20,000 bases of DNA, taken from the IMG/VR virus record IMGVR_UViG_3300027687_000007. The stretch is one strand, 5' to 3'. This DNA comes from an uncultured virus (IMG/VR IMGVR_UViG_3300027687_000007) (taxonomy: Duplodnaviria; Heunggongvirae; Uroviricota; Caudoviricetes; Crassvirales). Positions 1-20,000 of the stretch are shown piece after piece. The notes beneath the pieces are model-generated. The model worked only from the letters and a program-made list of their open reading frames with translations, was not told the DNA's origin and did not search any database. Position numbers and translations under genes: made by a program. Numbering within the stretch: position 1 is the first letter of the stretch; the number at the start of each line of letters is the position of its first letter.

Positions 1-247
1 GTTTTTTAACATAGTGAGCAACTGATGAATCAATCGCTTGCTCTGCTCCTTCTAAAGTTTCACGTCTTGTGACGTCGTGCCAAGTATCTTTTTCATTTGG
101 ATCTTGGTGTTCGGTTTGATAGAAACCGTTTGGTAATTGCACAATACGCCAATTTGACTTATCAGCAACATGCTTCCAAAGGTCTAAGGTTTCTTGTGTG
201 ATTTGTGGTTGACTACTCCACGAACTAGTCTGGTAAAAAATTGTCAT
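1..247 (-). CDS. Hypothetical phage protein, 3'-truncated by the window edge (MTIFYQTSSWSSQPQITQETLDLWKHVADKSNWRIVQLPNGFYQTE...)
   Basis: Manual translation: ATG at 247, 82 open codons to the edge, A-rich leader, class II motif upstream. Confidence 0.8.
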   Translation of the reverse strand, partial: MTIFYQTSSWSSQPQITQETLDLWKHVADKSNWRIVQLPNGFYQTEHQDPNEKDTWHDVTRRETLEGAEQAIDSSVAHYVKK

Positions 248-303
248 TGGTTTTGGTTTTAATTATTATCTGGTTGTTGCTCTTCCCGAGCCGGGTATAT
301 TGC

Positions 304-332
304 TATTATTACTTGTTTTGAGTAATTTTTAC
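304..332 (-). promoter_or_regulatory. Class II putative promoter GTAA-N16-GTAATAATA
   Basis: Same spacing and consensus as copies at 8878-8906 (-) and 17077-17105 (+); intergenic, oriented toward the ATG at 247. Confidence 0.6.
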
Positions 333-339
333 TATAATA

Positions 340-3300
340 CTATTTTTCTAACTGCTCTACTCTTGTTTTTAAATCCTCTATAATTTCTTGTTGTTCTTTT
401 ATTGCATTTATCAATACAGCTGTTAACTCTGAGTAAGCTACGGATTTAAGCCCATCATCTTCATTTTCTAATATAAGTTCTGGTAAAACAGCTTCAACTT
501 CTTGAGCTATAACACCAACTTTAGTAGGTCCTGTATTAAAATCAGTTCTGTTATAATAAACACCTCTCATGGCTTGAACCTTTCCAATACAGTCGTCAAT
601 TTCAACTATATTTTCTTTTATTCTTATATCAGAATTTTGAGTTAACGTACCATTAATAGTCATGTTAGCAGTTGAAGGGAAGAATCTATATCTAATTGAT
701 CCTCCATCTCTCCAGTATACGTTACCACAATTCATGTCAAAGTAAGTATCTGAATTATTTGTGTGAAATCTAAAGTGATTTGCTGTTGCATTATTACCTA
801 GAAAAAAATCACCTACTCCAGTAGAGCTTCTTACTATCGAAACTCCATTTACATGAAATTTTGCTAATGGAGTAACTCCTATACCACAGTCTTGATTTAT
901 GATAGTAGCGTAATTGTTAGTAGACCATCTATAAGCACCGCCTGTACTAAACTGCAATGTATCGGCAGCAGGATTAAACATACCAGTGTTTGTGTCACTA
1001 TTAAAAGAGTGTGCTGGTTGGTATGCGCTTCCACCTGTAGATCTCACATATCCCGCTACAATATTACCAACCGCTTCAAGGTTTCCTGAAGCTCTTACAT
1101 TTCCACTTATAAGTAATTCTGTACCATTAGCATCCATCCTTACATCGTAATCAGAAGTACCTGTGTTGCTTGTATGGAAATCAATATATCTACCCACTTC
1201 TGTTACAGCTCCTACAATTGCTACTCCGCCGTTATGCCAAGCTCCACTCACTGGAACCTTCAAGCTAAGTGTACCAGTGCTTGTAATTGTTCCTCCTAAT
1301 ATAGGCGATGTTGTAGCTATAGATGTTACGGCACTTGACTTGAACCCTGCATCATTATCAAAAATACTTAAAGGTAGATCTACAAATTGAGTTTTTAAAG
1401 AAGAACCATCACTAGAAGAATCAGATCCGTAAATCATATAATCATCTCCGTCAGGAGTAGATCCACCTGGAGCAGCCATAACAATAGAATCAGAACCTGC
1501 GTAATCTACATTTAATGTTACAGATCCAGATGATCCTCCTCCTGTCAATCCACTACCCGCAGATACGTTAGTTATATCTCCAACACTAGTTGTATAACCA
1601 GCACCGTTTGCTAATTGATTGTTGTTTGTAATATAATTAGCATTAGTTGCGCCTGTATAACCCAAGTTAGCTAATGTCATTGTTCTAGTAGCAAATGAAG
1701 TTATAACACCTTGCGTTAAATTCACACTGCTTAAAACCGCTCCACCTGCACTGATACCAATATTAGTTGATGTTCCTATAGTAGTATTGCCTGAGCTAGT
1801 TACATAACCTGCACCATTAGTAAGTTGATTGTTATTTGTTACATTAGTTGCACCATTCGCTACATTTAATAGTGTTCTTGCTGCTGCTGCTGTATAAGAT
1901 CTTCCGTAAGTATCTGTACCGTTTGTTCCAGTAAATAGACCCATTCCTGAACTAGCTCCAGTTGTAGAAAATGTCCCTGAGCCATTAAAGTACGATGCAA
2001 ATAAATAACCACTTGAGTTTCTTTGTGCTATCGTGTTGATGCTTTCGCTTGCTGATACTGTACCTGTAACGGTACCTGTATTTGTTGTATACCCAGCGCC
2101 ATTGGAAAGTTGATTATTATTAGTAATGTAATTTGCATTTGTAGCACCTGTAAATCCTAAACCACCAAGAGTAGTTGTAGAAGATACTAGTCCTGTAACA
2201 TGACCAAAAGTATCTAATGTTACATCTTGTATGTACGTATTACCTGAGTTATTTACAGTAGCTTGACTTGACGTGTCTGCGTGAGATATTGTAACTGTAC
2301 CACTTGTACCTCCACCTGTAATTCCTGTTCCTGCGGTTACACCTGTAATATCACCTACATTTCCAGTGTATCCAGCACCGTTTGTTATTGCGTTATTATT
2401 TAAACTTATATTTGCTGAACCATTAAAGGACACGCCTGCAATTGTTCTAGCTGTTTGAAGTACTGTTGCTGAGTAAGCGTTACCCGATATTGTAGTCTGT
2501 ACAATATTTGGTGCAGAGTTAGTTATTGTAACTGTACCACTAGTGCCTCCACCTGAAATACCTGAACCTGCTGTTACTCCTGTTATGTCTCCTGAGTTAG
2601 AAGTCCATCCTGCATTATTGCTAAAAATACTAAGTGGAATAGATGATATTAATTGTCTATTGTCAACCCCACCATTTTCCGCTATTAAATAGTCAGTAGC
2701 TATTAACGTACCTCCAACTGCTAATTCACCTAAGTCTAGAGTAAGTGTTACTGCGCCTGAACTACCACCACCACTTAAGCCTGTGCCTGCGGTTACCGCG
2801 GTTATATCACCTACGTTAGTAGTATAACCAGAATCATTAGTCCATTGAGATATGTTGTTACTTGCAAGACCTAAAGTTACAGTACCACTTGTGCCGCCTC
2901 CAGTTAATTTGTTTCCTGCAGTAACGCCTGTAATGTCTCCAACATTTGAAGTATAGCCTTGATTTTTTACAAACGCAGTTGTAGCTAAATAGGTAGAACT
3001 ATCTGCTGTTGACCTTGTTACAGATATAGGTGTTGTTGTAAATGTTTTTGCTCCACCAATACTTTGTGTACCTATAGTATATACTCCATTTGTAACTGAT
3101 CCAGCATTACCTGATACAGTTGTTTGAACAATGTTGGGTGATGTGTTTGTTATAGTTAATGTTCCTCCACTAGAAGTAGAAGTAAGTTCTGATTGTATAC
3201 CAGTACCTTGAGCAAAAGTTATTGTTTCACCATTTGTAACAGTGCTTGTTTCAGTGCCATTACCTTCTTTAATAATAAAAGATGACATGCTCCCTACAGC

Positions 3301-5262
3301 TGTATTATCTACTTTTGTCCACGTTGTGTTCCCAAATACAGCCCAATCACCTACTGCCCAATCCGTAATACCATTTAAGTTTGTACTACCTGCAACCGAT
3401 ACTATATAATAATCTCCTGATGTACCTACGTTGCTTGCAAGTGTCGGTGTGTTTGTACTAGCGTTCCATGTACCTTCAAATTGCAACACGCCAGTTAAAG
3501 CCGTATTGATAGCTGTTTGTATCTGTGCTCCAGTTGCTAAATTAGCAGAAGACAAATTTACTGTACCTGTTACTGGTGTTAATGTTTTTGCTGTTGTTCC
3601 GCTAGAAGTTAAAGTAGAACTATTTCCAGTTGCAACAGTATTTACTTGACCGGTTGCTCCTGTAGATACAGCGGTTACTCTACCATATGCATCTAAAGTT
3701 ATTTGATCAATTTTAATACTATTAGATGTAGATCCATAAAATCCAGCCCCTGCACCAGCAGTTGCTAAACTTAAAGTTCCTGTGGAAGTAATTGTCCCAC
3801 CAGTTAATCCAGTGCCAGTTGCAACTGATGTTACTCCCGCACTAGAACTTGTACCTGCACCTATTAAGCTTCTAACCTCAGCTGCTGATATACCTGAATT
3901 TAAGCTTGGTGTTGAACCATTAGATAAAATTGCAGGTGTACCTGTGTCATTGACAACCCCTAGGTTAGTCCTTGCCCCAGACGCAGTACTTGATCCAGTG
4001 CCCCCATTTGCTACAGATAAGTCTGTACCTGACCAGTTTCCGTTGTTAATACTAACTGATCCACCTAAAGTAATAGTGCCTGTAGAAGTTATTGTTCCTC
4101 CAGTTAATGTTATTCCATTTACACTGCCACTTGTTGCGACAGATGTTACTCCTGCACTACTTGATGTTCCTGCACCAATTAAACTTCTAACTTCTGCTGC
4201 ACTAATACCACTATTTAAACTTGGCGTTGAACCATTGCTTAATATAGCTGGAACACCAGTATCACCGGTTACTGTACAATTTAATGTTACTGAACCTGAA
4301 GCTCCACCACCACTCATGCCTGTACCTGCAACCACTGCTGTTATATCTCCAACATTTGATGTAAAACCAGAATCATTGTTCATGATGCTTAGAGGTAAAT
4401 CCACAAACTGGCCGCTTACTGATTCTCCACTTCCCGAAGAATCGGCGCCGTAAATAAACATGTCATCAGCATCAGGAACGTTTCCAGTTGGAGCAGCCAT
4501 AACAATAGAATCAGCACCTGTGTAATCTACAGATACAGTTCCTGAACCGGTTATAGTTCCGCCTGTTAATCCTGATCCTGTAGCCACAGAAGTTACTCCT
4601 GCAGATGAACTAGTTCCTGCTCCAATTAAAGATCTTACTTCAGCCGCTGATATACCTGAGTTTAATGAAGGCGTACTGCCATTACTTAACATTGCTGGCG
4701 TACCAGTATCATTAACAACTCCTAAGTTAGTTCTAGCAGCAGATGCTGAGCTTGCACCTGTTCCTCCGTTAACAACTGATAAATCTGTGCCTGACCAATC
4801 ACTATTGCTGATAGCAAGAGTTCCACCCAATACTATAGTTCCTGAAGAGGTAATAGTGCCTCCAGTTAGTGTTAGTCCGTTTTTTGTGCCTGATGTAGCT
4901 ACAGAAGTTACACCTGAAGACGTAACGTATCTACCATCTAAATCTACTGTTAAAGTACTTAAACCATTTCTAGTAGCACTTAAAATTCCATTAGTAGTAT
5001 TAAAACCTAGGCCAGTTAAATAATTATTACTTCCTGAATCGTCCGCCCAAGAAGCTGTAATAGTCCCACCGTCTTGTTGAGTAGCTGTTAATGTTTTTGT
5101 ATTAGTTCCTGATACAGCTAAACCTACTATAGAGTTGTCATACGAAGTATTCCACTGAGTAGATGTACCGCCAGGCGCCGTCATTATACCACCAGAGGTT
5201 ATAATTCCTCCGGTGGTTAACGAGCCTTTTACATCTTGATCTGCATAATATATTATAGCCAT
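340..5262 (-). CDS. Long tail fibre/spike with C-terminal peptidase S74 intramolecular chaperone domain
   Basis: 1640 aa, G/T/S-rich repeats; C-terminus SDIRIKENI...GVIAQEVEAVLPE...VAYSEL...LINAIKEQQ plus coiled coil is typical of S74. Confidence 0.9.
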   Translation of the reverse strand: MAIIYYADQDVKGSLTTGGIITSGGIMTAPGGTSTQWNTSYDNSIVGLAVSGTNTKTLTATQQDGGTITASWADDSGSNNYLTGLGFNTTNGILSATRNGLSTLTVDLDGRYVTSSGVTSVATSGTKNGLTLTGGTITSSGTIVLGGTLAISNSDWSGTDLSVVNGGTGASSASAARTNLGVVNDTGTPAMLSNGSTPSLNSGISAAEVRSLIGAGTSSSAGVTSVATGSGLTGGTITGSGTVSVDYTGADSIVMAAPTGNVPDADDMFIYGADSSGSGESVSGQFVDLPLSIMNNDSGFTSNVGDITAVVAGTGMSGGGASGSVTLNCTVTGDTGVPAILSNGSTPSLNSGISAAEVRSLIGAGTSSSAGVTSVATSGSVNGITLTGGTITSTGTITLGGSVSINNGNWSGTDLSVANGGTGSSTASGARTNLGVVNDTGTPAILSNGSTPSLNSGISAAEVRSLIGAGTSSSAGVTSVATGTGLTGGTITSTGTLSLATAGAGAGFYGSTSNSIKIDQITLDAYGRVTAVSTGATGQVNTVATGNSSTLTSSGTTAKTLTPVTGTVNLSSANLATGAQIQTAINTALTGVLQFEGTWNASTNTPTLASNVGTSGDYYIVSVAGSTNLNGITDWAVGDWAVFGNTTWTKVDNTAVGSMSSFIIKEGNGTETSTVTNGETITFAQGTGIQSELTSTSSGGTLTITNTSPNIVQTTVSGNAGSVTNGVYTIGTQSIGGAKTFTTTPISVTRSTADSSTYLATTAFVKNQGYTSNVGDITGVTAGNKLTGGGTSGTVTLGLASNNISQWTNDSGYTTNVGDITAVTAGTGLSGGGSSGAVTLTLDLGELAVGGTLIATDYLIAENGGVDNRQLISSIPLSIFSNNAGWTSNSGDITGVTAGSGISGGGTSGTVTITNSAPNIVQTTISGNAYSATVLQTARTIAGVSFNGSANISLNNNAITNGAGYTGNVGDITGVTAGTGITGGGTSGTVTISHADTSSQATVNNSGNTYIQDVTLDTFGHVTGLVSSTTTLGGLGFTGATNANYITNNNQLSNGAGYTTNTGTVTGTVSASESINTIAQRNSSGYLFASYFNGSGTFSTTGASSGMGLFTGTNGTDTYGRSYTAAAARTLLNVANGATNVTNNNQLTNGAGYVTSSGNTTIGTSTNIGISAGGAVLSSVNLTQGVITSFATRTMTLANLGYTGATNANYITNNNQLANGAGYTTSVGDITNVSAGSGLTGGGSSGSVTLNVDYAGSDSIVMAAPGGSTPDGDDYMIYGSDSSSDGSSLKTQFVDLPLSIFDNDAGFKSSAVTSIATTSPILGGTITSTGTLSLKVPVSGAWHNGGVAIVGAVTEVGRYIDFHTSNTGTSDYDVRMDANGTELLISGNVRASGNLEAVGNIVAGYVRSTGGSAYQPAHSFNSDTNTGMFNPAADTLQFSTGGAYRWSTNNYATIINQDCGIGVTPLAKFHVNGVSIVRSSTGVGDFFLGNNATANHFRFHTNNSDTYFDMNCGNVYWRDGGSIRYRFFPSTANMTINGTLTQNSDIRIKENIVEIDDCIGKVQAMRGVYYNRTDFNTGPTKVGVIAQEVEAVLPELILENEDDGLKSVAYSELTAVLINAIKEQQEIIEDLKTRVEQLEK
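3813..4710 (-). repeat. Three intragenic copies of a ~45-aa module (DTGxPAxLSNGSTPSLNSGISAAEVRSLIGAGTSSSAGVTSVAT)
   Basis: Copies at about 4575-4710, 4128-4263 and 3813-3948; near-identical protein, synonymous DNA divergence. Confidence 0.85.
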
Positions 5263-5304
5263 TTACATTTAGTTTATTTATTAATTAAATTTAATTGAAT
5301 TTTA

Positions 5305-7653
5305 TTATCCTATTCTACTTACTAACACTATAACTCCACCTGAAGGGAAAGTACCAGTACCGCTAATAGTAACTTGATTTACTGAATTTCTTTCTACCTC
5401 CATGTGTATTGTGTCTTTTGTAGTTTCATCATAAATCTGAACCATTACATCAAAAGTACCTAAACTATGGGTTATAGCTCCATAAGCTGTTACTGTTCCA
5501 GACTTAAAAGTATGTAACTGAAGAAGATCTTGAATAAGTGTTTTTACATTTCCAGCATCATCTGTTCTAACAGCAACATAAGATTCATCTGCAATTGGCG
5601 CTGATTCAACAGTAAGACTATCTATGTCTAGTCCAACAACAACAGCTCCTGTTGTAGGTGTAACTGACATACCATCTAAGTCAGCGTTTGTAGCTGCTGT
5701 AACTGAATCAACCGGTGTTGAATCTGTAGGAGTAACCCACGTACCATCACCACGTAAGAATGTAGTATTAGTACCGCCAGAAGGAACATAACCAACTCTA
5801 GTTGTGCCTGCGTAAGATTTTGAAGTTAAATTTAATGCTCTTCCAACTATAGCGGCATCTAAAGGTACGCCTGTTGAAGCTCCTAAAGCTAAAGTAACAC
5901 TTGTTACACCAGTGTCTGAACCAGCTGTCCAAGGCACGTTAACTACTAACTGATCACTTGAATCAACTTGCAATTCATACGTTCTATCAGCTGTAGCGGA
6001 AACTCCCGCTTTTGCTACTGTTTGAACTGTTGCGTTTACATTAGCATCAATAGTATTAGTATTTAAACTTAAACCTGTTCCCGCAGCTCTTTGAGTGTTT
6101 GTATCTGTTGGAACAACCCAAGTACCATCACCTCTTAAAAACGTAGTACCACCACCACCAGAAGGTACAACACCTAATGTTGAAGCTCCGCCGTATATAT
6201 CAGAAGTAACAAATCCATTTGCTGTTACACTAAATGTAGCAGAATCAAAACCTGCAATACCTTTTGTAGTAGCGCCATCAGTTGCTCCTTCGCCCGCTAC
6301 TTCTTGTCCAGACTGAACAACTGTCCAGTTACCAAATGTAGCACCTGGATTATCTTGATTTGCAAATATTAAATCACCTGGCTGTACTGTTTCAGCAAAG
6401 AATGTTCCAGCTTCTGTTACTGCCCAGAAATAACCTTGTTGTATTGAAGTTGCAGGGCTTGTATCTAAATCAGGTGTGTTAGTTGCTGCGTTGTATCCGC
6501 CTTGAAATGCTGAAGTACCAGCAATAAGTGTTTCAACTTGACCTAAATTAACAGCGTCTCCACTAAGAGTACCAGAGGCTAAGCTTCGTATCTTAGATGC
6601 GTTCATGTCTATAACGCCAGTCATATCTAAATCACCACCAACTGAAAGATCTGCTCCAATAGCAGCGGAAGCAGTTATATCAAGCGATCCTGCAGTAAAC
6701 AATCCGCCTATTGTAACAGCGTTTGGTAAACCAACAGTAACACTACCATTATTTCCAACAGATTCTGAAATAGCTATTTGACTAGTTGTACCGTTTATTG
6801 TTACGGCAGACTTGACACCAGTACCAGTACCTCCAGCTGTTAAATTAAGAACAGCAGAATTAGCGCCTCCAGCGGCAACTGGTAACGTATATGTTTCGTT
6901 TGTATTGGATGGGGTTGTGTATGTTACTCTTTTGTTAGTACTATCAAAAGCAATACTTGCACCTCCTCCAGCAGCAAATTGTAAATCTACAGTGTCAGTT
7001 ACAGCAAATTGTTCTGTACCACCATCATCAGCAATACCTAATGAAGTTGTATTTGCTGTACCGTTTACAGTTACAGCACCTGTTGCGCCACTTACCGTTA
7101 TATTAGTACCAGCTACAATGCTTGTTACACCTGTATTGGTAATTGTTAATAGATTAGGTGTAGCGGTTGAAACTGCTGTGCTTATACCTGTTCCACCTGT
7201 GAAATCTACTCTTAAGCCATCCGTTATATTTACAGCTGTACCAGTATCTCCTTCTAAACTCCAAGACGTATATGATCCTGCTGGTGTTGCCCAAACATTA
7301 TCACCTCTTAAGAAAGTAGTGCCTCCTGGTGTTCCAGTTGCAGAAAGATCTATAACACCTGTTGATACAAGTCCTTTTGCGTTTGTATTTACTACAGCCG
7401 CTGAAACAAACGTTCCATTTGCATTTGTAAAGCCTGATACACCAGATCCAGATCCATCCATTGAAACCCATGAGGTTCCATTGTAGAATTTCATAATTTT
7501 GGATGTGACATCCATGTACATCTGACCTATTACTTCATTTCCTGTTGCAGGAGCGGAGGTCTCATTATCTACTACTGGTAGTAATAGTTCATTGTAGTTG
7601 AATTCAATATCAGAACCTATTAGTCCAATATTAGCGTAATAATTAATTGCCAT
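5305..7653 (-). CDS. Tail fibre-like structural protein
   Basis: 782 aa, G/T/A-rich; three TTFLRGDxxW repeats; YNAATNTPDL module shared with the 1640-aa fibre; C-terminal ITHSLGTFDVMVQIYD. Confidence 0.8.
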   Translation of the reverse strand: MAINYYANIGLIGSDIEFNYNELLLPVVDNETSAPATGNEVIGQMYMDVTSKIMKFYNGTSWVSMDGSGSGVSGFTNANGTFVSAAVVNTNAKGLVSTGVIDLSATGTPGGTTFLRGDNVWATPAGSYTSWSLEGDTGTAVNITDGLRVDFTGGTGISTAVSTATPNLLTITNTGVTSIVAGTNITVSGATGAVTVNGTANTTSLGIADDGGTEQFAVTDTVDLQFAAGGGASIAFDSTNKRVTYTTPSNTNETYTLPVAAGGANSAVLNLTAGGTGTGVKSAVTINGTTSQIAISESVGNNGSVTVGLPNAVTIGGLFTAGSLDITASAAIGADLSVGGDLDMTGVIDMNASKIRSLASGTLSGDAVNLGQVETLIAGTSAFQGGYNAATNTPDLDTSPATSIQQGYFWAVTEAGTFFAETVQPGDLIFANQDNPGATFGNWTVVQSGQEVAGEGATDGATTKGIAGFDSATFSVTANGFVTSDIYGGASTLGVVPSGGGGTTFLRGDGTWVVPTDTNTQRAAGTGLSLNTNTIDANVNATVQTVAKAGVSATADRTYELQVDSSDQLVVNVPWTAGSDTGVTSVTLALGASTGVPLDAAIVGRALNLTSKSYAGTTRVGYVPSGGTNTTFLRGDGTWVTPTDSTPVDSVTAATNADLDGMSVTPTTGAVVVGLDIDSLTVESAPIADESYVAVRTDDAGNVKTLIQDLLQLHTFKSGTVTAYGAITHSLGTFDVMVQIYDETTKDTIHMEVERNSVNQVTISGTGTFPSGGVIVLVSRIG

Positions 7654-7669
7654 AGTTTTTTTTGTTAGT

Positions 7670-8374
7670 TTAGTTTAAAATTGATGACCCCGCTATATTG
7701 CTGTTAAAGTCGACTGTTATTGTTGTTGCGTTAGTATATTCAACTGCTCCGTATATTTCATCTCCACCGTTATCAATTAACGTTACAGATGGTTCTGCTT
7801 TGCCTGTTGTATTATTAATCACCCATTGATTGGACGCATTAAAGTTTTGTTTTAAGTTTACATCTCCACCACCCGATATATTAAAATCTATAACAGTGTA
7901 CTGAGTACCTTGCTGTGCTATAGTACCGTTTCCTCCGATGTATGTTATTGTTGCTATGTAGTAACTAGCTGTTGCCGGATCTACTGTATACGTATCTAAT
8001 TTATAATGGCCAAATTGACTTATCTGATCTCCTTGGCCAATCAATATATCTGTTCCTACTAAGTAGTCAAGAAATGCCACTACATTTTGTTTGTTTGCTT
8101 CTGTAATAGAAAATCTTAATTCAGTTAAAGTATTAAAAGCAGTCCCAGATCCACCGCCGCCGGTTTTAGATACTGTACCTACCCCGCCGTTTTGTGTGTC
8201 GGACCATGTGAATATCATTTGCCCGCCAACACTTACCTTACCACTTAAGTTTAAGTAATTAGCTACCGCTGATGCTGTGAATTGCTTCGTGCTACGGTTA
8301 CCCGCGTTTGTGCCTATCCAAGCATCGTTGTCAGTAACAACTGGTTTATATGGATACGAACTTATTCTTGCCAT
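7670..8374 (-). CDS. Putative virion/tail-associated protein
   Basis: 234 aa; C-terminal WVINN..GK.EPSVTLID...GAVEY...ITVDF resembles the C-terminus of the 782-aa protein; co-oriented with the fibres. Confidence 0.7.
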   Translation of the reverse strand: MARISSYPYKPVVTDNDAWIGTNAGNRSTKQFTASAVANYLNLSGKVSVGGQMIFTWSDTQNGGVGTVSKTGGGGSGTAFNTLTELRFSITEANKQNVVAFLDYLVGTDILIGQGDQISQFGHYKLDTYTVDPATASYYIATITYIGGNGTIAQQGTQYTVIDFNISGGGDVNLKQNFNASNQWVINNTTGKAEPSVTLIDNGGDEIYGAVEYTNATTITVDFNSNIAGSSILN

Positions 8375-8385
8375 GTTTTATTTTT

Positions 8386-8853
8386 TTATGCGTAGACTCT
8401 TATTTCTATCGATGCTCCTGTTAGAAGTGAATCGAAACTAGTGTCTATGGTTACGGTAGTTGTGGTAGGACTTGCCCACTCTATGTTAGCAGTTGCTGTT
8501 GCAGAACCTCCATTTATAAATACCATTGTTTTGTTTAAGGTAAAGAAAGAATCTGCTATAGTAGCAGTATATGCGCCTGCTCCTGTTCTTGTCCATGCTA
8601 TTGTTCCACCTGTAGTGTTTTGCATTATTGTAGCAACTGGTGGATTAACAACTCCTGCTTGCGTGAGTAAAGCTGTATATACTTTATAACCTCCAGCGAA
8701 ACCTGTGTTTATAAGTGAAGCTACATTAGATAGTGTAAAGTTTCTAGTTAAATTGGCTTCTCCACCATCTAGTTGCTGCACGTTCATCTGTGTTCCTACG
8801 AGTAGTGTGTCTGCAGCCGGTGTACCCAGTGGGTATGATATTATATCTGCCAT
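8386..8853 (-). CDS. Putative virion structural protein
   Basis: 155 aa; N-terminus MADIISYP resembles neighbour's MARISSYP; first gene after a class II motif. Confidence 0.7.
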   Translation of the reverse strand: MADIISYPLGTPAADTLLVGTQMNVQQLDGGEANLTRNFTLSNVASLINTGFAGGYKVYTALLTQAGVVNPPVATIMQNTTGGTIAWTRTGAGAYTATIADSFFTLNKTMVFINGGSATATANIEWASPTTTTVTIDTSFDSLLTGASIEIRVYA

Positions 8854-8877
8854 TTATTTTGTGTTTGTTATATCCTA

Positions 8878-8906
8878 TATACTTACATATTTAAAGAAGT
8901 TTTTAC
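8878..8906 (-). promoter_or_regulatory. Class II putative late promoter GTAA-N16-GTAAGTATA
   Basis: About 25 nt upstream of the structural operon ATG (8853); matches two other copies. Confidence 0.65.
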
Positions 8907-8910
8907 AAGT

Positions 8911-8955
8911 GTGACAATAGGTAGTTACTTATATAACTTATAAGGCTTATGTCAC
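8911..8955. promoter_or_regulatory. 45-bp inverted-repeat site GTGACAWWAG-N25-CTWWTGTCAC, copy 1
   Basis: GTGACAATAG...CTTATGTCAC; same length and half-sites as 15686-15730. Confidence 0.6.
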
Positions 8956-9006
8956 TAAAATAAAAAAGTATTACAAATACAGGGCAGTAGCACCCCTCCT
9001 CTCCTT

Positions 9007-9155
9007 TTCACTCTTCACTTTCTCAGTAAAACGCTTATTTTTACGCCGTCCCCAGCCACTTTTCACTCGTTTCACATGTTTTATTAGACATTTTCCTCCA
9101 CATTCCACATAACCTATTCACATTACAATTCACATTCACTCAAAACAATTCACAT
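9007..9155 (+). repeat. Cluster of TTCAC short direct repeats in a G-poor tract (possible ori/packaging/terminus region)
   Basis: TTCAC at 9007, 9014, 9062, 9071, 9117, 9129, 9135, 9149; ACAATTCACAT twice (9125, 9145). Confidence 0.55.
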
Positions 9156-9156
9156 A

Positions 9157-9200
9157 TTTACATACAAAATACTTTCGGTAACAGATAATATAAATGTAAC
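9157..9200 (+). promoter_or_regulatory. Class I putative early promoter, copy 1
   Basis: TTACATACAAAATA-N9-ACAGATAATATAAATGTAAC. Confidence 0.8.
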
Positions 9201-9217
9201 AAACAAACATTAATACT

Positions 9218-9316
9218 ATGTCAAAAGAAAAAATCAGTAACATTATCGGTCTCACTATCACATTTGGTTTCATCATTCCATCACTAATAATAGTAACAAT
9301 CCACATAATGAGTTAG
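9218..9316 (+). CDS. 32-aa single-pass membrane microprotein (MSKEKISNIIGLTITFGFIIPSLIIVTIHIMS)
   Basis: ATG 37 nt after the start of the ACAG box; long hydrophobic stretch. Confidence 0.6.
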   Translation: MSKEKISNIIGLTITFGFIIPSLIIVTIHIMS

Positions 9317-9326
9317 TTATAGTAAG

Positions 9327-9343
9327 TATGACATTGTGTCATA
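9327..9343. promoter_or_regulatory. Operator-like palindrome TATGACA-N3-TGTCATA
   Basis: Perfect 7-bp arms; second copy at 9897-9911. Confidence 0.5.
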
Positions 9344-9411
9344 AGTCAGACATATTGACATGTCGACTAAGTACTTAACCACTTTTACAACTACTAAATA
9401 AATATACACTC

Positions 9412-9455
9412 TTTACAAACAAAATACTATATCAAACAGATAATATAAATGTAAC
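9412..9455 (+). promoter_or_regulatory. Class I putative early promoter, copy 2
   Basis: TTACAAACAAAATA-N9-ACAGATAATATAAATGTAAC. Confidence 0.8.
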
Positions 9456-9470
9456 CAATTAAAACTATAT

Positions 9471-9647
9471 ATTATTAAACTATCAATCAACAAATATCAA
9501 ATCAAAAAAACTATTAATATTCTAACAAATAATCATTACAATATTAAATCTTTAAATAATAAAATAATTATATTATCTCAATATCAAACTAATAATATAA
9601 CTAAATTACTAAATACTAATTATATAATATATAAAATAAATAAATAA
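9471..9647 (+). CDS. Possible G-free ORF with a non-AUG (ATT) start, ~58 aa (IIKLSINKYQIKKTINILTNNHYNIKSLNNKIIILSQYQTNNITKLLNTNYIIYKINK)
   Basis: Frame open 9444-9644, ending TAA TAA TAA; ATT lies at the usual start distance from the promoter; no G in 9452-9671. Confidence 0.4.
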   Translation: MIKLSINKYQIKKTINILTNNHYNIKSLNNKIIILSQYQTNNITKLLNTNYIIYKINK

Positions 9648-9669
9648 TAATAACTTAAATAAATAAACT

Positions 9670-9897
9670 ATGTCAAAATTAAATTCAAAAAGATTCGTCA
9701 TCAGACAATCACTAATCGGAAAAAATCAAATCATTGAAGTAACATTCAAAAATGGAAAATCAGTAACTTATAATCACGATAAAGTGTATGAAGTTATGAA
9801 GTCTAAACTTCAAACTATGAATTGTTTCTTAAAGTATAAATCTTATACATCTTCTACTTCAGTTCCAGTACTCGTCAGAGATTTAATGGAAGTGTAA
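9670..9897 (+). CDS. Hypothetical early protein, 75 aa
   Basis: ORF track; AAATAAACT leader before ATG. Confidence 0.75.
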   Translation: MSKLNSKRFVIRQSLIGKNQIIEVTFKNGKSVTYNHDKVYEVMKSKLQTMNCFLKYKSYTSSTSVPVLVRDLMEV

Positions 9898-9911
9898 TGA
9901 CAATCTGTCAT
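9897..9911. promoter_or_regulatory. Operator-like palindrome ATGACA-N3-TGTCAT
   Basis: Matches 9327-9343; overlaps a further TGTCATGACA palindrome. Confidence 0.5.
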
Positions 9912-9961
9912 GACAAGGTGACTCACCGAACCAGAATGATACACAAACTGGTGAGATCTTA

Positions 9962-10002
9962 AGACATAATGGTTAGTAGTGGTTCGATTCCACTCATGTC
10001 TA
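9962..10002 (+). ncRNA. tRNA-like minihelix (acceptor-like stem plus T arm, no anticodon arm)
   Basis: AGACAT/ATGTCT stem; AGTGG-TTCGATT-CCACT T arm; short linker containing TGG. Confidence 0.45.
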
Positions 10003-10042
10003 CAAACAAAATATTATTACTAACAGATAATATATACGAAAT
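9999..10042 (+). promoter_or_regulatory. Class I putative early promoter, copy 3
   Basis: CTACAAACAAAATA-N9-ACAGATAATATATACGAA. Confidence 0.75.
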
Positions 10043-10061
10043 CAATAAATAAATAATAAAT

Positions 10062-10184
10062 ATGAAAAAATTAATCAATCAAATCCAATCTCAATTTCCA
10101 TTCAATCCATTGACCGACTGTCGAGAAAAATATAATGAAATGATTCAAGATTATTTATATGAAGAAATAATAATAAATCTATAA
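10062..10184 (+). CDS. Hypothetical microprotein, 40 aa (MKKLINQIQSQF...)
   Basis: Manual translation; directly after the promoter; tightly packed with the next ORF. Confidence 0.6.
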   Translation: MKKLINQIQSQFPFNPLTDCREKYNEMIQDYLYEEIIINL

Positions 10185-10185
10185 T

Positions 10186-10326
10186 ATGAATTATATTAAA
10201 AACCAAATACTAAGAGACGAGATGTATAGTGATCTGATTCAAGATTACGATACTTCTAACATGAGTGAACAAGAACTATCTAACACTCACGATAAAATAA
10301 TAACTATAATAAATAATAAACTATGA
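10186..10326 (+). CDS. Hypothetical microprotein, 46 aa (MNYIKNQILRDE...)
   Basis: Manual translation; ATGA overlap with next gene; shares NQI and IQDY with the previous ORF. Confidence 0.6.
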   Translation: MNYIKNQILRDEMYSDLIQDYDTSNMSEQELSNTHDKIITIINNKL

Positions 10327-10457
10327 AATATACACTAACTTGTAATAACGGTAAAGAAATCGACATGACTTCTTACATAATCCAACAATCAGAAAACAAA
10401 ATAACTAGACAAGATGTTCTTAACAGAATAGAGTTCTATAAATCAACTAATCAATAA
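10323..10457 (+). CDS. Hypothetical microprotein, 44 aa (MKYTLTCNNGKEIDM...)
   Basis: Manual translation; translationally coupled. Confidence 0.65.
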   Translation: MKYTLTCNNGKEIDMTSYIIQQSENKITRQDVLNRIEFYKSTNQ

Positions 10458-10461
10458 TACT

Positions 10462-10581
10462 ATGGGACATATGAACACCTACTTACTTAAAATAAGTTAC
10501 AGAAAATACAATAAATGTTACAGTGAATTAACTAGTGACGAAAGATCAACCGTTTTAAATATATACTATGACTTCTACTAA
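10462..10581 (+). CDS. Hypothetical microprotein, 39 aa (MGHMNTYLLKISY...)
   Basis: Manual translation; fills the gap in the packed operon. Confidence 0.55.
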   Translation: MGHMNTYLLKISYRKYNKCYSELTSDERSTVLNIYYDFY

Positions 10582-10774
10582 ATTCAATGATTACCCTCAA
10601 GAACAGATCGACGCAAAACTTAAACAAGTCGAAGAGTTCGAATTAAAGTTCGGTGAAAAATCCGTAAGTAAATCATGGAGAAAATGGTGTACTGACGCGA
10701 GATATAGACAAAACGAGTGGCAATTCAGACAGAACATAGCGAATTCAATAACAAAATCTAATACAATAATATGA
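10568..10774 (+). CDS. Hypothetical protein, 68 aa
   Basis: ORF track; overlaps neighbours. Confidence 0.7.
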   Translation: MTSTKFNDYPQEQIDAKLKQVEEFELKFGEKSVSKSWRKWCTDARYRQNEWQFRQNIANSITKSNTII

Positions 10775-10968
10775 ATAAAAAGAAAGCGATCACACTAGTG
10801 TGTGTAACATTAATGACAACAGGTGGATATCTACTAGGTGTCGACAACGGTAAACAACAGAAAGTAGATCAAATACTAACTACTATGTCAGATCTTCAAA
10901 TGGAATGGTATATGTGGCAAGATGTTGAGAAGATAGTAGAATCTAAAAGTATTCATCACTTTGAATAG
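10771..10968 (+). CDS. Hypothetical protein with N-terminal signal/TM segment, 65 aa
   Basis: MNKKKAITLVCVTLMTTGGYLLG: basic then hydrophobic N-terminus. Confidence 0.7.
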   Translation: MNKKKAITLVCVTLMTTGGYLLGVDNGKQQKVDQILTTMSDLQMEWYMWQDVEKIVESKSIHHFE

Positions 10969-11260
10969 TTTAATGATCGCGATAGCGATATCCTTAACAG
11001 GACAAGTAGAAACTAAACTATGTAACTTAAAATGTACTAATCATACTAAAGAAGTCATAAGAGAAACCTCTCCAGATATCATGGAAGATCCTAGATATTA
11101 TGATGGTATTGAAAGCGGTTATATATTATTATGTAACGGTGAAGCTGAAGGATTTACTAACCACAATACAGGTGAAATCTTCTGTGACGGAACTAATCAC
11201 GAGTGTAGCGTAAACAATACGTGTAAAGACGGTGAAGGTGAGTGTTTTGTATGTTATTAA
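10961..11260 (+). CDS. Cys-rich, possibly exported protein (start uncertain: TTG 10961 or ATG 10973)
   Basis: Hydrophobic N-terminus; 8 Cys including a C-terminal CFVC. Confidence 0.65.
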   Translation: MNSLMIAIAISLTGQVETKLCNLKCTNHTKEVIRETSPDIMEDPRYYDGIESGYILLCNGEAEGFTNHNTGEIFCDGTNHECSVNNTCKDGEGECFVCY

Positions 11261-11303
11261 TTACAAACAAAATATCGTGTCATACAGATAATATAAATGT
11301 AAC
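11260..11303 (+). promoter_or_regulatory. Class I putative early promoter, copy 4
   Basis: TTACAAACAAAATA-N9-ACAGATAATATAAATGTAAC. Confidence 0.8.
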
Positions 11304-11319
11304 AAATAATAAATAAACT

Positions 11320-11520
11320 ATGCAAAAAATTAAATTCATTAATTCATCAACAATTAAATTATCCAATAAAACCTACAAAGGTTATCCTATTGGCGAATTA
11401 CCTAAAAGATTTGCTTTCATTTACAATGAAGACAACGATCAAGAAGGCATCACAGAATGGTTCAATTACAAAGGTCTTACCTATGTAGAACATAATCCTT
11501 CAATCTGGTCTTATGTCTAG
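11320..11520 (+). CDS. Hypothetical protein, 66 aa
   Basis: ORF track; follows the promoter. Confidence 0.75.
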   Translation: MQKIKFINSSTIKLSNKTYKGYPIGELPKRFAFIYNEDNDQEGITEWFNYKGLTYVEHNPSIWSYV

Positions 11521-11770
11521 TCCAAGTAATATGAAAGAGCTTCTAATCTATGTCGAAGCACAGAAAAAAATCAGAGCAGACGGGCATAGACGTCTAACTC
11601 TCCTCAACGGAACGTGTAGTGGACTAACTGACGCAGAGTACAACAGAGTTGTAACCAGACAGAAATCTAGTTTCTCAAAAGCTAGAAAGTTCACTCACAA
11701 CCGTATGTGGCAAGAAACACACAAGAAATTTGACATCAAAGAATTAAAATTAATAAAACAAACACTATGA
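11513..11770 (+). CDS. Hypothetical basic protein, 85 aa
   Basis: ORF track; overlapping packing. Confidence 0.7.
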   Translation: MSSPSNMKELLIYVEAQKKIRADGHRRLTLLNGTCSGLTDAEYNRVVTRQKSSFSKARKFTHNRMWQETHKKFDIKELKLIKQTL

Positions 11771-11961
11771 ATCAAGAAAAACTATATTGGAATCCAGAAA
11801 CTATTGAATACTTTGTATCAATGTTTGAACTTAATGACTTCGCGTCTATATCTAAATCTATACTAGCATTTGTAATAGATGATTGTGATCAAACTCACAA
11901 CTCAGTTCAATTTATATTCAATGATTTAATAACAGAAGTAGAATCTAAAATAAAATACTAA
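11767..11961 (+). CDS. Hypothetical acidic protein, 64 aa
   Basis: ORF track; ATGA coupling. Confidence 0.7.
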   Translation: MNQEKLYWNPETIEYFVSMFELNDFASISKSILAFVIDDCDQTHNSVQFIFNDLITEVESKIKY

Positions 11962-11962
11962 T

Positions 11963-12226
11963 ATGAAATTAATAAAAATTACAAAAGGTGGAGCTCTACA
12001 TTTTAAATTGAGCGACGGTAGAATAGGCGCTTGTTACGAAAGCGGATACGTAAGAGTTAGCTCAAAAGGTATTAACAGTAGATTATATCAAATTAATAAA
12101 ATGATCAAAGTACCAGCTCCTAGTGAGTGGAATAGAGATGACTATTGGCACAGAAGAGTATTAATAACTAATTGTGTTGACAGAGTACAATGTTTACTTA
12201 ACTTTGATAACAATAACTGTAAATAA
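11963..12226 (+). CDS. Hypothetical protein, 87 aa
   Basis: ORF track. Confidence 0.7.
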   Translation: MKLIKITKGGALHFKLSDGRIGACYESGYVRVSSKGINSRLYQINKMIKVPAPSEWNRDDYWHRRVLITNCVDRVQCLLNFDNNNCK

Positions 12227-12227
12227 T

Positions 12228-12365
12228 ATGCCTAACATTAAACTAACAAAAAGCGATTGTACTTTTGTACACTATGTACTAAGAATGTACGCACAACAGA
12301 CACCTGGAATGGACGCAGAAGATAAAGCAGAAATAAGAGATGTCGCAAATAAATTTAAACTATGA
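12228..12365 (+). CDS. Hypothetical microprotein, 45 aa (MPNIKLTKSDC...)
   Basis: Start corrected to ATG 12228, just after the upstream stop. Confidence 0.7.
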   Translation: MPNIKLTKSDCTFVHYVLRMYAQQTPGMDAEDKAEIRDVANKFKL

Positions 12366-12586
12366 GTAAAATGAGTGAACTAGATCAAATAGCGCAAGGC
12401 GTAGCAGATCACATGAAAGAATTAACGTATGATAGCGTTACATGGCAAATATCAGATCAACCTGTAGACGGTGATAACTTTAACGATCTACATAGTATGG
12501 TAATGAAGAAAGCCGTAGAATATCTATATATAGATGTAGTAATTGGTGGTAAGCAAAATGTTGCAGGTCCATTACAAACAAAATAA
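12362..12586 (+). CDS. Hypothetical protein, 74 aa
   Basis: ORF track; ATGA coupling. Confidence 0.7.
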   Translation: MSKMSELDQIAQGVADHMKELTYDSVTWQISDQPVDGDNFNDLHSMVMKKAVEYLYIDVVIGGKQNVAGPLQTK

Positions 12587-12614
12587 TATCATAATCAGAT
12601 AATATAAATGTAAC
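12571..12614 (+). promoter_or_regulatory. Class I putative early promoter, copy 5 (upstream of the Zn-finger gene and RNA array)
   Basis: TTACAAACAAAATA-N9-TCAGATAATATAAATGTAAC. Confidence 0.8.
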
Positions 12615-12631
12615 AAATAAAAATAAATAAT

Positions 12632-12820
12632 ATGTATTGTAGATGCGGAAGTAATGTTCATCAAGTAAGAATTAATCTAGGTTATAAGACGTGTATGCCT
12701 TGTAGTACAACACAGACATACTCTTATGTTCCTATAATAGAACACAAAACCGGCAACACAATACAAATTGTCAGCCAAGAAGTCAGTGCATCCGTGCACC
12801 GTGCTTGGCGACGTAAGTAG
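12632..12820 (+). CDS. Small C4 zinc-finger protein, DksA/TraR-finger-like
   Basis: CRCG-x6-R-x7-CMPC spacing resembles the DksA/TraR C4 finger. Confidence 0.55.
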   Translation: MYCRCGSNVHQVRINLGYKTCMPCSTTQTYSYVPIIEHKTGNTIQIVSQEVSASVHRAWRRK

Positions 12821-12915
12821 CTAGACGAGTAGCTTAATTAGGATTTAGGTGGGCGAATGCTGTAAAGATACCACGACAAATGGTACCTAAATTACATAAG
12901 TGAATTGCTAGTTAC
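12817..12915 (+). ncRNA. Unknown structured RNA 1 (long irregular hairpin with an AGUA/GAA loop-E-like motif)
   Basis: Pairings 12817-24/12908-15, 12832-36/12897-901, 12843-49/12886-92, 12869-73/12881-85. Confidence 0.55.
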
Positions 12916-12918
12916 AAA

Positions 12919-13021
12919 TGTGCAGCGAATAAATAACGTGTGTGATATGGAGGTACAAAGTATAGACAAATGTCGAACTCCCATCGGATGGATAACCGTA
13001 ACACTAGCAAATGACTGCACA
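12919..13021 (+). ncRNA. Unknown structured RNA 2 (closing stem, large bubble, branched head)
   Basis: TGTGCAG/CTGCACA, GTGT/ACAC, GGAG/CTCC, and GAC/GTC and CGG/CCG hairpins. Confidence 0.5.
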
Positions 13022-13024
13022 CAC

Positions 13025-13102
13025 GGGGGTGACTTGGTATTGACGTGATAGAAAGCCTATATGGAACTATTGCGGAAGACAGTTCGAATCTGTCCACCTC
13101 CA
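13025..13102 (+). ncRNA. Mini-tmRNA: tRNA-like domain only, no mRNA-like domain
   Basis: GGGGGTG/CACCTCC-A acceptor with G3-U70 and A73; stemless D loop ACTTGGTATTGA; P2a CGTGATAG/CTATTGCG; GAA linker; GACAG-TTCGAAT-CTGTC T arm. Confidence 0.8.
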
Positions 13103-13105
13103 CTT

Positions 13106-13178
13106 CGCGCTGTAGAGCAGTGGCCAGCTCGTCGGGCTCATAACCCGAAGGTCGTCGGTTCGAATCCGGCCAGCGCAA
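13106..13178 (+). tRNA. Initiator tRNA-fMet (CAT); CCA not encoded
   Basis: Full cloverleaf; C1:A72 mismatch; three G-C pairs in the anticodon stem; CAT at 13139-13141. Confidence 0.95.
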
Positions 13179-13193
13179 CTAAAAAATTAAATT

Positions 13194-13667
13194 ATGAGTA
13201 CAAGAAACGTAACTATGGTAGTCCATAGATCAGAATCAGAAAAATATGTCAAAGGTTTTGCAGTTGATCCAAGCGATGTGGCTGACAAAAGCTATGTAAA
13301 CATGTACTTACATCATGACGGTTACCCTGAATACCAAGGTGTTCAAATAGCTAACTGGATAAAGTATATGCAAAATGACAAAGGTTTTACAAACTTTGGT
13401 GATGGTTCAAGAATAGCTTCACACTTGGTTAAAGACATGCATTATAACTCACAATACTTATATCCTAGCGTAGATTTTATCGACCACAATTACACTTATA
13501 TTATATGGGTAGGTAAATCTGACGTATGGGTAAGTTGTTGGAACCAACACACTAACACTTGTGTATTTGTATCAACACCTGATAAGATAATTAAAAAATA
13601 TTCCCGACTAGATACCATGGAATATACAGACTGGAGTTACAAACAAAATAATATAACTAACAGATAA
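13194..13667 (+). CDS. Conserved phage hypothetical protein (YxHxDGYP motif)
   Basis: MSTR N-terminus and MYLHHDGYPE motif, which I recall from phage early proteins of unknown function. Confidence 0.75.
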   Translation: MSTRNVTMVVHRSESEKYVKGFAVDPSDVADKSYVNMYLHHDGYPEYQGVQIANWIKYMQNDKGFTNFGDGSRIASHLVKDMHYNSQYLYPSVDFIDHNYTYIIWVGKSDVWVSCWNQHTNTCVFVSTPDKIIKKYSRLDTMEYTDWSYKQNNITNR

Positions 13668-13679
13668 TATAATAAACAA
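13636..13679 (+). promoter_or_regulatory. Class I putative early promoter, copy 6
   Basis: TTACAAACAAAATA-N9-ACAGATAATATAATAAAC. Confidence 0.75.
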
Positions 13680-13686
13680 ACAAACA

Positions 13687-13908
13687 ATGCAAAAATTAAA
13701 TCTTTACGACAGGCTAAAGCCTGAGTACAAAACAAGTATTGACAAACAATACAACAAAGACAATAGAAAGTTTCAACACGAAGCTTTAATCAGAGCGCTT
13801 AGCAGCGAATATTACTTTACTGAAGTAAGATACGGCGACGCATTTGATATTATGAATTCATGCAATCTAGATTTTCTAGGTGACGCATTTAACAAACAAG
13901 AACTATGA
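13687..13908 (+). CDS. Hypothetical protein, 73 aa
   Basis: ORF track. Confidence 0.75.
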   Translation: MQKLNLYDRLKPEYKTSIDKQYNKDNRKFQHEALIRALSSEYYFTEVRYGDAFDIMNSCNLDFLGDAFNKQEL

Positions 13909-14402
13909 GTGATACAATTAAAAAATGGCATGAAATGCAAGAAGAAAAAGAAATAAAATACATTACAGACGAGCTTATAGAAAAAGGCATGATCGAATTA
14001 GGTTACGGTGAAATATCGTCTCATTGTGCAGAAACTGTAAAATCAAAAGTGTTAGATCATTATGGTGTGAAGTTTACAGATAATATGATGCAAGCAGACT
14101 TTAGTGTATACGAAGAGACTACAGCTGATGGTTATTCAGTGTGGATTGCTACGCATGACATTAACTCTATAAATATCGGTGATGACGTTCATTATTATGA
14201 TGGTGATCTTGGTGACAAACTAGCAGATTTTATAGAATATTCTAATGGTGACGTAGAATTTCCAGAATTAATACACGTTGATGATGAGTATGATGATTGG
14301 GTTGTTGAGTGTATAAATGATATGTACTTGCACTTAGCTGAATTAAATGAACAAGACGTGATAGATGACTTAATAGACAAAGGTTACATAGAAAAAACAT
14401 AA
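13905..14402 (+). CDS. Highly acidic hypothetical protein, 165 aa
   Basis: ORF track; D/E-rich. Confidence 0.8.
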   Translation: MSDTIKKWHEMQEEKEIKYITDELIEKGMIELGYGEISSHCAETVKSKVLDHYGVKFTDNMMQADFSVYEETTADGYSVWIATHDINSINIGDDVHYYDGDLGDKLADFIEYSNGDVEFPELIHVDDEYDDWVVECINDMYLHLAELNEQDVIDDLIDKGYIEKT

Positions 14403-14403
14403 T

Positions 14404-14649
14404 ATGACAGACAAAGAATTAAACAAGCTAGCAGATTTTATATCCGAAAGAATTATAAAAGAAATGAACAAAATGTTTCAATTTAGCGAGCATGATCCTG
14501 AAGAAGCTGAAGAACAAAAGCTTTTAGCAGAACTAGCTACAGCTATGACAGAACTAGATTATAATTTAGAAAAAGAAAATTATGCTCAGTGTGAAAGATT
14601 AAAAAACAAAATATACGTAATAGAAAATAAACTAAATAAATTTAAATAA
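14404..14649 (+). CDS. Small protein with a C-terminal UVR (UvrB/UvrC)-like coiled coil
   Basis: LDYNLEKENYAQCERLKNKI resembles L..A...E.YE.AA.LRD.I. Confidence 0.6.
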   Translation: MTDKELNKLADFISERIIKEMNKMFQFSEHDPEEAEEQKLLAELATAMTELDYNLEKENYAQCERLKNKIYVIENKLNKFK

Positions 14650-14650
14650 T

Positions 14651-15499
14651 ATGATAAAACCAATGCTCGCATACAAAGTAGACAAAAAACCTGTCGACTG
14701 GTCCGAGAATGTATACATGCAACCTAAGCTTGACGGCGTTCGTTGTGTAATTAAACTCGGCGACAATAATGAAGTACAAGCTTTTTCACGTACAGGTAAA
14801 CCGTGGCTTAACATAGCCCACATTACTAATTCATTACATTATTTCTTTACACAACACCCTGATATTATACTTGACGGTGAGCTGTATAATCATGATCTAA
14901 GAGACGATTTTAATAAGATCATATCATTAGTCAGAAAAACTAAACCAACGCCATCTGACAGAGATGAGGCATCTAAATTAGTACAATTTCATTGCTATGA
15001 CTACATAGAAACTGTAATGAATCAACCTTATGGTTATAGAGCAGGTCAATTAATAAATTCTGATATGTACAGTTATTGTGTTTGTTATGTAAATTCAAAA
15101 TTAGCTACGTCTAGAGAAACTGCTAACATTATACATCAACAAAACTTAAACAATGGCTATGAAGGTTCTATACTAAGACTAGACAAGCCTTATGAATGTA
15201 AGCGTTCTTACAACTTACAAAAATTCAAAGACTTTCATGACACAGAAGCTCTTATCGTAGGCTACGAAGCAGGTAAAGGCAAGCGCGAAGGCACTCTAGG
15301 TAAGTTCTTAATGCAAGATGACGATGGCAACAAGTTCGGTTGTCCTCCAGGCAAAGGCTTTACTTACAAAATGCTTGCAGCTATACAAGACAATATTCAT
15401 GACTACATTGGCAAGCGTGCTACATTTACGTATTTCGAACGTACACCAGCTGGTAGTTACAGACATCCATTTTACAAAGCTCTACGTAACTATGAGTAA
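14651..15499 (+). CDS. ATP-dependent DNA ligase (compact phage type)
   Basis: Motifs QPKLDGVR, ILDGELY, FHCYD, YEGSILR, LQKFK and a C-terminal OB fold. Confidence 0.92.
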   Translation: MIKPMLAYKVDKKPVDWSENVYMQPKLDGVRCVIKLGDNNEVQAFSRTGKPWLNIAHITNSLHYFFTQHPDIILDGELYNHDLRDDFNKIISLVRKTKPTPSDRDEASKLVQFHCYDYIETVMNQPYGYRAGQLINSDMYSYCVCYVNSKLATSRETANIIHQQNLNNGYEGSILRLDKPYECKRSYNLQKFKDFHDTEALIVGYEAGKGKREGTLGKFLMQDDDGNKFGCPPGKGFTYKMLAAIQDNIHDYIGKRATFTYFERTPAGSYRHPFYKALRNYE

Positions 15500-15602
15500 G
15501 TTAATATATCAATTATATAACGATAACATGATAAGCGAAGAAGTAGTACACTTATTATTAGATGCACATTACAATAGAGTTAATAAGACTAAATACAGAT
15601 GA
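15492..15602 (+). CDS. Hypothetical microprotein, 36 aa (MSKLIYQLYND...)
   Basis: Start corrected to ATG 15492, overlapping the ligase stop. Confidence 0.6.
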   Translation: MSKLIYQLYNDNMISEEVVHLLLDAHYNRVNKTKYR

Positions 15603-15724
15603 AAAGAAGAAAATTATACAAACATATGGAAGGCAACGATTCCTTCGGAATTAGAACTAAAATTAAAAATTTTACTAAACCAAGGGTGACAAAAGCCCCT
15701 AATAGTACTAAAGTAAGACCCTAA
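15599..15724 (+). CDS. Basic microprotein, 41 aa (MKRRKLYKHMEG...)
   Basis: Manual translation; ATGA and TAATG coupling at both ends. Confidence 0.5.
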   Translation: MKRRKLYKHMEGNDSFGIRTKIKNFTKPRVTKAPNSTKVRP

Positions 15725-15730
15725 TGTCAC
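15686..15730. promoter_or_regulatory. 45-bp inverted-repeat site, copy 2, overlapping the HTH gene start codon
   Basis: GTGACAAAAG-N25-CTAATGTCAC. Confidence 0.6.
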
Positions 15731-16338
15731 AAACTAGAAACATGAAATGGTTGAATGATCGTAGAATAAGGTATCGACAAGACCCTATCAACGACAAACC
15801 AACTGAAGAAACCGCTTTGTATAGATACTATGAAAATGGTACATACGAGTGCTATCACTTGTTTCGTAGTAAAGCAAAGATTACGACATACAAATCTTTA
15901 AAATGGCATTACCTTGTTTTATATTATTTAAATGATACTTTATTAGTTGGAACATTTCGTTACATTGCAAACAAAGAGAACGGATTTGTTACATTTTTTA
16001 TTAGTGACAAAAAACTAGATGAAATGATAAACGATGTTATTAAATACGGTGGTGAAGCACCAATAAACAAGATACGTAAGATAATATTTAAAGACTATAG
16101 CGGATTAACACTTAACGAGAAGATGAGTATCGTAGGTAAACTAGTAGGTAGATCAAGCAGGGTAGACGAAGAGGCTATTTATCAATGCATGTTAGATTTG
16201 AACCATGATGGTAAGAATATAACGTGGTCAAAAATAGCGGGTCTACTTGATTGCTCTACAAGAACAATTCAACGTAAACTAACAAAACAGTTAAAAGACG
16301 AAAAACAAATACTAAATATGAAATATGAAGAAATATAA
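15724..16338 (+). CDS. DNA-binding protein with a C-terminal helix-turn-helix
   Basis: ITWSKIAGLLDCSTRTIQRKL is a classic HTH. Confidence 0.75.
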   Translation: MSQTRNMKWLNDRRIRYRQDPINDKPTEETALYRYYENGTYECYHLFRSKAKITTYKSLKWHYLVLYYLNDTLLVGTFRYIANKENGFVTFFISDKKLDEMINDVIKYGGEAPINKIRKIIFKDYSGLTLNEKMSIVGKLVGRSSRVDEEAIYQCMLDLNHDGKNITWSKIAGLLDCSTRTIQRKLTKQLKDEKQILNMKYEEI

Positions 16339-17080
16339 CGTGCAAAATTACGTAAGATACAAAAAAGATTTAAAAAGATCTATGCCTAACGAAAAAGATT
16401 ATATCCTCTACACTAGAGATGAACTTATAGTTAAGTTTATGCCATTAGTAGAGAATTTAGCTAGAAAGTTTTCATCTACGCAACAAGCTTCAGGTGTTTT
16501 AAGCATAAATGATTTAATACAAGACGGTAACAAAGGTCTTGTTTTAGCGGTAGACAGATTAGATTGGAATATGCTAGGCGAATCAGAAGATATTGAAAAA
16601 ACCTTGAAATCATTTTTTAGCAAAAGAATCAAAGGATCAATACGAAGAGCAATAGATATTAATAGAGGTGACATACGTATACCAGAGCATAAGTTAAACG
16701 AAATACGTAAAAATCCTAAAGACAAAGTAATGGTTGCTATGTTTTTTAATAGTATATTTCTAAGCATAGACGCTCAGGTTACTAATGATGACGAGGATAA
16801 CATGATGCATCAAATACCTGATAAATCAGAACCTTACAATATACAGTTATTAAATGTATATTTAAAAGGTTTAATGGAAAAATTCTTAGATAATAATGAA
16901 TACGAAGTATTAAGGTTATCTTATGGATTAGACTGCAATAAGCACTCTGCTTTAGAAATAGCAAAAAGTTTAAATATCAACGGAATAAGCTCTTATGTAA
17001 GAGTATCAGAGCTTAAAAAACAAGCTGTACAAAAATTAATTGACAATGTAGATCACTCGCAAGTGCTTGACATCGTGTAA
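16325..17080 (+). CDS. Phage-encoded sigma70-family RNA polymerase sigma factor
   Basis: Region 2: RDELIVKFMPLVENLARKF...DLIQDGNKGLVLAVDRLD...IRRAIDINRGDIRIP; region 4: EYEVLRLSYGL...SALEIAKSL...AVQKL. Confidence 0.88.
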   Translation: MKKYNVQNYVRYKKDLKRSMPNEKDYILYTRDELIVKFMPLVENLARKFSSTQQASGVLSINDLIQDGNKGLVLAVDRLDWNMLGESEDIEKTLKSFFSKRIKGSIRRAIDINRGDIRIPEHKLNEIRKNPKDKVMVAMFFNSIFLSIDAQVTNDDEDNMMHQIPDKSEPYNIQLLNVYLKGLMEKFLDNNEYEVLRLSYGLDCNKHSALEIAKSLNINGISSYVRVSELKKQAVQKLIDNVDHSQVLDIV

Positions 17081-17105
17081 GTTAATATAAATACATGTAA
17101 TTATA
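17077..17105 (+). promoter_or_regulatory. Class II putative promoter GTAA-N16-GTAATTATA
   Basis: Overlaps the sigma stop; 26 nt before the ERF ATG. Confidence 0.6.
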
Positions 17106-17131
17106 ATAATAAGCAATTTAAATAACAACGA

Positions 17132-17686
17132 ATGAACATAAACGAAAAATTAGCGACAATCCAAACAAAGTTTAAATCGAAGAAAAGTAGATTTAACTCC
17201 TTCGGCAAGTACAACTTCAGATCAGCCGAAGACATCCTTGAAGCAACAAAACCCTTTCTATTAGAGTTAGGAGTATCAGTAACAATTAATGAAGACATAC
17301 AAGAAATTGGCGGACTATTGGTGATGACATCAACAGCAGACTTATATGACGGTAAAGATTCAATTAGCGCAAGAGCTATGGTTGGTGTAGATTTAAATCA
17401 AAAAGGTATGAACGTACCTCAACAATTTGGCTCAGCATCATCTTATGCAAAAAAATATGCGTTAGGTAATTTATTTCTGATAGATGATACAGCTGATAGT
17501 GACGCTACAAATGATCACGGCAAAAAGAAATTTGTGCCAAAAACTAGCAAACCAACTTTAACCTCAACAAAAGATCCGGCTTACGAAAAAGCGGTTCAAT
17601 ATGTAACAGCAGGTGGTAAAGTAGCGGCTATAAAGGCCAAGTACAGTCTATCACAAGAGATAGAACAACAACTAACAACACTGTAA
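17132..17686 (+). CDS. ERF-family single-strand annealing protein
   Basis: KSRFNSFGKYNFRSAEDILEATKP and QQFGSASSYAKKYALGNLFLIDD..DSD motifs. Confidence 0.85.
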   Translation: MNINEKLATIQTKFKSKKSRFNSFGKYNFRSAEDILEATKPFLLELGVSVTINEDIQEIGGLLVMTSTADLYDGKDSISARAMVGVDLNQKGMNVPQQFGSASSYAKKYALGNLFLIDDTADSDATNDHGKKKFVPKTSKPTLTSTKDPAYEKAVQYVTAGGKVAAIKAKYSLSQEIEQQLTTL

Positions 17687-17687
17687 T

Positions 17688-18419
17688 ATGAACAAGCAAG
17701 AAGTTTTAAAAGCTTTACAAGATGACACTAACTACTACGGAGACTTTGGTAAAAAGTATTTAAGTAATTCAGACATCGGTACGCTTTTAACAAATCCTTT
17801 AGCTTTAGGACAAAAGATGGCTAACAGACCAGCTTTCTTAGTCGGTGGATACTTTCACACAGCAATTCTTGAACCTGAAAAACTTAAGAATTTTAGAATA
17901 GTAGAAGCTACGACTAGAAACACTAAAGCTTATAAAGAGATCTCAGATGGTGAAATGTGTTTATTAAAACACGAAGTTGATCAAATAGATTTAATGACAG
18001 AAAAGATGCTAAGCAACGAAGTATGTAGAGATTTAATAAGATCAGGTAATGTAGAATATGAACAACCAGAGATTACAGAGCTTGAAGGTCAATTATGGAA
18101 AGGTAAAGCCGACATTGTAAACCATGATGAAAAGCTGATCATCGATTTAAAGACGACAGCAGATATCACAAAGTTTAAATACTCCGCATCCAAGTACAAT
18201 TACGACAGTCAAGCTTATATTTACAGTAAGCTGTTTGGTTATGAAATGTTGTTTATCGTAATAGATAAAAACACTCATCAAATAGGTATCTTTGATTGCT
18301 CTCCAGAGTTTTATGCTCGTGGCAAAGATAAAGTAGAAAGAGCGGTACAGGCTTATGAATTATTTTATAAGTCTGAGGACTTTGATCCTAAACAATATTT
18401 TTTAACTAAAACACTTTAA
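17688..18419 (+). CDS. PD-(D/E)XK exonuclease, RecE/DUF3799-like
   Basis: LSNSDI, GGYFHTAILEP, KGKADIV...IIDLKTT, YDSQAYIY. Confidence 0.85.
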   Translation: MNKQEVLKALQDDTNYYGDFGKKYLSNSDIGTLLTNPLALGQKMANRPAFLVGGYFHTAILEPEKLKNFRIVEATTRNTKAYKEISDGEMCLLKHEVDQIDLMTEKMLSNEVCRDLIRSGNVEYEQPEITELEGQLWKGKADIVNHDEKLIIDLKTTADITKFKYSASKYNYDSQAYIYSKLFGYEMLFIVIDKNTHQIGIFDCSPEFYARGKDKVERAVQAYELFYKSEDFDPKQYFLTKTL

Positions 18420-18421
18420 CA

Positions 18422-18601
18422 ATGGCAAGAACCAGAAAAAACCAAACAAAAATTTGTACAGTAACAGGAGTTGAAACTAATGTAAATAATTTTTACACAG
18501 GACAAAACCATGTAAAAGCTGTAGACAACATACGTAGAAATACAAATGTTACAAAAGATCAAATGCAAAGAATGTTTAACCAAATAAATAATTACGTATA
18601 A
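18422..18601 (+). CDS. Hypothetical protein, 59 aa (MARTRKNQTKICTVTG...)
   Basis: Manual translation; TAATG coupling to the next gene. Confidence 0.7.
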   Translation: MARTRKNQTKICTVTGVETNVNNFYTGQNHVKAVDNIRRNTNVTKDQMQRMFNQINNYV

Positions 18602-18909
18602 TGGCAAGTATAATTAAAGCTAGTATTAATCTTAATGAAATACCTAAAGATAAAATTATCATAGGTAAAAAAGGTAAATACTTACCAATCACGATTACAC
18701 TGAACGACGAGGTTGATCAGTTTGGTAATCAAGGTCCTGTAATAGTGGATCAGACTAAAGAAGAAAGAGAAGCTAAGGTTGCTAAAACTTATTTAGGCAA
18801 TGTAAAAGTAGTGTGGAGCAACGGAGACAATGTAGCTGCAGCGCCTAGAACAGATCAACCACAGCAAGCAGTACCGGCTGCACAACCGGCAGATGATTTA
18901 CCATTTTAA
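18601..18909 (+). CDS. Putative single-stranded DNA-binding protein
   Basis: Beta-rich core, flexible P/A/Q linker, acidic C-terminal DDLPF tip; replication context. Confidence 0.75.
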   Translation: MASIIKASINLNEIPKDKIIIGKKGKYLPITITLNDEVDQFGNQGPVIVDQTKEEREAKVAKTYLGNVKVVWSNGDNVAAAPRTDQPQQAVPAAQPADDLPF

Positions 18910-18919
18910 ATTAAATTAA

Positions 18920-20000
18920 ATGCAGACAACAGAGATCAATGGATTTTTGATTGACGAATTCAATCAACATAAGCTTGAAGAAGGTAAGAAACAGGGGGTT
19001 TGTCCTATGTGCTCTTCTGATAGAAAACCTAAAAATACTAAAGCAAAGTGTGCTTCGTATGATTGGGAACGTGGTCTTGGTACTTGTCACAATTGTAATA
19101 CATCATTTCAATTACATACATATCAACGTAAAGGAGCTAGTGAAAAAGTATACGTAAGACCAGTTGGTCCACCAAGCGATACTGAATATCCTGAATTCTT
19201 AAACGATAAAGTAATTGAATGGTTTAAAACAAGAGGTATAGGAACTCAGACTCTTACTGACTTACAGGTTGGTGAGGGTCCTGAGTGGATGCCTCAGACC
19301 GGTAAAAACGAGAACGTTATAAAGTTTAATTACTTCATGGGCGATCAACTTATTAATATTAAGTATCGCGATGGTAGAAAAAACTTTAAACTATATAAGG
19401 GTGCTGAAAAAGTATTCTACAATATAAACAGTATAGTTGGTTATGACACTTGCGTTATAACTGAAGGTGAAATGGATGTGTTAGCTTTACACGAAGCTGG
19501 TATACCAAATGTTGTATCAGTTCCTAATGGAGCTACATTAAATTCTAACAACCTTGATTATCTTGATAATTGTATAGATTATTTTGAAGATAAAGAAAAA
19601 GTAATATTAGCAGTTGACTCAGATGAAGCAGGACAAGCATTACAATCAGAATTAGTCCGTAGACTTGGAGCTGAAGTTTGTTACCTAGCATCATTCGATG
19701 ATTGCAAAGATGCTAATGAATATCTACAAAAATATGGAAAAGAAAAACTACAAGAGCGTATTACCTCAGCAAGACCAGTACCGCTGGAAAACGTTACAAC
19801 ATTTAAAGACATTGAAGACGAGGTTACGGATTTTGTCCGTAATGGTTTTAAGAAAGGATTTCAAGTCGGCTTATCAAATTTCGATGAAATTTTTTCTACA
19901 TATACCGGCCAGTTTATTACTGTTACTGGGATACCTAGTAGTGGTAAGTCTGATTTTGTTGACCAAATGGTTGTAGGTTACAATCGTAACTATGGCTGGA
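18920..20000 (+). CDS. T7 gp4/Twinkle-like primase-helicase, 3'-truncated
   Basis: Manual translation from ATG 18920: Zn finger CPMC...CHNC; TOPRIM ITEGEMD, ILAVDSDEAG, KDANE; Walker A VTGIPSSGKS. Confidence 0.92.
   Translation, partial: MQTTEINGFLIDEFNQHKLEEGKKQGVCPMCSSDRKPKNTKAKCASYDWERGLGTCHNCNTSFQLHTYQRKGASEKVYVRPVGPPSDTEYPEFLNDKVIEWFKTRGIGTQTLTDLQVGEGPEWMPQTGKNENVIKFNYFMGDQLINIKYRDGRKNFKLYKGAEKVFYNINSIVGYDTCVITEGEMDVLALHEAGIPNVVSVPNGATLNSNNLDYLDNCIDYFEDKEKVILAVDSDEAGQALQSELVRRLGAEVCYLASFDDCKDANEYLQKYGKEKLQERITSARPVPLENVTTFKDIEDEVTDFVRNGFKKGFQVGLSNFDEIFSTYTGQFITVTGIPSSGKSDFVDQMVVGYNRNYGW

What the first reader, a model, noticed from the sequence alone, without database searches (positions are those of the whole stretch)
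9452..9671. Natural G-less cassette: 220 nt without a single G, holding an ATG-less ORF right behind an early promoter
Seen: no G on the plus strand from the promoter's 3' end to the G of the next gene's ATG. One frame stays open for 67 codons (9444-9644) despite abundant TAA and ends in TAA TAA TAA. ATT codons at 9471/9474 lie 35/38 nt from the ACAG box, matching ATG distances of 36-39 nt at four sister promoters. Known: AUU starts exist (infC) and are IF3-sensitive, and some defence toxins need G (CmdT modifies mRNA at GA; DarT1 modifies guanine). Inference: a G-free mRNA selected to be transcribed without GTP or to escape G-dependent RNA attack. Alternatively it is an unwinding or DNA-entry element.
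Basis: partly seen in the sequence, partly recalled or inferred. Interest (0 to 1): 0.8.

Follow-up and report, generated by a model that had tools for sequence, protein, structure and literature searches.

The report
Phage gene written without guanine
A small early gene of an abundant uncultured marine phage, its start codon included, is written using only A, C and T, and selection keeps it that way, although the reason is not yet known.

Summary
Window 9452-9671 holds no G on the + strand; the next longest G-free run is 89 nt.

It is a complete early transcription unit, not junk or a DNA element. It has a repeated promoter box, a leader of about 20 nt, a 57-codon ORF (9474-9644) and TAA TAA TAA.

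- **Family:** 293 protein clusters in public data belong to it, all unannotated.
- **Synonymous G:** G-containing synonymous codons are absent (0 of 470).
- **Window's clade:** 22 distinct sequences from 31 loci have 0 G and G-free runs of 198-226 nt. None has an in-frame ATG, GTG or TTG.
- **Start position:** these 22 carry ATC or ATT exactly where relatives carry ATG.
- **Purifying selection:** 32 synonymous variants against 17.1 expected, and no new stop codons.
- **Protein:** nine residue types, pI about 10. AlphaFold predicts a ferredoxin-like fold (pLDDT 91).

The host is probably a marine Flavobacteriia with Shine-Dalgarno-independent translation.

Why G is banned is inferred, not shown. 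I favour a hazard attached to each G in the mRNA, with host RNase Y as the concrete candidate. A structure-free message is a second benefit. GTP-free transcription and a DNA-unwinding role are unlikely.

This scan noted guanine-poor early genes before in other marine phages (e1-5706661, e1-6002068). I found no paper describing it.

The parts
9412..9455 (+). Promoter box (TTTACAAACAAAATAC-N-ACAGATAATATAAATGTAAC). Its last G (9451) is the last G before the G-free tract.
   Evidence: 5 matches to the box pattern against 0.44 expected, reached in 0 of 200 shuffles. All are on the + strand, each just upstream of a gene start; 80% identical to the copy at 9157-9212. It is not a sigma-70 consensus match and only a partial match to the Bacteroidetes -7 element described in PMC6847099. 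That it is a promoter, and early, is inferred.
9452..9671 (+). G-free tract of 220 nt: leader, ORF, stop codons and the spacer up to the G of the next ATG
   Evidence: Homologous tracts of 198-226 nt occur in 22 distinct relatives.
9452..9473 (+). G-free 5' leader. The transcription start was not mapped and probably lies between 9449 and 9457.
   Evidence: Inferred from the geometry of the box. In 7 of 22 relatives an in-frame TAA lies 4 codons upstream of the start position.
9474..9644 (+). 57-codon ORF with no G. Probable start is ATT 9474 (alternative ATT 9471). It encodes a 6.8-kDa protein of nine residue types, pI about 10.
   Evidence: 9474 aligns with the ATG of L016. ATC or ATT in 22 of 22 sequences, with purifying selection. 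AlphaFold pLDDT 91.4; composition.
9645..9653 (+). Triple stop TAA TAA TAA
9654..9669 (+). G-free spacer and initiation region of the next gene. In relatives a second promoter box sits here; in the window it is absent.
   Evidence: a 42-column gap in the window opposite the second box of L001, L002, L003, L024, L063, L026, L051 and L023.
9670..9897 (+). Next early gene (75 aa, no known family). Its ATG is the first canonical start trinucleotide after the box.
   Evidence: 86 relatives in IMG/VR; 0 ATG, GTG or TTG in 9452-9669.
9157..9200 (+). Sister promoter box 1, upstream of the 33-aa hydrophobic peptide gene 9218-9319
9999..10042 (+). Sister promoter box
11260..11303 (+). Sister promoter box
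12571..12614 (+). Sister promoter box
13636..13679 (+). Sister promoter box, short form (ATG 24 nt after the ACAG G)

Best explanation
The tract is a self-contained immediate-early cassette of an uncultured marine phage of about 70 kb, whose host is probably a Flavobacteriia. It consists of a promoter box, a leader of about 20 nt, a 57-codon ORF and a triple UAA.

The ORF is translated into a small, very basic protein with a ferredoxin-like beta-alpha-beta-beta-alpha-beta fold and unknown function. In the window's clade translation starts at a non-AUG codon: AUU 9474 here, AUC in most relatives.

Selection acts on the transcript, not only on the protein, and excludes guanine everywhere: synonymous sites, both untranslated parts and even the start codon. 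This confines the protein to the residues that G-free codons can spell (F L I S P T Y H Q N K).

Shown by comparison: it is coding, G is excluded at the nucleotide level, and there is no canonical start. Inferred: why G is excluded. My preferred reading, at about 40%, is that each G is a separate hazard to this A/U-rich, unfolded message, as a site for a G-preferring nuclease or RNA-modifying enzyme. The host's decay-initiating RNase Y is the concrete candidate. Loss of all G-C and G-U pairing, which suits ribosome loading in a host that ignores Shine-Dalgarno sequences, would be a second benefit.
For: **Coding**
- The family has 293 clusters at E<=0.01, and 29 representatives at 50% identity in 1.84 billion proteins.
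- Relatives start with ATG at, or one codon from, the window's ATT 9474.
- Within the ATG-less clade (22 distinct CDS from 31 loci), variable columns fall 17/10/30 by codon position. There are 32 synonymous variants against 17.1 expected (P=6e-5), and no stop gained against 4.2 expected (smaller set).
- AlphaFold with 77 sequences gives pLDDT 91.4 and pTM 0.76. The fold is ferredoxin-like.

**G excluded at the nucleotide level**
- G-containing synonymous codons: 0/140 Lys, 0/47 Gln, 0/122 Leu, 0/108 Thr, 0/39 Ser, 0/14 Pro in 18 distinct CDS.
- The G-ending share is 0/264 against 6%, 20% and 15% in other gene classes. C-ending codons persist at 67/408.
- None of the 65 variants in the clade is a G.
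- Members that escaped the ban show N>D, I>V, K>R and T>A.
- The constraint is strand-specific: 29 loci plus the window have G-poor segments of 110 nt or more, and none of the 79 sources examined has a C-poor one.
- In a complete relative the 214-nt run is unique; the next longest are 62 and 61 nt.

**Non-AUG start**
- 22 of 22 have ATC (16) or ATT (6) and never ATA. Internal Ile codons are ATT 127, ATA 99, ATC 25.
- None has an in-frame ATG, GTG or TTG.
- An in-frame TAA lies 4 codons upstream in 7 of 22, and 1 codon upstream in L124.

**A hazard per G**
- Even the start codon's G is gone.
- The number of G in the 200 nt after 165 distinct boxes is bimodal: 17 units have 0-9 G and the rest have 12-43.
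- The near-G-free units carry several unrelated ORFs.
- RNase Y scores above its curated cut-off in 4 of 4 Flavobacteriia-type MAGs that hold relatives of this phage.
- S. aureus RNase Y cuts after G at 58% of sites, in A/U-rich RNA (PMC4608709, passages read).

**Unfolded message**
- MFE is -8.8 kcal/mol against a median of -32.7 for 216 windows.
- There is no consensus structure across 18 sequences and no Rfam match.

**Host type**
- 0 of 31 genes have an SD-like core, and A sits at -3 in 21 of 27.
- The best primase hits are Cellulophaga, Tenacibaculum, Riemerella and Flavobacterium phages.
Against: - There is no transcript or ribosome evidence.
- No G-specific attacker has been identified. 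The G preference of RNase Y is known from Firmicutes only. It also cuts after A (30%).
- No barnase/T1-type RNase is encoded in 5 relatives.
- One G is widely tolerated: 61 of 145 family proteins carry Asp at residue 41, and 51 of 145 have exactly one G-requiring residue.
- In the window the next cistron on the same strand contains G, so the message as a whole is not G-free.
- Five clade-1-like database proteins (P0043, P0069, P0070, P0087, P0090) carry an in-frame N-terminal Met extension. I did not see their DNA.
- The 22 sequences are related, so the binomial P values overstate independence.
Confidence: 0.6

Rival explanations
1. G is excluded only to keep the message unfolded. In Bacteroidia, ribosomes ignore Shine-Dalgarno sequences and load on open, A-rich RNA. 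A G-free RNA can form only A-U pairs and contains no AUG, GUG or UUG in any frame. The cassette would then be a maximally accessible message and, in the window, also a 218-nt open leader for the 75-aa gene.
For: - The host type fits: 0 of 31 genes have SD-like cores, A sits at -3 in 21 of 27, and A makes up 57% of -20..-4.
- PMC6847099 (passages read) reports an unstructured initiation region and AUG depletion near starts in Bacteroidetes.
- G is depleted at the 5' end after all 165 boxes: 4.9% in the first 20 nt, rising to 15-17% by 200-300 nt.
- MFE is -8.8 against a median of -32.7, and there is no conserved structure.
- There are 0 canonical start trinucleotides in 9452-9669.
- G-requiring residues are rarest in the first 22 codons of the family.
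Against: - Returns should diminish as G falls. This reading does not explain purging the last G, the start codon's G, or the 3' end and spacer.
- Native G-free units fold slightly better than composition-matched shuffles (mean z -1.48 over 24 units), so A-U pairing is not being minimised.
- The G counts are bimodal, not a smooth tail.
- Earlier scan notes, unchecked by me, report near-G-free early genes in T4-like phages with a strong RBS.
Confidence: 0.3
2. The tract is non-coding in the window's clade. The ATG was lost, the ORF is a decaying remnant, and the G-free stretch now serves only as a leader, an RNA decoy or a Rho-loading (rut-like) region that sets polarity on the downstream gene.
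For: - No ATG, GTG or TTG in any of 22 clade members.
- C exceeds G over the whole 220 nt (24 against 0). [quoted passage not shown]
- There is no intrinsic terminator.
- In the window the second promoter is missing, so the tract does precede the next gene.
Against: - Purifying selection on the protein operates inside the ATG-less clade: 32 synonymous variants against 17.1 expected, and 0 stops against 4.2 expected.
- The start-position codon is ATC/ATT only, with a usage unlike internal Ile codons.
- There are only 11 YC dimers, and no [(YC)N9-13]x4 or x6 array.
- There is no conserved RNA structure and no Rfam match.
Confidence: 0.1
3. The unit is built to be transcribed when GTP is scarce or absent, as a natural counterpart of the laboratory G-less cassette.
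For: G is absent from the leader, ORF, stops and spacer, including the start codon. The earliest genes are the G-poorest (9-13% against 17-21%).
Against: - Translation needs GTP for IF2, EF-Tu and EF-G (established knowledge), so a GTP-free transcript could not be used.
- The one conserved G of the box (GTAAC, kept even where ATG is ACG or CTG) sits where initiation is expected.
- The downstream cistron contains G.
- No GTP-consuming 7-deazaguanine pathway marker (TGT/DpdA) was found in 5 relatives, 4 of them complete.
Confidence: 0.05
4. G-freeness is a by-product: extreme A+T pressure plus a protein that happens to need only N, K, I, L, T, Y, Q and S. Or it is a DNA-level element, such as an unwinding, entry or restriction-site-free region.
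For: The region is 89% A+T and lies next to the divergent late/early junction. All G/C-containing palindromic sites are necessarily absent.
Against: - C is kept while G is not: C-ending codons 67/408 against G-ending 0/264.
- The G-poor early genes have a raised C-ending share, not a lowered one (45%).
- The asymmetry is always on the sense strand.
- Variation is codon-phased.
- Family members with ordinary residues exist, so the fold does not require the reduced alphabet.
Confidence: 0.05

Closest known systems
Omega leader of tobacco mosaic virus (recalled from memory; one search gave only a listing of reviews, none read)
   Same: A natural G-free, A/C/U-rich, unfolded stretch directly after the transcript's 5' end. 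It is credited with ribosome loading without a Shine-Dalgarno-type signal.
   Different: Omega is a 68-nt non-coding leader of a plant RNA virus. Here the G-free stretch is 220 nt of a DNA phage and is itself a conserved protein-coding gene with a non-AUG start.
Target-site avoidance in phages and toxin-resistant messages, such as restriction-site avoidance and ACA-less mRNAs that resist MazF (recalled; also named as closest known in earlier scan note e1-5706661)
   Same: The sequence is purged, at synonymous sites too, of what an attacking enzyme recognises.
   Different: What is purged here is a whole base, not a motif. This forces a reduced amino-acid alphabet and costs the AUG. No attacker has been identified.
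AUU-initiated genes such as infC (recalled)
   Same: A conserved AUU/AUC codon at the position where homologues have AUG.
   Different: Neither IF3 autoregulation nor any measurement is available. AUC is the majority form (16 of 22). The message offers no competing canonical start for about 220 nt.
Laboratory G-less cassette for in vitro transcription (recalled)
   Same: A promoter followed by some 200 nt without G on the non-template strand.
   Different: The cassette is artificial, non-coding and used with GTP omitted. Here the tract is natural, coding and conserved, and GTP-free use is unlikely.
Rho utilisation sites / C>G bubbles (PMC6144790, passages read)
   Same: A C-over-G excess on an unfolded transcript.
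   Different: C is only 11%, the regularly spaced YC arrays are absent, and the stretch is under protein-coding selection.
Designed reduced-alphabet proteins (recalled)
   Same: A compact fold predicted from 9-11 residue types.
   Different: This one is natural. The alphabet is imposed by the nucleic acid, and the fold is predicted, not solved.

Membership tests
Protein-coding gene (as against non-coding leader or RNA) | Frame kept open in homologues, with codon-phased variation and an excess of synonymous change | tested here: met
   22 distinct CDS, variable columns 17/10/30 by codon position, 32 synonymous variants against 17.1 expected (P=6e-5), 0 stops against 4.2 expected; the observed open-frame length was reached in 94 of 20000 shuffles.
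Protein-coding gene (as against non-coding leader or RNA) | Direct evidence of translation (footprints, peptide) | not testable with these tools
No proteomic data were available.
Non-AUG (AUU/AUC) initiated gene, infC-like | AUU/AUC at the position homologous to AUG, with no other start possible | tested here: met
   ATC 16 and ATT 6 of 22. No in-frame ATG, GTG or TTG. An upstream in-frame TAA lies 4 codons before in 7 of 22, and 1 codon before in L124.
Non-AUG (AUU/AUC) initiated gene, infC-like | Initiation at that codon, and sensitivity to IF3 | not testable with these tools
   This needs reporter or toeprint experiments.
Ferredoxin-like (beta-alpha-beta-beta-alpha-beta) fold | Order of secondary structure elements and superposition on solved members | tested here: met
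   E2-5 H10-19 E24-27 E30-33 H39-48 E53-56, pLDDT 91.4. Z 8.4-7.5 over 56-57 residues to small ferredoxin-like domains (4zoq_A, 6xfu_A, 1fe0_A). This is a predicted model only, and the fold is generic, so no function follows.
Bacteroidia-type SD-independent initiation region | No SD core, an A-rich upstream region, and A at -3 | tested here: met
   0 of 31 genes with an SD-like core, A 57% and G 4.7% in -20..-4, A at -3 in 21 of 27. For ATT 9474 the -3 base is A. The criteria come from PMC6847099.
Bacteroidetes sigma-A promoter (-7 TAHHTTTG) | Match to the six near-invariant -7 positions, with 4-5 nt to the start site | tested here: inconclusive
   TATAAATG (9444-9451) matches 4 of the 6 near-invariant positions (one search read). 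The short form of the box lacks this part. It is also not a sigma-70 consensus match.
Rho utilisation site | C>G bubble | tested here: met
   C 24, G 0 over 220 nt.
Rho utilisation site | Regularly spaced YC dimers, [(YC)N9-13]n | tested here: not met
   11 YC dimers, and no run of 4 or 6 with 9-13 nt spacing.
Target-site avoidance against a G-preferring RNA enzyme | The target is absent beyond chance, at synonymous sites too | tested here: met
Target-site avoidance against a G-preferring RNA enzyme | An enzyme of that specificity is present in the host or phage | tested here: inconclusive
   RNase Y scores above its cut-off in 4 of 4 Flavobacteriia-type MAGs holding phage relatives. Its G preference is documented only for S. 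aureus. No barnase/T1-type RNase was found in 5 phage relatives. Binning of phage contigs into MAGs is weak evidence of host.
Structured non-coding RNA | Conserved secondary structure or a match to a known family | tested here: not met
   0 consensus pairs in 18 sequences; no Rfam match at E<=1 inside the tract.

The most novel reading that the evidence does not exclude
A class of phage immediate-early genes is written in a three-letter RNA alphabet (A, C, U), down to an AUY start codon. This makes the message invisible to a G-dependent attack on RNA, whether host RNase Y-type decay or G-directed defence toxins. The encoded proteins have re-evolved stable folds from the 9-11 residue types that such codons allow. 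If so, single-base exclusion would be a general counter-measure seen in several unrelated gene families and phage groups.
Probability: 0.3. Interest if true: 0.9.

Novelty: new variant of a known kind. Interest (0 to 1): 0.78.

Why it matters
- **Selection on the nucleic acid over the protein.** This is a natural gene in which selection on the nucleic acid overrides the protein alphabet. It still yields a confidently predicted fold from nine residue types.
- **Non-AUG start.** It gives comparative evidence for AUU/AUC initiation in a host group that selects starts without Shine-Dalgarno pairing.
- **A testable mRNA feature.** It points to a feature of phage early messages that can be tested directly: stability, or immunity to something that reads G.
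- **Abundance.** The family is common in marine metagenomes: 293 clusters, and DNA runs of 14 studies.
- **A natural reduced-alphabet protein.** It is a ready-made subject for protein folding work.

Tried and rejected
- **Near relatives in GenBank phages.** No match for the DNA, the 782-aa protein, the sigma-like protein, the G-free protein or the 75-aa protein.
- **Own assembly.** It is not held. The nearest record, G001, gave no match.
- **Laying reads.** The index shares for RNA runs are not evidence that this gene is expressed.
- **Function of the protein.** No Pfam family, only generic fold matches, nothing from the protein atlas, and no distant homologue of known function among 29 representatives.
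- **Guanine modification of the DNA.** No TGT/DpdA in 5 relatives.
- **Phage T7-type RNA polymerase.** No match, but the control rang nowhere, so this is uninformative.
- **3020-aa protein of relatives.** No PHROG, Pfam or PDB sequence match.
- **Phage-encoded G-specific RNase.** None found.
- **Conserved RNA structure.** None found.
- **Rho array.** Absent.
- **Second G-free family (L041 ORF).** Only one further cluster was found, so the claim of several G-free families rests alone.
- **L078 as an independent ATG-to-ATT case.** Its ATT aligns with the ATG of L010. L078 also looks like a recombinant that carries the first codons of the main family in another frame, so I do not count it.
- **Literature.** Searches for a described natural G-free phage gene found none. 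A search on AUU starts in Bacteroidetes returned nothing relevant.

Full report
**1. The observation.** The + strand of the window has no G from 9452 to 9671, a run of 220 nt (A122 T74 C24). The next longest G-free runs are 89 and 67 nt. The longest C-, T- and A-free runs are 50, 29 and 23 nt. By my own arithmetic, at the window's G share of 17.1% the chance is about 1e-18. At the 11% G of the G-poorest early genes it is about 7e-12.

The frame 9444-9644 is open for 67 codons and ends in TAA TAA TAA. An open frame as long as the 64 codons inside the run arose in 94 of 20000 shuffles and 47 of 20000 Markov simulations.

**2. Setting.** The window is phage DNA.
- Tail-fibre and other late genes lie on the - strand up to 8853.
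- Many small + strand genes begin near 9200. They are followed by DNA ligase, a sigma-like protein, Erf, an exonuclease and a primase/helicase.
- A box of about 44 nt (TTTACAAACAAAATA..ACAGATAATATAAATGTAAC) occurs six times, always on the + strand just upstream of a gene start. The pattern gave 5 matches against 0.44 expected.
- The box does not fit the sigma-70 consensus. It fits the Bacteroidetes -7 element only in part. That it is a promoter, and early, is therefore an inference from position and repetition.

No gene has a Shine-Dalgarno core (0 of 31). The upstream regions are 57% A, and A sits at -3 in 21 of 27 + strand genes. That is the pattern described for Bacteroidetes in PMC6847099. 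The primase's best cultured relatives are Cellulophaga, Tenacibaculum, Riemerella and Flavobacterium phages at 33-45% identity. Of 37 MAG contigs carrying close relatives of the primase, 17 sit in Bacteroidota bins, which is weak evidence. The host is therefore probably a marine Flavobacteriia.

**3. The tract is a gene.** I fetched 78 IMG/VR loci through the neighbouring 75-aa gene.
- 29 of these loci, and the window, have G-poor segments of 110 nt or more on the sense strand. None of the 79 sources has a C-poor one.
- The segments are homologous and encode one small protein family.
- One clade starts with ATG. L016 has ATG exactly where the window has ATT 9474.
- The family has 293 clusters at E<=0.01 in 5.8 billion proteins, all unnamed and without Pfam domains. 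It has 29 representatives at 50% identity in 1.84 billion proteins.

A metagenome scan added 24 loci of the window's own clade. In 22 distinct complete CDS from 31 loci:
- G count is 0 in all, and the G-free runs measure 198-226 nt.
- There is no in-frame ATG, GTG or TTG.
- The start-position codon is ATC (16) or ATT (6) and never ATA. Internal Ile codons are ATT 127, ATA 99, ATC 25.
- An in-frame TAA lies four codons upstream in 7 of 22. In L124, whose ORF is cut by the contig end, it lies one codon upstream.
- Variation is codon-phased (17/10/30). There are 32 synonymous variants against 17.1 expected (P=6e-5), no stop gained against 4.2 expected, and none of the 65 variants is a G.

The sequences are related, so these P values are optimistic. 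The direction of the evidence is nonetheless clear: the ATG-less ORF is still under protein-level selection.

**4. The ban is on the base, not on the residues.** In 18 distinct CDS, no synonymous codon contains G: 0/140 Lys, 0/47 Gln, 0/122 Leu, 0/108 Thr, 0/39 Ser, 0/14 Pro. The background shares are 26, 22, 12, 9, 37.5 and 11%.

| Measure | G-free family | G-poor early genes | Middle genes | Late genes |
|---|---|---|---|---|
| G-ending share | 0/264 | 6% | 20% | 15% |
| C-ending share | 67/408 | 45% | 37% | 32% |
| Residues that need G | 1.2% | 25.5% | 39.5% | 42.3% |

C-ending codons persist in the family, and the C-ending share is even raised in the G-poor early genes. A+T pressure therefore cannot be the cause.

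Of 145 family proteins, 59 have no G-requiring residue in the core, 51 have one (mostly Asp at residue 41) and a few have up to 15. The replacements seen are N>D 77, I>V 35 and K>R 13 (sequences). The fold therefore tolerates ordinary residues, and the G-free lineages have substituted the nearest G-free ones.

**5. The protein.** The window's product has 57 residues of nine types (I13 N12 K9 L6 Y5 T5 S3 Q3 H1), with pI about 10.1. AlphaFold2 with 77 sequences gives pLDDT 91.4, pTM 0.76 and the order beta-alpha-beta-beta-alpha-beta. Structure searches return only generic small ferredoxin-like domains, with a best Z of 8.4. Its function is unknown.

**6. The unit and its relatives.**
- In most relatives a second copy of the box lies between the G-free gene and the 75-aa gene. 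In the window it is absent, so the tract runs straight into the next ATG.
- In L008 and L015 the cassette lies downstream of the 75-aa gene instead, so box plus gene moves as a unit.
- In a complete relative of 71.5 kb the 214-nt run is unique. The next longest are 62 nt on the + strand and 61 nt on the - strand.
- After 165 distinct boxes, G is 4.9% in the first 20 nt and rises to 15-17% by 200-300 nt.
- The number of G in the following 200 nt is bimodal: 17 units have 0-9 and the rest have 12-43.
- The near-G-free units carry several unrelated small ORFs. I followed up only one of them, and it proved to be a rare family.

**7. Why no G (inferred).** The RNA is almost unfolded. Its MFE is -8.8 kcal/mol against a median of -32.7. 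It has no consensus structure and no Rfam match. That suits Shine-Dalgarno-independent ribosome loading and explains the general 5' depletion of G.

An unfolded message alone does not explain everything:
- the purge of the last G;
- the purge of the start codon's G;
- the purge of the 3' end of the unit;
- the bimodality of G counts;
- the finding that native units fold slightly better than their shuffles (mean z -1.48).

A hazard attached to each G explains these better. RNase Y, which in S. aureus cuts after G at 58% of mapped sites within A/U-rich RNA (PMC4608709), is encoded above its curated cut-off in 4 of 4 Flavobacteriia-type MAGs that hold relatives of this phage. This identifies a candidate and nothing more.

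The other readings fare worse:
- **GTP-free transcription** is unlikely, because translation needs GTP and the next cistron holds G.
- **Rho loading** lacks the spaced YC arrays (criteria from PMC6144790).
- **Guanine modification of the DNA** has no marker.

**8. What is left open.**
- I did not see the DNA of five clade-1-like database proteins that carry an in-frame Met extension.
- Supplements of the papers cited were not consulted.

**9. Novelty.** Three literature searches found no description of a natural G-free phage gene. Earlier notes of this scan, which I did not check, report guanine-poor or nearly guanine-free early genes in other marine phages. The phenomenon may therefore be wider than this phage group.

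Noticed in passing
window 9071-9163: Seven copies of (T)YCACAT cluster on the + strand within about 90 nt, just upstream of the first promoter box and inside the 89-nt G-free run 9088-9176. Four of the window's five exact TTCACAT lie here. They may be binding sites for a regulator at the late/early junction.
   Followed up: partly
window 9218-9319: The first early gene encodes a hydrophobic peptide of about 33 aa (MSKEKISNIIGLTITFGFIIPSLIIVTIHIMS). It is only 11% G and has no known family.
   Followed up: no
window 9654-9669 against L001 2920-3000: The window has lost the second promoter box that relatives carry between the G-free gene and the 75-aa gene.
   Followed up: yes
L008 4088-4310; L015 3558-3787: The same box-plus-G-free-gene cassette sits downstream of the 75-aa gene instead of upstream, so it is a movable unit.
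   Followed up: partly
L041 2239-2488, L031 1916-2107, L021 1881-2093, L038 3346-3519, L061 3435-3613, L040 2714-2859: Other small ORFs directly behind the same box are nearly G-free (1-9 G in 200 nt) and unrelated in sequence to the main family. The L041 type has only one further cluster in the protein database.
   Followed up: partly
L078 2577-2863 against L010 2671-2904: L078 has an 88-codon ORF with no Met, homologous to a protein of L010 that starts with ATG. An ATT in an ACTATT context aligns with that ATG. L078 also carries, in another frame, a short ORF that resembles the first codons of the main family, so it may be a recombinant.
   Followed up: partly
L098 10826-19888 (- strand; record G002): Complete relatives encode a 3020-aa protein with no PHROG, Pfam or PDB sequence match. 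Whether it is a virion enzyme that reads the conserved box is untested.
   Followed up: partly
L088 and L089 (one 69.4-kb contig): One contig holds two places that encode the G-free protein, both at 80% identity to the query, near 68.7 kb and 7.0 kb. This is either a duplication or a repeat across the ends of the contig.
   Followed up: no
L126-L162: Contigs of this phage group are binned into MAGs of many unrelated taxa. Ten of the 37 are in a single 'Aliivibrio' MAG, and others are in Nitrosopumilus, Shapirobacteria and Desulfobacterales bins. This looks like binning contamination, so their host labels should not be trusted.
   Followed up: no
window 9449-9454 and the other long-form boxes: The long form of the box ends in ATG TAA, a start-stop pair. 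The ATG is ACG or CTG in several relatives while GTAAC is kept, so the conserved feature is the G and not a start codon.
   Followed up: partly

What the first reader, a model, noticed from the sequence alone, without database searches (positions are those of the whole stretch)
13025..13102. Phage mini-tmRNA: tRNA-like domain with the whole mRNA-like domain deleted
Seen: a 78-nt RNA with every tmRNA tRNA-like-domain hallmark. These are a G3-U70 acceptor pair with A73, a stemless GG-containing D loop ending GA(C), an 8-bp P2a, a 3-nt GAA linker and a canonical T arm. P2a is closed by a 15-nt loop instead of about 270 nt of pseudoknots and tag ORF. Known: G3-U70 is the AlaRS identity element, SmpB binds this elbow, and tag-less tmRNAs occur in some protist mitochondria. 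Inference: the phage makes an alanylatable SmpB partner that cannot add a degradation tag. It could be a decoy that blocks host trans-translation, a tag-free ribosome rescue factor, or a template-free Ala-tailing device countering mRNA/tRNA-cleaving defences.
Basis: partly seen in the sequence, partly recalled or inferred. Interest (0 to 1): 0.92.

Follow-up and report, generated by a model that had tools for sequence, protein, structure and literature searches.

The report
Phage tag-less mini-tmRNA gene
A marine phage carries a real 78-base gene for only the alanine-accepting, tRNA-like end of the bacterial ribosome-rescue RNA (tmRNA), a type first noted in mycobacteriophage DS6A, and it probably interferes with the host's rescue-and-tagging system.

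Summary
Window 13025-13102 (+) folds as described. It has a 7-bp acceptor stem with G3-U70 and A73, a stemless GG D region ending UUGAC, an 8-bp P2a closed by 15 nt, a GAA linker and a T arm. Rfam's tmRNA model matches it end to end at 49.2 bits (cut-off 47), with 304 model positions replaced by 11 nt. ARAGORN misses it.

It is a conserved gene. Relatives keep the element at 82-97% identity while flanks are unalignable. P2a, the T stem and acceptor pairs 5:68 and 6:67 covary strongly.

It is not new in kind. Mycobacteriophage DS6A has a published 'TLD only' tmRNA, and a similar molecule is reported to inhibit tmRNA in E. coli. This scan also found such genes before on other DNA (155 notes).

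Three results go beyond what I found in print. A strict motif finds 110 such stretches in viral contigs. Sister phages carry divergent alanine-identity TLD-like RNAs with hypervariable middles at the same slot. Poribacteria keep a chromosomal copy beside a normal tmRNA.

The most likely mechanism is a host-charged, SmpB-binding competitor of host tmRNA (about 0.45). Tag-free rescue, a processing signal and a defence decoy remain open.

The parts
13025..13102 (+). Mini-tmRNA gene (TLD only), 78 nt, without an encoded CCA (followed by CTT)
   Evidence: Sequence. MFE fold equals the proposed structure. RF00023 49.2 bits, global. Own model R1 90.9 bits.
13025..13031 (+). Acceptor stem, 5' strand (GGGGGUG); G3 at 13027
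   Evidence: Pairs with 13095-13101. In syntenic relatives 3:70 is G-U in 55 of 60 elements, A-U in 5 and G-C in 0.
13032..13043 (+). Stemless D-loop analogue with GG (13036-13037) and UUGA(C)
   Evidence: Aligns to the tmRNA consensus GGaUUCGAC. It holds equivalents of E. coli U17 and G19, which contact SmpB (PMC8363625, passages).
13044..13051 (+). P2a, 5' strand
   Evidence: 8 bp with 13067-13074. 7 of 8 P2a pairs show changes on both sides across 99 distinct sequences.
13052..13066 (+). 15-nt closing loop with the inner motif AAAG-CC-UAUAU-GG-AA
   Evidence: The same A-rich bulge plus short GC hairpin recurs in about two thirds of the family, and in DS6A.
13067..13074 (+). P2a, 3' strand
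13075..13077 (+). GAA linker; with the preceding G it reads GGAA, against the tmRNA consensus GGAC
   Evidence: alignment. The A (position 52 of the element) is invariant in A2 and A3 although the search pattern did not fix it. It corresponds to E. coli A334 of the SmpB Trp122 pocket.
13078..13094 (+). T arm: GACAG / UUCGAAU / CUGUC
   Evidence: A compensatory C-G to G-C change occurs in L002 and L004. 3 of 5 T-stem pairs covary.
13095..13102 (+). Acceptor stem, 3' strand (CACCUCC; U70 at 13099) and discriminator A73 (13102)
   Evidence: The discriminator is A in 60 of 60 syntenic elements.
13106..13179 (+). tRNA-Met (CAU) 3 nt downstream, initiator-like (C1 opposite A72; GGG/CCC in the anticodon stem)
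   Evidence: ARAGORN. Rfam tRNA 65.4 bits, with the 1:72 non-pair marked. The initiator reading rests on recalled identity rules.
12817..12915 (+). Long irregular hairpin module between the small upstream gene and the mini-tmRNA
   Evidence: Fold. 90-93% conserved over 92 nt in L156, L166 and L204. Its core, 12846-12893, lies inside the TLD-like scaffold of L187.
12918..13023 (+). Variable spacer or module that abuts the 5' end of the mini-tmRNA
   Evidence: Contigs of two RNA-library runs join 12917 to 13024 and skip these 106 nt. This is a strain variant.
12600..12622 (+). Repeated promoter-like motif TAATATAAATGTAACAAAT..., upstream of the unit
   Evidence: 4 copies on the + strand of the window with up to 2 mismatches, 0 expected. 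It is also repeated in relatives. The promoter function is inferred.
12632..12820 (+). Small ORF (62 aa) with CxC and CxxC motifs, conserved in the clade
   Evidence: ORF list. 80-93% DNA conservation of 12598-12842 in many relatives. No Pfam or PHROG hit.

Best explanation
Identity (about 0.93): window 13025-13102 is a functional, selected phage gene for a 'TLD-only' tmRNA. It keeps the acceptor stem with the alanine identity pair G3-U70 and A73, the stemless D-loop analogue, helix P2a and the T arm. It has no resume codon, no tag frame and no pseudoknots. It is of the same kind as the published DS6A 'TLD only' tmRNA.

Mechanism (about 0.45; every step is inferred from established tmRNA biochemistry, none is shown here):

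1. The RNA is transcribed with the adjacent initiator-like tRNA-Met.
2. Host tRNA-processing enzymes trim it, and the host CCA-adding enzyme completes it, because no CCA is encoded.
3. Host AlaRS charges it through G3-U70.
4. Host SmpB binds its elbow, and EF-Tu may bind too.
5. Lacking an mRNA-like domain, it cannot direct tagging or termination. It therefore competes with host tmRNA for SmpB, and possibly for stalled ribosomes, and lowers ssrA-tagging during infection.

The expected benefit to the phage is that its proteins made from truncated or cleaved messages escape tag-directed proteolysis, or that a tmRNA-dependent host response is blunted.
For: Shown here:

- Rfam tmRNA matches globally at 49.2 bits (cut-off 47), with 304 model positions replaced by 11 nt. 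Complete relatives score 60.6 and 63.9 bits.
- The fold is the tmRNA TLD fold.
- The 13 window-type elements found by synteny are 65/79 to 76/78 identical to the window. Their 100-nt flanks align at only 46-66%, and their ligases are 58-87% identical.
- On 99 distinct family sequences, 94.3% of pair cells are paired against 41-53% with slid partners. Changes on both sides occur in 7 of 8 P2a pairs, 3 of 5 T-stem pairs and 2 of 7 acceptor pairs.
- In a sample not selected on the acceptor stem (80 ligase-syntenic loci, 60 elements), 3:70 is G-U in 55, A-U in 5 and G-C in 0. The neighbouring pair 4:69 takes three forms: G-C 14, C-G 25, A-U 21. The discriminator is A in 60 of 60.
- Equivalents of the SmpB-contact nucleotides U17, G19 and A334 are present.
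- No phage SmpB and no full-length tmRNA occur in two complete relatives. No neighbour protein is conserved across about 60 mini lineages. The RNA must therefore work through host factors.

Weak evidence: contigs of RNA libraries from three studies cover the element without differences.
Against: - No charging, SmpB binding, processing or inhibition was tested for this RNA.
- The primary paper (Mao et al. 2009) is not held, so the inhibition result is second-hand. By the 2014 wording it concerns 'a similar molecule'.
- The RNA-library data are contigs. DNA carry-over cannot be excluded, and ends cannot be read.
- Sister phages carry, at the same slot, divergent elements that keep G3-U70, A73 and the T arm but have lost the UCGAC...GGAC signature. 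They score only 36-38 bits on the tmRNA model. If all of these share one function, that function may depend on alanine identity and tRNA shape more than on SmpB.
- 5 of 60 syntenic elements have A3-U70.
- The host is inferred only: Flavobacteriia, from 33-45% primase/helicase identity to cultured phages. Its tmRNA and SmpB were not compared.
- The invariant positions in the IMG/VR survey were fixed by the search pattern.
Confidence: 0.45

Rival explanations
1. Productive, tag-free ribosome rescue. Ala-mini-tmRNA with SmpB and EF-Tu enters stalled ribosomes and accepts the nascent chain, adding one alanine. The peptidyl-RNA is then released by drop-off or hydrolysis. Ribosomes are freed without phage proteins being marked for proteolysis, which would be useful when host nucleases cut mRNA or tRNA during infection.
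For: It rests on the same structural evidence as the main reading: G3-U70, A73, T arm and SmpB-contact nucleotides. Natural CDS-less tmRNAs persist with SmpB in jakobid mitochondria and in two plastids, and are thought to help with incomplete mRNAs (PMC11915505, passage). Poribacteria keep a chromosomal mini beside a normal tmRNA, which is hard to explain as self-inhibition. The mini is co-located with an initiator-like tRNA, and other lineages place it next to tRNAs.
Against: With no resume codon and no stop codon, the ribosome has no encoded way to terminate. No stop codon lies 3' of the loop in any frame (read). No release-factor-like or hydrolase gene is linked: Pfam finds nothing in the neighbours, and no partner is conserved. 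The cited E. coli result is inhibition, not rescue.
Confidence: 0.2
2. RNA-processing or stability module. The acceptor/T-arm minihelix serves mainly as a recognition site for host tRNA 5' and 3' processing enzymes. It would punctuate and stabilise a polycistronic transcript (small gene, hairpin modules, tRNA-fMet, early genes), like tRNA-like 't-elements'. Charging would be irrelevant.
For: - The element sits 3 nt upstream of a tRNA in the window. It is within 1-8 nt of a tRNA in 5 of 60 surveyed loci and in at least 9 syntenic loci.
- The middle of the scaffold is hypervariable, and total length ranges from 53 to 121 nt.
- Hairpin modules occur inside the scaffold in some phages and free beside it in others.
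- The junction of a module indel coincides with the 5' end of the mini.
Against: Processing enzymes do not need a G-U at 3:70 or an A73. Yet G-U is kept in 55 of 60 elements with G-C never seen, while 4:69 changes freely, and A73 is kept in 60 of 60. The D-loop analogue and the GGA linker, which lie outside the minihelix, are also conserved. 40 of 60 surveyed loci have no tRNA within the stretch held.
Confidence: 0.13
3. Counter-defence decoy. The RNA soaks up or misleads a host anti-phage factor that recognises tRNA or tmRNA shape, such as a tRNA- or tmRNA-cleaving nuclease, a system with SmpB-like domains, or RNase R control through tmRNA-SmpB.
For: CoCoNuT type IV restriction systems carry SmpB-like domains that the authors predict may bind tmRNA (PMC11090510, passages). 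The phage anti-CRISPR AcrIIIA1 works with tRNA and tmRNA fragments (PMC11662646, passages). The mini is linked to a phage initiator tRNA, a class of gene that phages use to replace cleaved host tRNAs (recalled).
Against: There is no direct evidence. No defence or anti-defence gene is linked. Conservation of alanine identity is not explained by a pure shape decoy.
Confidence: 0.1
4. Non-functional remnant: a decayed ssrA copy, or an attP-type fragment of the host tmRNA gene.
For: Phages that integrate into ssrA carry 3' fragments of it (PMC10865867, PMC9004378, passages). Two such 3'-only fragments turned up in cultured phages.
Against: - Both halves are present and pair.
- Covariation is strong.
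- The element is far better conserved than its flanks.
- There is a distinct size class under one motif: 110 stretches of 60-89 nt against 20 of 95-119 nt.
- None of the 19 window ORFs scanned against PHROGs or the 21 scanned against Pfam matched an integrase.
Confidence: 0.02

Closest known systems
'TLD only' tmRNA of Mycobacterium phage DS6A (tmRNA Website tmID 11587; form 'Standard, no CDS'; Hudson, Lau and Williams 2014, PMC4131195; PMC11915505)
   Same: It is phage-borne and about 80 nt long (JN698994 28478-28557). It has G3-U70, A73, a stemless D region, P2a, a T arm, no tag frame and no encoded CCA. It shares the inner motif, an A-rich bulge plus a short GC hairpin closing P2a. It matches my model R1 at 56.4 bits and RF00023 at 43.2 bits.
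   Different: It comes from a different phage group and host phylum: an actinophage with an integrase against a marine Flavobacteriia-type phage. It is GC-rich, has C rather than A at position 8, and is not next to a tRNA. The window element scores higher on the tmRNA model (49.2 bits).
CDS-less organellar tmRNAs (jakobid and other mitochondria; two Mallomonadaceae plastids, about 65 bp)
   Same: These are natural tmRNAs reduced to the tRNA-like part, without a tag reading frame (PMC11915505, passage).
   Different: They are organellar and vertically inherited, and the mitochondrial ones are permuted two-piece forms. They partner a dedicated imported SmpB. They are not encoded by a parasite of the translation system.
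Full-length phage tmRNAs (e.g. mycobacteriophages Bxz1 and Catera, Bacillus phage G; two-piece ssrA of phage Melnitz)
   Same: They are phage-encoded members of the tmRNA family (PMC4131195, PMC9004378). Many full-length matches to the same motif exist in viral contigs: at least 120 in each of two length bins, with both scans capped.
   Different: They keep the resume codon, tag frame and pseudoknots, so they can tag. The window element cannot.
Engineered TLD fragments used for SmpB co-crystals and in-vitro trans-translation studies
   Same: They have the same parts: acceptor, D-loop analogue, a short closed P2a and a T arm. The TLD is the SmpB-binding region (PMC3022190, passages; PMC8363625).
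   Different: They are laboratory constructs. That they are alanylated and accept peptide in vitro is recalled, and I did not read it here.
tRNA-like processing signals
   Same: Both are anticodon-less acceptor/T-arm mimics placed beside other RNAs in a transcript.
   Different: The window element additionally keeps alanine identity and tmRNA-specific D-region and linker nucleotides. I did not read the t-element paper.
YrlA (tRNA-like bacterial Y RNA, RF02553)
   Same: It is a non-coding RNA with a tRNA-like module, and it is also found in phages.
   Different: It scores only 14.5 bits against a gathering score of 69, and the match spans the mini together with the tRNA-Met. Rejected.

Membership tests
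tmRNA (Rfam RF00023), TLD part | Score at or above the family's gathering cut-off (47 bits), aligned end to end | tested here: met
   49.2 bits, model positions 1-374; relatives score 60.6 and 63.9 bits. Not reported by the whole-window gathering run.
tmRNA (Rfam RF00023), TLD part | 7-bp acceptor stem with G3-U70 and discriminator A73 (alanine identity) | tested here: met
   In the synteny-based sample G-U is kept in 55 of 60 elements and A73 in 60 of 60.
tmRNA (Rfam RF00023), TLD part | Stemless D-loop analogue with GG and (U/C)GAC, and a GGA(C) linker before the T stem (SmpB-contact nucleotides U17, G19, A334 in E. coli) | tested here: met
   The window has GGUAUUGAC and GGAA. Contacts come from PMC8363625. 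The equivalent of A15 is U.
tmRNA (Rfam RF00023), TLD part | Helix P2a joining the 5' and 3' parts, supported by covariation | tested here: met
   7 of 8 pairs have changes on both sides; 91.2% of cells are paired.
tmRNA (Rfam RF00023), TLD part | T arm with a 5-bp stem and a 7-nt UUCGAAU-type loop | tested here: met
tmRNA, complete molecule | mRNA-like domain: resume codon, tag reading frame and in-frame stop | tested here: not met
   Only 15 nt close P2a, and no UAA, UAG or UGA lies 3' of the loop. 304 model positions are deleted.
tmRNA, complete molecule | Pseudoknots PK1-PK4 | tested here: not met
   Absent.
tmRNA, complete molecule | Called as tmRNA by ARAGORN | tested here: not met
   No call in the window, in 60 survey loci or in 80 syntenic loci.
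tmRNA, function | Alanylation by AlaRS | not testable with these tools
   Only the identity elements can be read.
tmRNA, function | Binding of SmpB and entry into stalled ribosomes | not testable with these tools
   Contact nucleotides are present. No phage SmpB in two complete relatives.
'Standard, no CDS' tmRNA form (DS6A type) | One-piece TLD with P2a closed by a short loop or hairpin, no tag frame | tested here: met
   Same architecture as DS6A. One model finds both.
tRNA (RF00005), including tRNA with an intron | D stem, anticodon arm with a 7-nt loop, variable region | tested here: not met
   ARAGORN makes no call. The tmRNA model is the best clan member at this place. Family members close P2a with 4-7-nt loops that cannot hold an anticodon arm.
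tRNA-like processing signal (t-element-like) | Acceptor/T minihelix next to another RNA; no constraint on identity nucleotides | tested here: inconclusive
   The minihelix and the tRNA adjacency are present. However, the identity nucleotides are constrained, which this family does not require.

The most novel reading that the evidence does not exclude
In this marine phage clade the alanine-identity TLD may be a chassis rather than an end in itself. At one syntenic slot, sister phages carry TLD-like RNAs of 53-121 nt whose acceptor, G3-U70, A73 and T arm are fixed. The P2a position holds different structured hairpin modules, and the same modules lie free beside a minimal mini-tmRNA in other phages, including this window. 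The chassis would give any inserted RNA tRNA-type processing, CCA addition, stability and perhaps delivery to SmpB, EF-Tu or the ribosome. That would make it a natural 'tRNA scaffold' for swappable RNA cargo, with the 78-nt window form as the empty chassis.
Probability: 0.1. Interest if true: 0.8.

Novelty: new member of a known kind. Interest (0 to 1): 0.5.

Why it matters
Trans-translation is the main ribosome-rescue and quality-control route of bacteria, and it is an antibiotic target. A phage gene that keeps exactly the parts of tmRNA needed for charging and SmpB binding, and drops the part that tags, points to deliberate viral interference with that route.

In what I read, print knows one phage case (DS6A). 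It also lists only nine 'standard, no CDS' sequences among 97,179 tmRNA database entries. Supplementary tables were closed and may list more.

The data here show the type is common in uncultured phages: 110 stretches under one strict motif. It is under selection for alanine identity. It is missed by ARAGORN (0 calls), and Rfam's default whole-window gathering run missed the window copy. It also exists as a conserved chromosomal gene in one bacterial phylum.

This makes the question 'do phages switch off or re-route trans-translation, and why?' testable with a 78-nt RNA.

Tried and rejected
- The window's own assembly is not held. The nearest record, G001, is a 12-kb fragment without the element, which says nothing.
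- BLAST of the element and its surroundings against 50,697 phage records gave only tRNA-Met matches and short chance matches.
- The five nearest cultured relatives were searched whole with model R1: Cellulophaga phi10:1, Nekkels_1 and phi19:1, Tenacibaculum JQ, and Flavobacterium elemoA. No mini was found, only 22- and 19-bit hits in phi10:1. No culturable carrier was identified.
- BLAST of three other minis against phage records gave only 3' T-arm/acceptor matches.
- Two candidate minis in cultured phages were rejected because each lacks a 5' acceptor strand. One is the 'tRNA-OTHER' of Stenotrophomonas phage Ps15. The other is a segment after an RF-1-domain gene in Tunturiibacter phage Tunturi_4.
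- YrlA, permuted tmRNA and a plastid UTR family scored far below their cut-offs. No Rfam family matches 8800-13030 at E up to 1.
- The sigma-70 promoter and terminator scan of 12200-13400 gave nothing on the + strand. Bacteroidota-type promoters are not covered by that scan.
- Pfam and PHROGs gave nothing informative for the neighbouring small genes.
- The only flank protein shared by as many as 4 mini lineages is a DNA methyltransferase-like ORF, read by eye (DPPY motif) and not scanned against a library; I judged it incidental.
- SmpB (PF01668) is absent from two complete relatives and from DS6A.
- No full-length tmRNA lies at the syntenic slot. The longest element is 121 nt.
- The RNA-library runs are contigs only. 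Parts without cover, and the zero depth at 12300-12450, are not evidence of a transcript start.
- Mao et al. 2009 could not be read.
Full report
**1. The observation**

Window 13025-13102 (+) reads as a 78-nt RNA with these parts:

| Part | Sequence or size | Coordinates |
|---|---|---|
| Acceptor stem, 5' strand | GGGGGUG | 13025-13031 |
| Acceptor stem, 3' strand | CACCUCC | 13095-13101 |
| G3 opposite U70 | wobble pair | 13027 and 13099 |
| Discriminator | A | 13102 |
| D region, no stem | 12 nt, holds GG, ends UUGA(C) | 13032-13043 |
| P2a | 8 bp | 13044-13051 with 13067-13074 |
| Closing loop | 15 nt | 13052-13066 |
| Linker | GAA | 13075-13077 |
| T arm | GACAG / UUCGAAU / CUGUC | 13078-13094 |

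- The minimum-free-energy fold is exactly this structure: -25.8 kcal/mol, z -2.96, 1 of 200 shuffles as good.
- ARAGORN calls only the tRNA-Met at 13106-13179.
- Rfam at gathering thresholds on the whole window also lists only that tRNA.
- Searching 12900-13250 in E-value mode, the tmRNA model RF00023 aligns to 13025-13105 from its first to its last position at 49.2 bits (gathering score 47). In that alignment 304 model positions are replaced by 11 nt.
- The other families at this place score far below their cut-offs (YrlA 14.5 against 69; permuted tmRNA 11.1 against 47).

**2. The setting**

- The window is phage DNA. It encodes a 1640-aa tail-fibre protein, ATP-dependent DNA ligase, a sigma factor, an Erf-like annealing protein, an exonuclease and a primase/helicase.
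- Two complete relatives are 65,174 and 71,510 bp, the latter with direct terminal repeats.
- The nearest cultured phages by primase/helicase infect Cellulophaga (44.5%), Tenacibaculum (41.8%), and then Riemerella and Flavobacterium. The host is therefore probably a marine member of the Flavobacteriia. This is an inference.
- The 20 public runs that hold the stretch are all labelled marine, seawater or marine plankton metagenomes, from 13 studies.
- The element lies 3 nt upstream of a tRNA-Met. That tRNA has C1 opposite A72 and a GGG/CCC anticodon stem. By recalled identity rules this marks an initiator tRNA.
- Neither gene encodes CCA.
- Upstream lie three features:
  - a promoter-like motif present 4 times on the + strand of the window, 0 expected;
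  - a small conserved CxC/CxxC ORF;
  - about 200 nt of hairpin modules.

**3. It is a conserved, selected gene**

- A 21-mer from the element found five viral contigs. In them the element is nearly invariant while both flanks are unrelated. One T-stem pair is changed on both sides (C-G to G-C), and one P2a pair goes from U-G to U-A.
- A sample that does not select on the element came from the ligase 1.5 kb downstream, which retrieved 80 related loci.
- Those 13 elements are 65/79 to 76/78 identical to the window. The adjacent 100 nt align at only 46-66%, and the ligases are 58-87% identical.

**4. The wider family and covariation**

A strict motif with the middle left free found the following. 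The motif fixes parts of the acceptor stem, GG, U.GAC and the T loop.

| Collection and size class | Stretches found |
|---|---|
| Viral contigs, 60-89 nt | 110 (87 distinct sequences with L001-L005 included) |
| Viral contigs, 95-119 nt | 20 |
| Species genomes (bacteria and archaea) | 30 |

- The minis are thus a distinct size class, not a smear of decaying genes.
- R1 run over 100 sources (345 kb) gave exactly one hit per source, at the motif's place, and no tRNA gene at E up to 0.01.
- On that alignment (99 distinct rows), 94.3% of pair cells form standard pairs, against 41-53% when the partner is slid by 1-3 columns.
- Changes on both sides occur in 7 of 8 P2a pairs, 3 of 5 T-stem pairs and acceptor pairs 5:68 and 6:67.
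- Two caveats apply. The alignment was fitted to the model, and the invariant acceptor, D-region and T-loop positions were fixed by the search motif.
- The GGA before the T stem was not fixed by the motif and is nevertheless invariant or nearly so.

**5. Alanine identity in an unbiased sample**

- In the 80 ligase-syntenic loci, R1 found 62 matches at E up to 1. Two are the tRNA-Met genes. The other 60 are elements, in 58 loci.
- Of the 22 loci without an element, 11 are cut less than 3 kb upstream of the ligase and cannot be judged. Presence is therefore 58 of 69 assessable loci.
- The 47 elements that are not window-type are divergent relatives at the same slot. They are 53-121 nt long, with acceptor GGGCGUG/CACGUCC or GGGAGUG/CACUUCC, a stemless GG region, a hypervariable central hairpin, an AAC linker and a T arm.
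- ARAGORN calls none of them.
- Three of them, in L163, L185 and L187, hit Rfam tmRNA best at 36.1-38.1 bits, below the cut-off, and not tRNA. The L194 element and the second L185 copy gave no match at E up to 1.
- Over all 60 elements:

| Feature | Count |
|---|---|
| Pair 3:70 | G-U 55, A-U 5, G-C 0 |
| Pair 4:69 | G-C 14, C-G 25, A-U 21 |
| Discriminator | A in 60 of 60 |
| 3' trailer | CUA in 57 of 60 |

- A wobble pair held while its neighbour changes freely is the signature expected of selection for AlaRS recognition. The role of G3-U70 is stated in PMC8363625.
- The five A-U cases include shortened, low-scoring copies and one copy of a tandem pair.

**6. What it needs from the host**

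- Two complete relatives hold only the mini and no full-length tmRNA. They hold no SmpB gene either.
- Clustering all ORFs within 1.5 kb of the minis in the 110 survey loci L006-L115 gave about 60 mini lineages. No protein family is shared by more than four of them, and that one is a DNA methyltransferase-like ORF by its motifs.
- Pfam and PHROGs give nothing for the small neighbouring genes.
- The RNA therefore has to act through host factors.
- The E. coli nucleotides that contact SmpB have equivalents in the window element. They are U17 and A334 of the Trp122 pocket, and G19, whose change to C abolishes binding (PMC8363625, passages). The equivalents lie in UUGAC and GGAA. The equivalent of A15 is U.

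**7. What is known**

- Hudson, Lau and Williams (2014) list 'Mycobacterium phage DS6A (TLD only)'. [quoted passage not shown]
- The 2025 tmRNA database paper repeats this. It also reports CDS-less tmRNAs in mitochondria and two plastids, and counts 9 'Standard, no CDS' among 97,179 unique sequences, with 79 phage sequences (PMC11915505, passages).
- Its supplementary tables, which I could not open, may list more phage cases. Mao et al. 2009 is not held.
- I located the DS6A element at JN698994 28478-28557. It has the same architecture, including the A-rich bulge and short GC hairpin that close P2a in the window and in about two thirds of the family. It scores 56.4 bits on R1.
- A search for 'tmRNA-like' with 'bacteriophage' and one for 'tmRNA', 'SmpB', 'phage-encoded' and 'inhibit' found no paper describing a wide phage family of this type.
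- This scan itself holds 155 earlier notes in at least 131 genomes on such elements. The scan has therefore seen the kind many times on other DNA.

**8. Mechanism**

- The best-supported reading is a host-processed, host-charged, SmpB-binding competitor of host tmRNA that cannot tag. Every step is inferred from the anatomy and from tmRNA biochemistry. The only experimental support is the cited inhibition result.
- I give it about 0.45.
- The rivals are tag-free rescue (0.2), a processing or stability module (0.13), a defence decoy (0.1) and a remnant (0.02).
- The strongest point against a pure SmpB decoy is that the divergent sister elements keep alanine identity but not the tmRNA-specific D-region and linker motifs.
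- The strongest point against a pure processing signal is the constraint on G3-U70 and A73.

**9. Expression**

- Contigs from four metatranscriptome runs of three studies cover the element. One piece spans 13024-13154 without a difference. Another spans 12655-13144 with 4 differences.
- This is presence in RNA libraries, not proof of transcription. Contigs cannot show ends.
- In two of the runs a contig joins 12917 to 13024 and skips 106 nt. This is a strain variant whose junction falls at the 5' end of the mini.

**10. Modules**

- Central inserts of the divergent TLD-like elements recur outside any scaffold in other phages. Examples:
  - 47 nt of the L187 insert are identical to a segment 129-175 nt upstream of the mini in L204, and 89.6% identical to window 12846-12893.
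  - Inserts of L158, L201, L155 and L229 lie in the 240 nt upstream of the mini in L186.
- The window segment is part of a long hairpin, 12817-12915.
- No Rfam family matches this region.
- I cannot explain this pattern. It is the basis of the novel reading.

**11. Verdict**

The breadth, the covariation, the unbiased evidence for alanine identity, the hypervariable sister elements and the Poribacteria copy add to what I found in print. The function remains untested.

Noticed in passing
L116-L145 (genome contigs); G004:C1:4004650-4004735 and G005:C1:4711312-4711396: 21 of the 30 bacterial-genome matches to the mini-tmRNA motif are in Candidatus Poribacteria. They are a conserved 82-83-nt TLD-only gene with compensatory changes in P2a. 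In the two chromosomes checked it lies between a Na/Ca-exchanger gene and a PLP-decarboxylase gene, which is not prophage-like, and a normal full-length tmRNA (184.7 and 177.3 bits) sits elsewhere in the same chromosome.
   Followed up: partly
L155-L234, about 2-2.6 kb upstream of the ligase gene: Sister phages carry divergent TLD-like RNAs (53-121 nt) at the syntenic slot. G3-U70, A73 and the T arm are fixed, and the central hairpins are hypervariable. Tandem copies occur in L185 and L201. Five copies have A3-U70.
   Followed up: partly
window 12817-12915 and 12846-12893; L187:379-485; L204:356-402; L186:5788-6019: Hairpin modules that form the middle of TLD-like scaffolds in some phages lie free, upstream of a minimal mini-tmRNA, in others, including the window. 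No Rfam family matches them.
   Followed up: partly
window 13106-13179: The tRNA-Met directly after the mini has C1 opposite A72 and three G-C pairs at the base of the anticodon stem. By recalled rules this is an initiator tRNA. Relatives have U1-A72 or A1 opposite A72.
   Followed up: no
window 9186-9208, 9441-9463, 11289-11311, 12600-12622 (+): A 23-nt AT-rich motif (TAATATAAATGTAACAAAT...) occurs four times on the + strand in intergenic places, with 0 expected by chance. It is repeated several times per genome in relatives. It is probably a phage promoter, and the phage has its own sigma factor.
   Followed up: partly
window 13052-13066; L146 (JN698994) 28505-28523: The A-rich bulge plus short GC hairpin that closes P2a is shared by the window element, DS6A and about two thirds of the family, despite their distance. 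In the window it reads AAAG-CC-loop-GG-AA. Its role is unexplained.
   Followed up: partly
window 12917/13024: Contigs of two RNA-library runs carry a variant that skips 12918-13023, with one T in between. This is a module-sized indel ending exactly at the 5' end of the mini.
   Followed up: no
L243 (MZ326868.1) 340-714; L242 (OL702939.1) 366-432: Stenotrophomonas phage Marzo has a 375-nt 'tmRNA' annotation that overlaps tRNA-Leu and tRNA-Thr. The same place in phage Ps15 is annotated 'tRNA-OTHER', a 67-nt pseudo-tRNA. The Ps15 sequence (L242) has a tmRNA-like T arm and 3' acceptor strand with CCA but no matching 5' acceptor strand.
   Followed up: partly
L244 (PP885687.1) 370-432: In Tunturiibacter phage Tunturi_4 a tmRNA-like 3' end (GGAC, T arm, acceptor strand, CCA) follows directly after a small RF-1-domain (ArfB-like) gene. 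No 5' acceptor strand is seen nearby.
   Followed up: partly
L140 (1,660-bp contig): A window-type mini with one G-U to A-U change in P2a sits on a 1.66-kb contig binned into an alphaproteobacterial MAG. This is probably a mis-binned phage fragment and is not host evidence.
   Followed up: no
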